A stretch of DNA of 64,000 bases, taken from the IMG/VR virus record IMGVR_UViG_3300032285_001029, positions 64,001 to 128,000 of that record; one strand, given 5' to 3'. The notes beneath the pieces were generated by a model that saw nothing but the letters and a program-made list of their open reading frames with translations, ran no database searches and was not told the origin of the DNA. The translations under genes were made by a program, and so were the position numbers. How positions within the stretch are numbered: position 1 is the first letter of the stretch; each line of letters begins with the position of its first letter. Below, piece after piece: positions 1 to 64,000 of this stretch. The DNA comes from a virus.

Positions 1-32
1 AACTTAATTCTACCTAATAAAAACTCTGCCAT
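1..32 (-). CDS. 5' end of a virion structural gene running off the window (MAEFLLGRIK...), probable paralog of the 2626-aa protein
   Basis: ATG at 32-30 preceded by AAGGA SD and GGTAAATA late promoter; N-terminus resembles MAEFRISSLR of 84..7964. Confidence 0.7.
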   Translation of the reverse strand, partial: MAEFLLGRIK

Positions 33-83
33 TTTATTTTATTCCTTTGATTTAATATTTACCGTAAATCACTTTTTTTGTTT

Positions 84-3000
84 TTAACGATGGAACCAGT
101 GCTTAGTAAAATATAGCCACGATGATTCATTACCGTCTACTCCTCCAGCTGCTCCTTCAATTGACACTTTATTGGCCATTTTTACCGAACTTCCTGGAAT
201 TCCTTGTGTAACTGTGCTGGTTATAAGATTCTGACCGCCTAATACCACAGTACCTGCGCTTACTTGATTAGTCACCACATTCGATCCGCCTTGACTTAAT
301 CTATTAGCAATATATGTTCTAATAGCCTTTTGAGTGACAATAACACTGTCACTATTAGCAATTAAGGTAGGATCAGTGCTAATTTGGCTGATAACTACAC
401 TTTGACTACCTACTGCAATACCGCCTAATGTTAACGATGTTAAACCAGTTAAACCAAATTGGCTGGCACTTAGTGTTACAATACCCGTAGCCTGTTGTAC
501 TCCAAAGAAACTACCAACTTTGAAGTTACCATCTTGGTCTGTACTAGTGTAAAACACTCGTCCATAATTTATTTCAACCGTTTGATTCTGTGCTTGCAAA
601 CTAGTGTCAGCTGGAACATCTGGGTAGCCTGATTGGTATTGATCGCCATACCCTATGTTTAAGAAATCATGTCCAGTTAAGCGAACTTGACTATACTTCT
701 GTCTAATTACTACACTAATAGCATTTGTAGGAGCTAATGCTGTACTTAATGCTGGATTCAAACCAATTATAGCGGTAACATTCGGTGCTGTACTGTTATT
801 TAAAACAGTAACACTAGTAATTTTATAAATGTTACTGTTACCATTAATAACTAAATCACTACCAACGGATGGCTGGTACGTCATATTTGATAATATTAAG
901 TTATAGGAATTTTGATAATCTTCGGAATAGCCAGCACCTGAAGTTGTTATAGTTGTAGTGTTTACATTATAACCTACACCTCTGCTTAAGAATATTGGAT
1001 TTGCTAATGAGCCGTTGCCAATAAGCTGAGATGTCACTGCACTCTGTGTAGAGTTTGTATCATATAATGTTAGAGTTGGGGCTGAAGTATAACCTGATCC
1101 TGGTTCCCATGAGGTAAATCCTGTTACAATACCACTTGTTATTGTTGGTCTAGATTTAGGTTTTGCTCCTGCACTGATGTTAGTTACATAATTGTTGCCA
1201 CCTACTGTAACAAATAATCCAGTATATGAATCGTGACCTAACGTGTATGTCATTACAGGAGTTAAAATTGCTGTAGTTCCTGATAAACTATCAGTTACAA
1301 CAATAGTTGGAGTTTCTGTATATCCAACTCCAGCACCTGTTAATGAGAATCCGCTAACCTGACCGCTTGGATTAATAGTTACCGTAGCCGTTGCCTGTTG
1401 TGTTACAAAAGGACCTCCTCCTGTAAATCTCAATGTAGGTGCTACACTATAGCCCGATCCTGAACTGGTTATAGTTATACCTGTTACAGTTCCATAGTTA
1501 ACTGCAGTGTAACCAAACGCCATTGCAGTATAAGTAAACCCAGTTACAGATCTTTGTTTCCATACAATACCGTCTTCGGTGGTATATGCTAAAATATTTG
1601 CATCACGGATTGCAACAAATACACCTTGCCCGTATTCGATGCTAGTTGCCCTGACAACATACGGTGATTGGACCCATGTAATTCCATCTAAGCTATATGC
1701 AGGTTTTGCATTTGCACCTGATGATACAGCAACAAATCTGCCATTACCATAAGACACACTAGACCAAGTTGTGCTAGATGGTAAACCATTACTAGCGACC
1801 CACGTTTGTCCATCTGTACTATATGCCGATGTTGTTCCACCTGATGCAATAGCTACAAAAGTACCTGCGCCAAACGCTAAACTAGTCCAAGTTGTGCTAG
1901 ATGGTAAACTAGCAGCAGACCAAGATTGACCAAAGTTAGTGCTGTATGCAGCTTTATTACTTGACGCAGCATTATCGATTACAACAAACACACCATTACC
2001 ATATTCTACACTGCCCCAAGTTGCTTGACTAGGTAGTGTAGTTTGTCTCCAACTATCTGTTGGTAATGTTGTATAAAGAGCGGTTGAATTTCCTACACCA
2101 CCACTACTTACTAATACCCAATAACCATTGCCGTAGGCTATTCCAGTCCATGTTGCCACTACTGGAAGAGTGATTGACGACCATGTTTCTGCATCTGTTG
2201 AACCAACCAAGTAGCCTATGCCACTCGGAACACCAATCCAATAACCGTCTCCATATCCAATAGCTGTCATCCCAGCACCTTGTGTTGGAAAACTAGGCAG
2301 TGTCTGTGAGAACGAAGGAGCAGAATAAATCGGTCTTGGTTCAACGTAATACGTTGTGGTAGTGTCTAATAACGTAGCAGCAGTGGTTCCTGGAGTAATA
2401 TGATCCCACCCTGATACAACCATCTGCATACTATCGCCGGATGTCCCTACTGAAACTGCCGTTGATCCGCCTGCCGTTGATGCTAGTGTAATTGTGTTTG
2501 TTCCACCTAATGTAACAGTCTTAATATAATAAGTAGTGCCTGCCGTAATACCGGATATGTAGGATGAATTAAACAATGCTGTAGCAGATCCTTTCGATGA
2601 CACTAACAACGTCTTATTAGGAGTTGTAGTAACAGTCATCGATCCACTGCCTGTAGTTAATGTCAAATCACTACCAGTAGTTTCGACATTTAGATAACCA
2701 GTTGCTGTTGATAACGTAGCTACTGTACCTGTAGTAACTGTTTTTCCTGTCAATGTTCCTGAAGTTTGTGTTGTTAAAGTTACATCGGAACCTGTAGTGT
2801 TTACGGTTACTATAGAACTAGTATTTGCAGTGACTAATGGTAAATCACCGCCGCCTGATGTAGCACTAATCTTGATTGTAGTCGGAGTTAGTATAGCAGA
2901 AATATAGTATACAGTTCCCGAAACAATGTTACCAACAGTTTCACCGTAGAATATAATAGGATTGTTTAGTACAAAATTCAAGGAAGACAGGACAGTGATT

Positions 3001-6000
3001 ATATTAGTACCAGAAGTTGTACCAGTCATTTGTGTTGATAAAATACTTGTACTAACTGTAAATGTTGATCCTGAAGGAATCTTACTTATGTAATACTGTG
3101 TAGTTGTTGACAATCCACTACCTACTAATCCTGTACCACTAAATGTGATAGGATACAAAGGAACTAAACTAGTAGTTGTACTAGTAATATAGTTTGTTGT
3201 ACTAGCGGTTGCAGTACAAGTAATATTTAATATGGCGCTACTTGTTGCAACTTGGAATTGGGTAGAGTTAGGAATGTTAGACACATAATAAATTGTATCT
3301 ACAGATAGACCTCCCATTGTAATTCCTACAAACTTCACAGGATTACCTATAACAAATCCGCTAGTTGATGTACATGTAATTAAGTTTGCACCTACTAGTG
3401 TTGCTGAGGCTATTGTCTGATTTAATGTATTACTAATTGTAATATGTGAACTGTCAGGAATCAAACTAATATAATATTTTGTGTTTAATTGTAAGCCGCC
3501 TATCGCAGTACCTGTAAAAATAATCGGAAATAACGAAACTATGCCAGCTGTCGTTGTTACCGTTAACTGATTACTTACGGCAGTTGTTGCCGAAGCTGTA
3601 GTAGTTGTTGTACCTGACGATATTGTAAAATAATGACTATCCTTTATGTCATTAACATAATAAATTGTTCCTGCGCTAGTTCCGCCTAACGCTGCACCTG
3701 TAAACTGAATTTGCATGTTAGGTTTCATGTATGTCGTAGAATCTGCATACATGTAGCTAGTCCCGGAAACTACATTCATTATCATACTGCCAGTGCCTGT
3801 GACTAAAAATACAGGAGTTCCGTATATCGATGTCGAAACTTGGAAAGTATTTCCTGATATGTTTGTAATATAATAGGTAAAATTGTTAATAACACCGCCA
3901 TACAGTCCGCTATATTCGAACGTGACTGGCATGTTTTGATACAACTGAGTGATATTAGTAGTTGTCATTGTGTTAGTCTGACCACCCGTAACCGAAGTAA
4001 TTACAACGGTTGCTTTGGAAGTAGACGTAACTGTTGCTGAATATACTGTTGGATAGAATGATACCGGCATGTCTGTATACAACAGATTAGTATCAGCCGA
4101 ACTATCTAAATATAATTCATTTGTTGACGATGTGCTACCAGTAATTTTTACTGGATCATATGATTCTTTAGCGACGTAAGCATATCCATTCACATCATCG
4201 TAATAGGAAATTAGTCCGTATTGACCTACTCCTGTACCACTAGTTAAAAATACTCGCAAACCTAAATATGTGCTACTTGCAGCCGTTTCCGATCCGGCCA
4301 ACGTGACATACGATGTGTTTCCGCCTTGTGCATTGTTGCTGCTAGTTTTGTAACCGGCACCACCAACTTGATCTCCTGTACCTGGATCAATAATTCTACT
4401 TTGATAAACTGCACCTGATCTAATTTCATTAGCAACACTTGATACACCGCTACCTGATCCTGTTACTAGAAAGTCTGCGTATGCGCTGTATTTTTGAGTA
4501 TCAGTGCGTAGATAAAACTTAGGTGTTGTTTGATACGGATTATGTTCAATTTGTGGACCATACACATAGTTATATGCAGATACTGCAGTTGCATATCCTG
4601 CAACATAGACGTAGAAGGTACATAAATTATTAAGACCTGATACATCGTAAGTGGTGAAGTAAAGTCTATTCCAACTGTTATTACCTTTAATAATCCCAAC
4701 ATTTAACGGAGTTATTGCACCGGTTAAGGTAGTTGTATAAGTTAAAGCACTTAGATTGTAATCAATTCTTGTTGTGTTAGAACTTACTCCGCTGAATACA
4801 GTTGACAAAGAAACTGTTGATGCTGTACCGGCTTTAACATAAACACTAAATGTGTATTTTTGTTTAACTGTGTTTGGAACTGTCCCTGTTGCACTAGCAA
4901 CTGTAATTGCTCCTGAAACTGCAGTATCTACGTTAATTGTAATATCATGCAGACCTAATAATCCGCCAACTGTATTACCACTAATTAATATCTTATCGCC
5001 AGTATTGTAACCTGAGCCGCCAACTGGACTTCCTGTAATTGCACTAACTACATACCCTGCTGCTGTTACAGAGATAGTAAACGTAGCACCATTGCCTGTA
5101 CCAATAATATTAGAACCACTACGCCCTGTATAAACGTTACCTGAAGGAGTAATGTTGATTGCTTGGTAAATTGATCCAGAGTTGGCTGCTACATTAGTTT
5201 TGGTCAATTGCCATGCATATAGTCCACCAAATGGATCTGTACTATTTTGTAAGTATGTTACATATGAATCGTCGGCCCAACCAGTTGATGTTAAATTGTT
5301 ACTGTTCTTTAATAGATTAAGTACTTGCTGATTGTAAAACTTACCGTTGTTAGAAAACTGATATTTTAAAACTTGAGCACTTAGCCCTTGTACTGTTTGT
5401 AAAGTTGGAGTAACACCGTAGTATCTATTATACGTCACAGCAGTAATTGGTGTTTCGTTAACGTCAAATCCTTCGGCGATAACACCATATGTACCATATG
5501 AGCTGTTACCATTAGTAGCACGAATACGTCCACCATTTTCTGCAAAATAACCAGCATAACCAAAGTAACTGAAAATACTAACAAGTTCAGTTAATGCACC
5601 GGTATTAGTACACCATGCACCGATACCATCATTTATAATATGAGTATAGTCGTTAGCAACAATAGATTTATTACCGCCGTTATGTAAACTACCATCAATT
5701 TTTAATCCTGTGCATCCTTGACCAAATGAACTTACATTTTGAATGTAAGGAGATTTATAAGAGATCCATACAGTAGTATCAGCTGGTCCTGTTCCTGGAT
5801 CTAAACTTACAAATGCACCGCCAGTTGGACGTTGTGTGCCTAACGAGTTAGTAGTTCCTAACGTGCCTAGTAATCCAGACATTGTCATGTTGCGAATGCC
5901 GCTGCCATTTCTCACATAAAACATATTTGAAATAGCATCGCCGCCTATGACTTGAATAAGTCCACTGCCGCCGAGTAATGTCGATGCTGAACCATTTGGG

Positions 6001-7964
6001 GTTGTACTAATTTTAAATTCTGTATTTGAATCGATACTGACAACATAGTAGGTCGTTCCTACAGCTATATTACTAGTTTCAAATGGAACTAATGTCGAAG
6101 AAACATTATTATTTGAAAGTATAAACTGTATAGGTGCATTTAAGTACATGCCTGCAGTAGTGTCGCAGGTAAATTTACTTGTGGCAGCATCGGACGAAAA
6201 AACAAAAGTATTAATTACTCTACTAGGCCTGACTACAGTACTTCTTAATTCATCTCCTACTAATGCAATACTTGCTGGTACAGTTATAGGAAGTTCTTCG
6301 TTGTATGTTCCTGTTTTGATAAAAATAGTAGCAGGTGCTACAGCATTTGCACAAGCATACTTGATAGTACGCCATGGTTGATCCCATGTAACGCCAAATG
6401 TTGGAGTATCTGTTCCTGTTAACGCTACATAATAGACATTAGGACTAGTTAAGATTCTTTGCCAAGAAGGAGTAGTACCGACAGATTGTAATTGATATGT
6501 TTCAGAACCAATTGCTAATGATGTTCTATTATCTGAACCTGTGGTAGAATTATAAAATAAATCACCCTGACTGCGCAGAGCATTTTGTCTTGCATGTAAC
6601 GTATAAACAGTCCAGTAATTATGACTAGTATCTAAATCAGGCGCAGTTGGTGCGGATGAAGTATGTGGGGCTATGCACATGTAACTGGCATTTTGCCATG
6701 TAACTACATCACCAGCTGTATATGTTGTATTTGTTAGCCAGAAATTTTTATGATAAGCGCCAGGTACTAACAATGACCAGTATGTAGAATTAATTCCTGA
6801 AAATGCAATAGTTTGACCATCAGTTAATGCACCGTCAGGCGCTTTGTCTAATATTACTGTATCGGTACTGACAAGTTGCGATATTTTTTGTCCGCCGGCA
6901 AAATTAGTACTGCCGCCGGCTATAAACATACCTGCTGCTAAACTTGTATTATTAGAAAGTTTGATAGTTGTTCCGCTACTACCGGTTGCAGTGTATGTTT
7001 TTGTTATTGTAGTATTATTCGAAGGATTCTGTCCGGTATTATTTGCAATAGCTCTAAACAATCTTCCATTATAATATACGGTATCGCCTACTCTATAAGA
7101 ATAACTTTGACTCCAATTTGAGGTTATAACATTGAAACCAGGTAGTACTACAGTCCAGTTAGCAGAATTATAATCGGGATCAAATCCTAAATTATTATTA
7201 ATGCTGCTTTTCCAAATGTTACCACCGTATGAAACTAAATCATCTAATTGATATTTTGTAGAAATACTCCATGCACCTTCAAATTGTTGAGCAGGAAGCC
7301 AAAGGCTCCATTTTGCTGTTTCGAAAGTACCAATCGACGTATGATGTGTTGTACAAATATATAAATCTGAGTTTAATTTTACAACATCATTTGCTTTATA
7401 TCTTGTGCCGCTGCTAACAAAGTCGCCTTTGTAATCGATACCGTCATAAATTGAAGTCCATTTACCGATGTCTGTTTCAAGCCCGTAAGTAATGCTAACA
7501 TCGCTAGTATGAGTAGTATTACATTGATATACAATACCGCCATATCTTACTACATCGCCCACGCCGTACGCATGATTAGTTTGCCAGCTAGCATGCCATT
7601 TATATCCTTCAACTAGTAATGTAAATTTTGCTACATCTATTACAGTTGAACTAACATGATAGGTATTACAGACATAAACAGCTCCACCGTATTTTACAAC
7701 ATTACCTGGATTATATTGCTGCCCAACATCCCAATCATACTTGTATTGTGTGCCTGCAATGATTTTTTCCCAGTAGTAGAAGTCTACTGCATCAATAGTA
7801 CCTATAGTAATTAAATCAGTACTAAACACACCGGATGTATGTGCAAATTGACATACAAACGCTTGTCCTTCAAATTCTACAACTGTGTCAATAGCATAGA
7901 AAGTGTCGGTTGCCCATGATCCAACATAATTATATCTTAAACTGCTTATTCTAAACTCAGCCAT
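84..7964 (-). CDS. Giant tail fibre/adhesin-like virion protein (2626 aa)
   Basis: N-terminal tandem W-x5-Y-x2-GDVV-x-YGG-x2-Y-x-C-x3-H repeats (CBM5/12-like); pectin-lyase-like beta-helix entry (VYYVALTGTD..PWRTIKYA..GTYNEELP); many Thr-rich G..YYI..I...F.VS modules; W-x2-I/V-x-YG-x-G beta-propeller repeats. Confidence 0.8.
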   Translation of the reverse strand: MAEFRISSLRYNYVGSWATDTFYAIDTVVEFEGQAFVCQFAHTSGVFSTDLITIGTIDAVDFYYWEKIIAGTQYKYDWDVGQQYNPGNVVKYGGAVYVCNTYHVSSTVIDVAKFTLLVEGYKWHASWQTNHAYGVGDVVRYGGIVYQCNTTHTSDVSITYGLETDIGKWTSIYDGIDYKGDFVSSGTRYKANDVVKLNSDLYICTTHHTSIGTFETAKWSLWLPAQQFEGAWSISTKYQLDDLVSYGGNIWKSSINNNLGFDPDYNSANWTVVLPGFNVITSNWSQSYSYRVGDTVYYNGRLFRAIANNTGQNPSNNTTITKTYTATGSSGTTIKLSNNTSLAAGMFIAGGSTNFAGGQKISQLVSTDTVILDKAPDGALTDGQTIAFSGINSTYWSLLVPGAYHKNFWLTNTTYTAGDVVTWQNASYMCIAPHTSSAPTAPDLDTSHNYWTVYTLHARQNALRSQGDLFYNSTTGSDNRTSLAIGSETYQLQSVGTTPSWQRILTSPNVYYVALTGTDTPTFGVTWDQPWRTIKYACANAVAPATIFIKTGTYNEELPITVPASIALVGDELRSTVVRPSRVINTFVFSSDAATSKFTCDTTAGMYLNAPIQFILSNNNVSSTLVPFETSNIAVGTTYYVVSIDSNTEFKISTTPNGSASTLLGGSGLIQVIGGDAISNMFYVRNGSGIRNMTMSGLLGTLGTTNSLGTQRPTGGAFVSLDPGTGPADTTVWISYKSPYIQNVSSFGQGCTGLKIDGSLHNGGNKSIVANDYTHIINDGIGAWCTNTGALTELVSIFSYFGYAGYFAENGGRIRATNGNSSYGTYGVIAEGFDVNETPITAVTYNRYYGVTPTLQTVQGLSAQVLKYQFSNNGKFYNQQVLNLLKNSNNLTSTGWADDSYVTYLQNSTDPFGGLYAWQLTKTNVAANSGSIYQAINITPSGNVYTGRSGSNIIGTGNGATFTISVTAAGYVVSAITGSPVGGSGYNTGDKILISGNTVGGLLGLHDITINVDTAVSGAITVASATGTVPNTVKQKYTFSVYVKAGTASTVSLSTVFSGVSSNTTRIDYNLSALTYTTTLTGAITPLNVGIIKGNNSWNRLYFTTYDVSGLNNLCTFYVYVAGYATAVSAYNYVYGPQIEHNPYQTTPKFYLRTDTQKYSAYADFLVTGSGSGVSSVANEIRSGAVYQSRIIDPGTGDQVGGAGYKTSSNNAQGGNTSYVTLAGSETAASSTYLGLRVFLTSGTGVGQYGLISYYDDVNGYAYVAKESYDPVKITGSTSSTNELYLDSSADTNLLYTDMPVSFYPTVYSATVTSTSKATVVITSVTGGQTNTMTTTNITQLYQNMPVTFEYSGLYGGVINNFTYYITNISGNTFQVSTSIYGTPVFLVTGTGSMIMNVVSGTSYMYADSTTYMKPNMQIQFTGAALGGTSAGTIYYVNDIKDSHYFTISSGTTTTTASATTAVSNQLTVTTTAGIVSLFPIIFTGTAIGGLQLNTKYYISLIPDSSHITISNTLNQTIASATLVGANLITCTSTSGFVIGNPVKFVGITMGGLSVDTIYYVSNIPNSTQFQVATSSAILNITCTATASTTNYITSTTTSLVPLYPITFSGTGLVGSGLSTTTQYYISKIPSGSTFTVSTSILSTQMTGTTSGTNIITVLSSLNFVLNNPIIFYGETVGNIVSGTVYYISAILTPTTIKISATSGGGDLPLVTANTSSIVTVNTTGSDVTLTTQTSGTLTGKTVTTGTVATLSTATGYLNVETTGSDLTLTTGSGSMTVTTTPNKTLLVSSKGSATALFNSSYISGITAGTTYYIKTVTLGGTNTITLASTAGGSTAVSVGTSGDSMQMVVSGWDHITPGTTAATLLDTTTTYYVEPRPIYSAPSFSQTLPSFPTQGAGMTAIGYGDGYWIGVPSGIGYLVGSTDAETWSSITLPVVATWTGIAYGNGYWVLVSSGGVGNSTALYTTLPTDSWRQTTLPSQATWGSVEYGNGVFVVIDNAASSNKAAYSTNFGQSWSAASLPSSTTWTSLAFGAGTFVAIASGGTTSAYSTDGQTWVASNGLPSSTTWSSVSYGNGRFVAVSSGANAKPAYSLDGITWVQSPYVVRATSIEYGQGVFVAIRDANILAYTTEDGIVWKQRSVTGFTYTAMAFGYTAVNYGTVTGITITSSGSGYSVAPTLRFTGGGPFVTQQATATVTINPSGQVSGFSLTGAGVGYTETPTIVVTDSLSGTTAILTPVMTYTLGHDSYTGLFVTVGGNNYVTNISAGAKPKSRPTITSGIVTGFTSWEPGSGYTSAPTLTLYDTNSTQSAVTSQLIGNGSLANPIFLSRGVGYNVNTTTITTSGAGYSEDYQNSYNLILSNMTYQPSVGSDLVINGNSNIYKITSVTVLNNSTAPNVTAIIGLNPALSTALAPTNAISVVIRQKYSQVRLTGHDFLNIGYGDQYQSGYPDVPADTSLQAQNQTVEINYGRVFYTSTDQDGNFKVGSFFGVQQATGIVTLSASQFGLTGLTSLTLGGIAVGSQSVVISQISTDPTLIANSDSVIVTQKAIRTYIANRLSQGGSNVVTNQVSAGTVVLGGQNLITSTVTQGIPGSSVKMANKVSIEGAAGGVDGNESSWLYFTKHWFHR

Positions 7965-7979
7965 TCTATTTTCCTATGC

Positions 7980-8342
7980 TTAACTAGTATAATTGTAAGT
8001 TTGATTTATTCTTGCAACTAATTGACCTTGAGTGTTAACATAATAGTAAACACTTCTGTTGTCCCACCGCCATTGATCAAAATTCAGATTTGGATTAGGT
8101 CTGGTATGGTCAGTGTCTAATCTGCCATCTAAGAAGTCAACGCCCCATTCAAAATTGGCAAAATTATTAGCAGCTACGCCTGCTTTATTTACTGTAACTA
8201 GGTCTTGTGAGGTTAGCTGATCGAGACGTGTAAAATATAAATTTCCGCTACTGTCTCGACGCATTGCATAAAAGTATCTAGGAACTCCGTCCCCTAATAC
8301 TGTGTTTTGATCCAATAAGCCTGCATAAAATGGTGTGGCCAT
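7980..8342 (-). CDS. Hypothetical virion-associated protein (120 aa)
   Basis: Clean ORF with AGGA SD, tightly packed in the structural operon. Confidence 0.75.
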   Translation of the reverse strand: MATPFYAGLLDQNTVLGDGVPRYFYAMRRDSSGNLYFTRLDQLTSQDLVTVNKAGVAANNFANFEWGVDFLDGRLDTDHTRPNPNLNFDQWRWDNRSVYYYVNTQGQLVARINQTYNYTS

Positions 8343-8351
8343 AATCTTTCC

Positions 8352-8936
8352 TTATACGATTTCTACATAACTTACAACAGCGTCTAAACCACCGGACCCG
8401 TAACTATATACATTAATTGTAGTGCTAGTTCCTAATACCATACGCTCACCACCATTGACTAATTTTAATACTTGATTCTGAGGTATAATCATTTTATATG
8501 CATAATAAGCAGATGTATTTGAATTTGCATTATCAACTAGTTGTACGTTAACTACTTGTAAATCATCTGTACAGTTAACTAGTGCTAGACCTACAACTGT
8601 TATCTTTGCATTACTTGGACTAGTAAGTAAACTAGTAGTTTTGTTTATAATTCCTGTCATGTTGCCTCCATTGCCTGTTCCAACATTAAACGGAGGACCG
8701 CCTAGACTAGTACTTATAGTAATTTCAGTAGAACTTTCAACAGTAATAATGTAATAAGTTCCTGCAATTAAATTTCCAATAGTTGTGCCCAGTACAATAA
8801 GTTCCATTCCTACAGCTAAACCTGTAGTAGAATCAACAGTTACAATATTTCCTACTTGATTAGTATCTGTAATTGTAATTTCTAAACCAGTAGCACCGAT
8901 ATTTGAACTTAATGCATTTTTAAACGTAGTTGCCAT
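8352..8936 (-). CDS. Virion structural protein (194 aa), paralog of 12980..13297 with an inserted module
   Basis: C-terminal half (VVGLALVNCT..ERMVL..AVVSYVEI) parallels IIVCNTS..EKMVL..ATVSTL of the 105-aa protein. Confidence 0.75.
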   Translation of the reverse strand: MATTFKNALSSNIGATGLEITITDTNQVGNIVTVDSTTGLAVGMELIVLGTTIGNLIAGTYYIITVESSTEITISTSLGGPPFNVGTGNGGNMTGIINKTTSLLTSPSNAKITVVGLALVNCTDDLQVVNVQLVDNANSNTSAYYAYKMIIPQNQVLKLVNGGERMVLGTSTTINVYSYGSGGLDAVVSYVEIV

Positions 8937-8940
8937 TTTT

Positions 8941-10443
8941 TTATCCTAACATTAGTGCCGATTGGACACCGATATCTTGTAATAGTGTTGCGTCGACATT
9001 ACCTCCGCCGCCGCCTCCAGAACCACTACCAACGCCGGTCCATGCAAGCCCATTCCACACTTCCATTTGTTGGATATCTGTGTTAAAACGAGTCATACCA
9101 AGTTCATATATACTTGGTCGATCTGCATTTCCGCCTGCAGGTAATACTACACCATTTTTGCCACCAATTTTAAAGTAGCCGTCGCCGGTACCAGAAATAG
9201 TAGTTATTCCGTCTGTAACTACATTAGTGATAGTGTTGTTATAAAACCTTAAATTACCAATCTTAACTCCGGCATTTCCGCTGGTATTAAATAATAAATC
9301 ATCACCCGATGTTATAGTTGTTATAGTATTGTCGGTAATTCTAATACCGGCTGTTTCAAAAACGGATGTATAAAATTTGCCAGTATCAATGTAGGCCATT
9401 ACTACATTATTAGAATAGAATCTAATTGTATTATCTCCGGCGCCCGGATATAATTCTGGAGTTATGTAAGTATTTCCAGCAACATCCCCAACTCCGCCTA
9501 ATTGTATCCAGTAAGATCCATTGTAACCTTCATAACGAGACATCTCGCTATTATATCGTATCATACCGTAACTGGCTGGATCAGGACGTTGCAGTGTAAT
9601 ACCTACAGGAACTTTAAAGCTAGTAGTAGAATTAATAACTACGCTGCCTGTGCCTTGAGGTTGTAACACAATGTCTTGATCGGGCTGTGTGCTGCTTATT
9701 GTATTGTTGTTAACTTTTAGTTGTTCTAAAATAATACTTCCAGAACCATTTGCAGTAAGAACTATGTTTCCGTTAGTATTTGTACTGATAATACTGTTGC
9801 CGACAATACCGATATTCCCAGTGTAAAAACTAGAAGTAATAATATTATTTGCATATAAGGTATTCCAACGAAGAGTGTTAGAACCTAAACTATAGACGTT
9901 ATCCTGGCTAGGAATAATATCACTAGCTATTTCTGCTGTAAAAACTACATTGTCAGTTGTTTGATTGCCTAACTGAATATCACCATCTGCGGTAATATCG
10001 CCTGTTGCATGTAAACTACCGTTTATTAACGTATCACTTTGAACTTTAAATTGACCAGTTCCTGTAGGATTAATACTAATATCAGTGTTTGTTCCAGATA
10101 CTTCTAACGTGCTATCGTAAATATTCCAAAGTCCTACTTGTAAGCGACCTTGATATACAACAGGATTTGCACCAGACGGAGTTAAATTGATAGTTCCGCT
10201 AGTGCTTGAAATTGTGTTATTGAGAAATGTGAAACTGGATAATGTTGCTTGTGTCGTAACATTAAGATTTGTAGTTCTGGTAGTGCCGTTGACATCTAGG
10301 TCGTATTGAGGAGTTGATGTCTTAATTCCGACACGCAGATTATTAACGTCAAGATAAAGAAGGTCGTCCTCAAAGGCAAGATCTACACCATCACGAAGTA
10401 GATTCGCTTTTAAGAGCGGACCTGTAATACGACCAACAGCCAT
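8941..10443 (-). CDS. Tail-fibre-like structural protein (500 aa)
   Basis: AAGGAG SD; repeated N-T-I-S..D-I-x-L-x-P-x-G-T-G beta repeats; VLP.G...RP...GM.RFNT motifs; paralog of 10575..12176. Confidence 0.8.
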   Translation of the reverse strand: MAVGRITGPLLKANLLRDGVDLAFEDDLLYLDVNNLRVGIKTSTPQYDLDVNGTTRTTNLNVTTQATLSSFTFLNNTISSTSGTINLTPSGANPVVYQGRLQVGLWNIYDSTLEVSGTNTDISINPTGTGQFKVQSDTLINGSLHATGDITADGDIQLGNQTTDNVVFTAEIASDIIPSQDNVYSLGSNTLRWNTLYANNIITSSFYTGNIGIVGNSIISTNTNGNIVLTANGSGSIILEQLKVNNNTISSTQPDQDIVLQPQGTGSVVINSTTSFKVPVGITLQRPDPASYGMIRYNSEMSRYEGYNGSYWIQLGGVGDVAGNTYITPELYPGAGDNTIRFYSNNVVMAYIDTGKFYTSVFETAGIRITDNTITTITSGDDLLFNTSGNAGVKIGNLRFYNNTITNVVTDGITTISGTGDGYFKIGGKNGVVLPAGGNADRPSIYELGMTRFNTDIQQMEVWNGLAWTGVGSGSGGGGGGNVDATLLQDIGVQSALMLG

Positions 10444-10553
10444 CTGCTCTCCTTAATACCCCGTGTTTCACGGTTAACCACCTTGCATTGCGGGTTTACC
10501 ACAGTTTAATATCGCAAAATCTTGGTCTGATTTTTGCTGTAATATTATTTATC
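10444..10553 (-). promoter_or_regulatory. Late promoter (GATAAATA) plus ~100-nt structured 5' leader
   Basis: GATAAATA at 10553-10546; hairpins GCAAAAAUC/GAUUUUGC, UGUGG/CCGCA and CCGUG-AAA-CACGG before the AAGGAG SD. Confidence 0.65.
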
Positions 10554-10574
10554 AGAATCGGAATTTACTGTTGA

Positions 10575-12176
10575 TTACAGGTTGAAAATGAGTGCCCATT
10601 CGGTCATAGTAGAATAGGCAACTACTTCGTCAACTCCTCCACCACCGCCACCACCGCCCATAGTTACCCAAGAATTAGTTTTGGTACTGTAAGCTTCGCC
10701 GGATCCAGTTTCGGTATTAAAACGATATTCCCCATTTTCTGGTGTAAGAGGACGCTCTAATGTTGTTCCAAATGGTAAAACAACACCTTTGCCTGAAAAT
10801 TTTAAATAACCTCGATTGGTGCTGTTAAAAGTTAATGGTTGTGATGTGACACTTATCGTATCGTCTGAAATTGAAACTCCGGATACTATTGTATTTCCAG
10901 CAGGTGTGCTAATAGCAGTATCTGTAGTATTACTAACTATACGTCCAGTAAATGTAGGTCCGCCTAGTTTAGCAGTTATACTATAAAACTTAGTTGTATC
11001 AATGTATGTTTTTACTACATTATTTGTAGCAAATCGAATAGTGTTATCTCCGACATTTACAGTTAATTCTGGTGTAATATACGTGGCACTATTGCTGCTG
11101 TAGACATTGTTTAGACTTACTAGTTGTCCGGCAGGAACATAACCTTCATATCTGTGATAGGTACTATTAAAACGTAACTGCCCGTATTCAGTTAACAGTA
11201 AGTTTGAATTGTTACCTGAAGGTAATTTTACAGATGCAGTTGAATCTACCACAGTTGAACCAGCACCTCTTGGAGAAAGAATTATACTTTTTTCTGTATT
11301 ATTAGCAGGAGAAGCGGCTACATTAGTAATAGTATTTTGATTGAATTTTAAATTAAGAGCAACTATACTGCCGCTGCCATTAGGCGCAAGAATTAAATCT
11401 TGTCCGGCTGTTTTAGTTTGGATAGTATTTGCAACAATTGAAATGTCCGGAAATGTAGTAGTAAAGAAATTAGATACATTTACAGTTAATGATTTCCAAC
11501 GTAAACTAGGAGAACCAATGTCATAACTAGGAAGATTTACACCATCGCTGCTGTATTCTTGAGAATCTTCCGTGATAAAAACGATTCCATCTGCCGCAGC
11601 AAGTGTGCCTGCAGTAACAGGCGCCGGTAACATATTACTAGCTACATGTCCGTTAATTGTAACAGTATCAGTAGTTTCATTTCCAAAATAGATGTTACCA
11701 TCTAATGTAATGTTACCTGTAGCATGAACACCACCAGTAACATACATATCAGAATTTACAATTAATTTTCCAGTACCCGGAGGATCAAAAGTAATGTCAG
11801 TATCTGCAGTTGTGGCTGAGAAATAATTATCACCGATCTCTAAATTGCCAACTCTTACAGCACCTGTAACTGCTATTGTAGGATTACTTGTTTGATCTGG
11901 TCTGATGTATATCTTACCAGAAAGATGCTGAATTGTATTCGAAGATACAACGAAGTTTCCTATAGTAGTAGTTGTATTTGTAGTTAAGGAATCGGATCTA
12001 GTAGTACCGTTTACAAATAATTCTGATGTAGGTGCTGCTGTTTTGATACCTACATAGTTAGGAGTACTGTTGACTTTTAGATAAACAAGATCCGTCTCGA
12101 AAGCTAGATCTACATTATTTCTAACAAGATTTGCGGCTAGTAGTGGGCCACTAATACGCCCTAGTTCGGCGCCCAT
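10575..12176 (-). CDS. Tail-fibre-like structural protein (533 aa)
   Basis: Shares the GRISGPLL.ANL.R..VDLAFE N-terminus and poly-Gly C-terminal linker with 8941..10443. Confidence 0.8.
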   Translation of the reverse strand: MGAELGRISGPLLAANLVRNNVDLAFETDLVYLKVNSTPNYVGIKTAAPTSELFVNGTTRSDSLTTNTTTTIGNFVVSSNTIQHLSGKIYIRPDQTSNPTIAVTGAVRVGNLEIGDNYFSATTADTDITFDPPGTGKLIVNSDMYVTGGVHATGNITLDGNIYFGNETTDTVTINGHVASNMLPAPVTAGTLAAADGIVFITEDSQEYSSDGVNLPSYDIGSPSLRWKSLTVNVSNFFTTTFPDISIVANTIQTKTAGQDLILAPNGSGSIVALNLKFNQNTITNVAASPANNTEKSIILSPRGAGSTVVDSTASVKLPSGNNSNLLLTEYGQLRFNSTYHRYEGYVPAGQLVSLNNVYSSNSATYITPELTVNVGDNTIRFATNNVVKTYIDTTKFYSITAKLGGPTFTGRIVSNTTDTAISTPAGNTIVSGVSISDDTISVTSQPLTFNSTNRGYLKFSGKGVVLPFGTTLERPLTPENGEYRFNTETGSGEAYSTKTNSWVTMGGGGGGGGVDEVVAYSTMTEWALIFNL

Positions 12177-12185
12177 TGACTGTCC

Positions 12186-12980
12186 TTATTTGTCAAACCC
12201 GTGTAAAACTACTACAGGTTTACCTAAAGGAACTGCGGAACTAAATTTAACAAAATATCCAGATCCCGTATTTGTAGAATCTGTTATAGTTAACATTGTT
12301 CCAGAAGAAATTGATGACGTAATAGTTGGCTTATTGATAGTAATACTAGTCAACTGCCCGCTTGTGTTTGTTGTATATGTTAAAATTGCTGTGTTTGATT
12401 GTAAGTATGCACTGCCTGTAACAATTGCACCGGTAATGTCAACTGCAGGATATACAATATATCCTGTAGCAGTTGGATCAAAATTAATAGTAGTTGCACC
12501 AGAACTAGTAATGCCGCTAGTTTTAGGTGTGTATACTTCTCCTGCAATACTAGGGTTTTGTTCAATAGTATAGTTAGTTGTAAATAATTGAATAACATTT
12601 TCAACTAATACAATTAAATTTGCACCAGACCAAGATGTTCCGCTTTGAACAACAGTAGGAGGAGCAGGATTAAGTGGTCCAAAATAAACAGTACTAGCAT
12701 CGCCATAGCCAAGTAATTGTTGTGTAATCGGTGTAGCCTCTTTGAATCGTATGGCCCGCCATGTAGCACTACCTAACGTTGTACCTTGATAAATTTCTAC
12801 CTCAGCTGTACCTGTATTGTATCTCATTTGTCCTAAACTTGGGCTGCTAATAGCTGCCGAACTGTTAGGTAACACCAAACTGTTAGTCGTGTTCATTAGA
12901 ACATCATTGTCAGTGGTTATAGCTACTCGCTTGTCGTAGATCATTCTACGATTTAAAGTTAATGTTTTTAAATATCTCAT
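12186..12980 (-). CDS. Virion structural protein (264 aa)
   Basis: SLVLP..GQMRYNT..VEIY motif shared with neighbouring fibre genes; start overlaps the upstream stop. Confidence 0.75.
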   Translation of the reverse strand: MRYLKTLTLNRRMIYDKRVAITTDNDVLMNTTNSLVLPNSSAAISSPSLGQMRYNTGTAEVEIYQGTTLGSATWRAIRFKEATPITQQLLGYGDASTVYFGPLNPAPPTVVQSGTSWSGANLIVLVENVIQLFTTNYTIEQNPSIAGEVYTPKTSGITSSGATTINFDPTATGYIVYPAVDITGAIVTGSAYLQSNTAILTYTTNTSGQLTSITINKPTITSSISSGTMLTITDSTNTGSGYFVKFSSAVPLGKPVVVLHGFDK

Positions 12981-13297
12981 TAGACTGTCAATGTGCTAAC
13001 TGTTGCAGATAAACCTGTAGTAGAACCAACTGCTACGATTGTATCATTATTAGCTAGTACCATTTTTTCTTGGTCAAAACTAACTGTATCCCCAGCTGGT
13101 ACTGATAATGCGCTTACAATCATGTTGCTTGTACCTGGAGTTCCAACAGCTCCTGCATTATTTGATACTGCATACATAGTTAAATTTACATCCGACACAG
13201 AAGTATTGCAAACAATTATAGTTGTTATTGCATTATTTCCTGCACTGGTATAAATTGTTGTGTTGGTTGCTAAAATTGCTGTATTCTTAATTGCCAT
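12980..13297 (-). CDS. Small virion structural protein (105 aa)
   Basis: AAGGA SD; predicted all-beta; paralog of 8352..8936. Confidence 0.75.
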   Translation of the reverse strand: MAIKNTAILATNTTIYTSAGNNAITTIIVCNTSVSDVNLTMYAVSNNAGAVGTPGTSNMIVSALSVPAGDTVSFDQEKMVLANNDTIVAVGSTTGLSATVSTLTV

Positions 13298-13306
13298 TTT
13301 ACGTCC

Positions 13307-14512
13307 TTAAAATAATACACTAAACAGCAATGCTCTATTTTTTGAAATTAATTCGTCGCTAGTAATTAGATTAGCAAAAAATATTCCGGTCTTTCCTGTT
13401 CCTGTATAAGTCCCTGTATTACTAGCAGACCAAATTTTTGTTGTGCCACTGATACCTGCACCACCTGCATTATCATCTAATCTTAAAACAGAGTTTACTT
13501 CTACATCACCGCTAGTACTAGTTAAAATTAGATTATTGCTTGTAGAATTTTTTACAGTATTTCCAAATATATTTACATTGTCAACATCTAATCCTGCCGA
13601 TGTTATAGTTGCTCTTTGAGTTTCGCTAATATAAAATGTAGTACTAGTATTGTTAGTAGTTACTCTTGATTTTATTGTACCATTTATATAATAGATCGTA
13701 GATACGTCTGCTATACCAGTAGCGTAACTACCAGCAGCAACATATTGTTCAGTCCATTGTTTTGTAACAAGTGTATTTGGATCTACAATATTAGCTGCAT
13801 ATGATGAGGAATTTGTAATTCTTACAACACTAGCAGAATCTTGCATATCTAATAACAGATCACTTCCACCAGAAGTTATAGTTTCTAATTCTAATCCGCT
13901 TAGTACTTCGTCAGCTGTTTTAAATACCCATGAACCATATACTTCTATATAGTTAACAGTTGCAGTCATCGATCCGCTGCCATTAGAAACATGGAATACA
14001 GAACCGCCTAAAATTGTGCTTACTTGTATTTTACTATTGACGCTGTCTATACTTTTAACATAATAAGTTGCACCATTGACTACACTACCGAAAACTGTTC
14101 CCGTAAACACTATAGTACTACCTGCACTGATTGCAGCAACACTGTTTAGTGTAATCCAATAACCAGTAGCAGTTGTTGCAGTAGCAGTATATGCAGTGGT
14201 AGCTAAATGTGTATGAGGTATAGTTTCTTTAAAAAATAACTGGGCGTTAGAATAATCACCGCGATCGACTTCTATACCCGATTGATAGTTTAAAATTGCA
14301 CTTATACCGGGACCAATCTGTCCATTATTAAGTGTGAATATATTATTGCTAATATTGATATTAGTAGATTCAACATTTGTTGACACACCTTTAACATCAA
14401 GATTACCAAGAATATAAACTGTTCCACCATAGTGCAGATCCAACGTGATGTTGCCATCAGGCTGGACCTGTATTCTATAGTTGTCGTCGTCGACTTTTAA
14501 AACTCTTGTCAT
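13307..14512 (-). CDS. Virion structural/fibre protein (401 aa)
   Basis: GNLDVKG..T.VES..I..N..TLN..SGIEVDRG motif typical of phage fibre shafts; internal Thr-rich module. Confidence 0.75.
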   Translation of the reverse strand: MTRVLKVDDDNYRIQVQPDGNITLDLHYGGTVYILGNLDVKGVSTNVESTNINISNNIFTLNNGQIGPGISAILNYQSGIEVDRGDYSNAQLFFKETIPHTHLATTAYTATATTATGYWITLNSVAAISAGSTIVFTGTVFGSVVNGATYYVKSIDSVNSKIQVSTILGGSVFHVSNGSGSMTATVNYIEVYGSWVFKTADEVLSGLELETITSGGSDLLLDMQDSASVVRITNSSSYAANIVDPNTLVTKQWTEQYVAAGSYATGIADVSTIYYINGTIKSRVTTNNTSTTFYISETQRATITSAGLDVDNVNIFGNTVKNSTSNNLILTSTSGDVEVNSVLRLDDNAGGAGISGTTKIWSASNTGTYTGTGKTGIFFANLITSDELISKNRALLFSVLF

Positions 14513-14518
14513 TGTATA

Positions 14519-15811
14519 TTATTGACTTTGTGTAGTTTCTAAACGAACACCGGCTGAATTACTGTCTGGACGGGGAATCTCAGCACCACTGTTACCCCAT
14601 CTTACTAATTGTCCGCGTGGGTACACATTTGGATCAGCAAATATTCCTAGACTTGGATTTTTACGAACTACTATGCACTTATGTGCTGTAACTTTAGTTA
14701 CCCAGTATTCGTGATCGTCATCGTCCCAAGCTGTTAAACTTGCTTGACCTAGTGCTGCAGGAGCGTGTGCATATAATCTTGCACTGACTACACTACCAAC
14801 AGCAGCTTTTAAAATATATGTTCGTGTACCACGTTGTCTAATAACATCAGTATCTCGAACTTGGCCGTTAATATATGATTTGAATAACAAAGTATATCTT
14901 GAACTAGAGCTGCCACCGACATTAGTATCAGTAGTATTCCAATCAAACCCATCGATCGATGCGTTACCTGTTGCAAATGCAATAGTAGTATCTTGGCGTA
15001 CATAACCACGATTACGATTTGCACCTGTTCCATTTAATACATCAATGCTTAATACTCTATATGTTGTGTTGACTGTTAAACCTGTACCTTCTGTAGAAGT
15101 TGTTACAACTGATGTAATATCTCCTGGCAATGCTGTGTAGTTACCACGATTTGTAATGTTAAGTGTTTTAGCAGTCCACTGACCATCTAAATTAATAGTT
15201 AACCCTGCTGCTGCTCCACTGTTTGTAGTTGTTAGTATACCTGTTGGCAATACTGTATAACTACCTGCGTTAGATAATGTTAATTGTGTTACACGGCCAT
15301 AAGGAGCAGTTGTACCACCTGCACCAACATTAAGACCTGTTACTGTAAAAACAGCAGCTTGACTAAACGTACCGCCTTGTACTGTGATTGTGTCGCCGAT
15401 ACCATAACCTTGTGCGCCAGTTCCACCAACGACTACAATGCCTACACCGCCTGGCGTTGAGTATGCACCGTCAAATGTTGTGCTGTTGTTGCCATGTACA
15501 CCTGCTGTTGCAAGAGTATATGTAGCTTGTATTCCTGTTCCACCAGTAGCTGTGATAATGCTAGACATGGTGTAACCTTTGCTGTTTACCTGTTCTTGTG
15601 GAGCTGCTGCGCTAACTTCCATGTGTACACGATAAGTTGCTGCTACCCCAGCTGGCAATTGTGGAGCTGTTATGTTTAGTGCTGGAATAGCAGTATAACC
15701 GCTACCTTTACTGTCGACATAAATGTCAGTGATTGTAATGCCGCCTTCGTTTGGTAATACACCGTTTTCGTTTCTATTACCAAAGTATAATGATTTAATT
15801 GGACGTCCCAT
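14519..15811 (-). CDS. Structural protein downstream of the major capsid gene (430 aa, MGRPIK...), possible head decoration
   Basis: Start re-assigned to the ATG at 15811, which follows AAGGAG SD (the ORF-track extension to 15880 lies in the structured leader); GSGY/G.GY beta repeats. Confidence 0.75.
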   Translation of the reverse strand: MGRPIKSLYFGNRNENGVLPNEGGITITDIYVDSKGSGYTAIPALNITAPQLPAGVAATYRVHMEVSAAAPQEQVNSKGYTMSSIITATGGTGIQATYTLATAGVHGNNSTTFDGAYSTPGGVGIVVVGGTGAQGYGIGDTITVQGGTFSQAAVFTVTGLNVGAGGTTAPYGRVTQLTLSNAGSYTVLPTGILTTTNSGAAAGLTINLDGQWTAKTLNITNRGNYTALPGDITSVVTTSTEGTGLTVNTTYRVLSIDVLNGTGANRNRGYVRQDTTIAFATGNASIDGFDWNTTDTNVGGSSSSRYTLLFKSYINGQVRDTDVIRQRGTRTYILKAAVGSVVSARLYAHAPAALGQASLTAWDDDDHEYWVTKVTAHKCIVVRKNPSLGIFADPNVYPRGQLVRWGNSGAEIPRPDSNSAGVRLETTQSQ

Positions 15812-15909
15812 TTTGTTTTTCTCCTTAAGAAATAATGGCGTTCTAGGCCATACGCGGTTGGATTTCCGCATAAAACTCACACCATGTGAGTCGTTACTAT
15901 GTATTTAGC
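15812..15909 (-). promoter_or_regulatory. Late promoter (GCTAAATA) plus three-hairpin 5' leader
   Basis: TAAATA at 15907-15902; hairpins at 15892-15874, 15872-15851 and 15850-15836. Confidence 0.65.
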
Positions 15910-15916
15910 TGAGATT

Positions 15917-15941
15917 AAAAAAGGGCACCGAAGTGCCCTTT
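15917..15941 (-). terminator. Rho-independent terminator after gp23
   Basis: AAAGGGCAC-TTCG-GTGCCC-TTTTTT on minus strand: C(UUCG)G tetraloop stem plus U tract. Confidence 0.92.
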
Positions 15942-15966
15942 GAATTGTTTACAAACAAGTAATAAA

Positions 15967-17133
15967 TTACTTGAAAGAAACGTTTTGAATTGCAACTTTA
16001 CCTAGGTAGTCAGCTGCGTTACCTAGAGAAGAAGCTGTGTTTGACAACTCAACATAACCATAACGTGTCATGAATGATACGACTGGTTCGAAAGTTGACG
16101 GATCTAAAACAACACCACTGCTCATTAATGGAATGTATGGGCAATAGAATGCTGCTGCATCGCTCTCACTAGCACCTTTGTAACCGATTAGAACATCGGA
16201 ACCATCTGAGCTATATGTGTTAACGTAGATCTTCATTGCACTGTTCAATGTACCAACAAACTTAGTGTTTGTTGGAGCTTCGAAAGTACCTTCAGTTGTA
16301 CGAGCAAATGCTGATGTTGTTGCGCTCTGTAGAATGGTTAAAGCAAATGGACTTACAACTGCCCAGTTACCTGCGCCACGACGAGTACGTTGAGCGATTA
16401 GGTTAGATACACGATTGATCTGAACAGCTAATGCAGCGTGTTCGTCACCAACGAATGTAGCAGTACCAGAAACTTGAGTTTGGTCAAAAGTTTCAATTGC
16501 TGTACCAGCCAAGCTACTTAGACTTGCTAAGATTTCTTGATCGATTTCAGCAGTAATTTCTTGTGCCAAAGCAGCCATAACTTCTGCTTCGATGTCAATA
16601 CCTTGTTGGGCTTGTGCATCTTGAGCAGCCTCGAATGTCCAACGAGCAGACAATTTACGAGTTTTAGCTTCGACTGTTTGTTTCAAGATTTGAATGCTTA
16701 GTCTATTTCCTGGCAAACCTTCTAGTGTAGCTGTTGAAGCAGCTTTACCAGTCGAGTTATTACCGGAATAGTTCTCAGCAATCTTGAATGGGCTTAATGC
16801 TTCCTCACCTGCTGCAACATTAACTGTTCCAGAAACGGAATCAGCGTAACGTACACGCAGAGTGTGGATTTGACCTACTGGACCTGTCATAGGTTGTACA
16901 CCTAGCAACTCGTTAGCAATAACGGTTGGCATAACACGACGGATCACTGGTAGAATCACGCGATTTAATGTTGCGACGTTGCCGGCAGAAGTGGCTCCAG
17001 CTGTGCTGCTCTCTGATAGATACTTGCGAGTATTATCAAGTGTTACAGACATTACTGATTTTTTAGTGCCTTGTAGGCCTTCTAAAAGTGCATCTTTGGT
17101 TTCTGCCCAACGGCTTGTTAGTAGTTCTGACAT
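15967..17133 (-). CDS. gp23: Major capsid protein (T4 gp23 family)
   Basis: LIRR/VIRRVMP..IA.EL.GVQPMTGP.GQI..LR; K.TVEAKTRKL.A.WT.E.AQD; EI..EIDQEI; FYCPYIPL; TRYG motifs. Confidence 0.97.
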   Translation of the reverse strand: MSELLTSRWAETKDALLEGLQGTKKSVMSVTLDNTRKYLSESSTAGATSAGNVATLNRVILPVIRRVMPTVIANELLGVQPMTGPVGQIHTLRVRYADSVSGTVNVAAGEEALSPFKIAENYSGNNSTGKAASTATLEGLPGNRLSIQILKQTVEAKTRKLSARWTFEAAQDAQAQQGIDIEAEVMAALAQEITAEIDQEILASLSSLAGTAIETFDQTQVSGTATFVGDEHAALAVQINRVSNLIAQRTRRGAGNWAVVSPFALTILQSATTSAFARTTEGTFEAPTNTKFVGTLNSAMKIYVNTYSSDGSDVLIGYKGASESDAAAFYCPYIPLMSSGVVLDPSTFEPVVSFMTRYGYVELSNTASSLGNAADYLGKVAIQNVSFK

Positions 17134-17144
17134 TTAAATTCTCC

Positions 17145-18248
17145 TTAAATTTTTAGTCCAGCAAGGCGTCTAATATCTACGATATTATTGTCATTACCTT
17201 CGCTGCTACGGTTGCTGTTGGAAATTATTTCTTTATTTCCTGTTATTTCTTTAGCCTCTACAAGTGCCTGTCTCTTCTGCGGAGCTTTGCCAGCAACTAC
17301 TGCTGGTAGATACTTTTCAAAACTTTCAGTAAGTTTTGAAGTTTTCACACTCTCCATTAACTCTCCCATGATTTCACGTTGATCCGAACTTAACGGAGCA
17401 AGTAGTTCACTCATGATTGCTTTTCTTTCTTGCGATTCTTTTAGTTTCGCAACTTCTGCTTGTTTACTTTCTAGTATTTGTTTAGCTTCTTCTTCTGCCT
17501 GTTTGGCTTCTTGAATCGCTAAATCTTTCAAGTCTATGACTTTGAGTAATTTTGCAGTTTCTGATTTTTCATTTAGATAGCTACTTTGGTATTCGTTAGC
17601 GAATGCTTCAAATAGTTTTCTTCCGAAATCATTACGACGAGCAGCATCAATATCTTCTTTCAATCCGTGTAGTTCAGAACGTAGTCCTTCACTAACCAAT
17701 TGATCGACTCTAATAGCGGCACGTTTTACAAATTGTTGTTTTGTTTCTTGAAGTTGCTTACGCCCTTCACGAATCAATTTAACCTTAGTTTCTGCTAAGT
17801 CTTTCTTATCTTCATAGAACTCTGCAATTTCACTGGCAAGAGCCTCAATTACGAATTGTTCTAGTTTGCCGAATTTGTTAGCCATCTGCATTTGATCTTC
17901 GTGTAGTTCACGAATTTCAGATGCTAGTTGACGTGTTACAAATGCATTAGCTACATTACTAGCTTCTGCAATTTTCTTAGCGTATTTCACTTTCATTTCT
18001 GATAGTGATTTACGATCTTCTGCGAACTCAACGATTTCTTTGCTTAGTTGATCACTGACCATACGATCAATTGCTTCAACCATAACACTTCTATCATGCT
18101 CATATTTCTGAGCGAACTCTTCGCGCAATTGTGCAGTTGCTAGTTCACGATTCTCATTGATCTTCGATTCCCAAGCTTGCTCAATTGACTCTTTGATGTC
18201 AGCTGAAATCACATTGTTTTCGAATAATTGTTTTAATGCATCCAACAT
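17145..18248 (-). CDS. gp22: Prohead core/scaffolding protein (gp22-like)
   Basis: Glu/Lys-rich coiled coil lying between protease and capsid genes as in T4. Confidence 0.85.
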   Translation of the reverse strand: MLDALKQLFENNVISADIKESIEQAWESKINENRELATAQLREEFAQKYEHDRSVMVEAIDRMVSDQLSKEIVEFAEDRKSLSEMKVKYAKKIAEASNVANAFVTRQLASEIRELHEDQMQMANKFGKLEQFVIEALASEIAEFYEDKKDLAETKVKLIREGRKQLQETKQQFVKRAAIRVDQLVSEGLRSELHGLKEDIDAARRNDFGRKLFEAFANEYQSSYLNEKSETAKLLKVIDLKDLAIQEAKQAEEEAKQILESKQAEVAKLKESQERKAIMSELLAPLSSDQREIMGELMESVKTSKLTESFEKYLPAVVAGKAPQKRQALVEAKEITGNKEIISNSNRSSEGNDNNIVDIRRLAGLKI

Positions 18249-18261
18249 GTGATTCTCCTTA

Positions 18262-18888
18262 TTATTGGAGTTTGCTTATTATTCCTAATAAGCTCTCTTT
18301 GAGATACTTCTGTGCTTTAGGATCATCCTTAACCTCTTGCGCTATACGCAAGGCATTATAACCACCACGACTATTCATCAAGTGTTCATAAATTGGTGTA
18401 GGATATGCTCCTGGAGCACTAGGTTGAGCTACCATATCTACTGTGATAATCTCAAAATCTGATACTTCACCGGAACCGTCCTCACGAACATTCCCGGATC
18501 CGCGACTGGAAACTCCTAACTTAACTCCGCTTTCTAGCATTGTACGGATTAGTTGTCCCATTGGTGTAGGTAAAATTTTCATCTTACCATAACCGTTTGG
18601 ACCGTCCATCCACATATTAACTATCATGTGTGATACACGATCCAAGTTGATTTTTAGGTCGTCTGGATGATCCACCTCTCCAAGTACGCTATAACCATTT
18701 TGAATCTGATCGTTCAGAGTCTTAACAGCCTTGCTAATCTCGCTCACAGGATATACTCTCTGGTTAGCGTTACGGATACCGCCCTGTATACAAATACCAC
18801 TTAGATACAGACTTTTTCCGTCTTTCTCATCACTTTCGATGAGTATTTTAGCTTGGTCGAAACTTAAATTTTCGCGTAAGTGGAGCAT
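18262..18888 (-). CDS. gp21: Prohead protease (gp21)
   Basis: N.NQRVYP, GEVDHP, SH, TPMG, LGVSSRGSG, D.VA.PSAP.A motifs. Confidence 0.95.
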   Translation of the reverse strand: MLHLRENLSFDQAKILIESDEKDGKSLYLSGICIQGGIRNANQRVYPVSEISKAVKTLNDQIQNGYSVLGEVDHPDDLKINLDRVSHMIVNMWMDGPNGYGKMKILPTPMGQLIRTMLESGVKLGVSSRGSGNVREDGSGEVSDFEIITVDMVAQPSAPGAYPTPIYEHLMNSRGGYNALRIAQEVKDDPKAQKYLKESLLGIISKLQ

Positions 18889-18901
18889 CTATTTGCCCTA
18901 A

Positions 18902-19789
18902 TTAACGAACACGCTTGCCACCGATTAAGCTTGACTTGTCAACGCTTCCGGTGTTCTTTTCGCCAGTACCTGCGCCTACTAGGCCGCCTTCTGCTGGTCC
19001 TTTCTTCTCTGGTCCATGTCCAGGCTCTTTCTTCTTAAACGCTGTTTTACCAGCATTTCCGCCTACTACGTTGATGTTACCAGTGTTCATATCTTGTGTT
19101 TTTGGACTTGCTAAACCACCTTGTGTTCCGCCAGTTCCGCCTTGACCGCCACGAGCGATATTAGCAGTTGTTCCACCCATATTGTTTGGACCAGCTACTG
19201 GACTTTTAGTGTTAGCACCATTGTCACCATGCTTTGGCATAGCTACTTTTTCCAATGTTGAACCTTCGAAAACACCGTGATGTACGTGATGAACTACTTT
19301 ACCACTGCCTTCCATCTCTGGTTCAGCATCCATAGAATCCATTCCATCCATGTTGGTTTCCATTTCCATCTCGTCGTCACCCATGTCGTCCATGCCGCCC
19401 ATGTGATCTTCGCCTTCTTCGCCGGCCATTAGTTGTTCAAATTCTGCTTTTAATTCTTCTAGAGCATCTTCTAGATCCATAACACGATCTTCGATGTCTT
19501 CGTCACCTTCGTCTTCGCTATCGTTGTCTTCAGCGTCATCAACAAAGTCGTCGCCTGCGTCGCCTCCGAAGTCGTCGTCACTACCTTCTTCTTCCTCTTC
19601 GCCTTCTTCTTCCTCTTCTTCCTCTTCGCCTTCTTCTTCTTCTTCGGCGCCGAAGTCGCTTTCTAATAATTCTTCGTAAATTTCACGAGATTTTGCTACT
19701 ACGATGTTATGAAAAATCTCTTCTGCTTTTTCTTGATCTTCATTGATCAAAGCCTCAAGCATGGCTTCAAATTGTGCGCGATCAGTCAT
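18902..19789 (-). CDS. Highly acidic prohead core protein (gp67-like position)
   Basis: Poly-Glu/Asp N-terminal half and Gly-rich C-terminal half; lies between portal and protease; AGGAG SD and AGTAAATA promoter. Confidence 0.7.
   Translation of the reverse strand: MTDRAQFEAMLEALINEDQEKAEEIFHNIVVAKSREIYEELLESDFGAEEEEEGEEEEEEEEGEEEEEGSDDDFGGDAGDDFVDDAEDNDSEDEGDEDIEDRVMDLEDALEELKAEFEQLMAGEEGEDHMGGMDDMGDDEMEMETNMDGMDSMDAEPEMEGSGKVVHHVHHGVFEGSTLEKVAMPKHGDNGANTKSPVAGPNNMGGTTANIARGGQGGTGGTQGGLASPKTQDMNTGNINVVGGNAGKTAFKKKEPGHGPEKKGPAEGGLVGAGTGEKNTGSVDKSSLIGGKRVR
19584..19645. repeat. Low-complexity GAA/GAG tandem repeat encoding EEEEEGEEEEEEEEGEEEEEG
   Basis: cttcttcctcttcgcc units repeated on the plus strand. 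Confidence 0.8.
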
Positions 19790-19824
19790 TGTTTATTCTC
19801 CTGTGATATGATACAAGGCTGTAA

Positions 19825-19834
19825 GATATTTACT
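19825..19834 (-). promoter_or_regulatory. Late promoter core AGTAAATA
   Basis: TAAATA at 19832-19827 upstream of the acidic core gene. Confidence 0.7.
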
Positions 19835-19856
19835 ATTAACCGATGAAAAGTACCTG

Positions 19857-19885
19857 AATATGCCGTAAAAACGACATATTTTTTT
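19857..19885. terminator. Intergenic hairpin, possible terminator or processing site
   Basis: Minus-strand AAUAUGUCGU-UUUU-ACGGCAUAUU 10-bp stem with one G-U; the T-run lies on the plus-strand side, so orientation is ambiguous. Confidence 0.35.
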
Positions 19886-19896
19886 GAAATTTAAAA

Positions 19897-20145
19897 TTAA
19901 ACAGCACCGACGGGTGCAGGTGGAGGTGTGAAATACATATTATGGATAAAGTCGAGCTCCTGTTCTTGTTCCAAAATATGAGCTTCGCTGGCTTTGCGTA
20001 GCTCGTTTATCTGTTGTAAACTAAGTCTAGTTTTACGTGTATCTGTATTCGAAATTATAGAGTTATCGCGCTGAGGTTCGTATCGCAAATCATTTGCTAC
20101 ACGTCTAGTATCCTGATCAATATAAAATAATTCTCTAAGTATCAT
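19897..20145 (-). CDS. Small head-module protein (82 aa)
   Basis: ORF between portal and acidic core gene; RKTRL.L.QIN.LRK motif; directly follows TATAAATA. Confidence 0.75.
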   Translation of the reverse strand: MILRELFYIDQDTRRVANDLRYEPQRDNSIISNTDTRKTRLSLQQINELRKASEAHILEQEQELDFIHNMYFTPPPAPVGAV

Positions 20146-20150
20146 ATCAA

Positions 20151-20158
20151 TATTTATA
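20151..20158 (-). promoter_or_regulatory. T4-consensus late promoter TATAAATA overlapping the portal stop
   Basis: Exact TATAAATA on minus strand, 5 nt before ATG 20145. Confidence 0.75.
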
Positions 20159-21890
20159 CAACTGGAGCAGTTGGAGCACCCATTGGCACTGCAGGAGCAG
20201 CACCTGCACCCATTTCTCCGGTATCTACTTGATCTTCCATGCCTTCTGGTGCCGATAGATCTTCTGTATCGGTTATATCGCTTTCAAGACCCGCTGCGCT
20301 AATACCTGCACTTCTAAGTTCTCCACTGGCATCTGTGTGTGTTGGGATACCTTTTCCGGATTCCTCACTCCACATGCGTTCGTTTTCTGCAACTTCCTCG
20401 TCTGTTAGGCCTAAAAAGCGTTTTAATGCAAAACGTTTTGACATATATGGAACTGCTTGAATTGTGTTGAAAGTATTAATTCTTTCTGCATCTAGGCTAG
20501 CTTGACGACTGCTAGCAAAGTTTAATGGAGGATTAAAGCGTAATTCAAATAGACTTGAATCTAAATTAAGTCCTTTACCATAGAGATACATTTTAAATTC
20601 TTGGTCAAATACTTCAGTTAGTAGATTCTGTAACCGTTCGCAGTACTTGTTAAAACGCAGTTCTTGAATATAAGCTGTTCCAACACGACCGTCATTATAT
20701 GATGATTGGCTATCATCTGCACCTGTTGGCAGATAGCTGCTAGGAATACGTAAACCACGGAATAATTTGTTAGTAAAAAACTTTAAATCATCAATTTCGC
20801 CAAGATTAGTACCGCCAGGCAATGTGTCAACTTTACTGCCACGACCTTCTGCTGTAGTAGGGAAAAAGTAATCTTCGTTGATACTTAATGGATTATATGC
20901 ACTGTCAATAACGTTTTGTCCGCCGCCAGTTTGACTAGGAATTCTACGCTGATGTATCTCATTCTTAACACGTTCCACAAAGGCCATGGCCATGTGTGCG
21001 GGCATATTACCTACATCAATATGGAACACTCTACGCTCTGGAGCACGTTGAATACGATAGATAATGATAGCATCTTCAAGCAGTTCTTTCTGCTTGTAAG
21101 TTTTAAAAATATCTTCTAATAAACTGTTGCCAAAAGGATATAAGTTGTCTAAACCTTCGCTTAAACTTAGGTGTATAATATGTTTGGCATCGATTGCATG
21201 TTCTGTTTGGCCCAATGTAAATCGTCCGCTAGATCCAGACTGAGGAAATGCAAAACTGCTTGAACCTGTATTTGTTCCTGAAAATCCAGCACCAGCACCA
21301 CTGCTGCCCATCATCTCTTTTGGCTTTAGATTTGGTGTAATCATCGTAGCAACTAAACTATGAAAGTTTGGTGCTAGATCTTTAATTACATATTGCTCTG
21401 GACGTTTGCCATCACTTTCATTAACAATAACTTTTGTAACTTTGCTAGGATCGACATACATCCATTTTTGAGTTTCAGGATCTCGAATAAAAAATGCATC
21501 TCCATATTTAAAAGCATTTCTGAAGATGCGAAATATGCGTGTATCAAACTTTTGTAGTTTGTTCCACTGTTGTAAGTATTCGCCTAATATACGAATTTCA
21601 CTATTAGTTGCTTTGTGTCTCCAATGGACACTAAAGGCAGTTTTGCCATCTTTATTCTTTTGTGTGCAAAATTCAGCTAAGATGTCTAATGCTGCATTAA
21701 CTTCTGGATCGCTGTCCATTGTTTCATACTGCATGTATCTTTCAATTCGATTAGGAGCACCAGCATATACATCCGGCAGATAACTTGAATAGTTTGACTT
21801 AGCAGGACCTGGCTTGCTAGTATTAGCATAGCCACTAATTGGGCTTACATTGCTAGTTTTTACTGGTGAAAAGTATTTTTTCCAAGACAT
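20154..21890 (-). CDS. gp20: Portal vertex protein (gp20)
   Basis: LLEDAIIIYRIQRAPERRVFHIDVGNMP, EDYFFP..EGRGS.VDTLPGG.NLGEIDD..FF.KL...L.IP motifs. Confidence 0.97.
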   Translation of the reverse strand: MSWKKYFSPVKTSNVSPISGYANTSKPGPAKSNYSSYLPDVYAGAPNRIERYMQYETMDSDPEVNAALDILAEFCTQKNKDGKTAFSVHWRHKATNSEIRILGEYLQQWNKLQKFDTRIFRIFRNAFKYGDAFFIRDPETQKWMYVDPSKVTKVIVNESDGKRPEQYVIKDLAPNFHSLVATMITPNLKPKEMMGSSGAGAGFSGTNTGSSSFAFPQSGSSGRFTLGQTEHAIDAKHIIHLSLSEGLDNLYPFGNSLLEDIFKTYKQKELLEDAIIIYRIQRAPERRVFHIDVGNMPAHMAMAFVERVKNEIHQRRIPSQTGGGQNVIDSAYNPLSINEDYFFPTTAEGRGSKVDTLPGGTNLGEIDDLKFFTNKLFRGLRIPSSYLPTGADDSQSSYNDGRVGTAYIQELRFNKYCERLQNLLTEVFDQEFKMYLYGKGLNLDSSLFELRFNPPLNFASSRQASLDAERINTFNTIQAVPYMSKRFALKRFLGLTDEEVAENERMWSEESGKGIPTHTDASGELRSAGISAAGLESDITDTEDLSAPEGMEDQVDTGEMGAGAAPAVPMGAPTAPVV

Positions 21891-21904
21891 TGATTAAATT
21901 ATCC

Positions 21905-23872
21905 TTACATGCCAGTACGACTATTTGAAACTCCAGATGCAACATGTTTTAATTGAGTAACTTGTTTATCTGCAATATTTACTAACTGGCCCATGTATGT
22001 ACTTATCTGCATCATGTGTTGTTTCAAGTCATTAAGGCCGCTATTATTGTCAACTGCGGGCATTTGAATAGTTGGCGCAGGTAACGTAGGCATCGCTGTT
22101 TGAGCTGACGATATTTTGGTAGCAAACGTTTCCATCATAGGCATAAACTGACTCATTGCCGAATTCATTTGTCCTTTAATTTGATTAATATTGATATTCT
22201 TACTTGAATCAAATATTTGAGAAAATTGATCCTTAGTTAGTACAGTTTCGCCTTTATGAACTTTGCCAAAAAAATCATCGGGTTCAAACAGTTGCCCTGT
22301 CATACCTAATGTACCAAGTGCTCTTTCTTGTTTTCCAACATTCCGTGTAACAACTCCTGATCTCTCCTTGGGCGGCACTGCAGCTTTAGGAGCGCCAGGT
22401 GTCTCTCCACTAAGTCCTTTATAAATTTCAGACCAGATGCTTCCTTGCTCTGACATTATGCTCTTGTTAGTATCTAATATTTTTTTCAAATCTGCTTGAT
22501 GATCTCCGGCAAATTTATTAAACTGTTTAAACATAGTGTTAAATTCTACACCTGTATCATAAATTATGTTTTTAGATGCATTAAGTGTACGTTGTAAAGC
22601 AGCATTAGGATCTTCTAATGCTGCTTTTTTCTGCTCAGCAGTTGCTTTTTCTCTCGCTATTCGAGCTTCTTCAGTTGTTTTTATTTCGCCTTGTCTAGCT
22701 GCAGTTATTTGATCATTTAATGCTAAGTTCTTAGTCATACTTTCATTGTACATTTTAAGAATAGCATTACGTTGCTCCTGAGGCATACCTGCATCACCTC
22801 TTGATGCTTGCTGAACTAGTCTTAAAAATTCAGGATTAGTTATTTGTTTATTGTATTCTTCGGTAAACTTAGCTTTGGCTTCTTCGACCCCTACTCCTGA
22901 TTTAACTGCGGCACTGTATTCTTGCAATGCAATCCCAGCAGGACCTAACGCTGTAACTAACTGTGCATCCATTTGATTTGTAATAGCACCGCCAGTTTCT
23001 TGTAAATGCAAACCAAGATCTGTTATAGATTCTCCAAACTGACTCATGTTTGCCATGCTTTGTATTGCTCGCTGTTGTTGATCTTTATCTAATCCTGCTA
23101 AGTAGGCACTTACGTCGGCTTTTGCCAGCTCCTTCTTCAATCCTTCTTCAACTTGTTTCCTACTCATACCTGTTGCTCGGGACAGGTCGTCGATTTGTGT
23201 AGTAAGCATACCAGCCGATTCTATAAGAGCATTTTGTCCTACTGTTGTTCTAGCATCGGCTGCTCGCATACCCATTGTTGAAATTAACAGTGCGCTGTTT
23301 AAATCTTCTGCTGATCCGCCAGCAAGTAAAAATTGATTTCCTAAATCTGATGTTTGAACATTACGAGATAATTCTAAAAATCGTTTTGAACTATCGGATG
23401 CAGTTAGTCCTAGCCCTTGAAGTTGTATAGAATTTTCTTTATTAAATCTAACATAATCGTCCATGGTCATACGAGCACCACTGACAGAAGTTGCAAAGTC
23501 TCCTAAATTGCCACCAAAGTATGCTCCTTGATCTGCAGCTTTACTCAACGAATCATTATAGAGATTAATTACTCCGCCACCTTTTTCCAACGCATTGGCA
23601 AAAACTCCGCCTACTACTGGGATTGCACGTAACGGTTCTGCGACTAGAGAAACAGCATCATTCAGATTGAACGTGCCAATTGTTAATTTTTGAAAAGCAC
23701 CTGTTAAAGCATTAGCTGTACTTGTTACGGGTTTAAATAAATCGTCAATAAATCCAGTAACGCCACCGCCGGAACTTCTACCGCCGCCGGAGCTGCTGCC
23801 ACCGGACGAACCGGATCGCGATTGATCTCTCAAAACTTGTGTTAGTTCTCGTACTTCATCTTCAAGTGCCAT
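21905..23872 (-). CDS. Tape-measure-like protein (655 aa, gp29-like)
   Basis: Long Ala/Gln/Leu helical protein; C-terminal GT.G.TG..VHKGETVLT motif seen in tape measures; divergent from the gp26-like gene. Confidence 0.6.
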   Translation of the reverse strand: MALEDEVRELTQVLRDQSRSGSSGGSSSGGGRSSGGGVTGFIDDLFKPVTSTANALTGAFQKLTIGTFNLNDAVSLVAEPLRAIPVVGGVFANALEKGGGVINLYNDSLSKAADQGAYFGGNLGDFATSVSGARMTMDDYVRFNKENSIQLQGLGLTASDSSKRFLELSRNVQTSDLGNQFLLAGGSAEDLNSALLISTMGMRAADARTTVGQNALIESAGMLTTQIDDLSRATGMSRKQVEEGLKKELAKADVSAYLAGLDKDQQQRAIQSMANMSQFGESITDLGLHLQETGGAITNQMDAQLVTALGPAGIALQEYSAAVKSGVGVEEAKAKFTEEYNKQITNPEFLRLVQQASRGDAGMPQEQRNAILKMYNESMTKNLALNDQITAARQGEIKTTEEARIAREKATAEQKKAALEDPNAALQRTLNASKNIIYDTGVEFNTMFKQFNKFAGDHQADLKKILDTNKSIMSEQGSIWSEIYKGLSGETPGAPKAAVPPKERSGVVTRNVGKQERALGTLGMTGQLFEPDDFFGKVHKGETVLTKDQFSQIFDSSKNININQIKGQMNSAMSQFMPMMETFATKISSAQTAMPTLPAPTIQMPAVDNNSGLNDLKQHMMQISTYMGQLVNIADKQVTQLKHVASGVSNSRTGM

Positions 23873-23896
23873 ATTTTTTAACCTGTAAAAGTAGCA

Positions 23897-23922
23897 TATA
23901 AATAGATACCTATATATTTATC
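23897..23922. promoter_or_regulatory. Divergent pair of late promoters
   Basis: TATAAATA (+) at 23897-23904 and GATAAATA (-) at 23922-23915 in the 60-nt gap between divergent genes. Confidence 0.75.
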
Positions 23923-23932
23923 CGGAGATAAA

Positions 23933-24754
23933 ATGGCTATAAATCCCTTACAAAAGTACTTTCGTCAACCAAAAGTCTATATCAGTTTACCTAGTAAAGG
24001 TGTGTATTACTCTGCAGGAAATTTACAAGGTAACATTGAACAGATACCAGTATACGGTATGACAGGCATGGACGAAATTATGGCTAGAACTCCGGATGCA
24101 TTATTATCAGGAGAAAGTACAATTAAGATTGTAGAGAGCTGTTGCCCTACTATTAAAAATGCTTGGGAAATTGTAACTATTGACTTAGAAACTATACTAA
24201 CTGCTATTAGAATTGCAACGTATGGTAACTTGTATGGAGTAGAAACAAAATGTCTACAGTGCGGTGAAGAACACGCTTACGACATCGACTTAAATCAATT
24301 TATAGATCATTATAAGAATTGTACTTACGAAAATAAAGTAGTGCTAAAAGACTACACTATCAACTTACGCCCTATTACGTATAAAGAAACGTCGGAGTTT
24401 TCAATAAAAAACTTTGAGATACAACAAAAGTTTAAGCAAGTTAATCAGATGCCCGAAGGCGATGAGAAAAAACTTATAAGTGATCAGCTGTTTAAAGATA
24501 TTGTACAACTACAAAAAGAAATCTTCAGCGCAGGAATTGAATCAGTTGAAGCAGGTTCCCAGACAGTTAATGAACGTTCTTATATTAACGAATGGTTAGA
24601 CAACTGTGAAAAATCTGTATTCGATCATATCAAACGGCAATTGAATACAATTAATAAAGAATGGACACCGCCTGCTACAAAAGTAAAATGCACAGCATGT
24701 GGGCATGAACAAGAAGTGTCTGTTACATTGGATCAGTCTGATTTTTTCGTCTAA
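23933..24754 (+). CDS. gp26: Baseplate hub assembly protein (T4 gp26-like)
   Basis: NPL..YFRQP..Y..LPS.G, MT..DE, D...IL.AIRIATYG, two CxxC pairs, C-terminal DFF; GGAG SD. Confidence 0.8.
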   Translation: MAINPLQKYFRQPKVYISLPSKGVYYSAGNLQGNIEQIPVYGMTGMDEIMARTPDALLSGESTIKIVESCCPTIKNAWEIVTIDLETILTAIRIATYGNLYGVETKCLQCGEEHAYDIDLNQFIDHYKNCTYENKVVLKDYTINLRPITYKETSEFSIKNFEIQQKFKQVNQMPEGDEKKLISDQLFKDIVQLQKEIFSAGIESVEAGSQTVNERSYINEWLDNCEKSVFDHIKRQLNTINKEWTPPATKVKCTACGHEQEVSVTLDQSDFFV

Positions 24755-24804
24755 GCCTAATTAAATTAAACAACGAAGAAATTAGCGAGTATTTAATTAG
24801 GCTT
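24742..24804 (+). promoter_or_regulatory. Programmed -1 ribosomal frameshift signal (slippery T TTT TTC plus 14-bp stem-loop)
   Basis: X XXY YYZ heptamer at 24742-24748; AAGCCTAATTAAAT (24753-24766) pairs perfectly with ATTTAATTAGGCTT (24791-24804). Confidence 0.75.
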
Positions 24805-24981
24805 GAACAGTTTATATCTAGATTCAAAGAAGAACTACTTAGAGTAAGCTGGTATATGAGGGGTTCAGTTACTTACGATCAAATGCTATATCAGTACAGT
24901 TATGATGATCGTGCAGCAATGTATGAAGTAATCAAAGAAAATATTGAAGCTACTAAAAACTCTGGAATGCCGTTAATTTAA
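24742..24981 (+). CDS. Start-less gp51-like frame, probably expressed as a -1 frameshift fusion to the gp26-like protein (349 aa total)
   Basis: Open -1 frame of 79 codons FFRLSLIKL...ELLRVSWYMRGSVTYDQM..YSYDDR..IKENIE...MPLI*, bounded 5' by TGA at 24739; first ATG only at 24856. Confidence 0.7.
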   Translation, partial: FFRLSLIKLNNEEISEYLIRLEQFISRFKEELLRVSWYMRGSVTYDQMLYQYSYDDRAAMYEVIKENIEATKNSGMPLI

Positions 24982-26142
24982 TTATTTCTGAACTAGTTGT
25001 CCAGTTTGCGGATCACGAGTATAGCCTGCAGGAGCTGGTTGTGATTTTCTATAAGCAGTCAATGCATTTTGATCAATTGGCTCATACCACTTTGTCGGCG
25101 TTGGAGCAGCTTTATCATATTGTTTCATAGCAGCAGGTGTACCACCATCAGGTCCTGTAGTACTAGTTGCTGCAATATCCTGTTGTGCTGTTGGGCTAGG
25201 TTTTGCAGATTGTTGTGTACCATTAGCTGTGCCAGTAGTTGCTGCAGTTGTACTAGTTGTATCAGGAGTTTGATTTGATTGTCCAATTATTGAATCAATT
25301 ATTCCGCCAGCAGCACGGATTGCTGCTGCTTCGATAGTCTGTACATAATCTGTTACATTAGGAAAATACTGTTGTAGCCAAGTAAACAGCATAAATCTTG
25401 CGATTGTTTCAGATCCCTTGTCAGTTGCTGCCCATGCCATAAATGTAGCTTGTCCTACAGTAGCAACTTTTTGTAGAAATGCATCTAACCCAGGAAAATT
25501 TTTAGATATAATTTTCCAGCTGGCAAATGATCTTATTAGTTTATTACCTATTAACACACCTGCTATTCTGCTTACGCACCAAGAAGTTTCTTGTTTATAC
25601 AGTGCATTATATTCATCTTGTGTGATTGTTCCGCTTTTTAGTGCTGCTTCGCCTTTGCGCAAATTAACCACACACTCGTATACCGGTTGTCCAACATCCC
25701 ATAGACCCAATGCACCCCACACAACTGATCCTGCTTTGTTCATGACGTTCCATGCTGTTCCAACTGGAGCAACAATACGAGCAATCTTATCTTTAATTGC
25801 TTGTACGCCACCTTTAATTGCAGATATTTGATCCTGTCGTATTAATTTTTCTGCTTCTTTTCTAGCACTTTTAATAATATCTTTCCATTCGGGATTATTA
25901 ACAGTGAAATGTCTACGAGCTTCGACTTTACCAACGGCAGCTTCTAGTTGTGCTAGTACTGCTTTACGATTTATCGAAGTACCTGCCTTACTTGCACGAA
26001 CCATTTCTTGTGCAAAAAGATCTATAAGTTTTTGCTTAGTCGCAATTCCTCCTATAGATTTAGCACCATATGCTAAAGCTTTACCAATTAGTCCTTCTTC
26101 ATGAAGATGTTGGTTAGGTGTAATTATGTCAAGTATTCGCAT
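24982..26142 (-). CDS. Hypothetical late protein (386 aa), possibly internal/ejected virion protein
   Basis: AATAAATA at 26172-26165 upstream; helical body with hydrophobic segments and a Thr/Pro/Gln-rich tail. Confidence 0.7.
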   Translation of the reverse strand: MRILDIITPNQHLHEEGLIGKALAYGAKSIGGIATKQKLIDLFAQEMVRASKAGTSINRKAVLAQLEAAVGKVEARRHFTVNNPEWKDIIKSARKEAEKLIRQDQISAIKGGVQAIKDKIARIVAPVGTAWNVMNKAGSVVWGALGLWDVGQPVYECVVNLRKGEAALKSGTITQDEYNALYKQETSWCVSRIAGVLIGNKLIRSFASWKIISKNFPGLDAFLQKVATVGQATFMAWAATDKGSETIARFMLFTWLQQYFPNVTDYVQTIEAAAIRAAGGIIDSIIGQSNQTPDTTSTTAATTGTANGTQQSAKPSPTAQQDIAATSTTGPDGGTPAAMKQYDKAAPTPTKWYEPIDQNALTAYRKSQPAPAGYTRDPQTGQLVQK

Positions 26143-26179
26143 GATGCTTTCTAGGTTAGTATGATATTTATTATTCTTT

Positions 26180-26626
26180 TAAGATGAACTACGTTCATCT
26201 GCTCTTCGCTCACGCTCGAGCATTTCTTCTTTTTAATATTATTGAACTATTATAATGCGAAGCATTTTAAATATTATCCAGATTGTTCAGTCACACTTAG
26301 CCCAGGGCGGGCTAAGAACATTATCCGAGTTGCACAATGTCACACAGCGTTATGGCATTACAGAGGCGGTCAGCCTGTACCTCGAGCCACGTCTTTCCTG
26401 ACGGCGGTTTACAAACATACGCTATCATGCTTGTAAACGTAGGGTTTTCTCCCTTCATTTTGCCTTTAAATCCGTTTCAAATAACCAAACAGCAGGGCTT
26501 ACAAAGCTGTCATCATCCATTTTGGGTAGTGGTTAAGCACTCTTGCGGCAGAGATTTATGTCCGAGTGACTCGTGGTCCTCTTGTCATATGCGCACGAAA
26601 TAAGCCTGCGCTAGCCAAAAACCGCT
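26180..26626 (-). ncRNA. Putative large structured non-coding RNA / cis element downstream of the GIY-YIG gene
   Basis: About 47% GC over 26281-26580 (hand count) in an AT-rich genome; about 10 stems, several needing G-U pairs only on the minus strand; pseudoknot complementarity; no credible ORF. Confidence 0.65.
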
Positions 26627-27070
26627 TTATTTTGCCTGTTTATCTTGAGATTTGCGTATATGTGAACCATGCACACGCACTTGAATATGCCCGTTATAAT
26701 AGTCATTTGACTCTAGAACACGGCGAGAAAACTGCTCTCGTGCTTCGATATAGCTAGCTTCTGGCTTACTGGAACAGTAAAAAAGTATCTCTCTTTTAAA
26801 GTTTTCTGGTCCTAATTCTACGACATCTTTGTTTAATTCTATATTAGAACCGTAGTATTCGCGCCAATCGCTGTCTATTTTTGACTTTATCTTTTGCCTT
26901 TTTTTGTTGCCATTCTTGAATTTAACTACTTTGTAAGTAGTTTTGCTGAATTTTGCCAGCTTTTTGCCTATATACATGCGTCCTGTAGTAAGATTAGTAA
27001 TAAGATATACAAATCCTACGCAATCTTCAGGTAGATTTTCTATTATTTCGTTTTGATAATACCAGGACAT
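26627..27070 (-). CDS. Stand-alone GIY-YIG endonuclease (T4 endonuclease II/Seg-like catalytic domain)
   Basis: GFVYLITN-x5-MYIGKK, W.EYYGS, F.REIL, E.REQF..VL..YYN motifs; no NUMOD or HTH tail. Confidence 0.85.
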   Translation of the reverse strand: MSWYYQNEIIENLPEDCVGFVYLITNLTTGRMYIGKKLAKFSKTTYKVVKFKNGNKKRQKIKSKIDSDWREYYGSNIELNKDVVELGPENFKREILFYCSSKPEASYIEAREQFSRRVLESNDYYNGHIQVRVHGSHIRKSQDKQAK

Positions 27071-27337
27071 CTACTGTTTATCATTGGATGTCCTTGCCTT
27101 TGCTTCCTTCTGAGCCTTTCGTTCTGCCTTTTGATCTTCCCAAACTTCGTCTTTCCAATTACGCCATTCTTGTAGTGCAGCCCTGCGCTGTCTTGCAACG
27201 ATACGTATGTCCGCTAACAGATTGCGTGTGTTGATACATGCCCTTTTAGTGCCGGTATTTACTAGGCGCTGATTCTCTTCAAAATATTTTCTGAAGAGGC
27301 GCATTAGTTCAGCATGTAGTTCTTCGTCCGGCTGCAT
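27071..27337 (-). CDS. Small basic helical protein (88 aa), possible DNA-binding
   Basis: Arg/Lys-rich helix GTKRACINTRNLLADIRIVARQRR; start overlaps the gp46 stop. Confidence 0.65.
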   Translation of the reverse strand: MQPDEELHAELMRLFRKYFEENQRLVNTGTKRACINTRNLLADIRIVARQRRAALQEWRNWKDEVWEDQKAERKAQKEAKARTSNDKQ

Positions 27338-29115
27338 TAATTTGAAACCTCTACGTCATTTGCATAGCTAGTAAATCCGTTTTCTTTAATTACTTTAAGA
27401 ACATTACTGACTCTGCCGACAAGTTCGTCCTTGTGGCTGATTAAGTATACATTCTTGTTACGTTCTCTAGCAAATTTCTTTAGTACTGACAGTGCGTTCT
27501 CTACTCCTGCAGCATCAAGTCCGTTATCAATTAGCTCGTCAATGAATAGCAAGTTACAACTTTGATATAAACTTTCCCACACATCTCTAAATGCCCACGA
27601 CAATCCTAAGATTAATCTATTGCGCTCACCTCGTGATAAGTTATCAAAGTCTAAGTCTTGTCCTAACTGAGTAATCTCTACAGTTAAATCGTTTTGGAAT
27701 GTTACAAGATGAGGTAGACCCATTTTATCTAAGTAATGACTTAGTCTGTTATTCAGATAAGCTAAATTTTGATCAATAATCTTCTTGCGAATAAAACTGT
27801 CTTTGTTTGTTAACAGTTTTAGTAAGAACTCTTGATGATTCTTAAGTTCTGTTGCATTGTTAACAGTGTTCCATGATATTTCCTGCATGGCAGTATTGTT
27901 TAATTCATCGATCTGTTCTTGATACGGATCAACTTCTTCTGATCGTGTGATTAATTGTGTTTCAAGCGTTTTCAAATTGTTCTGATGTTTTAGTGCCTGC
28001 TCGACAGTATCATAATATGTGTCAGGGCGTGTGCCTAATTCACCTACTGCGGCAATCTCATCATTGACACGAGCATAATCCGCAGTTAGTTTCTGTAGAT
28101 ATGTATGAGCATCGCCTAGATTTTTTGCAGAAGTAGCTCGCATTTCTTCGTGCTTGTGATCCTGGAGCTCTTGTTCGCAAGCAGGGCACTTATTTTTTTC
28201 AAGCTGATTGTCTTCAGCAGTATATTTTTTAACTGTTTTATCTGCTTGAATAATTGCACTCTCCAGTGTAGCACGTTCTTTCATCAAGCTAGTATGTTTA
28301 GTTTTGCTTTCTAAGTGAGCTTTTAGTTCAGCATGTGCTATAATCTCTGCTTCTATGTCTACATTTTCTAATTCTACAATAGCTAGACCTATTTTTTCTA
28401 AGTCTGTTTTTTGTTGAGCATACCAAGCAGTTCGTCTTGAGTTTAGACCGTCAATGCTTTGCTGTATTTTTTCGTTACTGCGTTTTGCTGCTTCTATGTT
28501 TGCAGTCTCTTGTGTAATAACATCTTTAGTTTGACGAATTAGCTCTTTAAGACGTTCTGCTTTGTCAGACAATTGCGTAATTCCTAGCAGTTGTTCAATG
28601 ATAGTACGTTGATCCGCAGTTTTCATACTGAGGAATGGTTCAGTATATGTATTAAGTGCAACGATATGTTTAAACATATCATGACTCATACCAAGTAGCT
28701 CATCTAAATCCTTTTGTGTTTCTCTACTATCGCCTTGTGCATCATCAGTTTCGTCACTATCTTGTGCTTGATTATTAATAAAGAATTTTAGTACATTAGG
28801 TTTGCGACCTCGTTCTATACGATAGTCTACCCCATTCTTTTCAAAACTTAACGTAACTAACATATTCTTATTGTTAATTTTATTAATTAAGTTATCTTTT
28901 TTGATATTTGTAAGAGCATTGCCGTATAGTGCATAGCTCAAGGCATTAACAATAGTTGTTTTACCAGTACCGTTTCGACTGCCACTATCGTCGCCGCCTT
29001 GATCTAAGTTTTCACCTAGTACAAGCGTTAATTGTTGTTTGCTAAAGTCCACGGCTTGGGTCTGATTGCCTACGCTCATGAAGTTTTTTACTGTTAAATT
29101 CTTAATTCTGATCAT
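27337..29115 (-). CDS. gp46: Recombination exonuclease ATPase subunit (gp46, Rad50/SbcC-like)
   Basis: KNFMSVGN, Walker A NGTGKTT, CPAC zinc hook, LSRGE signature, LLFIDE Walker B, ISH. Confidence 0.96.
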   Translation of the reverse strand: MIRIKNLTVKNFMSVGNQTQAVDFSKQQLTLVLGENLDQGGDDSGSRNGTGKTTIVNALSYALYGNALTNIKKDNLINKINNKNMLVTLSFEKNGVDYRIERGRKPNVLKFFINNQAQDSDETDDAQGDSRETQKDLDELLGMSHDMFKHIVALNTYTEPFLSMKTADQRTIIEQLLGITQLSDKAERLKELIRQTKDVITQETANIEAAKRSNEKIQQSIDGLNSRRTAWYAQQKTDLEKIGLAIVELENVDIEAEIIAHAELKAHLESKTKHTSLMKERATLESAIIQADKTVKKYTAEDNQLEKNKCPACEQELQDHKHEEMRATSAKNLGDAHTYLQKLTADYARVNDEIAAVGELGTRPDTYYDTVEQALKHQNNLKTLETQLITRSEEVDPYQEQIDELNNTAMQEISWNTVNNATELKNHQEFLLKLLTNKDSFIRKKIIDQNLAYLNNRLSHYLDKMGLPHLVTFQNDLTVEITQLGQDLDFDNLSRGERNRLILGLSWAFRDVWESLYQSCNLLFIDELIDNGLDAAGVENALSVLKKFARERNKNVYLISHKDELVGRVSNVLKVIKENGFTSYANDVEVSN

Positions 29116-30122
29116 AGACTATTATAAATTTCCAGCAGAGTGATTTTATTAAAAGCATCGGATTCGATAGAAGTGATTTGATTAGCTACAATTTCGTCTA
29201 CGCTTTCAAATGCTTGTATTTCGAGGTTGGTATCTATTTGTGTTTCTTTGCGTTCAGCTATTAATGTAAGTTCTCTAATTGCATAATCTTGTAAAAACTT
29301 TTCTTTAATAAAACTTGCTTCTTCATAACTTACATCAATGTCCAATGCAACACGAAGATGTTGTTTAGGTTTAATGATAGATGCATTATCAATTAATTCA
29401 CTTAATTTTGTTGTGCGGAATGTAGGTTGTTCCGGCCAAGTTAGATATTCTGGCTGTTTGCCCCATTCTAAAATCATCATCCCACGCTCGTCATCCCACG
29501 CATCTGCATAATTGTGAGGAAAAGCATTGCCAATATAGATCATATTGCCCTGCTGTTGACGTTTGTGGAAGTGTCCGCTGAATCCTAATTCATATTCTTT
29601 GAAGTTATCGAGTTGTATTTCACCATGATCTGGCATCTGTACCATAGCGTTCATAAAGAAGTTAGGCAGTTCAAAATGTCCAAAAATATATTTGCCGGTA
29701 TGTTTTTTACCAATATGCTTCCATTCATCGCCGACTAACCAAGGACACATAGTGACTTCGCCGATAGTCACAGGTTCGTGAACTATAGTAATGCCCGGAA
29801 TGTATTTGCCAAACTCTACACTATGGATATCACGTTTATCCTTATAGTACAAATCGTGATTTCCGGGAAAGAAGAAGAACTGATCAAATGCTTGACCTAG
29901 TTTTTCTAATGCCCGCAGGCTATAATCCATAGTTGTAATGTTGAGACTGTTGCGATTGTGATGCCAATCGCCCATAAACATTCCAGTATCGCAGCCAGCC
30001 TGTTTAGCTTCTGCAATATACCAGTCAACAAAGTCTAAACAGTCTTGATTATGTGTCTGGCTATTACTTTTCAAACCAAAGTGTATGTCTGTAAAACAAG
30101 CTACTTTTTTAAATAGACTCAT
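29112..30122 (-). CDS. gp47: Recombination exonuclease nuclease subunit (gp47, Mre11/SbcD-like)
   Basis: Phosphoesterase motifs DIHFG, GDW.H, GNHD, GHFE, SGHFH. Confidence 0.96.
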   Translation of the reverse strand: MSLFKKVACFTDIHFGLKSNSQTHNQDCLDFVDWYIAEAKQAGCDTGMFMGDWHHNRNSLNITTMDYSLRALEKLGQAFDQFFFFPGNHDLYYKDKRDIHSVEFGKYIPGITIVHEPVTIGEVTMCPWLVGDEWKHIGKKHTGKYIFGHFELPNFFMNAMVQMPDHGEIQLDNFKEYELGFSGHFHKRQQQGNMIYIGNAFPHNYADAWDDERGMMILEWGKQPEYLTWPEQPTFRTTKLSELIDNASIIKPKQHLRVALDIDVSYEEASFIKEKFLQDYAIRELTLIAERKETQIDTNLEIQAFESVDEIVANQITSIESDAFNKITLLEIYNSL

Positions 30123-30958
30123 TCGCTACTCTCGTCAAATCTTTTCATAGCAGCAGCATGTTCGCCGTCGCTTATTCGTGTGTAACTAGGATTCATGCCA
30201 TTAATTTCTAAAATGTCATCTCGTATATTTTGATTGCGTTTTTCAATGTTAATTACTCGAACAAAACTATTAGTAACAGCAGCAGTGAAATAAGCAAAAG
30301 GGTTGTCTGATTTAGATTCATCGAATTGTAATCCTATTTGAGTGAGCTGTAAAATTGCTTGCCCTTTCATTTCGTCATTGTAAGTATATCCTCTTACATT
30401 ACCTCTTGTAGCATACCGCTCACATAATTTAAGCATCATACGTGCTAGATTGTTTGTAATTTGTCCTTTATCTTTATCAAAATGACCTTTACCAACAGTG
30501 CCTTTCCAATGACTTTTACCAACACACTCTAGTTCATCTTCGTCGTTAAATTTCCAATGTTGAAACGGAGGAAAGTTTACTTTATCTCTATGATCTGCTG
30601 TAGTTTTTGGATTCTTTTTGCGAGTATTGTTTAATGGTATATGATCAAATGTCATAACTCTAAACACTAATTCTTGTTTAAGTATTTTCTTGTAGTCGAC
30701 TTCGCAATCTGCTTGTTTAACCTTTTCTCCAGCAGCTTTTCTACGTGCATAATCCTGTTCACCTAGTCTTTTTGCTTTGTTGCGTTTAGCTTCTGCAATG
30801 GTTCTAATATTAATTTTTTCTATACTAGGCAAAATTATATCATATTGATGATATTCTGCTTTGGTAAAGCTGCAATATGAGCTTTTGGACTTATGTATTT
30901 CAGCTAGTAAGTCTTTATTGTTTAGATAATTTACTTTTACTGGTTGGGTTGGTGTCAT
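30119..30958 (-). CDS. gp55: Late-transcription sigma factor (gp55-like), with a long insertion
   Basis: NYLNNKDLL.EI N-terminus; GYTY.DEM...FD..KS.NPFAYFT...NSF...I..EK C-terminal motifs; adjacent to gp47/46 as in T4-like phages. Confidence 0.88.
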   Translation of the reverse strand: MTPTQPVKVNYLNNKDLLAEIHKSKSSYCSFTKAEYHQYDIILPSIEKINIRTIAEAKRNKAKRLGEQDYARRKAAGEKVKQADCEVDYKKILKQELVFRVMTFDHIPLNNTRKKNPKTTADHRDKVNFPPFQHWKFNDEDELECVGKSHWKGTVGKGHFDKDKGQITNNLARMMLKLCERYATRGNVRGYTYNDEMKGQAILQLTQIGLQFDESKSDNPFAYFTAAVTNSFVRVINIEKRNQNIRDDILEINGMNPSYTRISDGEHAAAMKRFDESSE

Positions 30959-30979
30959 GTGATATTCCTATATTGTAAA

Positions 30980-31008
30980 ATTATAAACTACGCACTTAAT
31001 AAAATCAA
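30980..31008 (-). promoter_or_regulatory. Sigma70-type (early/middle) promoter for the gp55-47-46 operon
   Basis: TTGATT (31008-31003), 17-nt spacer, TATAAT (30985-30980), then AGGA SD. Confidence 0.65.
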
Positions 31009-31015
31009 ATAAATA
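31008..31015 (+). promoter_or_regulatory. Late promoter AATAAATA for the baseplate operon
   Basis: TAAATA at 31010-31015 followed by GAGG SD. Confidence 0.7.
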
Positions 31016-31036
31016 CTTGTCAAAGAGGACAAATAT

Positions 31037-32056
31037 ATGCCAGCATTACGTAATAACTCGTCATTTGGTAGTGGCGTAAGCTCGACAATTAATGCAACAT
31101 CGAATATTATTAGCAGTGCGCAAACATCGTTCGCATCAGTTCGAAACTTGAGTAATGCGTTAACTGCAGACGGAAGCGATGTTGCTAGCGTTCTTAGAAG
31201 CTCAGCATTGCCAACAGCAGGCGAAGCAATTGGGGATTTAGGCAGTGCGTTTGCTAGTTTCCTGGGCGGAGACGCTGATCCTAATGATTGGAGAGTACGA
31301 TTAAGCTTACCTACATGGCCTAGTTTTAGGGGAAGTCCTGTTCTTGCACCGTTAAAGGATGCAGGCGGTCTAATTTTCCCCTATACTCCAACAATCACTA
31401 TGAAGTCTGGTGCTACGTATCAACCTCACCAACCCGTGCATACTAATTATCCTTTCCGGGCATATAAAAGTAGTAGTCCTGGTACAGTAGAAATTGTAGC
31501 CCCGATGAACGTAGAAGATCAAACACAAGCTTTATATTGGATAGCAGCAGTCCATTATCTTCGAAGTTTAAGTAAAATGTTCACAGGAGCCGATCCAAAG
31601 GCAGGAAATCCTCCTCCTATTGTCAGACTTAATGGTTACGGCCAATATGTTTTTAAAAATGTACCTGTGGTATTAACTAGTTTTAATTGCACACTTCCAA
31701 ATGATTGTGATTATATTGGAGTAAATGTTCAAGGTAGTTTAGCTGGTGCAATAGCCGATGTTGCAGACTCGTTAAGTGGGTTATTAGGAGGCATCGGTGG
31801 AGTGCCGTCGTTAAAAGATTATGCAGGATTAGCTAATTCGGCAAGTAATATATTAGGTGCGGTTAGTTCTGTTGCTAGTGTAGCAGGAAGTTTAGGTATT
31901 ACAGGATCGACCCCAGCAGGGTTTGCTTATGTTCCCACAAAAAGTCAGTTTACAATTTCACTAGAAGCAACATATAGTAGACAATCTGCTAGAAGCTTTA
32001 GTCTTGATAGATTTGTTACTGGCGGTTATGTTAGCGGTTCTACAGGGTATATTTAA
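31037..32056 (+). CDS. Baseplate/tail-tube initiator-like protein (gp48/gp54-like)
   Basis: LIFPYTP.I, G.PPPIV.L.GYG..VF..VPVV..SF tube-fold motifs; first gene of the baseplate cluster. Confidence 0.6.
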   Translation: MPALRNNSSFGSGVSSTINATSNIISSAQTSFASVRNLSNALTADGSDVASVLRSSALPTAGEAIGDLGSAFASFLGGDADPNDWRVRLSLPTWPSFRGSPVLAPLKDAGGLIFPYTPTITMKSGATYQPHQPVHTNYPFRAYKSSSPGTVEIVAPMNVEDQTQALYWIAAVHYLRSLSKMFTGADPKAGNPPPIVRLNGYGQYVFKNVPVVLTSFNCTLPNDCDYIGVNVQGSLAGAIADVADSLSGLLGGIGGVPSLKDYAGLANSASNILGAVSSVASVAGSLGITGSTPAGFAYVPTKSQFTISLEATYSRQSARSFSLDRFVTGGYVSGSTGYI

Positions 32057-32058
32057 TT

Positions 32059-32364
32059 ATGTCTGCAAAATATTCTAACACTAGTCCGTATTATCTGACT
32101 CCGATAAAAAATAATTTTAATTTAGATTTTTTACAAATTCGATCAGTCAGTGCAGAAGCCGATGATTTTTTATATACAATTGAACCTCAATATACTTATA
32201 GACCAGATCTATTAGCGTACGATTTGTATGGGCAAGCTGGTTTATGGTGGGTCTTTATTCAAAGAAATATGAATGTTTTAGAAGATCCTATTTTTGACTT
32301 TATACCAGGGGTACAGATTTATATTCCTAAAAATAGCAGTTTAAAAAAGGTGTTAGGATTATAA
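32059..32364 (+). CDS. gp53: Baseplate wedge protein gp53-like (LysM-like)
   Basis: YRPDLLAYDLYG...LWWVF..RN...DPIFDF..G..I.IP. Confidence 0.8.
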   Translation: MSAKYSNTSPYYLTPIKNNFNLDFLQIRSVSAEADDFLYTIEPQYTYRPDLLAYDLYGQAGLWWVFIQRNMNVLEDPIFDFIPGVQIYIPKNSSLKKVLGL

Positions 32365-32365
32365 A

Positions 32366-34543
32366 ATGGCACTACCAGGGTTAGACACGTCATTAACTAG
32401 TAACAATATAAGCTCAGGGAGTGCAACAGTCAATCCAGCTAATATTGTTAACTCAATCGGTGGAGTAATATCTACCGTTTCTAATATCTTAACAGCTAAA
32501 GATAAAACACTATCGTTGCCGTTGGCAAATCCTCTTGATGCTTATGCCACTTATGATTATATTTTTACATTAACCTCTATATCTGATGCTGATTTAAAAG
32601 ACAATACATTTATGAAGGGCTATAATAAATTTCCTATTATAGCAAAAACAGCTAGTAGTGATCCTAATAATCGTGTGCAAACGGCATTTGGAAAACATGA
32701 ATTCTATATAGATAATGTAACAATGACTAGTTCAGTCGGGTATACTGGCGGTAAAAATACTAATGTACACTTTTTTTCTTTTGAAGTAACAGAACCATAT
32801 AGTATTGGGTTATTTGTTGTAGCCATGCAACAAGCAGCATTTAATCAAAATCATAAAAATTTTAAAGTTGCACCTTATGTATTAACAGTTGAATTTAGGG
32901 GTAATAAAGAAGACGGTGGCATGGAAATTGTTCCTAACTGTACACGACACATTCCGTTTACAGTGACTTCTGTAGATATCCAAGCAACAGAAGCTGGATC
33001 GAAGTATACAGTTAATTGCACTAGTATTTCAACTATGGCATTAACTGTTTTAAAACAAACTGTTCCTACAGATATTAATATATCAGGGAAAACTGTACAA
33101 GAAGTATTACAAAGCGGACCCTTAAGTTTACAGAATATTGTTAACACAACAAAAAAACAAAATGCAATTAAAGATCAGGTATCTGATCAAATTTTAATTT
33201 TATTTCCTACTGATATTTCGTCTTCGGCAGTTGATGCTAATAGTTCGAGTAATACTGCAACGGTAAACCCGACTACTAGTCAGTTACCTAATGCCTTAAT
33301 TTCTAAATTTAATCTTACGGTTAGTACTGATAATGCACAAAATATTTTGTATTCATCATCAGATGTGAACGCCATTGGTCAAGCGTCGATGGGATTTAAT
33401 AAAGAAAGAAAGGCAGATGCGCCAACAGCGGATTATAAAAAAGTATATGACAAAACAAAACAAGTAAATGTAAGATCTAGCATATCAGCCGACGATGGTA
33501 CAAGTTCATTTAGATTCGCACAAAACATAGATATTCCGTCAATTATAAATGAAGTTATTTTGAATTCAACGTATGCTATTGATGCATTATCTCAAGATAA
33601 GATTGATGCGTTTGGTAATCGAACCTGGTGGAGAATAGATACTCAAGTTTTCAATATTGCATCGGCTAATGATACAAGTACAAATACAAAACCAACATTA
33701 ACTGTTTACAGAGTTGTTCCTTATTTGGTACACACTTCGACATTAATGGCCAGTAATAGTCAGCCTATTGGATTGCCAAATTTAGCTGCACAAGTACCTA
33801 AAGTTTATCAATACATATATACAGGAAAAAACACTTCTGTTTTAAAATTTGATATTAAATTTAATTTTGCATTCACTTCGGTTTTTCAATTTGATGATTT
33901 TAATCGAAGCCAAGATTCTGTGACTGCAAAACAAACAGGAGATACTTCAAGTAGTAAACAAGCAAACGGCAGTGCTTCAAGTTCGCCTGACTCAGAGCCT
34001 TCGACAAATCCAGGCAGCTGGGGCGGCCCTGCAAGAATACGCATCGGTACAGATTCATCATCGGATAATAAAGGCGGCGGTGGCTCGGAAAATTCACAAG
34101 TTAGGATAGCTAGGACATTCTTCGATGCGTTAAACAATCCAAATGATATGTTAGGATTAGATTTAGAGATAATAGGAGATCCGTTTTGGATTATTCAGAG
34201 TGGTGTAGCTAATTATACAGCAAAACCAGGACCTTATATAAATGTAAATCAAGACGGTACAGTAAACTATCAAAACGGCGAAGTACACATTGGTGTAATT
34301 TTTAAAAGCCCGCTTGACATCAATCAGTCAACGGGTATGTATGACTTTGGTAAATCTTCAGACAAGTCGTCGTCGGTTATTGGATTTAACGGACTGTATA
34401 GGGTTATCAACGTTGAAAGTAGGTTTCAAAATGGAATGTTTACTCAAGTACTAAAAGGAAATCGATTGCCTAATCAAGAAAATAAAAATGTTGCAAAACC
34501 AAATCAAACTCTTAATACTAATCCTCCTCCGGCAACTATATGA
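32366..34543 (+). CDS. Baseplate hub protein (gp27/VgrG N-terminal-like)
   Basis: Lies between gp53 and gp5; Y.YIYTG.N, LEIIGDPFW and GLY.V..VES.F..G.F.Q.L hub motifs. Confidence 0.65.
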   Translation: MALPGLDTSLTSNNISSGSATVNPANIVNSIGGVISTVSNILTAKDKTLSLPLANPLDAYATYDYIFTLTSISDADLKDNTFMKGYNKFPIIAKTASSDPNNRVQTAFGKHEFYIDNVTMTSSVGYTGGKNTNVHFFSFEVTEPYSIGLFVVAMQQAAFNQNHKNFKVAPYVLTVEFRGNKEDGGMEIVPNCTRHIPFTVTSVDIQATEAGSKYTVNCTSISTMALTVLKQTVPTDINISGKTVQEVLQSGPLSLQNIVNTTKKQNAIKDQVSDQILILFPTDISSSAVDANSSSNTATVNPTTSQLPNALISKFNLTVSTDNAQNILYSSSDVNAIGQASMGFNKERKADAPTADYKKVYDKTKQVNVRSSISADDGTSSFRFAQNIDIPSIINEVILNSTYAIDALSQDKIDAFGNRTWWRIDTQVFNIASANDTSTNTKPTLTVYRVVPYLVHTSTLMASNSQPIGLPNLAAQVPKVYQYIYTGKNTSVLKFDIKFNFAFTSVFQFDDFNRSQDSVTAKQTGDTSSSKQANGSASSSPDSEPSTNPGSWGGPARIRIGTDSSSDNKGGGGSENSQVRIARTFFDALNNPNDMLGLDLEIIGDPFWIIQSGVANYTAKPGPYINVNQDGTVNYQNGEVHIGVIFKSPLDINQSTGMYDFGKSSDKSSSVIGFNGLYRVINVESRFQNGMFTQVLKGNRLPNQENKNVAKPNQTLNTNPPPATI

Positions 34544-36093
34544 TTAATGTAAAAACAAATAATTATGTACCTTCGGGACAACCAGAATTAAGTCCGTTTC
34601 CAGTGTTGGCTAAAATTGTTAGCCACCTTGAGCCTAGTTACATGGGTAAATTAGAAGTTCAAATTTTACGTAATGTAAGTGGAGAATTATTAGACGGAAT
34701 AACACACCCTGTGAGTATGGTTAGTCCGTTCTGGGGACAAACTAGTGTAGATTATAATACAAGTGATTCAGGATACGACTACACACAAAAGTCGTACGGC
34801 ATGTGGATGATTCCGCCTGATGTTGGAACAGTTGGTATAGTAATATTCATTAATGGTAATGCTAAAAGAGGTTACTGGATAGGATTTGTTCCTGACGAGG
34901 GAGTAAATTTTATGACCCCAGGAATAGCAGCGACAGAGCTTACTAATCCTCAAATTTATAGAACCGACAAATTTGCTGGCACTAATGAAATACAAAGATT
35001 ACCAGTAGCAGAATATAATAAACGTGCAGTACCACAAGGTACAACAATTTCCGATCCTACGACAGTTGCTAAACCAATACATCCGTTAGCACAAATTTTA
35101 ACTGACCAAGGATTAGTATATGATGATACACGTGGCCTGACTAGTAGTTCATCTCGACGAGAATTACCGAGCATGGTGTTTGGTATTAGTACACCTGGAC
35201 CAATTGATAAGAGAGAAAATGCACCGCGTGGAGATGTCGGTCCTCCAGGTGATAAAATTAATAAGCAAGTAAGTCGCCTTGGCGGGACAACATTTGTTAT
35301 GGATGACGGTGATTCGGCATTTTTAAGAAAAGGTCCTGCATCAACAACGCCTCCTGAGTATGCAGCTATCGAGCAAGGCGACACTATACCTGATGATCCT
35401 ACAATTCCACACAACGAATGTGTGAGAATACGTACTAGAACCGGCCATCAGATACTATTACATAATTCAGAAGATTTAATTTATATTGGTAATGCTAAGG
35501 GTACTACTTGGATAGAATTAACCAGTAATGGAAAAATTGACATCTATGCTAAAGACAGTATTAGTATTCACTCAGAACAAGATTTAAATTTCAGAGCAGA
35601 TCGAGATATTAATTTAGAAGCCGGCAGAAATTTTAATGTACATGCAGCAGGAAACAAAACAGAAGAAATTAATGGAAATTTAAATTTAGTAGTTGCAAAA
35701 GATCAAAAAATTACAACACTTGGAAACCTTGATGTGTTGACACAAGGGCATACTTATATTACATCGGGCAGCAGAATTGATTTTCGAAGCTCAAAAATTT
35801 ACGCTACTGCGGGAAGAATTTATTGGAATAGCAGTAGTTCGGCAAATCAAGCTACTCCTGCATCTACATTGTCTAAACATAAAATTCCAGATTCAGAAGG
35901 TGCTACCGCTTTGCTTTCTATAATGAATCGTGTGCCTTTACAAGAACCTTGGCCGCATCATGAAAATTTAAATCCTGCTATGTTTGTATCTAGTAAAACT
36001 GATCGAAATGAAGCGGACATTACAGTACCATCGATGTTTGGAAAATATACAACATCGGTGGATACATTCAGAAGAGATGCTGTAAAAAAATAA
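34540..36093 (+). CDS. gp5: Baseplate central spike (gp5-like, no lysozyme domain evident)
   Basis: OB-fold region SYGMWM.PPDVG..V.F..G...YW.G; RIRTRTGHQI; beta-helix repeats; RVP..EPW..HE. Confidence 0.8.
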   Translation: MINVKTNNYVPSGQPELSPFPVLAKIVSHLEPSYMGKLEVQILRNVSGELLDGITHPVSMVSPFWGQTSVDYNTSDSGYDYTQKSYGMWMIPPDVGTVGIVIFINGNAKRGYWIGFVPDEGVNFMTPGIAATELTNPQIYRTDKFAGTNEIQRLPVAEYNKRAVPQGTTISDPTTVAKPIHPLAQILTDQGLVYDDTRGLTSSSSRRELPSMVFGISTPGPIDKRENAPRGDVGPPGDKINKQVSRLGGTTFVMDDGDSAFLRKGPASTTPPEYAAIEQGDTIPDDPTIPHNECVRIRTRTGHQILLHNSEDLIYIGNAKGTTWIELTSNGKIDIYAKDSISIHSEQDLNFRADRDINLEAGRNFNVHAAGNKTEEINGNLNLVVAKDQKITTLGNLDVLTQGHTYITSGSRIDFRSSKIYATAGRIYWNSSSSANQATPASTLSKHKIPDSEGATALLSIMNRVPLQEPWPHHENLNPAMFVSSKTDRNEADITVPSMFGKYTTSVDTFRRDAVKK

Positions 36094-36102
36094 GGAAAAA
36101 CA

Positions 36103-36552
36103 GTGAGCTCAAACGCAAAATTATACAACAAGATTGTTGTTCCATACAGTAATAGCTATAAAACAAATCCGGTACGAAGTCAAATGTACAAAGGATTTAG
36201 TACAATAAGTCCGGATACCAGGAATTTTAAACTTTTTGATTTTGAATTAATTAAACAGGATTTATTAAATCATTTTCATATAAGACAAGGCGAAAGATTA
36301 ATGAATCCTCGCTTCGGCTGTGTTATCTGGGAACTATTATTCGAACCATTAACAGATGATTTAAAAAATACTATTCAGAGAAATGTTGAAGATATTATAA
36401 ATTCTGATCCTAGAATAAAAGCGAATCAGGTAATAATTACATCTTATGAAACGGGAGTACAAATTGAGTGTGTTATTGAATATTTGCTTTACAATGTTCA
36501 AGAACAGATTCAACTTCAATTTGATCAAACAAATGGTCTGTTGACAGGATAA
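36103..36552 (+). CDS. gp25: Baseplate wedge subunit gp25
   Basis: LIKQDLLNHF.IR.GER.M.P.FG..IW..LFEP...DPR; GTG start with AAGGA SD. Confidence 0.92.
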   Translation: MSSNAKLYNKIVVPYSNSYKTNPVRSQMYKGFSTISPDTRNFKLFDFELIKQDLLNHFHIRQGERLMNPRFGCVIWELLFEPLTDDLKNTIQRNVEDIINSDPRIKANQVIITSYETGVQIECVIEYLLYNVQEQIQLQFDQTNGLLTG

Positions 36553-36572
36553 AATACGCAGATATTTCAAAA

Positions 36573-36580
36573 AATAAATA
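36573..36580 (+). promoter_or_regulatory. Late promoter AATAAATA
   Basis: TAAATA at 36575-36580 before gp6. Confidence 0.65.
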
Positions 36581-36598
36581 GTGATATAGAGATAAAAA

Positions 36599-39500
36599 AT
36601 GACATCAACCTCAAGACAAAACAATCTATTAATTGCCCAAGATTGGACAAAGATTTATCAATCTTTCAGAAATGCTGATTTTCAAAGTTATGATTTTGAA
36701 AATCTTCGCCGCACAATGATCGATTATATTAGAACAAATTATCCAGAAGACTATAATGATTACATTGAAAGTTCGGAATATCTTGCCTTAATAGATTTGA
36801 TAGCGTTCTTAGGTCAAAGTATTAGTTATCGCATTGATTTAAATGCTCGAGATAATTTTTTAGAGTTATCTGAAAGACGAGATAGCATCTTAAGACTTGC
36901 TAGATTAGTTGCCTATAATGCACAACGCAATAATGCTGCTAGTGGACTACTAAAATTTACTAGTGTTCAGACTACTGAAGATGTGTTAGATTCTAGTGGT
37001 CGTAATTTAAGTAATCAAACTATTGCATGGAATGACTCGAGCAATACCAATTGGTATGATCAGTTTATCAGTGTAATGAACGCTGCATTTCCTACAACTC
37101 AAAAATTTGGAAATCCATCTGATAGTGCAAACATCTATGGGGTGCCAACGCAACAGTATAGATTTAATAGCAAGATAGCTGGTATCCCTGTATTCAACTT
37201 TAGTAAGGTAGTTTCTGGACAATCGATGAATTTTGAGATTACTAGTACAACCTTTAGTAGTCAAAATTATATTTACGAAGAATCGCCTAAGATTGGAAAT
37301 CCATTAGCATGTGTTTACAAAGACGACGGCAGGGGTGCCGGAAGTTCGTCAAACGGTTTCTTTCTACATTTCACACAGGGAACATTAAACCAAGGATCAT
37401 TTACAATTGATCAGCCAAATAGTCACGAATCGGTCGATATTGATACACCAAACATTAACAATACCGATGTATGGTTATATAGTGTGAACAAGACAGGTGT
37501 TGAAAGTGACTTATGGACTCAAGTTCCTGCCCTTCAAGGCAATAATATTATCTATAATAGTATTAATCAGCAGATAAAAAATATTTATGCGGTAATTACA
37601 CGAACTGGGGATACAGTCAGTTTGCAATTTAGTAATGGAATTTTTGGAAAACTTCCAGTTGGTACATTTAAAGTTTACTATAGAGTTAGTAATAATCTGG
37701 ATTATACTATAAATCCTGCCGACCTTAGCAATATAACAATATCGTTTCCTTATACTAGTGCTACGAATCAATCAGAAACATTAACAATTAATTTAAGCCT
37801 TTCAAACTCCGTTAGTAATGCATCAGCATCGGAATCCAATGCCAGTATCCAAGCTAATGCTCCACAAAGTTATTATACACAAAATAGAATGATTACAGCA
37901 GAGGACTATAATATAAGTCCTTTGTCGGCCAGTACACAGGTTTTAAAAATACAAGCAGTTAATCGAGTTAGTAGCGGTATAAGCAGATATTTTGATTTAA
38001 TTGATCCTAGTGGTCAATACAGTTCCACCACTTTATTCGGTAGCGATGGTATAGTTTATACAGAAAAATATCTGACTAAGTTATTATTCACGTATCTTAC
38101 AAAAGTAGATATTCAAGGTACAATATACAATGATATCTTTACTATATTAAAAGATTCTAACTTAAGGAATTTTTATTATGGAAACTATCAAGTTTCGTTA
38201 ACCGCAAGTTTAAACATTGCCTGGTATCAAAAAACTGCAGATAGAACAATGTCAACAGGTTATATAGGCGGCACTACTAATAGTATTCCAATCAAAGTAG
38301 GCGATTTTACTGCAACTAATCTTCAGTATCTTCAAGTTGGTGCGTTAGTTCAATTTACTGCACCGACTGGCTACTACTTTGACACAACTAATTATAATAT
38401 TATTACAGCAGGTACGGCTACAGTGACTGGTGCAGTTCAGTCTATTTGGGCTGAATGTATAAATTTAACAGATGATGGCACAGCGTCGGGTACTGGATTA
38501 TTATCTACAGGATTCGGTCCGATTGGTTTCAACAAAGAAATCCCAACAGGTGCCATTGTAACTGAGATTATTCCTACATGGAATACTACTATTGGTTCGT
38601 CAATAATTACAAAGATGGTCGATTTAATTTTTTCAAATCAACCATTTGGTCTTACGTACAATTCTTTAACACGAGCTTGGCAAATTATTTACGAAACTAA
38701 TCTAAATGCTGCATCGTTGTTTTCTTTATCTAAACAAGGCGATACAACTAATACGCAAACAGATGCTAGCTGGCTATTATTGTTTACTACAGATAATGTG
38801 ACATATACAGTAAGTTCGCGTCAGCAACGATACGTTTTTGAAAGTTCTAAGCAGATAAGTTTTTACTTTGATAATAGTAAAAAAATCTATGATTCTACAA
38901 ATAATACAGTAGTAAAGGATCAAATTACAGTACTCAGCATCAATAATCAACCAAGTAGTTTAACTCCATTTACTATAGATAAAAAATGGGATATAGTTGA
39001 TTCTTATTTAGGTCTCGATGGCTTTAAAGATAATAGTAAACTTGTAGTGTCGTTTGCTGAAAATGAAACAAACGGTTCTACAGATAATCCTGATTCATTT
39101 AGAGATATTGTATATAGTAATTCTGTACCATCCTATATTGTTCAAGAACGGTATACAATTACAGAAGGCCAAGAAGATTATAGATATGTAAAAAATGATG
39201 GTATTGTGAAGATTTTTCTTTCACAAAGCTATGTTGGGGAACTATCTCAGTATACAGATGGCCAGTATTTTTATTTTATCGATACTGATACGGTGAAGAA
39301 ATTTAATGCAATATCGTCAACTTTTTTAGTAAGTTTAGATTATAAGGTCTATGCAGGAAGAGACGACTTAAAGTTTCAATATGTACATAATGCAGATTAT
39401 GAATCTCGCGTAGATCCTGGATCAAGCAATATAGTTGACATATATGTATTAACAAAGAGCTATGACACTTACTATAGACAATGGATATCAGGTGCAATAA

Positions 39501-40045
39501 ATTCAGAACCGTTGCCTCCTAGCAGTGCTGAATTGTTTGATTTATTGGATCCAAAATTAAATCTAGTTAAGTCTATCAGTGACGAGATAGTCTATCATCC
39601 GGTAAAATATACACCTTTGTTTGGCACCAATGCCGATCCTTCTTTACAAGCAATGTTTCAAGTAATTAAGACCCCGGGTCAAGTTATTTCGGATAATGAT
39701 GTACAAACACGAGTTATTTCGGCAATTAATCAGTTTTTTGCACTTGAAAATTGGAACTTTGGCGACACATTTTATTTTACAGAGTTATCGACTTATGTAA
39801 TGAATCAGCTAACTCCTTATATTTCAACATTTTTGATTGTACCTAAACAAGGAACTCAAAATTTTGGTAGTTTATTTGAAATTAGTAGCACTAGCAATCA
39901 GCTATTCATAAGCACAGCTACAGTGGAAGATGTTGTTATTATTTCAGGAGTGACTGCTACGTCTATCAAAGCTATTCCAGGCACGATCGTATCGTCAAAT
40001 ATTGCATCTAGTCAAGTTTTAACAAGTTCAACATACGGAATTTAA
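36599..40045 (+). CDS. gp6: Baseplate wedge subunit gp6-like (1148 aa)
   Basis: DFENLR..MI.Y...DY..SSE...LID.IA...D....FL..A/S.RR.S..LA; F..G.FG..P; TQNRMITAEDY. Confidence 0.88.
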   Translation: MTSTSRQNNLLIAQDWTKIYQSFRNADFQSYDFENLRRTMIDYIRTNYPEDYNDYIESSEYLALIDLIAFLGQSISYRIDLNARDNFLELSERRDSILRLARLVAYNAQRNNAASGLLKFTSVQTTEDVLDSSGRNLSNQTIAWNDSSNTNWYDQFISVMNAAFPTTQKFGNPSDSANIYGVPTQQYRFNSKIAGIPVFNFSKVVSGQSMNFEITSTTFSSQNYIYEESPKIGNPLACVYKDDGRGAGSSSNGFFLHFTQGTLNQGSFTIDQPNSHESVDIDTPNINNTDVWLYSVNKTGVESDLWTQVPALQGNNIIYNSINQQIKNIYAVITRTGDTVSLQFSNGIFGKLPVGTFKVYYRVSNNLDYTINPADLSNITISFPYTSATNQSETLTINLSLSNSVSNASASESNASIQANAPQSYYTQNRMITAEDYNISPLSASTQVLKIQAVNRVSSGISRYFDLIDPSGQYSSTTLFGSDGIVYTEKYLTKLLFTYLTKVDIQGTIYNDIFTILKDSNLRNFYYGNYQVSLTASLNIAWYQKTADRTMSTGYIGGTTNSIPIKVGDFTATNLQYLQVGALVQFTAPTGYYFDTTNYNIITAGTATVTGAVQSIWAECINLTDDGTASGTGLLSTGFGPIGFNKEIPTGAIVTEIIPTWNTTIGSSIITKMVDLIFSNQPFGLTYNSLTRAWQIIYETNLNAASLFSLSKQGDTTNTQTDASWLLLFTTDNVTYTVSSRQQRYVFESSKQISFYFDNSKKIYDSTNNTVVKDQITVLSINNQPSSLTPFTIDKKWDIVDSYLGLDGFKDNSKLVVSFAENETNGSTDNPDSFRDIVYSNSVPSYIVQERYTITEGQEDYRYVKNDGIVKIFLSQSYVGELSQYTDGQYFYFIDTDTVKKFNAISSTFLVSLDYKVYAGRDDLKFQYVHNADYESRVDPGSSNIVDIYVLTKSYDTYYRQWISGAINSEPLPPSSAELFDLLDPKLNLVKSISDEIVYHPVKYTPLFGTNADPSLQAMFQVIKTPGQVISDNDVQTRVISAINQFFALENWNFGDTFYFTELSTYVMNQLTPYISTFLIVPKQGTQNFGSLFEISSTSNQLFISTATVEDVVIISGVTATSIKAIPGTIVSSNIASSQVLTSSTYGI

Positions 40046-40048
40046 TAC

Positions 40049-43000
40049 ATGGCATCTCAAAAAAACAACAATGGATTAACATCCAAACTAATTCCTAACA
40101 TTTATCAATCCGATGCTAACAAGAAGTTTTTACAAGCAACTCTTGATCAGTTAGTACAACCAGGAACTATAAAAAAAGTTAATGGATATGCAGGAAGAAA
40201 GAATGCTAAGGCTAGTGTAGGGGATGACATTTATATAAATGCAGCCGGTACTACTCGACAAAATTATCAACTCGAACCAGGATTTACAGTTCAAGATGAG
40301 CTAGGAAATTATACATTTTTTAAAGATTATCAAGATTATATAAATGATCTTTATGTGTTAGGCAGTAATACTAAAAATCATAGTCGGCTGAATAAACAAG
40401 AATTTTACAGTTGGAATCCCCATATTGATTGGGATAAATTTTCTAATTTTCAACAGTACTATTGGTTACCTTACGGTCCCGACACAATTACAGTATTCGG
40501 TCAACAGTCAGCGATTCAAAGCACAATTAAAGTCAGTATAGAAAATGAAGGTACAAATTTCCAGTGGATGTTTTCTTCTGATGCATTAGTTCCTAACCCT
40601 ACAATTAAACTTTATCGAGGCCAAACTTATGTGTTTGAAATCGATAGCATTGGTAATCCTTTTACTATTGCAACAGTTCGTAGTAATGATGTTGAATATT
40701 TGTATCAAACTCCGGGCCTTGATGGAAATAAAGTTTTTCAAGGAACGATTACTTTTACAGTACCTGCTGATGCACCTAGTTTGCTTTATTATTTTAGTGA
40801 TACAGATTTAGATGCCAGTGGAGTTTTTGAAATTCTTTCTATTGAAGAAAACACATATCTTGATGTTGAAAAGGATCTGTTAGGCAAAACATCATACACA
40901 TTACCTAACGGAGTTACGTTAAGCAATGGCATGAAAATTAAGTTTATAGGTAACATAACACCTGAAACTTATTCTAAAGGGCAATACTATGTTGAAGGTG
41001 TTGGTACAGGAATCGTATTAACTGAAGAATCATCACTAGAAATAATTGCACCTTATACTACTGATACTACTATTTTATTTGATTCTGATCTGTTCGACTC
41101 TTTGCCTTTTAGTAGTGCTAGCTCATATGCAGGAACCTTAGATTATATTACTATTAATAGAAGTAGTCAAGATAAGAATCCATGGAGTCGATACAATCGT
41201 TGGTTCCATAAAGATGTTATTGAAGTAAGCGCAGCATTAAATGGCAATGTTCCAAGCTTAGATCAGACTGCTCGTGCTGTTAGACCTATTATCGAATTCG
41301 AATCAAATTTACAACTTTATAATTTTGGAAATAAGTCGGTCGTTGATGTTGACGTTATTGATAATTTTACTACTGATGCATTTTCTATTATAGAAGGTAG
41401 CTTGGGATACAATATTGATGGTGTAGATTTAGTTCAAGGATATTTGGTAATTTTTACTGCAGATCCAGATCCGTTTGTTAAAGATAATGTATATGAAGTG
41501 CAGTTTGTTTCGGTCAATGGTGTTCAACAAATACATCTAGCGTTACATTCAACGCCATCTGAGAATGATTCTGTAATTGTAAAAAGCGGAATAAAGAATC
41601 AATCGATCACTTATTGGTACAATGGTACAGACTGGATTTATGCACAACAAAAGACTAAAGCAAATCAACAGCCTTTATTTGATATTTTCAATTCCGATGG
41701 AATTAGTTTTTCGGATACAACAATATATACAGGATCTACGTTTAAAGGATCTGCAGTATTTTCTTATGCAGTGGGCTCGAGCTCAAATGATCCTAGTTTA
41801 GGATTTCCTTTATTATATAAAAATATAAACAATATCGGAGACATTGTCTTCAACTTTAATCTAGTTTCTGACACATTTGTGTATAAACTAAGCGGTGATA
41901 TAGTTACAGTTGATATTAGTATTGGTTATTTAAAACAGATACAAACAACAGCTTCTGTGTTTGTAAATGGATGGATAACAAATAGTGTTACAATGACACA
42001 GGGTGCTGTAAGAATCTACAAAAATTCAGAAATTACAAATAACTTCGATATCGACATTTTTGATAATATTAACGATCTTGATGACTTAGTAGTCAAAGTT
42101 TATGTTAATGGTATTAGATTAGAAAGCACTGAATGGTCAATAAGCGACGGTGTAATTTACAAATATGTAGAACTATTAACTGACGTAACAACCGCCGATG
42201 TATTAACAATTAAAGCGTATGCAGCACAACCTATCAACAAGAATGGATTCTATGAAATCCCATTGAACTTACAAAATAATCCCCTGAACAATGAGATTAC
42301 TACTTTTACACTAGGTGAAGTTTTAGATCATGTAGAGTCGATCGTAGAAAATGTACCAAATTTTTCAGGATCATATCCTGGTTTCGGTAATTTACGAGAT
42401 TTAGGACAGATTAGTAAGTATGGAACTAAATTTGTTCAACACAGTGGTCCTGCAAGTCTATCTTTATATCATATCACTAATAAAACTAATAATGTAATTA
42501 GAGCTATAGAAAAATCTCGTAATGACTATGTTGCCTTTAAAAGAGCGTTTATTAATGCTGCTACTGGGTTATCAGAGGATTTATCGGTTGTTGAATCAGT
42601 CGATTATATTTTAAGAAAAATTAACGAGAATAAACCTAAGACCGGACCATATTATTTCAGTGACATGGTGCCTTATGGTGCAGCTATTGTAAGTGATATT
42701 CCTGTTCTAGATTACAGAATTAAAACGTATCCATTAACCGATCCATTTAGCTTAGATGTATTGTCTTATAAATCAGTATTAATATATCGAAATGGCACAC
42801 AGTTATTGTATAACACTGACTATATTTTTGATAGTGATAACTCAAATTTTATAATGTTAGATACATCTCCGTTAGCTAACGGTGACGTACTTACAACATA
42901 TGAGTATGATAGCACTAACGGATCGTTTGTTCCAGAGACTCCGACTAAGTTAGGATTTTGGCCAGCATACGAACCTAAAATACTCTTAGATAACACATTG

Positions 43001-46000
43001 TTGACTCCAAGAGAATTAATACAAGGACACGATGGTAGTCTCACATTAACGTACGGCGATTATAGAGACGATTTATTACTTGAATTAGAAAAGAGAATTT
43101 TTAATAACATCAAGATATCTTATAATACTGAAATTTTTGATGTTTATGATTTTATTCCTGGATATAATAGAACAACAGATTACAGTTTATCTGAATTTAA
43201 CAGTACGTTGTCGCCATATTTTTATGAATGGATCGGGCTAACTAATTCAGATTTTACAACACCATTTAGCTTCGATACATCAAATTCATTTACATATAAC
43301 TATGCAGGGCATTATGCCCCTAATGGGGAAGCAACACCTGGATTTTGGCGAGGGATCTATCGTTGGATGTTTGATACAGATCATCCTAATGAAACTCCTT
43401 GGGAGATGCTAGGATTTACAAGTGAGCCAACATGGTGGACATCTGTGTATGGTCCAGCACCCTATACCAGTAACAATTTAATTTTATGGAATGACTTGTC
43501 GGAAGGTATTGTTAGAGCACCTGGATCGACTACCTCGGTTCGTACAAAATTTATTCGTCCTATTTTGAAAACTAATATTCCAGTTGACGAAAACGGTGAA
43601 CTACTAAGTCCTTATAGTGCAGGTTTAGCATTAGGTACTATAACTGATGCTACTTCTGGAAGTTACGTGTTTGGCGATATAAGTCCAGTAGAAACAGCAT
43701 GGCGTAGAAGTAGTTATTATCCTTATACAGTATTGTTAGCGTCAACGTTATTGCAGCCTTCTAAAACTATAGGAATTTTTCTAGACAGATCACGTGTTAC
43801 TCGTAATCCAGCCGGACAATTAGTTTATGCAGACACAATGTTGCGAATTCAACCAAGTACGTTAGCTTTATCTAGTGTTTATTCATCATCAGTGAATGTA
43901 CAAACTGCAGGTTTAATTAATTTTATTGTCAACTATGTCTTAGATGATACTCTTGAATCGTATGCTGCTTATAAAACAGATTTAACAAATATAAATTGTC
44001 AGTTAAGTTATAGATTAGGAGCATTTACAAGTAAAGAAAAGTTTGATATTATACTTGATTCAAGAACTCCGCTAAGTGCAAGTAATAGTGTATTTGTACC
44101 TAAAGAAAACTATAATCTTCATCTTAATAAGTCTAGTCCGATTAACAGAATAATTTATAGTGGAGTTATTATAACCAGATTAGCAGATGGATTTGTAATT
44201 AATGGTTATAGTAAGGTACAACCTTATTTTAATTACTATTCATATTACGATACTGGAATAGTAGTTAACATTGGCGGTATATCTGAAAGTTATGTTAATT
44301 GGACAGCCGGAGAAAGTTATTATCCTGGCCAAGTTGTACAGTATAATAGGCAATTTTATAGAACGATTTCTTCTCAGATTTTAGTTACCTCATTTGATCC
44401 AACAGGATATGTTCTTTTAAAATCTCTCCCAATTAATGGCGGTGTTAATTCTAATTTTAGAAGTAAATGGAACAGAAAAGAATCGCTAGTACTTCCTTAC
44501 GGAACTAAACTAGAAAAAATACAAGATGTTGTTGACTTTTTATTAGGGCATGGTGAATATTTAAAAGATCAAGGATTTATTTTTGAAGACTTTAATCCAA
44601 ATCTTCCAGATATTTGTAATTGGGAAACTAGTGCTAAAGAATTTTTATTTTGGACAACACAAAATTGGTCTTCGGTGCAGGATAAATGGACCGAGTGGAC
44701 TCCTAATATTGACATAGAGTATAATGAAATAGTTCGATATAACGGAGAATATTATCAAGCTTTACAAAAAATACCAGCCACTTCATCGGTTCCAGTAAAC
44801 AACTTATCAGTTAGTGGCGAAGAAGGAGATTACAGATTATATGCCGACGATGTATTAGGTGTTTATATAGGAATGTTAGTTACTGGACCAGGTGTTGAAG
44901 CAGGTGCTCTAGTGCAATCTGTCACCGGTCATGGGCCATATGTCATTAATTTAACAGAGAATAATATTGGGACAGTAACACAGGCATCTTTTGTAGGATT
45001 TTTTAACACTAATCTGTATGAAAACTTACCAGGTTTAGACACAGTAGGAAGTGCGGTAATAAGTCTTAGTCCTGCAGCAGGACAAATTACCTTCCTTGCA
45101 GACTTAGCAGTAGTAGAGTCTGTAACGGATCCATTTAATAGTTATTCTATTTTTAAAGTGGACGGTACTCCTATTTCTCCTCAGTTCATAGACTCATATA
45201 GAAATGGCAATGTTGTAAGCTATCGAGCTAATAACAATGATGGCATATATGCCGCAACTTTTTACTTAATACAGCAAGAACAAATTTTGTTATTAGATAA
45301 TGTTACAATGTTTAATGACACAATTTATAATCCTGAAACAGGATACAGACAGGAAAGAATTAAGATCTCTGGATACGTAAGTTCTGAATGGTACGGTGGT
45401 TTTGATGTACCTGGATTTATTGTAGATCAAGCAATAGTTAAAAATTGGGAAGCCTGGCAAGATTATGCACTAGGAGATACAGTCCTTTATCAACAGTACT
45501 ACTATTCAGCTAATAGATTTGTCCCTGGTGTCGATGTCTTTAAGATAGCCGAACCCGATGGTGTAATTAATTGGATTAAATTATCAAGTGCTCCAGCATC
45601 TAAACTTATTCCTAACTGGTCGTATAAGGCTACACAATTTACAGATTTTTACAGTTTAGATAGTGACAATTTTGATGCAGATCAACAGTCGTTAGCACAG
45701 CATCTTATTGGTTATCAAAAACGTCAATATCTTGAAAATTTAATTCAAGATAGTGTAGGTGAATTTAAGTTTTATCAGGGAATGATTTATGATAAAGGCA
45801 CGCAGAATGCTTTTAATAAATTATTTGGTGTTTTAAATTCCGAGAATGCTGACAGTTTACAATTCTATGAAGAGTGGGCAATTCGTGTAGGTCAATATGG
45901 ATCTGCAGAAGGGTTTGAAGAAATAGAATTTGTTTTAGATGAAGAAGAATTTAATAAGCGTAATCCTCAAGGATTTGAGTTAGTGTCTAGATTAGATGAA

Positions 46001-49000
46001 GAGCATAGTGATTTTGTCAATCGACTAAGTCCTAACGAGATATATTTAAAACCTTTAAACTATTCCAGCAATCCTTGGCCGACGATATCTAACTATCGTC
46101 CTTACTTACGATCAGCCGGTTATGTACGTCCAGGCGAAGTTTCAGCATCGATTGCATCAATAGATAATATTATTGACATTGATATTGCTACATTAGTCGA
46201 CGGCGATTATATTTGGTGCGGATTTGAAGGCCCGAGTTGGAATGTTTATAGATTTACAAACACAAAAAATAAAGTAACAGAATTAACATATTCCTCTAAT
46301 AAACTTAATATTACCTTTAGTCATAATCACGAACTAAGAGCAGGCGATTATGTTGGTATACGTGAGTCTGGTGGATTTGATGGATTTTATAAAATCACAG
46401 ATATGAACCCTGTGACTATTATTATTTCAACTACATTAACTACAGCACCATTAGTCCCGTATGAAGGCTTAAATGATATAGTAATTTTTAGATTCAATTC
46501 TCAAAGAGCAAGTAGTATTGATACTGCTAATTCTTCGATACCGCAAGAAATTAAGAGCGGAGAGTTATTATGGACCGACGATAATGGATCAGGCATTTGG
46601 TCTACATGGCAAAATGATACAGTTTATGCAGACTCTGAAATTAAATTTAGTTTACCTAAAGCAGGATTAGGGTTTGGAAGAGAAATAGCAATTACTTCAG
46701 ATGGAAGTCTTGCTGCTATTTCGACTAAGACAGGACAAACATTCATTTATCATAAGTCTAGTCCTTCTTCGTCGTGGATACAACGAGACACTATCGATGC
46801 TCCGGAGATATCCAAGTCTGATGTATTTGGAAATAATTCTAATGAATTTGTACAACTGGCAGAAGTATTAGCTATGTCTCCTGATGGAGCATGGCTTGCT
46901 ATTGGATCACCGACTGCAAGTAATGCAGCTACTATACAAAAAACTTATTATAAGGCCGTAGATATTTTAGCAGGGACTAATTCAGGATTAGCTGGTCAGG
47001 GTGCAGTATCTTTATATAAGAAAGATGCAAATAACATTTTCACTCTAGTAGACACAATTTTAAGTCCATCCCCTACTGCAGGAGAACTATTTGGATCTAG
47101 TTTAGTATTCAAACAGACTACACAATCTAACAATTTTGTTAGTTATAATCTTTTAGTTGGCGCTAAGGGCTTTAATTCAGGAATCGGTCGAGTTTACGAA
47201 ATCAAATATCAGCAGTTAGTGCAAGCTACTGCATCTTATAATCCAAATGGCAGTAGTAATAATGGTATAGTAGGTATCAATGTAGATTCTCCTGGTAGCG
47301 GATTTTTAACTAATCCTATTGTGATTATTGCCGCTCCTACTGATTCGGGAGGTGTGCAAGCTACCGCTACATGTACAATTGGTGTTGCAAGTGCTAGACT
47401 TATTCAAGCAGGATCTGGCTACTTAGTAGGCGATTTATTAACAGTTACAGGTGGATCGTCAACGCAACCTGCAATTTTAAGAGTAACTGCTATTAACACA
47501 AACATTCAAAAAGGTAACATTGGTGCTGTTTTAGGAGTGTCTATAGTTAATGCTGGAAAGTATACAGTAGCTCCGACCTTAACAAACATTGTTACTGGTG
47601 GCACCGGAACAAATGTTCGATTTGCTATTGAAGTTGGAATATCTTCATTTACGGTTACAAATCCCGGCGGCGGATATATTGAAAAACCATTTGTAAGTTT
47701 TTCAGGAACAGGATCAGGAGCAGTTGCTACAACAGTATTAGGTAGTGTAGTGACCTTATCTTCAACATCGGGCATAGCACCAGGTATGAGTATAACTGGT
47801 ACAGGATTTACAAACAATCAAACTGTGACTTCGGTTGTAAATTCTACAGCTATAGTTATTTCTTCTGCAGCTTCCTCTATACCTTCGGGCAATTTAAATT
47901 TTTCAATAGTTCAATGGAATTATAACACTAGCAGTTATATTTCTGCTCCAAATGGTCAAAAAGCATTTGGTAGTAGTTTATCATCTGCAGTTTTGGGTAA
48001 TGTTTTAGCAGTTGGTGCTATTGGTGTGCCGTTTGACGGGACTTATAATTCGGAAGTAGTTGGTAGAGTTAATTTATATCAAAATAATGGAACAGCTTGG
48101 ACTTTGATTCAGTCTCCTATTGTAGGAGGCGAATACGGGTTTAGTAAAGGATTAAGTGTATCCGAAGATGGCATATGGGTTGCTATAGGATCTCCTTATA
48201 AGTTAAAAAAATATAGCAATCAAGGACAAGTAGATTTATATTATAATGATACTGGCACTTTTAATTTTTATCAAGAAGTAGAAAATATTAATCCTCAAGT
48301 TAATGGACTGTTCGGTGCCGGAGTAGCTTGGATGAACGGCAGCAATACTATGGTTGTTTATAGTCAGAACTCCGATATAGAAACTCTTGAAATATTTGAT
48401 TCTGGTAATACAATATTTGATGGAAATTCTACTAAATTTAAATCTATTGTTAGAAACAATGGACGTATAGATGTGTATGACAGGTATAATTTAAACTTTA
48501 TATATGGCGAGACATTAAGAGATCTTGCAGAATTAAACAGTGAATATGGTGATGGTTTTGCAGTTGGTTCAAACAATATTTTAATTGGAGCCCCATCTGC
48601 TACTGTTAATAATCTTATTGCTGGCAGAGTATTTGGTTACGGTAAAAAATCTAATGCATATAGTTGGACTATACTACATCATGAAATTCCTAAAGTCAAT
48701 TTAACTAAATTTAAACGTGCATTAATATACGATAAAACAAATAGCTCGTTAGTATCCTATATTGATATTATCGATCCAATGCAAGGAAAAATTCCTGGAC
48801 CAGCAGAACAAGAAATAAGATATAAGTCTTTCTATGATCCTGCAATATATTCGATAGGTAACGCAACAGTAAATGTTAGCGAAGGTCAAGCATGGACTGA
48901 TGCCCAAGTCGGACAACTATGGTGGGATTTACGAACTGCAAAATTTATTGATGCGCACGACAATGATGTAGTTTATAGAAACAATTCCTGGGCATTATTA

Positions 49001-52000
49001 TTTCCCGGTGCTAGTATCGATATATATGAATGGGTTTCATCGTCCTATACTCCTAGTCAGTGGAACAAGCTAGCAGATACTGTTTCAGGACTTTCACAAA
49101 ATATCAGCGGCCAAAGTCTGTATGATGATACAGTTTACTCTAGCACTCAGAGTTATAATAATGTTAGTAAAACTTATAAAACAACATATTATTTCTGGGT
49201 AAAAAATAAAACAATTGTACCTAATCTTAAGAATCGATCTCTCTCAGCTAGCGACGCTGCTAATCTTATCGGAAATCCAAGAGGTGCCGGATATAAATTT
49301 TTAGCATTGACAGGTTCTAATAGTTTCAGTCTAGCAAATGTCAAACCCTTATTAAATGATAAAAATATGGTCTTGTCTGTTGAATATTGGACTATAGACA
49401 ATCCTGAACATGCATTAGTACATCGTCAATATGCAATTATTAACAATGATAAAAATACAGTCCTACCTGAGTTAATTGAACAAAAATGGTTTGATAGTCT
49501 GTGCGGAAAAGATCAAAATGGCCGTGTGGTGCCGGATGTAAAGTTACCGCCTAAATTAAAGTATGGTATAGAATTCAGGCCTCGTCAAGGCATGTTTGTT
49601 AATCGATCCGAGGCGTTAAAGCAGTTTATTGAAGAAGTTAATAGAACATTAATCTCCTATCAAATAACTACAAATAAAAATATATCCGCATTGGATTTAT
49701 ATGAATTACCGCCATCGGATCTTACTGGATTGTATGACATAGTTAAAGATACCGATTATGATTTACGTTTTGTAAATGTTGGCAATTTCTCTTTACCTTC
49801 GTTAGTGGCTGTAATCACAGAAGGCAGAATTACTGGAGTAACAATCGTAAGTGCAGGATCGGGTTACATAAATGCACCGTACATTACAGTATCAGGCGAC
49901 GGCGAAGGTGCAATTTTAAAAGCACAAATAAATGCATTCGGTCAGTTGATCGGAGTAACGATTGTCGATCCTGGCCAAGGATATAATGAAGAAAATACCA
50001 TGTTGGGTATTAGAAGTTATAGTGTATTAGTTCACAGCGATAGCGGATCTCAAGGTTATTGGAGTATATACACATTCGATCTCACAACTCGTGTTTGGTC
50101 AAGAATACAAACACAGAGTTACGATGTTCGCCCTTATTGGAGTTATGCTGATTGGTATGATACTAATTATAATCAATATACAGTTGTAGATTATTCTGTA
50201 AACACATTTACAGGACTGTATGGAATTAATTCCAAGATAGGTGAACTAGTTAAGGTTAAAACCACAAATAACGGTACTTGGATGATTTTAGAAAAGTATG
50301 CCGAATCGGAAAGTATTGATTGGACACAACGCTATAAACCAATAGCAGTTGAAAAGGGCACAATACAGTTTAATTCTATTCTGTACAACCTTACTGATAC
50401 GGTTTATGGGTATGACGGTGCATTGTATGATGATTTAAATTTTGATAATTCTGCTAATCAAGAATTAAGAATTATTTTAGACGCAATAAAAAATGATATT
50501 TTAATTGACGATTTAAGACAAGCTTATTTAAATTTATTTTTCTCCAGTGTACGATATGCTATTAGTGAACAAACAAGTGTCGACTGGATTTTCAAAACTA
50601 GCTTTATTAAAGCAGATCATTTAGTAGGACCTCTTAAACAGCCGGTTAACTATCAGCCTGATAATCTTTCAGATTTTGAAAGTTATATTTCAGAAGTAAA
50701 ACCGTATCGGACAAAAATTAGAGAGTATGTAGACAATTACAGTAATTTAGATTTAGGATCTACTGCTGTAACAGATTTTGATTTGCCTCCACAATATCAA
50801 TCCGGTGCAATTGTTCCGATTTTAACAGGTTATAGTAATGATAACGTAACGGTTGATAATGCAATTATCGATTCTGTGTATCCTTGGGCATTTTGGAATG
50901 ACAATCATTCTTATAAAGTTATTGAATTAAGGATTGTCGATGCCGGCAGCGGATATATTACAGCACCCGAAGTTATTATCGAAAGCGGTTCAGGTGCCGG
51001 CGCAACAGCTAAAACGTTTATCACTAATGGATCTATTAGAACAGTCGTTCTATTAACATCTGGGTCTGGATATCTTAGTGCACCTACTGTTGTACTAAAT
51101 GGCGGCGTTACTGATGGCGGACGTAAAGCAAGGATAATCGCAGTAATAGGCGACGGTGTTGTTAGAAAAACAACAGTAGGAGTTAAGTTTGATAGACTTT
51201 CAAAAACATATTCTTTGATAGAATTAGAAAAAATCGAAACTATAACAGCATCGGCTTCTAAATTACAATATACTTTGCCGTGGGCACCTGATATAAGATT
51301 AGGAACTCATTCTGTTACAGTTAATGGCATTCCTGTAATTTCAGATGATTATGCATTGTCTGTTAAGACTTCAAATAGTTTAGGTTATACTAGCTACTCC
51401 GGACTAATAACTTTTGATAATTCTTTCACAGCAGGATCAGTTATTAAAGTAAGCTATTTGATAAACTGGTCATTGTTACATGCATCGGATAGAGTTCAGT
51501 ATTATTACACTCCTGAAACTGGACAACCAGGAAAAGAGTTAGCACAACTAATGTCTGGTGTAGACTACGGCGGAGTGATTGTTAATAGTTTTGGCTTCGA
51601 AACAAATTATGGTTGGGATTCATCGTCATTGTTCAGTGATGTGTGGGATGGTACTGACAGTTCCTTTACCGATTATATAACAGTAGTCGATGCCGATACA
51701 CATACTTTTAACTTGCCTTACTTACCCGCCACAGGCACAAATTTAAATATTTACTACAGTGAATATTTTTCAGAAACCTATGCAGGAGACGGTGTACAAA
51801 CACAATTTACGTTTGATATAAGACAACAAACACCTGTTGCATCTGTAAGTTGTTCTTCAAATATATTATTACCATACAGTGCTACATTTCAAGGATTAGG
51901 GATCGCTATTACTAATGTCATTGGATCAGGCTCTTCGATAGTAGTTTCATTTGCTACTAGATCAGAAATACCATTTTCTTTAAATCAGATTATTAGTATT

Positions 52001-55000
52001 TCAAACATAGCAACTACTGTAAATTCTCTACAAAGTTATAGTCACTATAATGGAATTTATACAGTAACATTTGCTACAAATCATAGTATAACTCTCATTG
52101 GCACTGACACTGCACAATACGCATCAGGCGGTACAATTTCGTTGGTCAATGAAACTCTAGTCGCGTTAGACTCTACTATGGATCTAGATGCAGGAATGAA
52201 ATTAATACGAACTAACGCAGGATATAATACAGTTATCGGCGAAATTAAAACGGTTATTAATTCAACGTTAGTTACGCTAGTACAATCACTAGAAAGTAAA
52301 TCAGTTGCAGTTTTAACTACCTCATCAGTAAGTGCAGGAGCCACTGTTCTATCTTTTAGAAGTACTTCGTCGTTAATTAGCGGAAGCACCGTAGTTGGCG
52401 GCCCAATTGGTATATTAGATAATGTAACTATGACAATATTAAGCGGAACTCAAATAACATTAAGTTCGTCGCTGACCAGTGCGGTAGATGCTGGCACATC
52501 TTTCACGTTTACATATACTCCAATTCCAGATACAGGAGAAACAGTATTAATTACCTATAATGCAAAAGGAAGTAATAAGCTGCAGTTAGATAGCATTGAT
52601 AATATTCAATTAAAAGACAAAGTATCTTTAGTAGGAACTGATCTAACTCTTTTCGCTTATTCGACTACAGTTAGTACTATTTTAAACAATAACATTCTTG
52701 AACTTGATCATGTATTATATGACACTGTAGTTTCCGCAGAAACTGTTTTATTTGAAAGAACTTTAACAATTAATCCTAAAACGTCTGTAGCCGGTGTGGG
52801 TGTAGTTACATTATTAGACCCAATAAACACAGGAGAGACATTAACCATAAGTTCAAATTTAGCTCCTGTAAGAATTGATGATGAAAATTATGGAACATTG
52901 AATCAAACAAATGCAGATGCTGTAATGCTAACTGTAGTTGCTGATGGAGAAAGTCGACAGGTCGATATTCCTGGTACATTTGTAGTTAATGATTTTGATA
53001 AGTTTATTATTCGTCAAAGTACCAGCGATGGATCAATAGAACCATTAACCAGCTCATTTGATACCAAAATAGATGGCGGAAACATGGCATATACTAGTGC
53101 ATCGGGTCTATTGGCGGATGACATTACTATAGACGGAGATGGATTTGTAACCCCAATGACCAGCTATTTCCCGGAAGAAGTTGTTCCAGGACAAGTAGTA
53201 GATGCGTTAGCTATTAAAGTTTTTGATAAACCGTCCGGTGGATCAGCAGAGATTTTAGTTCAAAAATATCTAGCAGATGGGGAAACATTTGAGTTTAATA
53301 TAGGACAGATTCCTAATAGCTCGTCAGCAGTAATTGTTAAAACAACAGTTGCTGATGTAACTACAATTTTAACTGAAACAACTGATTACATAGTAGATTA
53401 TAAAAATCAAACTATTGTTTTTGTAAACTTGCCAGATATTGACACATTAGTGTCGATTTACAGCATTGGATTTAGTGGAACTGACATTCTTGTTTTTGAT
53501 TATTTTGTTGGAGACGGACATACAAAAGAATTTGTAACACAGGCAAAATGGATAAGTTCCTTCACATCCGGTACGTATGTAGATGGAAATTCCGTAGATA
53601 ATTTAACATTTGAAACAGATGATACGTATGATTCTGCACATAGAATTGGCTTTAGATTAGTCGATGCCCCTGCAGTAGGATCAATAATCGCATATATCTT
53701 TGTAGCCGGAGCCACACAGACTTTTGCAATAACTAGTAAGCAGATAATTCCTACTGATGGTACATTAACTTATGCATTAGATAATATTGTTGGAGATGCT
53801 TTACCAAACGAAACAACGATGATTGTTCGTGTAGATCAAACAATATTACCAAGACCTAAAAATAGTTACTTTACAATCGCAAACAATCAATTAGTTTATA
53901 CAGTTGATCCGGGACTGTTCACACCATATAAAGTGAGATCAGAAGATGTTGCAGTAATAGTCGGCGGAGTTATATTAAAAAATTCTGTAGATTATCTTTT
54001 AGATGTAGCCGGAATACAAATTACGTTGTATGAAACAACCTATTTAAAATATGTTGATCAAGCAATGATTATAAGCATTAAAACACAGGCAGGATATTTT
54101 TACATTCCTCCTGCAAACAGATTTACACCTCCTTATATTCAGTTTAGTCATCCTTATGATAATACAAGTACTGTCGAAATTATTAGTTCCTACAGAAATA
54201 ATGTTTTAGGAATGGCGACTAAAGATCTAAATGTGAATCCAAAATTGGCTCTAGTACCAGATACACAGGAATATTTTGAATATCAAAATATTTTTGGAGG
54301 AATAATAAAGTTAGATGATGCAGTACGAAATGAAAATTATGTATGGGTAACTAAGAATGGAAAGCTTTTAACTCCAAGTTTAGATTATATTTTAAATTCT
54401 GATTTTAGAACTTTAAAACTAGCAGTCAGCCCTAATACTGCAGATAATATTACTATTTTGACATTTAGCAGTAATATAATAACGTCAGGTATTTCTTATA
54501 TGCAGTTTAAAGATATGCTGAATAGAACTAGTTATACTAGATTAAGTTTGAATAAGAGAACACAGCTAGCATCGGATCTTAGAGCTACTGATAAAATAAT
54601 CACAGTAGTTGACGCTAGTAACTTTGATATTCCAAATCCTGCTGCAAATAAACCTGGCATTGTTGAAATCAGAGGAGAACGTATAGAATATTTTACGTTA
54701 GATGGCAACGTTTTAGGACAATTAAGAAGAGGAGTTTTAGGAACTGGAGTTTCTAAGATTCATAAATCCGGAAGCTATGTACAAGACATTGGAACGGCTG
54801 AAACAATACCGTACACAGATACTACTAATACACAACAGATTGTCAGCACAGGATCTAACACTATAACAACGAATGTTAAACCAATTAAGTCATCTAGTAT
54901 ATGGTCTTATCAAACAGGATTTACTTCAGTAATACCTACGGGATTTGGACAATCAAATGACATAGAAGTATTTGTTGGGGGATATGATATATCGATATGG

Positions 55001-55495
55001 AGCGAAACAACTAGTTACGTTATAAATGATATTGTATCTTATAACGGATATGATTATAAATGTACAACAGATCATATCAGCTCTTCGTCATTTGCAAAAG
55101 ATAAAACAAATTGGAAGTTCTTTATTTCAAATATTAGACTACAAAAACAACCGTATGAAGTATACAATGTCAATCAAGCTCCAAATAGTCCAGCCGGCGA
55201 TGTACAGTTTGATGCAGATTTTTCTGTAGACGGAGTTAATAATTCTATCAGATTAACAACTGCTCTAAAAGAAAATGTCGTTGTAACAGTTGTACAACGA
55301 AAAGGCAAAGATTGGGATTCTACTGTAAATATAATAGATGATACTGGTCAGATAGCAGAATTCTTAAAAGCAACTCCTGGGGCGTGGTATACCGGCATTG
55401 AAAATTACTCATTATCTGTGAATACTAATGCTACTTTTGATAACAGTGACATAACATTTGATAATTCACATAACACATTCGATCAAGGATCATAA
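40049..55495 (+). CDS. Giant virion structural protein (5148 aa), gp7-like baseplate/fibre-anchoring position
   Basis: Uninterrupted 15.4-kb ORF directly after gp6; FG-GAP-like propeller repeats, GSGY repeats, CBM-like W..Y..GD.V.Y repeats, YI.EVKPYRTKIR motif. Confidence 0.8.
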   Translation: MASQKNNNGLTSKLIPNIYQSDANKKFLQATLDQLVQPGTIKKVNGYAGRKNAKASVGDDIYINAAGTTRQNYQLEPGFTVQDELGNYTFFKDYQDYINDLYVLGSNTKNHSRLNKQEFYSWNPHIDWDKFSNFQQYYWLPYGPDTITVFGQQSAIQSTIKVSIENEGTNFQWMFSSDALVPNPTIKLYRGQTYVFEIDSIGNPFTIATVRSNDVEYLYQTPGLDGNKVFQGTITFTVPADAPSLLYYFSDTDLDASGVFEILSIEENTYLDVEKDLLGKTSYTLPNGVTLSNGMKIKFIGNITPETYSKGQYYVEGVGTGIVLTEESSLEIIAPYTTDTTILFDSDLFDSLPFSSASSYAGTLDYITINRSSQDKNPWSRYNRWFHKDVIEVSAALNGNVPSLDQTARAVRPIIEFESNLQLYNFGNKSVVDVDVIDNFTTDAFSIIEGSLGYNIDGVDLVQGYLVIFTADPDPFVKDNVYEVQFVSVNGVQQIHLALHSTPSENDSVIVKSGIKNQSITYWYNGTDWIYAQQKTKANQQPLFDIFNSDGISFSDTTIYTGSTFKGSAVFSYAVGSSSNDPSLGFPLLYKNINNIGDIVFNFNLVSDTFVYKLSGDIVTVDISIGYLKQIQTTASVFVNGWITNSVTMTQGAVRIYKNSEITNNFDIDIFDNINDLDDLVVKVYVNGIRLESTEWSISDGVIYKYVELLTDVTTADVLTIKAYAAQPINKNGFYEIPLNLQNNPLNNEITTFTLGEVLDHVESIVENVPNFSGSYPGFGNLRDLGQISKYGTKFVQHSGPASLSLYHITNKTNNVIRAIEKSRNDYVAFKRAFINAATGLSEDLSVVESVDYILRKINENKPKTGPYYFSDMVPYGAAIVSDIPVLDYRIKTYPLTDPFSLDVLSYKSVLIYRNGTQLLYNTDYIFDSDNSNFIMLDTSPLANGDVLTTYEYDSTNGSFVPETPTKLGFWPAYEPKILLDNTLLTPRELIQGHDGSLTLTYGDYRDDLLLELEKRIFNNIKISYNTEIFDVYDFIPGYNRTTDYSLSEFNSTLSPYFYEWIGLTNSDFTTPFSFDTSNSFTYNYAGHYAPNGEATPGFWRGIYRWMFDTDHPNETPWEMLGFTSEPTWWTSVYGPAPYTSNNLILWNDLSEGIVRAPGSTTSVRTKFIRPILKTNIPVDENGELLSPYSAGLALGTITDATSGSYVFGDISPVETAWRRSSYYPYTVLLASTLLQPSKTIGIFLDRSRVTRNPAGQLVYADTMLRIQPSTLALSSVYSSSVNVQTAGLINFIVNYVLDDTLESYAAYKTDLTNINCQLSYRLGAFTSKEKFDIILDSRTPLSASNSVFVPKENYNLHLNKSSPINRIIYSGVIITRLADGFVINGYSKVQPYFNYYSYYDTGIVVNIGGISESYVNWTAGESYYPGQVVQYNRQFYRTISSQILVTSFDPTGYVLLKSLPINGGVNSNFRSKWNRKESLVLPYGTKLEKIQDVVDFLLGHGEYLKDQGFIFEDFNPNLPDICNWETSAKEFLFWTTQNWSSVQDKWTEWTPNIDIEYNEIVRYNGEYYQALQKIPATSSVPVNNLSVSGEEGDYRLYADDVLGVYIGMLVTGPGVEAGALVQSVTGHGPYVINLTENNIGTVTQASFVGFFNTNLYENLPGLDTVGSAVISLSPAAGQITFLADLAVVESVTDPFNSYSIFKVDGTPISPQFIDSYRNGNVVSYRANNNDGIYAATFYLIQQEQILLLDNVTMFNDTIYNPETGYRQERIKISGYVSSEWYGGFDVPGFIVDQAIVKNWEAWQDYALGDTVLYQQYYYSANRFVPGVDVFKIAEPDGVINWIKLSSAPASKLIPNWSYKATQFTDFYSLDSDNFDADQQSLAQHLIGYQKRQYLENLIQDSVGEFKFYQGMIYDKGTQNAFNKLFGVLNSENADSLQFYEEWAIRVGQYGSAEGFEEIEFVLDEEEFNKRNPQGFELVSRLDEEHSDFVNRLSPNEIYLKPLNYSSNPWPTISNYRPYLRSAGYVRPGEVSASIASIDNIIDIDIATLVDGDYIWCGFEGPSWNVYRFTNTKNKVTELTYSSNKLNITFSHNHELRAGDYVGIRESGGFDGFYKITDMNPVTIIISTTLTTAPLVPYEGLNDIVIFRFNSQRASSIDTANSSIPQEIKSGELLWTDDNGSGIWSTWQNDTVYADSEIKFSLPKAGLGFGREIAITSDGSLAAISTKTGQTFIYHKSSPSSSWIQRDTIDAPEISKSDVFGNNSNEFVQLAEVLAMSPDGAWLAIGSPTASNAATIQKTYYKAVDILAGTNSGLAGQGAVSLYKKDANNIFTLVDTILSPSPTAGELFGSSLVFKQTTQSNNFVSYNLLVGAKGFNSGIGRVYEIKYQQLVQATASYNPNGSSNNGIVGINVDSPGSGFLTNPIVIIAAPTDSGGVQATATCTIGVASARLIQAGSGYLVGDLLTVTGGSSTQPAILRVTAINTNIQKGNIGAVLGVSIVNAGKYTVAPTLTNIVTGGTGTNVRFAIEVGISSFTVTNPGGGYIEKPFVSFSGTGSGAVATTVLGSVVTLSSTSGIAPGMSITGTGFTNNQTVTSVVNSTAIVISSAASSIPSGNLNFSIVQWNYNTSSYISAPNGQKAFGSSLSSAVLGNVLAVGAIGVPFDGTYNSEVVGRVNLYQNNGTAWTLIQSPIVGGEYGFSKGLSVSEDGIWVAIGSPYKLKKYSNQGQVDLYYNDTGTFNFYQEVENINPQVNGLFGAGVAWMNGSNTMVVYSQNSDIETLEIFDSGNTIFDGNSTKFKSIVRNNGRIDVYDRYNLNFIYGETLRDLAELNSEYGDGFAVGSNNILIGAPSATVNNLIAGRVFGYGKKSNAYSWTILHHEIPKVNLTKFKRALIYDKTNSSLVSYIDIIDPMQGKIPGPAEQEIRYKSFYDPAIYSIGNATVNVSEGQAWTDAQVGQLWWDLRTAKFIDAHDNDVVYRNNSWALLFPGASIDIYEWVSSSYTPSQWNKLADTVSGLSQNISGQSLYDDTVYSSTQSYNNVSKTYKTTYYFWVKNKTIVPNLKNRSLSASDAANLIGNPRGAGYKFLALTGSNSFSLANVKPLLNDKNMVLSVEYWTIDNPEHALVHRQYAIINNDKNTVLPELIEQKWFDSLCGKDQNGRVVPDVKLPPKLKYGIEFRPRQGMFVNRSEALKQFIEEVNRTLISYQITTNKNISALDLYELPPSDLTGLYDIVKDTDYDLRFVNVGNFSLPSLVAVITEGRITGVTIVSAGSGYINAPYITVSGDGEGAILKAQINAFGQLIGVTIVDPGQGYNEENTMLGIRSYSVLVHSDSGSQGYWSIYTFDLTTRVWSRIQTQSYDVRPYWSYADWYDTNYNQYTVVDYSVNTFTGLYGINSKIGELVKVKTTNNGTWMILEKYAESESIDWTQRYKPIAVEKGTIQFNSILYNLTDTVYGYDGALYDDLNFDNSANQELRIILDAIKNDILIDDLRQAYLNLFFSSVRYAISEQTSVDWIFKTSFIKADHLVGPLKQPVNYQPDNLSDFESYISEVKPYRTKIREYVDNYSNLDLGSTAVTDFDLPPQYQSGAIVPILTGYSNDNVTVDNAIIDSVYPWAFWNDNHSYKVIELRIVDAGSGYITAPEVIIESGSGAGATAKTFITNGSIRTVVLLTSGSGYLSAPTVVLNGGVTDGGRKARIIAVIGDGVVRKTTVGVKFDRLSKTYSLIELEKIETITASASKLQYTLPWAPDIRLGTHSVTVNGIPVISDDYALSVKTSNSLGYTSYSGLITFDNSFTAGSVIKVSYLINWSLLHASDRVQYYYTPETGQPGKELAQLMSGVDYGGVIVNSFGFETNYGWDSSSLFSDVWDGTDSSFTDYITVVDADTHTFNLPYLPATGTNLNIYYSEYFSETYAGDGVQTQFTFDIRQQTPVASVSCSSNILLPYSATFQGLGIAITNVIGSGSSIVVSFATRSEIPFSLNQIISISNIATTVNSLQSYSHYNGIYTVTFATNHSITLIGTDTAQYASGGTISLVNETLVALDSTMDLDAGMKLIRTNAGYNTVIGEIKTVINSTLVTLVQSLESKSVAVLTTSSVSAGATVLSFRSTSSLISGSTVVGGPIGILDNVTMTILSGTQITLSSSLTSAVDAGTSFTFTYTPIPDTGETVLITYNAKGSNKLQLDSIDNIQLKDKVSLVGTDLTLFAYSTTVSTILNNNILELDHVLYDTVVSAETVLFERTLTINPKTSVAGVGVVTLLDPINTGETLTISSNLAPVRIDDENYGTLNQTNADAVMLTVVADGESRQVDIPGTFVVNDFDKFIIRQSTSDGSIEPLTSSFDTKIDGGNMAYTSASGLLADDITIDGDGFVTPMTSYFPEEVVPGQVVDALAIKVFDKPSGGSAEILVQKYLADGETFEFNIGQIPNSSSAVIVKTTVADVTTILTETTDYIVDYKNQTIVFVNLPDIDTLVSIYSIGFSGTDILVFDYFVGDGHTKEFVTQAKWISSFTSGTYVDGNSVDNLTFETDDTYDSAHRIGFRLVDAPAVGSIIAYIFVAGATQTFAITSKQIIPTDGTLTYALDNIVGDALPNETTMIVRVDQTILPRPKNSYFTIANNQLVYTVDPGLFTPYKVRSEDVAVIVGGVILKNSVDYLLDVAGIQITLYETTYLKYVDQAMIISIKTQAGYFYIPPANRFTPPYIQFSHPYDNTSTVEIISSYRNNVLGMATKDLNVNPKLALVPDTQEYFEYQNIFGGIIKLDDAVRNENYVWVTKNGKLLTPSLDYILNSDFRTLKLAVSPNTADNITILTFSSNIITSGISYMQFKDMLNRTSYTRLSLNKRTQLASDLRATDKIITVVDASNFDIPNPAANKPGIVEIRGERIEYFTLDGNVLGQLRRGVLGTGVSKIHKSGSYVQDIGTAETIPYTDTTNTQQIVSTGSNTITTNVKPIKSSSIWSYQTGFTSVIPTGFGQSNDIEVFVGGYDISIWSETTSYVINDIVSYNGYDYKCTTDHISSSSFAKDKTNWKFFISNIRLQKQPYEVYNVNQAPNSPAGDVQFDADFSVDGVNNSIRLTTALKENVVVTVVQRKGKDWDSTVNIIDDTGQIAEFLKATPGAWYTGIENYSLSVNTNATFDNSDITFDNSHNTFDQGS

Positions 55496-55497
55496 AA

Positions 55498-56403
55498 ATG
55501 ACTCAAAAAATAATTAATGTCGGACTAACACAAGACGACGGCTCAGGTGATAATTTAAGATCAGCTGGTTTAAAAATTAACGATAACTTTACAGAACTGT
55601 ATACTGTTATTAACAATTCTCAAAATTATATTACAGAAATTGTAGGAGGACAAAATATTTCTGTTACTAGTGCTAATGGAATTATCACAATTGATAATAC
55701 TTTTGTACAGTCGCCCGCAGTAGCTAGTGCATTAACTGGTAACACATTAGCTCCGAATGTTGTTAGATCAAGTTTAACTTCTACAGGAATATTAACTAGT
55801 TTGCAAGTGTCAGGTACAGCATCATTGTCAAATATTAGCTTTGCTAATAATGGACAGATTATAGATTTCTCTGGCCAAACAATAATGGTTAATACTTCCG
55901 GAACCATTATAGGTAGTGGTGAATATAAAGCAACTATTGCTGCACGATCGAGCGGTGCAGTGGAACTCGTAGCAAATGACGGTTCCGATGGCGATAGCTC
56001 GGGGAATACATGGACTTTTAGTACAGATGGTAGATTAACAACACCAGGACAAGTTAATATTATCAGTACCGATACTGCAGATAGCGGTCCTGGGTATGCT
56101 GGTATATTCAAACTAACAAATAATAATGTCGGTGCCACACTTATTAACAAATCAATTCGTATAAGTGATACAGGTCATTTGCAGATTGTTAACAGCACAT
56201 ATCAAAATACAATATTTGATCTAAGCGATTCAGGCAATTTAACAATAGCAGGCATCTTAAAGCTTCCAGTATTAACTGCAGAACCAACTTCGCCAGTTAC
56301 TGGAATGATGGCAATTGCAGATGGAAATGTATGGGATCCTAGTTTAGATGGAATTGAATGCTTAGTTGTATACTTAAATGGTGCATGGGTCACAATAACC
56401 TAA
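55498..56403 (+). CDS. Fibre protein with gp9/gp10-like N-terminal attachment motif (301 aa)
   Basis: INVG...DDGSGD.LR.AG.KIN.NF.ELY. Confidence 0.75.
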   Translation: MTQKIINVGLTQDDGSGDNLRSAGLKINDNFTELYTVINNSQNYITEIVGGQNISVTSANGIITIDNTFVQSPAVASALTGNTLAPNVVRSSLTSTGILTSLQVSGTASLSNISFANNGQIIDFSGQTIMVNTSGTIIGSGEYKATIAARSSGAVELVANDGSDGDSSGNTWTFSTDGRLTTPGQVNIISTDTADSGPGYAGIFKLTNNNVGATLINKSIRISDTGHLQIVNSTYQNTIFDLSDSGNLTIAGILKLPVLTAEPTSPVTGMMAIADGNVWDPSLDGIECLVVYLNGAWVTIT

Positions 56404-56431
56404 ATCATTAAATTACCATATTATGAAACTT

Positions 56432-56439
56432 GATAAATA
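56432..56439 (+). promoter_or_regulatory. Late promoter GATAAATA
   Basis: TAAATA at 56434-56439. Confidence 0.65.
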
Positions 56440-56459
56440 CAGAATAAAGAGAGATCGCT

Positions 56460-57074
56460 ATGCAGAGTAAAGACGTCACAGGAATCCATATAGAAGGGCA
56501 TATCAAAATTTTTGATCCCGTGTCCAAGGAAGTTTTTATTAACAAACGTAATGCTATTCATTATGAAAACTTCAGTTTGGCCTTAGCTGAAAGTATCAGC
56601 AATAGTGGACAGGGCATTATCAATCAAATGGTATTCGGAAACGGTGGAACTTATGTTGATCCTACAGGGATTATCACTTATTTGACCCCAAATACTACTG
56701 GATCAAATGCTAGCCTATATAATCAAACATACTCAAAGGTTGTTGATGGTAACAGCAGTTTAAATGTCGATCCAACACGAAATTTTATGGAAAGTAGGCA
56801 TGTTACTGGAACAAATTATACAGATATTTTGGTAACATGTTTGTTAGATTATGGTGAAAATATTGCAGGGCAATCTGCTTTCGATGTTACTAACAATAAT
56901 AACAGTCCAGCAGTATTCGACGAGTTAGGTTTAGTTTCTTACAACTATACAACAAACAGTCCTACATTGTTAACACATGTTATTTTTCATCCAGTACAAA
57001 AAAGTTTAAATCGATTAATTCAGATTGATTATACAGTAAGAATTCAAACTCTTACTGGTTTAGCAGGAGTATAA
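56460..57074 (+). CDS. Baseplate/fibre-attachment structural protein (204 aa)
   Basis: M.FGNGG, FDELGL, LLTHVIFHPVQKS..R.IQI.Y motifs typical of fibre-proximal baseplate proteins. Confidence 0.7.
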   Translation: MQSKDVTGIHIEGHIKIFDPVSKEVFINKRNAIHYENFSLALAESISNSGQGIINQMVFGNGGTYVDPTGIITYLTPNTTGSNASLYNQTYSKVVDGNSSLNVDPTRNFMESRHVTGTNYTDILVTCLLDYGENIAGQSAFDVTNNNNSPAVFDELGLVSYNYTTNSPTLLTHVIFHPVQKSLNRLIQIDYTVRIQTLTGLAGV

Positions 57075-57077
57075 TAC

Positions 57078-59258
57078 ATGAGCTATCAGATTACTTTTAC
57101 TGAAGCAAATAATCCTGCAAAGCTACCCATTACGGTACAAGATCAAACATTAAACACACAAACAAGTATAACTTTTGTAGGAAAAAATTATTCAGGATTT
57201 AGTCCTATAATTGCAGAAAATTTTTTACATTTATTAGAAAATTTTGCATCGGTTCTTCCGCCTGATAATCCTGTACAAGGTCAACTATGGTATGATAGTT
57301 CTACAGGAATAAATTTATTAAAAGTGTTTGATGGCACAAATTGGTCAGAAGCAGGTGCAGTTAAGAAAGCCACTAGTGCACCAGCTGTTGCTAATAGCCA
57401 AGCAGGCGATTTATGGATTGATACTATAAATCAACAGCTTTATTTGTTTTCAGGTTCTGCTTGGTTACTAGTAGGTCCACAATTTAGTGCAGGTACAAAA
57501 ACAGGAACAGCAGTTGAAACGCTATTAGATACTAGTAATGTATCTCATCCTGTATTAAGCTTTTATTCAAATAATACTCGTATTGGTATAGTGAGTAACG
57601 AATCGTTTACTCCTAAATCCACATTAGCTGGATTTACAAACGGTATTACACAGGGTTTAAATTTAACGCTCGGAGATAACACAGGCGCCAATGCCTTGGC
57701 AAATACATCTTATAAACTGTATGGTGCTGCTAGTTCTGCAGATGCATTGAACATAAGTGGTAAAGTTATATCTTCTAGTAATTTTTTACGCAGTGATCAA
57801 GTCAGCACAACAAATTTTCCTTTGAAAGTTCAAAACGATGGCGGTATAAGTTTAGGAAGTGATCTAAGTTTTAGTATCTTCACAACTCCGACATCAGTTA
57901 GTTTATATTCTCAGTCTTCGGCTAGGGGAATAGATTTAAAAGTTAAAAATGCAACAGATGGCCCAGTTACTCTTATACACTTAGATGCAACAAGTGAATA
58001 TGTCGGTATCGGCACGAATAATACTAGCCCAACAGAAACATTAGATGTGTCGGGCAATATTGTAGCATCTGGAGAAATTTATAATCTTTCACAAATAGAT
58101 TCGACTATAATTGGACAAGGTGCATTGGTTACCGATGGTGGTTTATCTGTAGCATTAAACAGTACATTTGGTGGAAATGTTACTACGTATGGAAAAATTG
58201 TTGTTAATAATTTAACAGACATGGATGTGCCTTTAGCAGGATCGGTAATAGTTCCAGGACCATTAACTGCATCAGATTCTGCTGTTGCAAATTTATATGA
58301 TATCGGATCTGTTACAAGACCTTTTAGAAATGTATTTGCACAATCATTTGTTGGAGCGTTTAGTGGTCAGTTTGCCGGAACTCTAACAGGAAATGCTAGC
58401 GGATCTGCAGCATATCTAGCAAGTTCTACTAATTTTTTATTAACAGGTGATGTGGGAAGTACTAATGGAGTAGGAACACCATTTAATGGTCAGACACAAA
58501 CAGGAACCCTATCGTTAGATGTTAAAATACAACCAACATTTGTAACAGGACAGTCGACTACATTAGTAGATTCTAAAACTACAGATGCACTCGTGATTCA
58601 TAGACAAGGAGTAGGACTTGCAAAAACAACTCAAGCTACGTTTTTAAGCAATGTTTCTCAAGTACCGACAGGTGCAATTGTTCCTTATGCAGGAGCGGCT
58701 GCACCTACTGGTTACTTACTGTGTGACGGAAGCGAAATAAGCAGAACTACCTATGCAACACTATTTCAAATTATAGGATATACTTATAGATCACAGTCTC
58801 AACTACAGGGTTTAGGAACATTTGCATTGCCAGATCTTAGAGGAAGATTCCCGTTAGGTGCAGACAACATGAATAACGGGCTTCCACAAATACCATCCGT
58901 AAGTAATCCTGCCGTATCAGTAAATGCTAGTCCAACTGCTCCTGCCGGCAGAGTTACAGATTCTTCAGCTTCAACAGTTGGTGCAGGAAGTGGAGCAAGT
59001 CAACAAACACTAGCACTTGCTAATATTCCTCAGCATACGCATACACTAAACAGTGGAAACTCGCAGTATTATGCACCTGGATCACCGGGGCAATTACCAG
59101 ATACTGCAACAGGTGTTACAGCTGGCAAAGGTACTTCATCGTTGAACACAGGTTATGGTTTATCGAACAGTGGTAAGATATCAGGTGGTAGTGATACTAC
59201 AACTCCTATTACTACAATGAATCCATATTTAACGATCAATTACATTATTAAGACTTAA
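57078..59258 (+). CDS. Tail fibre protein with tail-collar domain (726 aa)
   Basis: Shared GKNY..ENF..LLENFA..P..GQLWYD N-terminus; collar motif PTGAIVPYAG..AP.GYLLCDG..Y.LF..IG..F.LPDLRGRF; MNPYL.INYIIK end. Confidence 0.88.
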   Translation: MSYQITFTEANNPAKLPITVQDQTLNTQTSITFVGKNYSGFSPIIAENFLHLLENFASVLPPDNPVQGQLWYDSSTGINLLKVFDGTNWSEAGAVKKATSAPAVANSQAGDLWIDTINQQLYLFSGSAWLLVGPQFSAGTKTGTAVETLLDTSNVSHPVLSFYSNNTRIGIVSNESFTPKSTLAGFTNGITQGLNLTLGDNTGANALANTSYKLYGAASSADALNISGKVISSSNFLRSDQVSTTNFPLKVQNDGGISLGSDLSFSIFTTPTSVSLYSQSSARGIDLKVKNATDGPVTLIHLDATSEYVGIGTNNTSPTETLDVSGNIVASGEIYNLSQIDSTIIGQGALVTDGGLSVALNSTFGGNVTTYGKIVVNNLTDMDVPLAGSVIVPGPLTASDSAVANLYDIGSVTRPFRNVFAQSFVGAFSGQFAGTLTGNASGSAAYLASSTNFLLTGDVGSTNGVGTPFNGQTQTGTLSLDVKIQPTFVTGQSTTLVDSKTTDALVIHRQGVGLAKTTQATFLSNVSQVPTGAIVPYAGAAAPTGYLLCDGSEISRTTYATLFQIIGYTYRSQSQLQGLGTFALPDLRGRFPLGADNMNNGLPQIPSVSNPAVSVNASPTAPAGRVTDSSASTVGAGSGASQQTLALANIPQHTHTLNSGNSQYYAPGSPGQLPDTATGVTAGKGTSSLNTGYGLSNSGKISGGSDTTTPITTMNPYLTINYIIKT

Positions 59259-59262
59259 AATT

Positions 59263-60462
59263 ATGCCATATACAATAACTAAAACAGACGGTTCGGAACT
59301 TACAAAAATAGTAGATGGGACTATAGATCAAACATCTACTGATATAACCTTAATCGGAAAAAATGCATCAGCTTACGGAAAGTTTATTGATCAAAACTTT
59401 GTAAGTATATTAGAAAATTTTGCTAATTCGACACCGCCTTCCTACCCAATAACAGGTCAACTTTGGTATGACACTAGTGAAGGACGTTTAAAAGTCTATG
59501 ATCCAGTTGGTGGCGGATTTAAAGTATCGGGAGGCACAATAGTTGCTGCTTCTGCTCCAAGCTCACTGACTACTGGCGATATATGGATTAATAGTTATAG
59601 TAAACAATTATATTTTAATGACGGGTCTGCTACTTTTTTAGCAGGACCTTTATATACGGCGCAACAGGGAATAAGCGGATTTAATGTTGTAACAATTTTA
59701 GATACAAGTAGTGTTGCACACACTATTATATATTTGTATGTAGCACAGGTATTATTAGGAATTTGGAGTTCAACAGCGTTTACCCCGTTAGAGATAATTC
59801 CAGGATATGGATCTTATGTAGTTCCAGAAGGACAACCAAATGCAGGTGCAACTGTATCTAATCCTATAATTATAGGCTTTAATGCATCAGCGATCTCAGG
59901 CGAAGAATTTAATGTAACCGCAACTAGAGCACTAGGAATTTTATCAACAGACGGCCAATCAGTGCTAACTGCAGGAAACTTTCTTTCATCGACTGAAAAT
60001 ACAACCACAGCATACGGCAGTTTACAAATACAAGGCGGCCCAACTAATGTACCTTTAGTATTAGGCCCTAGTTTAAACAATAAAATTTCAGTAAATAGCC
60101 AATTATTTTCAATAGCGCCAAATGGAAATCAGGCTGTTAATCAAAATTTTGAAATTGCTACACAACCTACATCTGCAGTTACATCAACAAATTTCTTTAT
60201 TGATGCTTCTAATCAGCGAGTAGGAATTAATACAAATTCACCGCAAATTGATTTTGATGTGGCTGGGGATGCACAGGTTCGCGGTAGTCTAACTGTATCT
60301 GAAGATACACATCTTACTGGAAAAGTTATTTTTGCTTCGACTAGTGTTCCGTCGACAGTTATCTCGGCAGGTGTTGCTGGACAAGTTGCATGGGACTCTA
60401 GTCACTTTTACGTATGCATTGCAGCTAATAGTTGGAAAAGATGTAATTTGTCTACATGGTAA
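59263..60462 (+). CDS. Tail fibre paralog (399 aa)
   Basis: Same N-terminal module; C-terminal G.AGQVAWD...YVC.A.NSWKR tip. Confidence 0.82.
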   Translation: MPYTITKTDGSELTKIVDGTIDQTSTDITLIGKNASAYGKFIDQNFVSILENFANSTPPSYPITGQLWYDTSEGRLKVYDPVGGGFKVSGGTIVAASAPSSLTTGDIWINSYSKQLYFNDGSATFLAGPLYTAQQGISGFNVVTILDTSSVAHTIIYLYVAQVLLGIWSSTAFTPLEIIPGYGSYVVPEGQPNAGATVSNPIIIGFNASAISGEEFNVTATRALGILSTDGQSVLTAGNFLSSTENTTTAYGSLQIQGGPTNVPLVLGPSLNNKISVNSQLFSIAPNGNQAVNQNFEIATQPTSAVTSTNFFIDASNQRVGINTNSPQIDFDVAGDAQVRGSLTVSEDTHLTGKVIFASTSVPSTVISAGVAGQVAWDSSHFYVCIAANSWKRCNLSTW

Positions 60463-60495
60463 TTTGCAGACAAATTACATAATAAAGGAAATAAC

Positions 60496-62022
60496 ATGTC
60501 ATATATAATTAATCATTTTTCTGGAAGCCAACTAGCTGTTGTTCCTGACGGTACAGTCGATCAATCGACATCTTTAAAGTTAATTGGTAAAAACTATGTC
60601 GGTTACGGGGAAGCTCAAAATGAAAATTTTGCATATCTCTTAGAAAATTTTGCTAGTCCGACTGCTCCATCGCGTCCAGTGCCTGGACAACTTTGGTTTA
60701 ACAGCAATCTTAAAATCATTAGTGTTTACAACGGAACAGCGTGGAAACAAATTGGCCTTGCTGATATTGCAAGTGAACCGCCTGTTGGCGCTGCAAATGG
60801 ACAATTTTGGTTTAACACATCTACTCAACAAACTTTTATTAAAGCCGGAGATTCGTATAATTTAATTGGTCCGGAAGTAGCTCCAGGATTTGGAATTACT
60901 AGAGCAGTATCGACAACTATTCGAGATACAGACAGTAATGTTAAGCCAATTATAAAGCTTCTTATTGATAATACAGTTATAGCCATCGTTTCTAAAACAT
61001 CATTTACCATATTAAATGATGATTATATTTCTGGATTTAACTTATTAACTGCTGGTATAACATTATGCAATCAGTTTAACATTAAAGGAAATATAGAAGG
61101 TAATGCAGATTCGGCAACTAAATTAGCAACTGCACGTAACATTAACGGTGTTGCATTTGACGGAACAGCAAATATTGATATTACAGTATCAGGAAATTTA
61201 CTGACTGGAAATACATTAGCATCGACAATTGTTAATTCAAATTTAACTAGTGTAGGTACACTCGCTAATCTAACAGTTACAAATACTATCGTTGGCAGTG
61301 TGAACGGTAATGCAGCAACAGCAACTAAGTTGGCTGCAACTAAAAATATTAACGGTGTAGCATTTGACGGCAGCGCCAATATCACAATTTTTGATTCAAC
61401 CAAATTACCATTAACCGGCGGAGTACTGACGGGGGATCTTACATTGCGTGGTGATCCTATTGATAATAGTCATGCAGCAACTAAAAAATATGTAGATGAC
61501 AGAGTTGGCTCAATAACTCTCGTCCCGCAAGGTCTAATAACTCTATGGCATGGAATATTAGGTAACATTCCAGCTGGTTGGGCAATATGTGATGGTACCC
61601 GTGGAACACCAGATTTACGCGATAGATTTATTATTGGAGCCGGCAATTTATATCCAGTTGGAAATACTGGCGGAACTAAAGATGCAGTTGTAGTAGATCA
61701 TACACATACTGCAAGCTTTACTGGAACTCCACTACCAAATCATACACACGGTATTACCGATGCTGGACATGCCCATGCACAAGCTGGATATAATTTAAAT
61801 AATGATCCTGCAGGCGCTCTTCCTTTTTATAATTGGGCGAATACTCATAAAGCAACCAATGTCACACAAACCGGTTCTGCTACAACCGGAATTACCGTAA
61901 ATCCAATTACAGCAGGAACTCCGTCTGGATCAGTTACAGTTAACAATCCAGTTGGCGGAGTATCCGGAACCGATAAAAATTTACCTCCATATTATGCGCT
62001 TGCGTACATTATGAAGCTTTAA
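60496..62022 (+). CDS. Tail fibre paralog with collar/needle tip (508 aa)
   Basis: Same N-terminal module; two ATKLA..R/KNINGVAFDG.ANI repeats; IPAGWAICDG..GTPDLRDRF; HTH/HAH metal-binding motifs; NLPPYYALAYIMK. Confidence 0.88.
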   Translation: MSYIINHFSGSQLAVVPDGTVDQSTSLKLIGKNYVGYGEAQNENFAYLLENFASPTAPSRPVPGQLWFNSNLKIISVYNGTAWKQIGLADIASEPPVGAANGQFWFNTSTQQTFIKAGDSYNLIGPEVAPGFGITRAVSTTIRDTDSNVKPIIKLLIDNTVIAIVSKTSFTILNDDYISGFNLLTAGITLCNQFNIKGNIEGNADSATKLATARNINGVAFDGTANIDITVSGNLLTGNTLASTIVNSNLTSVGTLANLTVTNTIVGSVNGNAATATKLAATKNINGVAFDGSANITIFDSTKLPLTGGVLTGDLTLRGDPIDNSHAATKKYVDDRVGSITLVPQGLITLWHGILGNIPAGWAICDGTRGTPDLRDRFIIGAGNLYPVGNTGGTKDAVVVDHTHTASFTGTPLPNHTHGITDAGHAHAQAGYNLNNDPAGALPFYNWANTHKATNVTQTGSATTGITVNPITAGTPSGSVTVNNPVGGVSGTDKNLPPYYALAYIMKL

Positions 62023-62026
62023 ATCT

Positions 62027-62034
62027 TATAAATA
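62027..62034 (+). promoter_or_regulatory. Late promoter TATAAATA
   Basis: Exact T4 late consensus followed by AAGGA SD. Confidence 0.75.
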
Positions 62035-62057
62035 TAGAAGAACAAGGAACGAGCAAG

Positions 62058-63575
62058 ATGCCATATACAATCAATCATTACGTTGGAAGTCAAATAGTTG
62101 TAGTTGCCGACGGTACAGTCGATCAATCAACATCGTTAAAGTTAGTTGGTAAAAACTACGCAGGTTACGGTGAAATTCAAAACGAAAACTTCGTATATCT
62201 CTTAGAAAATTTTGCTAGTCCTAGTCCAGGACCGTCGAATCCTATGCCAGGCCAATTATGGTTTGATACGGCAAACAATAAATTAAATTTTTATGATGTT
62301 AATAAACGCTGGAGAACTACAGGAGGATCTGCAACTAGTACCACGGCACCTACAGGACTAGTAACTGGAGATTTTTGGTTCGATACCTCTAACAATCAGT
62401 TGTATGTTTGGAATTCATCACCTTCGCCTGGAAAATTCATTCTAGTAGGACCAGAAGGAGTTCCTGGATCAGGAGTCACTCAGATGATTTCCGCCAGTGT
62501 TGTAGATACTAGTTCAACTTCTCATACTGTTATTAAAGCAGTCGTAAACGATCAAGTGGTGTTTATTGTTAATCAAGATTCTGCATTTACACTTAAGAGT
62601 GATGTTAACACTATAACAGGATTTTCGACTATACAGCAGGGTATTACTTTAGCTTATACAGATAATAATGCAGAGCCTGGCCAAACTACAAATAACTATC
62701 GATTCTGGGGAACAGCAAGTAATTCAGACTTATTAGGTGGATATAGTCCAACGGATTACGTATTATCAGCTCAGCCTACGTTTAATGCTCAAGTACATTT
62801 TACTAATGATGGATTTACAGTTGGAAATCCTGAACGTTTAACTGTTAATATTATAGGTGGAACACCTACTATTACAAATAGTCTAACAGATACTATTAAT
62901 TTTAACACTTATACCACTCAACAAGTAACTCCATTAAAATTAGTAGGTACAACTATTCAACCAGGCGGTAATGCAAATGATATTGGTACAATTTCTAATC
63001 CCTGGAGAACTGTATATGCTACCGCTTTTAGTGGTGGTCCTGCAACTCAAGCAGATACTTTAAAAGTAGGAAGCAATTATGTTGCATCTTCTACTAGTGC
63101 TAATGCTAACACAATCGTTGCTAGAACTAACGGCACTCAAGTAATAAATGGTGTGTCATGTACGCCAGGATCTGTTGCAGCAACATACTTTATTGGCACA
63201 GCAACTGCCGCATTGTATGCTGACTTAGCAGAAAAGTATCTTGCAGATGCAGAATATCCGGTTGGTACAGTGATTGCAGTAGGCGGCGATGCAGAAGTTA
63301 CTGCTGCAAATTTTGGAGATAATCCAATTGGCGTAGTAAGCGCAAGTCCTGCTTATTTGATGAACAGCGAATTAGAGGGTGGAACAGCCATTGCACTAAA
63401 GGGTCGAGTACCTGTTTTAATGACAGGACCAATTAATAAAGGCGAACAAGTTATTGCACACGATAACGGTATTGCTAGTTCGATATCAGAAGGGCCAAAT
63501 GAAGCAGTATTTGCTATATCATTAGAATCTAACTATGAAACTGGAACCAGACTAGTGGAATGTGTGGTACTTTAA
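62058..63575 (+). CDS. Tail fibre paralog with C-terminal chaperone-like domain (505 aa)
   Basis: Same N-terminal module; YADLAEKY.AD..Y..GTV...GVVS..PAY.MN...IAL.GRVP C-terminal domain. Confidence 0.85.
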   Translation: MPYTINHYVGSQIVVVADGTVDQSTSLKLVGKNYAGYGEIQNENFVYLLENFASPSPGPSNPMPGQLWFDTANNKLNFYDVNKRWRTTGGSATSTTAPTGLVTGDFWFDTSNNQLYVWNSSPSPGKFILVGPEGVPGSGVTQMISASVVDTSSTSHTVIKAVVNDQVVFIVNQDSAFTLKSDVNTITGFSTIQQGITLAYTDNNAEPGQTTNNYRFWGTASNSDLLGGYSPTDYVLSAQPTFNAQVHFTNDGFTVGNPERLTVNIIGGTPTITNSLTDTINFNTYTTQQVTPLKLVGTTIQPGGNANDIGTISNPWRTVYATAFSGGPATQADTLKVGSNYVASSTSANANTIVARTNGTQVINGVSCTPGSVAATYFIGTATAALYADLAEKYLADAEYPVGTVIAVGGDAEVTAANFGDNPIGVVSASPAYLMNSELEGGTAIALKGRVPVLMTGPINKGEQVIAHDNGIASSISEGPNEAVFAISLESNYETGTRLVECVVL

Positions 63576-63577
63576 TT

Positions 63578-63585
63578 TATAAATA
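63578..63585 (+). promoter_or_regulatory. Late promoter TATAAATA
   Basis: Exact T4 late consensus before ATG 63607. Confidence 0.75.
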
Positions 63586-63606
63586 GTTCAGATGATCGGA
63601 TAGAAT

Positions 63607-64000
63607 ATGACACAGTACAGCGCAATACAAAGAACAGAGTACAACACAATTCAAGCACAAGTAGCTAAAGTGTTAGGATCAACATCTTCGCAAGTTACTT
63701 TTGGTGCAACAGATGACGATTATGGATATGGACAGACAGTTAGTAGTTCTCAAGTTCCGGCCAACACACTTATTACAGCAAAACAGTGGAATGATCTAAC
63801 TAACGATGTACTGAGATGTTTGTGGCATCAGACTGCTATAGATAAGAGCGGAGTTTTTGTTAGTTCAGGTAGTGTCAATGGCGACCCTGTTACAAGCGGA
63901 TATCCATATTATCAAACTGTAAATACCACTGCTACTGCTACAGCAGTTACTACAAACTATATTACAGTTGGAACGACAGTAAACATGCGTCAAGGGATGA
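63607..64000 (+). CDS. Partial structural protein (MTQYSAIQRTEYNTIQ...), runs off the window
   Basis: Open frame to the end of the window; YN.IQ..V..VLG...GYGQ...ITA.QW..L..D motif. Confidence 0.75.
   Translation, partial: MTQYSAIQRTEYNTIQAQVAKVLGSTSSQVTFGATDDDYGYGQTVSSSQVPANTLITAKQWNDLTNDVLRCLWHQTAIDKSGVFVSSGSVNGDPVTSGYPYYQTVNTTATATAVTTNYITVGTTVNMRQGM

Follow-up and report, generated by a model that had tools for sequence, protein, structure and literature searches.

A frameshifted tail chaperone is a characteristic feature of lambda-like and P2-like tails, and we know of none that has been described for the T4 lineage. The two-product logic of lambda G/GT and the −1 frameshift conserved among tail assembly genes are described in Levin 1993 and in Xu, Hendrix and Duda 2004, as these are cited in PMC5009743. 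In phage T4, both gp26 and gp51 are listed among the chaperones of hub assembly, the particle lacks gp51, and older genetics puts gp26 in the hub (PMC3004832); these proteins are the products of two separate, divergently transcribed genes with no recoding. When the literature was searched for recoding in gp26/gp51 genes or in Rak2-like or PA5oct-type jumbo phages, no description was found. Here we analyze a phage gene of the gp26/gp51 family that is very probably decoded in two ways by a programmed −1 frameshift, giving a short and a C-terminally extended protein.

The gene lies in a stretch of 64,000 nucleotides (referred to as the window; positions 64,001 to 128,000 of IMG/VR record IMGVR_UViG_3300032285_001029), which is part of a viral record of 142 kb with an estimated completeness of 38%. 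On the plus strand of the window, a 0-frame ORF of 273 amino acids (23933–24754) encodes a gp26/gp51-family baseplate-hub assembly protein with two CxxC knuckles, which we take as the short product. Residues 55–272 of this protein align with positions 39–218 of the 219-position PF12322 (T4_baseplate) profile (E = 1.5e-18), and its score of 67.7 bits, compared with a Pfam gathering cut-off of 24.5, makes it a member of this family. It also matches phrog_150 (“baseplate hub,” E = 8e-19), its AF2 model has a pLDDT of 87, and its PF12322 domain ends exactly at a Phe-Phe dipeptide. Upstream of the ORF, a GGAG sequence (23924–23927, plus strand) reads like a ribosome-binding site, and TATAAATA (23887–23894, plus strand), 39 nt 5′ of the ATG, is a candidate T4-type late promoter by its match to the consensus.

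The nearest cultured relatives of the 273-aa protein, at ∼30% identity, are found in RaK2, K64-1, GAP32, CBB, the 121Q/A4 types, fHe-Yen9-04, Atu_ph07, XbC2, and others. The source is a Rak2-like jumbo phage and not a classical T4-like phage, so that the label “T4-like,” given when the locus was read from its sequence alone, had to be replaced by Rak2-like and allied jumbo phages. No match was obtained when the region was compared with phage records by blastn. The ORF is the sole PF12322 gene detected in the source phage, and a protein search of the source record did not find a homolog of T4 gp51, an uninformative result.

The 3′ end of the ORF reads gaT TTT TTC gtc taa, with the stop codon TAA at 24752–24754, and the sequence T TTT TTC (24742–24748, plus strand) is a slippery heptamer of the X XXY YYZ type and the proposed site of the −1 shift. 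The −1 frame is closed by a TGA (24739–24741) directly before the heptamer, and the first ATG, GTG, or TTG that follows is the ATG at 24856. From the heptamer onward, this frame is open for 79 codons (FFR...MPLI; 24742–24981, plus strand) to a TAA at 24979–24981, and a slip would join residues 1–271 of the 0 frame to this extension in a product of 349 amino acids. Starting 4 nt after the heptamer, a perfect 14-bp stem with arms at 24753–24766 and 24791–24804 encloses a loop of 24 nt (24753–24804, plus strand), and this stem-loop is a candidate stimulator of frameshifting. The sequence-only reading had described the phase of the heptamer in a gp26-like ORF, the perfect inverted repeat and its spacing, the TGA-bounded frame without an ATG before 24856, and predicted product lengths of 273 and 349 amino acids, and our analysis reproduced all of these features.

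In the mechanism that we propose, most ribosomes would stop at the TAA and release the 273-aa domain-only protein, which would be like T4 gp26. A fraction of the ribosomes would pause at the stem-loop, which begins 4 nt further on, while tRNA-Phe occupies both the P and the A site and pairs with UUU UUC. Both tRNAs would slip back by one base (UUU UUC to UUU UUU), and reading would continue in the −1 frame from CGU. The 349-aa product of this slip would carry a 77-residue helical C-terminal extension and would have the architecture of T4 gp51. In most lineages, slippage would be stimulated by the 3′ stem. We infer the ribosomal slippage itself, the ratio of the two products, and their joint role as hub or tape-measure assembly chaperones in the manner of lambda G/GT.

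The locus resembles lambda G/G-T in having a predicted −1 shift at an X XXY YYZ heptamer close to where a small morphogenesis gene ends, in the prediction of two N-coterminal products, one short and one C-terminally extended, and in its position beside a tape-measure-like gene, with T4 relatives that are assembly chaperones. It differs in that the protein belongs to a family, PF12322, that appears unrelated, and in that its heptamer is T TTT TTC, whereas that of lambda is G GGA AAG. In addition, the gene in the window is divergent from the tape-measure-like gene, whereas the lambda gene is directly upstream on the same strand, and some lineages of the PF12322 family use two paralogous genes and no frameshift. 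Searches of Pfam and PHROGs returned no tail-assembly-chaperone match for the gp26-like protein or for the extension, and in the structural searches (Foldseek against PDB with both models and a wide VIA-align search with the gp26 model) all matches were to generic helical hairpins (Z ≤ 8.4), although a relationship could escape searches of this kind. The locus also resembles Escherichia coli dnaX (tau/gamma), a bacterial gene with a −1 ribosomal frameshift, in that a heptamer is followed by a stem-loop, here a candidate stimulator, and in that one gene is predicted to yield two products. The two differ in that dnaX has an upstream Shine-Dalgarno stimulator, whereas 5′ of the heptamer in the window no such element was evident beyond the GGA of the Leu-Asp codons, and in that the shifted product is shorter in dnaX and would be longer here.

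Some homologs carry the domain and the extension in a single reading frame. About 25 of the best 150 matches to a profile of the extension are proteins of 319–351 amino acids with a C-terminal extension; proteins of this length with domain and extension in one frame fall into at least 19 clusters (<50% mutual identity), and eight of the eight tested passed the PF12322 gathering score. The junction in these proteins, LDxSxxF-RxxL (for example, LDFSEMF-RAKLIRL and LDFSNQF-RNKLIRM), is colinear and ungapped with the LDQSDFF-RLSLIKL predicted across the two frames in the window. At locus L113, the junction DNA is aca cgT TTT CGT; it has two T fewer than the frameshift spelling and contains no heptamer. 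The single-ORF and frameshift forms are two bases and one amino acid apart rather than separated by a one-base indel, so the single-ORF forms are not homopolymer errors. Because natural single-ORF homologs share the predicted junction, these sequences indicate that the fused protein really exists under selection, with exactly the junction expected from a −1 slip.

Two uncultured loci, L113 and L117, have the same domain and extension and the same F-R junction geometry as the frameshift form, and their long form adjoins a homologous divergent large gene, as it does in the window. Unlike the window, these loci have no heptamer, and their short form is a tandem second paralog of 327–331 amino acids without the CxxC knuckles. 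In both, the short paralog without the extension comes first and is followed in tandem by the long form.

A comparable division into short and long proteins is found in T4. Both T4 proteins match PF12322 over their full length (E = 8.8e-64 and 215.6 bits for gp26; E = 3.9e-52 and 177.5 bits for gp51, which has ∼48 extra C-terminal residues), and both are within phrog_150. T4 gp26 (208 aa) ends three residues after the conserved Phe-Phe, like the 0-frame product, whereas T4 gp51 (249 aa) runs on past an equivalent F-K, with a tail alignable to both the junction and the C-terminal half of the extension. The Phe-Phe of T4 gp26 (…KEFFELL) is spelled with the nonslippery sequence G TTC TTT, and the gene leads directly into gene 25 with no downstream frame. 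The retention of this dipeptide in a nonslippery spelling indicates that Phe-Phe is ancient and that the slippery spelling is specific to lineages with the downstream frame.

The downstream frame had been called “gp51-like” from the sequence, and this description held for the fusion product as a whole and not for the downstream frame taken alone. When the extension profile was compared by hhalign with the single sequences of T4 gp51, gp26, and gp28, the result was negative (1.9% for gp51). Similarity to the gp51 tail was visible only with a gp51 family profile built from ten divergent T4-likes, and here the match was moderate (76.6%, E = 2e-5, score 28.4). This score is ∼9 SD above that of 200 column shuffles (10.0 ± 2.0, maximum 17.1), and the reversed tail scored 9.0. 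It is the C-terminal half of the extension that the gp51 tail resembles; the tail is ∼25 residues shorter and without the long helix (extension residues 11–38), and sequence identity is very low. In a near-global comparison, the long form and gp51 were colinear through both Cys motifs, the junction (dFF-R-xxLIxLxxEEI versus vF-K-LLvNPDEI), and the C-terminal segment, at a probability of only 7–25%. Because gp51 consists of a PF12322 domain followed by a tail that resembles the C-terminal half of the extension, the predicted fusion product can be described as gp51-like.

The number of PF12322 genes per genome differs between the two arrangements. One copy was found in each of six complete frameshift-type genomes (RaK2, PA5oct, Atu_ph07, CBB, A4, and fHe-Yen9-04) and two in T4, RB16, L113, and L117, where one copy means no second match at E ≤ 0.01, a threshold at which a highly diverged paralog could be missed (the short paralog of L113 scores only 26.4 bits). 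Based on this copy number of one in the frameshift types versus two in T4, RB16, and the single-ORF lineages, the comparison of gene content indicates that a single recoded gene takes the place of the gp26/gp51 short/long pair. These data also support the reading of gp26 and gp51 in T4 as two paralogs, one short and one long, that together match what a single recoded gene produces.

The gene next to the recoded gene encodes a protein of 655 amino acids on the minus strand (21905–23872), where relatives carry the tape-measure-like virion protein. It is syntenic with RaK2 ORF088, with the “structural protein” genes of CBB and PA5oct, and with the neighbors of the L113 and L117 genes, within a conserved order in which the portal is followed by a large tape-measure-like virion protein on one strand and the gp26-like gene is divergent from the tape-measure-like gene. 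The 655-aa protein is similar to the equivalent L113 neighbor (BLASTP E = 6e-6); it has no Pfam match, and BLASTP showed no similarity between it and its RaK2 counterpart, so that its identity as a tape-measure protein is positional only. The earlier statement that the gp26-like gene is divergent from a tape-measure-like gene is thus correct as to adjacency and direction, since the two genes are adjacent and divergently transcribed and not co-oriented with the gp26-like gene upstream, and its “tape-measure-like” part holds by position.

Architecture and neighborhood make a lambda G/GT-like function of the short and long forms plausible, and the one-gene versus two-gene pattern of PF12322 makes it more so. 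A further proposal, which we put forward tentatively as a serious possibility short of a probable one, is that T4 gp26/gp51 may have arisen from a single recoded gene by duplication and subfunctionalization (or may be its ancestor), with the short/long PF12322 pair as the T4-superfamily counterpart of G/GT. In such a system, both forms would load the tape-measure/hub protein, and the extension would recruit the next component. A different view of the same frameshift is that its products do not act like G/GT, either because they would be structural subunits of the hub or because the long form alone would matter and the short form would be inert. The placing of gp26 in the T4 hub by older genetics (PMC3004832), the annotation of the CBB homolog as “structural protein,” the lack of similarity to known tail assembly chaperone families, and the position of the gene, which is divergent from the tape-measure-like gene and not directly upstream of it, are what one might expect if this were so. 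However, a short and a long form are both retained in all lineages examined, through a frameshift or through two genes, which argues that both forms are needed. In addition, PMC3004832 lists the two T4 proteins as chaperones and places gp51 outside the particle, and one annotator has labeled gp51 a tape-measure assembly chaperone (H114). On this evidence, we consider nonchaperone products less likely than G/GT-like ones, though a real possibility.

If the short/long PF12322 pair is the counterpart of G/GT, it would offer a concrete mechanism for the long-unexplained “catalytic” role of gp51 and would link the poorly understood hub “catalysts” of T4 to the tail-chaperone logic of lambda G/GT. 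It would also mean that the two-product logic arose independently in an unrelated family and that frameshifting and gene duplication are interchangeable ways of obtaining it. The lineages compared here would in any case amount to a natural experiment in which one requirement has been solved in three ways (by a frameshift, by paralogs in tandem, and by divergent paralogs), so that chaperone stoichiometry and role are testable in culturable phages.

The heptamer was compared across homologs in a first sample of 80 IMG/VR loci (43–54% protein identity) and eight cultured phages, which yielded 75 non-redundant ORFs. The sequence xxT TTT TTC was present in the same phase within the last codons of all of these ORFs (75/75), L066 and L070 likewise carry T TTT TTC, and 27 distinct contexts of flanking codons were found around it. 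Elsewhere in the homologous ORFs, Phe is encoded by TTT (79%) or TTC (21%), versus TTC in 73 of 73 cases at the heptamer; the preceding codon, which can encode N, S, D, H, R, or G, always ends in T, compared with ∼60% of the relevant preceding codons elsewhere. The occurrence of the heptamer is therefore far beyond chance, and it is kept at synonymous positions beyond what codon usage accounts for. In an ungapped alignment of 48 sequences (A2), TTTTTTCG is invariant, and the G that follows the heptamer completes a conserved Arg codon (CGN) in the −1 frame.

The same site is present in more distant homologs. In a clade of 22 loci with 23–27% identity to protein P0022 (L090–L111), the sequence is aaT TTT TTC G, and the −1 frame has a TGA three codons 5′ of the heptamer. 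The heptamer is also present in nine cultured jumbo phages (RaK2, CBB, A4, fHe-Yen9-04, Kaldavass, XbC2, Atu_ph07, Phosso, and PA5oct); in Pseudomonas phage PA5oct, agT TTT TTC is followed by an unannotated −1 frame of 75 codons. The conservation of TTTTTTC at the 3′ end of gp26 homologs, to which the sequence-only reading had pointed, is thus found in the first sample, the L090–L111 clade, and the cultured phages, where the loci are phylogenetically related and their counts are not counts of independent events.

The stem-loop in the window has a predicted folding energy of −16.7 kcal/mol (z = −2.97 relative to dinucleotide shuffles, 1 of 200 of which was as stable). When the window stem was placed on the 48 aligned sequences, 73% of cells were paired, versus 20–45% when the partner was slid by 1–3 columns. 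The covariation score was 0.314, versus at most 0.168 for the slid partners, none of 500 shuffles reached this value, and double-sided changes were present at 10 of the 14 stem pairs. The real sequences were more stable than versions synonymously recoded so as to preserve the −1 peptide (mean z of −2.25, with 96% of values below 0 and 63% below −2).

A candidate stimulatory structure 4–9 nt 3′ of the heptamer is present in the window and in most of its clade. In some subclades, the same 5′ arm position pairs with a different 3′ partner, and for this reason RNAalifold returned no consensus structure when it was run on all 48 sequences. Downstream structure is weak in, or missing from, the RaK2/CBB-type phages, some members of the L090 clade, and L066, L070, L071, and L074, which indicates that a 3′ stem is frequent and not a universal requirement. 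Conservation of the stem is thus supported by covariation within the clade of the window and does not clearly extend to the RaK2/CBB types or to part of the L090 clade.

Together, the heptamer, the coding −1 frame, the covarying stem, and the fused homologs strongly support the unannotated programmed −1 frameshift that was originally proposed for this locus. An identical protein (...FF-R...) would be made from a subset of mRNA if RNA polymerase added one U on the run of six T. Bacterial polymerase slippage typically occurs on runs of 8–9 or more, and a run of six T is short for efficient slippage. Homopolymer runs are known slippage sites (PMC5009743), and the 3′ stem is dispensable in some clades, as would be expected for polymerase slippage. 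However, the run always has the X XXY YYZ form with a T before it, and the spelling NNV TTT TTT, which would serve a polymerase equally well, was found in none of the homologs at the slip position. The covarying structure downstream, at a spacing of 4–6 nt, also suits a ribosome and not a polymerase, and we regard transcriptional slippage as improbable.

In the homologs, the −1 frame is shut 0–16 codons 5′ of the heptamer and is then open for 72–79 codons. The extension is conserved from its first residues (FFRxxLIxL…SWYMRGG…DR…N…PL), with a mean column identity of 66% (A1), and its AF2 model is helical (pLDDT 88.9, helices at residues 11–38 and 54–74). A search with the extension profile found 322 proteins among 1.84 billion cluster representatives. 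Searches of Pfam, PHROGs, and PDB sequences with the extension gave no informative match, the extension of RaK2 belongs to phrog_18291 (“unknown function”), and a metagenome scan with P0019 as the query gave no match. The match to P0106, a protein of 1435 amino acids in which five stretches look like the extension, was rejected as spurious because this is a Listeria-Bacteroides repeat protein.

If the extension were instead a separate small protein, made by coupled re-initiation or from a noncanonical start, there would be no fusion. The extension is in fact called as its own gene in Phosso, Kaldavass, XbC2, CBB, A4, and fHe-Yen9-04, and an ATG lies near the junction in several lineages, among them Atu_ph07 and Phosso, where stop and start overlap as ATGA and coupled re-initiation would be possible. 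A conserved independent start for the second frame was sought in the homologs and was not found. Among 89 unique junctions, 61 (the window and 60 others) contain no ATG, GTG, or TTG between the upstream stop and +48 nt; in the other 28, some such codon is present within +48 nt and its position scatters from −45 to +42, with all of these tallies accurate to about ±2 (about two junctions, such as that of L092, are mis-anchored). Peptide conservation starts at the heptamer itself (FFR), the heptamer is invariant even where an ATG exists near the junction, and the single-ORF fusions show that the joined form is functional. A separate protein is thus quite improbable. The probability of a chance heptamer, or of an assembly or sequencing error that splits one gene at its T-run, is negligible, since although homopolymer runs are prone to indels, the configuration is present in more than 100 independently assembled contigs and nine finished cultured genomes and the true single-ORF forms differ from it by two bases and one amino acid.

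None of the examined records annotates a slippage join, and the −1 frame piece appears in them as a separate “hypothetical protein” or as a gap. Unannotated recoding of this kind would be widespread in a supergroup of jumbo phages that includes the RaK2, 121Q/A4, CBB, Atu_ph07, and PA5oct types and in hundreds of metagenomic contigs. Its consequences in these records would be mis-called “hypothetical” genes of 41–75 amino acids or empty gaps, and the annotation is directly correctable. In the window, the 41-aa ORF at 24856–24981 (plus strand) is a gene-caller artifact, and its ATG encodes the Met within the conserved WYMRGG motif. Because this Met is the only ATG in the −1 frame of the window, the many 41-aa database entries that start at position 39 of the extension profile can be explained in the same way.

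The conserved -1 frame extension that follows the gp26-like gene lies hidden in annotation gaps of two cultured phages. In RaK2 it spans 73 codons within an unannotated gap after the baseplate hub gene (positions 3353-3716 of that locus), and in PA5oct 75 codons occupy the equivalent gap after the baseplate hub gene (3254-3476). Both gaps contain a terminator-like hairpin 3' of the extension. In the window, a 386-aa ORF (24982-26142, minus strand) converges on the extension such that the two stop codons, one of them the extension's TAA, directly adjoin (24981/24982), with no intergenic terminator between them. This ORF had no match in searches of Pfam and PHROG, and its C-terminal third is low-complexity and rich in Thr, Ala, and Gln.

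In two homologous frameshift-type loci (L066 and L070), a further canonical slippery sequence, ggA AAA AAA taa, occurs at about 2328-2334, 3' of the T TTT TTC heptamer and before the 0-frame stop. Slippage at one or the other would lead into the same -1 frame.

Upstream of the gp26-like gene, the 60-nt divergent intergenic region contains TATAAATA (23887-23894), 39 nt from the gp26-like start. This sequence matches the T4-type late promoter consensus.

The gp26/gp51-family gene of Yersinia phage fHe-Yen9-04 (NC_042116.1, 175948-176823) is labeled "Lead, cadmium, zinc and mercury transporting ATPase" in its record, which is clearly a misannotation and one that probably arose from the CxxC motifs. 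In RB16 (HM134276.1), genes 54, 51, and 26 lie in that order on one strand and 51 and 26 overlap, whereas genes 26 and 51 of T4 are divergent, indicating that this paralog pair has been rearranged among T4-like phages. The short PF12322 paralogs of two uncultured single-ORF lineages (L113, 3018-3998; L117, 2935-3930) have lost both CxxC zinc-knuckle motifs but retain NPLxxFFRK near their N-termini, a motif characteristic of the frameshift clade.

Follow-up and report, generated by a model that had tools for sequence, protein, structure and literature searches.

A doubly pseudoknotted RNA with twin identical boxes follows a small nuclease gene in uncultured T4-like phages

Genes Around the Noncoding Gap

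The DNA analyzed here (herein the window) is a 64-kb stretch of a 141.9-kb fragment from an uncultured T4-like phage; as the fragment is estimated to be 38% complete, its source is probably a jumbo phage. On the minus strand of the window, gp47- and gp46-like recombination nuclease genes (27337 through 30122) are followed by an 88-codon open reading frame (ORF) and then by a stand-alone gene for a GIY-YIG nuclease of 147 residues (26627 through 27070). Between this gene and a 386-codon ORF of no known family, which begins with an ATG at 26142 on the same strand, lies a noncoding gap of 484 nt (26143 through 26626). The initial annotation described a gap of about 480 nt, the largest in the window, with 142 G+C among the 300 positions 26281 through 26580; that count is exact. 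When two chance ORFs inside it are disregarded, no other internal ORF-free stretch of the window matches the gap in length, the others being 227 nt or shorter; the second largest (227 nt, 24755 through 24981) separates a baseplate gene from the end of the 386-codon ORF. The G+C content of the gap is 42.6% against 36.7% for the window as a whole. A coding function was considered and rejected: neither the 45-residue ORF at 26321 through 26458 nor an 88-residue ORF on the plus strand is conserved across homologous loci, and no conserved ORF was found in the gap across 69 such loci.

The gap marks the transition from the gp47-gp46 recombination block to the late genes. Just 5′ of the next gene, the minus strand reads ATAAATA (26165 through 26171), which resembles the T4 late-promoter core (TATAAATA); the same heptamer stands at the corresponding position in 34 of 57 relatives and TAAATA in 38 of them, and by analogy with T4 it may act as a late promoter. 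A simple scan upstream of the gap element found no sigma-70 promoter of its own.

The nuclease is assigned by Pfam to the SegE-type GIY-YIG family (PF19835; residues 3 through 129 of 147, E = 1e-31), and neither a further domain nor a DNA-binding domain was found beside the catalytic one. The description of the protein as a GIY-YIG catalytic domain lacking NUMOD and helix-turn-helix domains therefore stands; its Lys-rich stretch, initially read as an insertion, is instead a feature of the whole family, shared with phages that lack the RNA described below (Melnitz-3, P-HM2, and P-SSM2), and is here merely six residues longer. The protein belongs to PHROG family phrog_447 and is 41% identical (E = 4e-16) to PSSM2_218 of cyanophage P-SSM2 (L206:1012-1449). 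PSSM2_218 carries the annotation “NAD synthetase,” as does much of the family in GenBank cyanophage records; the Pfam assignment corrects this to a GIY-YIG nuclease. The family is common among cultured T4-like cyanophages and their relatives (510 phage records), and its gene comes after gp46 in 123 of 129 loci.

A Doubly Pseudoknotted RNA on the Minus Strand

We show that the gap encodes a real structured noncoding RNA of about 430 nt, read from the minus strand and doubly pseudoknotted. Over 596 viral contigs carry genes for relatives of the GIY-YIG protein, and in the 80 best of these the whole gap is conserved directly after the gene at 70 to 80% nucleotide identity. In an alignment of 57 sequences (A1), mutual information marks base pairs along the entire element, and a structure of 78 pairs was written from mutual information together with RNAalifold. 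Across the 57 sequences, 88.2% of the paired cells can pair, against 36 to 42% when partners are slid by one to three columns, and the observed pairing values were reached in none of 500 shuffles. Covariation, which the initial annotation had proposed as a check on its reading, is extensive: 59 of the 78 pairs show compensatory double changes, in an element conserved behind homologous genes. With 306 G-U cells against 84 A-C cells, it is the minus strand that folds; the early argument from wobble pairs is thereby upheld. Folding of the single sequence gives only a weak signal (z = −1.9 for the minus strand and −1.25 for the plus strand).

The 5′ domain of the RNA (26479 through 26616) is a full-length copy of Polynucleobacter-1 (Rfam RF01718). 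The cmscan match spans 138 nt and model positions 1 through 141 of 141, with a score of 83.1 bits (gathering cut-off 37) and E = 4e-16; the RNA had at first been taken for no known family, which fails for this 5′ third. The helices of the Rfam model (helices 1, 3, and 5) are 95 to 99% paired in relatives, with many double changes. Several stems of the initial annotation fall into place here: GCGCA/UGCGC has double changes in five of five pairs, AACCA/UGGUU and ACAGC/GCUGU are paired in 95% and 99% of cells, and CUCU/AGAG is part of the Rfam model. The same Rfam search, also proposed at the outset, returned no match to group I or II introns, RNase P, tmRNA, ROOL, GOLLD, or HEARO over 26000 through 26800, even at E values up to 10, and ARAGORN found neither a tRNA nor a tmRNA. 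For the remaining ~300 nt there is no Rfam match; the best candidate, cow-rumen-2 (21 bits, E = 0.25 in the window), was rejected when the match was not reproduced in eleven relatives. No informative relative was found by sequence among solved structures. Elsewhere in the window, positions 15809 through 15891 of the minus strand match the freshwater-2 RNA (RF02980) with confidence (70.9 bits, cut-off 49.9), which gives this phage one more orphan motif already listed in Rfam.

Polynucleobacter-1 was reported by Weinberg et al. (2010, Genome Biol 11:R31, PMC2864571); they saw it in none of the purified phages and assigned it no function. [quoted passage not shown] The location in the window agrees with this, the gene upstream of the RNA being PSSM2_218-like. 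Since PSSM2_218 is a homolog of the GIY-YIG nuclease, the neighborhood of gene and RNA has been on record since 2010, with the gene then not recognized as a nuclease. The flanks in the 2010 alignment file already contain parts of the 3′ core (PMC2864571), and that core is also found with a different 5′ domain that RF01718 misses. The catalogued motif covers about one-third of the RNA, and the pseudoknotted core, the twin boxes, and the tail are absent from Rfam. Polynucleobacter-1, an orphan entry since 2010, is thus only the leading portion of a far longer RNA with two knots.

Downstream of the 5′ domain, two hairpins have compensatory changes at every pair, AGGG/CCCU (helix 6, 26441 through 26454) and a 13-bp hairpin (helix 7, 26407 through 26438; eight of eight pairs supported); both had been seen in the initial annotation. 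The loop of the 13-bp hairpin enters pseudoknot 2 (26346 through 26423), in which AGCGU (26419 through 26423) pairs with ACGCU (26346 through 26350) to form helix 8; 97.5% of its cells are paired, all five pairs show double changes, and the helix has a mutual-information signal. Pseudoknot 1 (26352 through 26402; helices 9 through 12) was likewise identified by mutual information. Its helix A (26398 through 26402 with 26369 through 26373) crosses helix C (26386 through 26390 with 26352 through 26356) and helix B (26380 through 26383 with 26363 through 26366); 99% of the helix A cells are paired, one pair being UA in 30 sequences and CG in 27. The bases of helix A had been assigned to a CGUC/GACG stem, for which we find no support. 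Inside the knot lies the invariant pattern GGUAC(C/A)GG...ACCGCC. A covariance model of the core, R1, matches 26269 through 26407 of the window with 127.6 bits.

Two boxes, set in the loops of two small hairpins and discussed below, follow the core, and between them stands a spacer hairpin of 8 bp (helix 13, 26296 through 26316), present across variants with differing stem sequences. Of the remaining stems in the initial annotation, UGGC..GAGG/CCUC..GCCA and CUUAGCCC/GGGCUAAG are supported, and ACAUUGU/AUAAUGU weakly so. The tail (26182 through 26265; helices 14 through 17) consists of a small hairpin (26255 through 26265), an A-rich stretch, and two further hairpins (26201 through 26221 and 26182 through 26200); helix 17 shows double changes in seven of seven pairs, and the tail is likely the 3′ end or a terminator region. 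At the other end, the RNA starts about 10 nt past the upstream stop codon (10 to 15 nt in relatives), and because of this short distance it would most likely be made by read-through of the gp47-gp46-nuclease transcript. Its expression, ends, and processing are inferred.

The RNA and Its Nuclease Neighbors

To what extent RNA and nuclease belong together was counted from both sides. Scanning of GIY-YIG-seeded loci with R1 placed the RNA behind the gene, on the same strand, in 73 of the 73 loci with enough flank, among them cases missed by BLAST and by RF01718 owing to a different 5′ domain. The initial observation of a structured minus-strand RNA directly after the nuclease gene thus extends to a conserved pairing. 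Starting instead from the invariant RNA pattern alone, we obtained 85 true RNA loci with upstream DNA; 78 (~92%) have the GIY-YIG gene, and in 82 (96%) a small nuclease precedes the RNA in the same orientation. The GIY-YIG gene is directly upstream of the RNA in 70 loci (37 to 81% identity) and about 1.1 kb upstream in 8, with an unrelated gene of 257 to 346 codons between. Inserted genes of ~300 to 345 codons without a Pfam or PHROG family occur at L016:3440-4453, L017:566-1606, L037:3426-4451, and L112:4369-5259; in L107 the inserted gene is methyltransferase-like.

In four of the 85 loci the GIY-YIG protein is replaced by a PD-(D/E)XK protein of 168 to 176 residues (L127:3963-4484, L118:3893-4423, L154:9348-9854, and L106:1198-1719; PF24608, phrog_244). 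A gp46-like gene precedes this nuclease in L118 and L154, which is the slot held by GIY-YIG in the window; two unrelated nuclease folds therefore replace one another in a single genomic slot. PHROG annotates phrog_244 as a Holliday junction resolvase (“RusA-like”), and this annotation, together with one weak Hjc match, suggests a resolvase role for the slot. In L106 an RNase H gene lies between nuclease and RNA. The RNA of L127 aligns to that of the window over gap positions 10 through 456, yet follows the PD-(D/E)XK protein.

Three RNA-seeded loci (L171, L108, and L094) have no nuclease near the RNA. L171 also contains a tmRNA gene of the permuted, two-piece type (RF04321, 92.5 bits) as well as a tRNA gene (3911 through 4304 and 5169 through 5240). 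Conversely, Melnitz-3, P-HM2, and P-SSM2 have the nuclease and lack the RNA; no blastn match to the RNA was found in isolated phages, and R1 found none in Melnitz-3 or P-HM2. The co-occurrence check proposed with the idea of a joint nuclease-RNA system accordingly shows that each of the two occurs alone.

These counts bear on the possibility that the RNA is a partner of the preceding small nuclease, either as a 3′-untranslated-region (UTR) element acting on expression or mRNA stability or as a protein-binding scaffold or inhibitor; twin loops would suit a dimeric enzyme. In favor of such a coupling are the RNA behind every GIY-YIG homolog with enough flank, the small same-strand nuclease in nearly all RNA loci, persistence of the link down to 37% protein identity, and an RNA start so close to the stop codon that no room is left for a promoter. 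The occupation of one slot by two unrelated folds counts on the same side, as the RNA could need an adjacent nuclease. Against it, a nearly unchanged RNA accompanies either fold (L127), inserted genes split the pair in eight loci, each member exists without the other, and phages that lack the RNA also have the basic stretch in the protein; moreover, the box alleles described below flip between close relatives far faster than the specificity of a protein could follow. We consider this coupling unlikely. A looser link is conceivable: given 96% adjacency and an RNA start within ~15 nt of the preceding stop codon, the RNA could exert a 3′-UTR effect on the upstream mRNA or enter a protein-RNA complex.

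Twin Boxes, Their Possible Partner, and Known Systems

Flanking the spacer hairpin are box 1 (AACUC-GGAUAAU-GU, 26318 through 26331, with its 7-mer at 26320 through 26326) and box 2 (AAUCU-GGAUAAU-AU, 26271 through 26284, with its 7-mer at 26273 through 26279). The second 7-mer lies 47 nt after the first. In 57 of 57 sequences the two boxes share one 7-mer, and the same is true of all divergent variants. A tree was computed from the remainder of the RNA, and parsimony on it puts at least 14, 3, 4, and 3 changes at the four variable positions, each shared by the two boxes and none with an intermediate, which amounts to at least 24 independent concerted changes among the 57 sequences. There are at least 13 alleles of the 7-mer, seven in A1 and six more in divergent members (GGAUAAA, AGAUAAA, AGAUGAA, AGUUGAA, AUGAAGA, and UGGUAAU, each present twice), in which the 7-mers lie in the loops of 4-bp hairpins. 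In the 2010 alignment, the copy from the Polynucleobacter genome likewise contains two occurrences of AGCGAAAG (PMC2864571). The allele of the window, GGAUAAU, is preceded by ACUC in box 1 and AUCU in box 2, and the fixed CUC versus UCU difference just 5′ of the 7-mer argues against simple gene conversion. In a natural variant, L086 (RNA core near 8516), box 1 and the spacer hairpin are missing and box 2 alone is left. A ribosome hop of the gene 60 kind (GGA UAA ... GGA UAA) was considered and rejected, as no conserved reading frame enters box 1. On comparative grounds, concerted change of the 7-mers is the signature of a sequence-specific partner, and the reader of the boxes would most simply be a nucleic acid that binds both loops.

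A partner in cis was sought first by covariation. No column covarying with the boxes was found within the RNA, in 520 nt upstream (the nuclease gene), or in 470 nt downstream; the highest mutual information with the box states was 0.3 to 0.5 elsewhere, against 1.0 between the boxes themselves. Nine alleles were searched over 1.5 kb in each direction, and none had a full-length complement there. One candidate was a U-rich strand closing the 5′ domain (26479 through 26487), similarly placed in some variants, which can pair with both boxes (9 bp, 3 of them G-U); it was rejected as unproven because it is unchanged in sequences with the GCAUAAU allele and shows no covariation, and the matching “sites” in divergent members belong to one arm of a common hairpin that pairs with itself. 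In the whole 142-kb fragment, just one long perfect complement came up, a 12-nt match to box 1 in the large-terminase mRNA, outside the window (G000:C1:29937-29948). The homologous site in seven other phages does not track the box alleles, and we regard the match as due to chance. No box partner was thus found in the 142-kb genome fragment.

Our leading reading, on which our confidence is evenly divided, is that the RNA acts alone and in trans, through its twin loops, on a nucleic-acid partner, with the GIY-YIG gene a fixed neighbor and not the effector. The knotted core would serve as a stiff frame presenting two single-stranded loops of identical sequence, and both loops would base-pair with two copies, or two sites, of one partner that changes fast between phages. 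The GIY-YIG protein would fill a slot for a small structure-specific nuclease of the resolvase type at the end of the recombination gene block, and the RNA would end at the conserved hairpins just before the putative late promoter.

The initial annotation had proposed the RNA as a possible guide, scaffold, or inhibitor for the nuclease, and an independent large phage RNA as an alternative. It is the alternative that fits better, although the RNA may still be tied to the nuclease through regulation or contact. A search for a variable segment within a conserved scaffold, suggested at that stage, found no hypervariable guide-like segment in alignments A1 and A2; the only fast-changing parts are the two identical 7-mers. 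There is no such segment, a swap of nuclease fold and inserted genes are tolerated, and RNA and nuclease can each be found without the other. On these grounds, a guide-RNA system explains the data less well than a set gene order in which recombination genes are followed by a small structure-specific nuclease of one fold or the other, then by the RNA, and then by late genes, and the guide proposal finds no support.

A role in replication or packaging, in which the RNA would form an R-loop with its own DNA and either prime DNA synthesis or flag a position next to the recombination genes, seems to us distinctly improbable. It would draw on the location at the border of the gp47-gp46 block and the late genes, on the RNase H gene between nuclease and RNA in one relative (L106), and on the size and elaborate fold, reminiscent of RNA II. 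But nothing in the sequence requires it, neither an AT-rich unwinding element nor repeated binding sites were seen, an R-loop on the RNA's own template leaves the identity of the boxes unexplained, and the covariation favors a folded free RNA.

It is also very doubtful that the RNA gene is a conserved target beside which free-standing selfish nucleases have settled, in the way that T4 seg and mob genes adjoin the genes they cut. The SegE-type domain, the presence of different nuclease families at one spot, and the extra genes inserted there in some phages would suit homing. Seg-type homing endonucleases are marked by a C-terminal DNA-binding domain and by sporadic presence; here the catalytic domain (3 through 129 of 147) stands alone, and the gene accompanies the RNA at 78 of the 85 loci from the RNA-seeded scan and keeps its place behind gp46 at 123 of 129. 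Common across T4-like cyanophages as well, it behaves as vertically inherited. Hardly credible, finally, is a reading of the boxes as jump sites at which a polymerase would repeatedly copy the ~47-nt unit between them, the new strand re-annealing on the identical other box as in the repeated copying of telomerase RNA templates and likewise in DRT2 reverse-transcriptase template jumping, even if, were it true, it would explain box identity whatever the sequence and give the adjacent structure-specific nuclease a processing role.

Once found, the partner of the boxes could point to a new RNA-based step in how these phages replicate, recombine, or take over the host. Among uncultured freshwater T4-like phages, some of them jumbo phages, a large clade carries the RNA as a regular component.

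Among known systems, IscB/TnpB with its omega-RNA (HEARO) shares the arrangement of a compact nuclease gene adjoining a large structured RNA on the same strand. The IscB/TnpB nuclease is of the RuvC type, whereas here it is GIY-YIG or, in relatives, PD-(D/E)XK; the RNA lies downstream, with no long variable guide, no transposon ends, and no HEARO match. Of the three marks of that class, a RuvC nuclease, a scaffold with a guide, and obligate co-occurrence, the locus shows none. Type III toxin-antitoxin systems of the ToxIN kind place tandem antitoxin RNA repeats upstream of an endoribonuclease; here the RNA is downstream, its complex fold contains only two short boxes, and the gene encodes a GIY-YIG nuclease, so the locus falls outside that class. 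ColE1 RNA II and the T4 oriF and oriG transcripts form persistent RNA-DNA hybrids (R-loops), and the RNA may resemble them, by analogy only, as a long folded transcript with possible DNA pairing near replication and recombination functions. It is smaller than GOLLD and ROOL and has no sequence or model similarity to them, and twin identical loops are, to our knowledge, not a described feature of either; like GOLLD and ROOL, it is a large, intricately folded, and widespread phage RNA found by comparative genomics.
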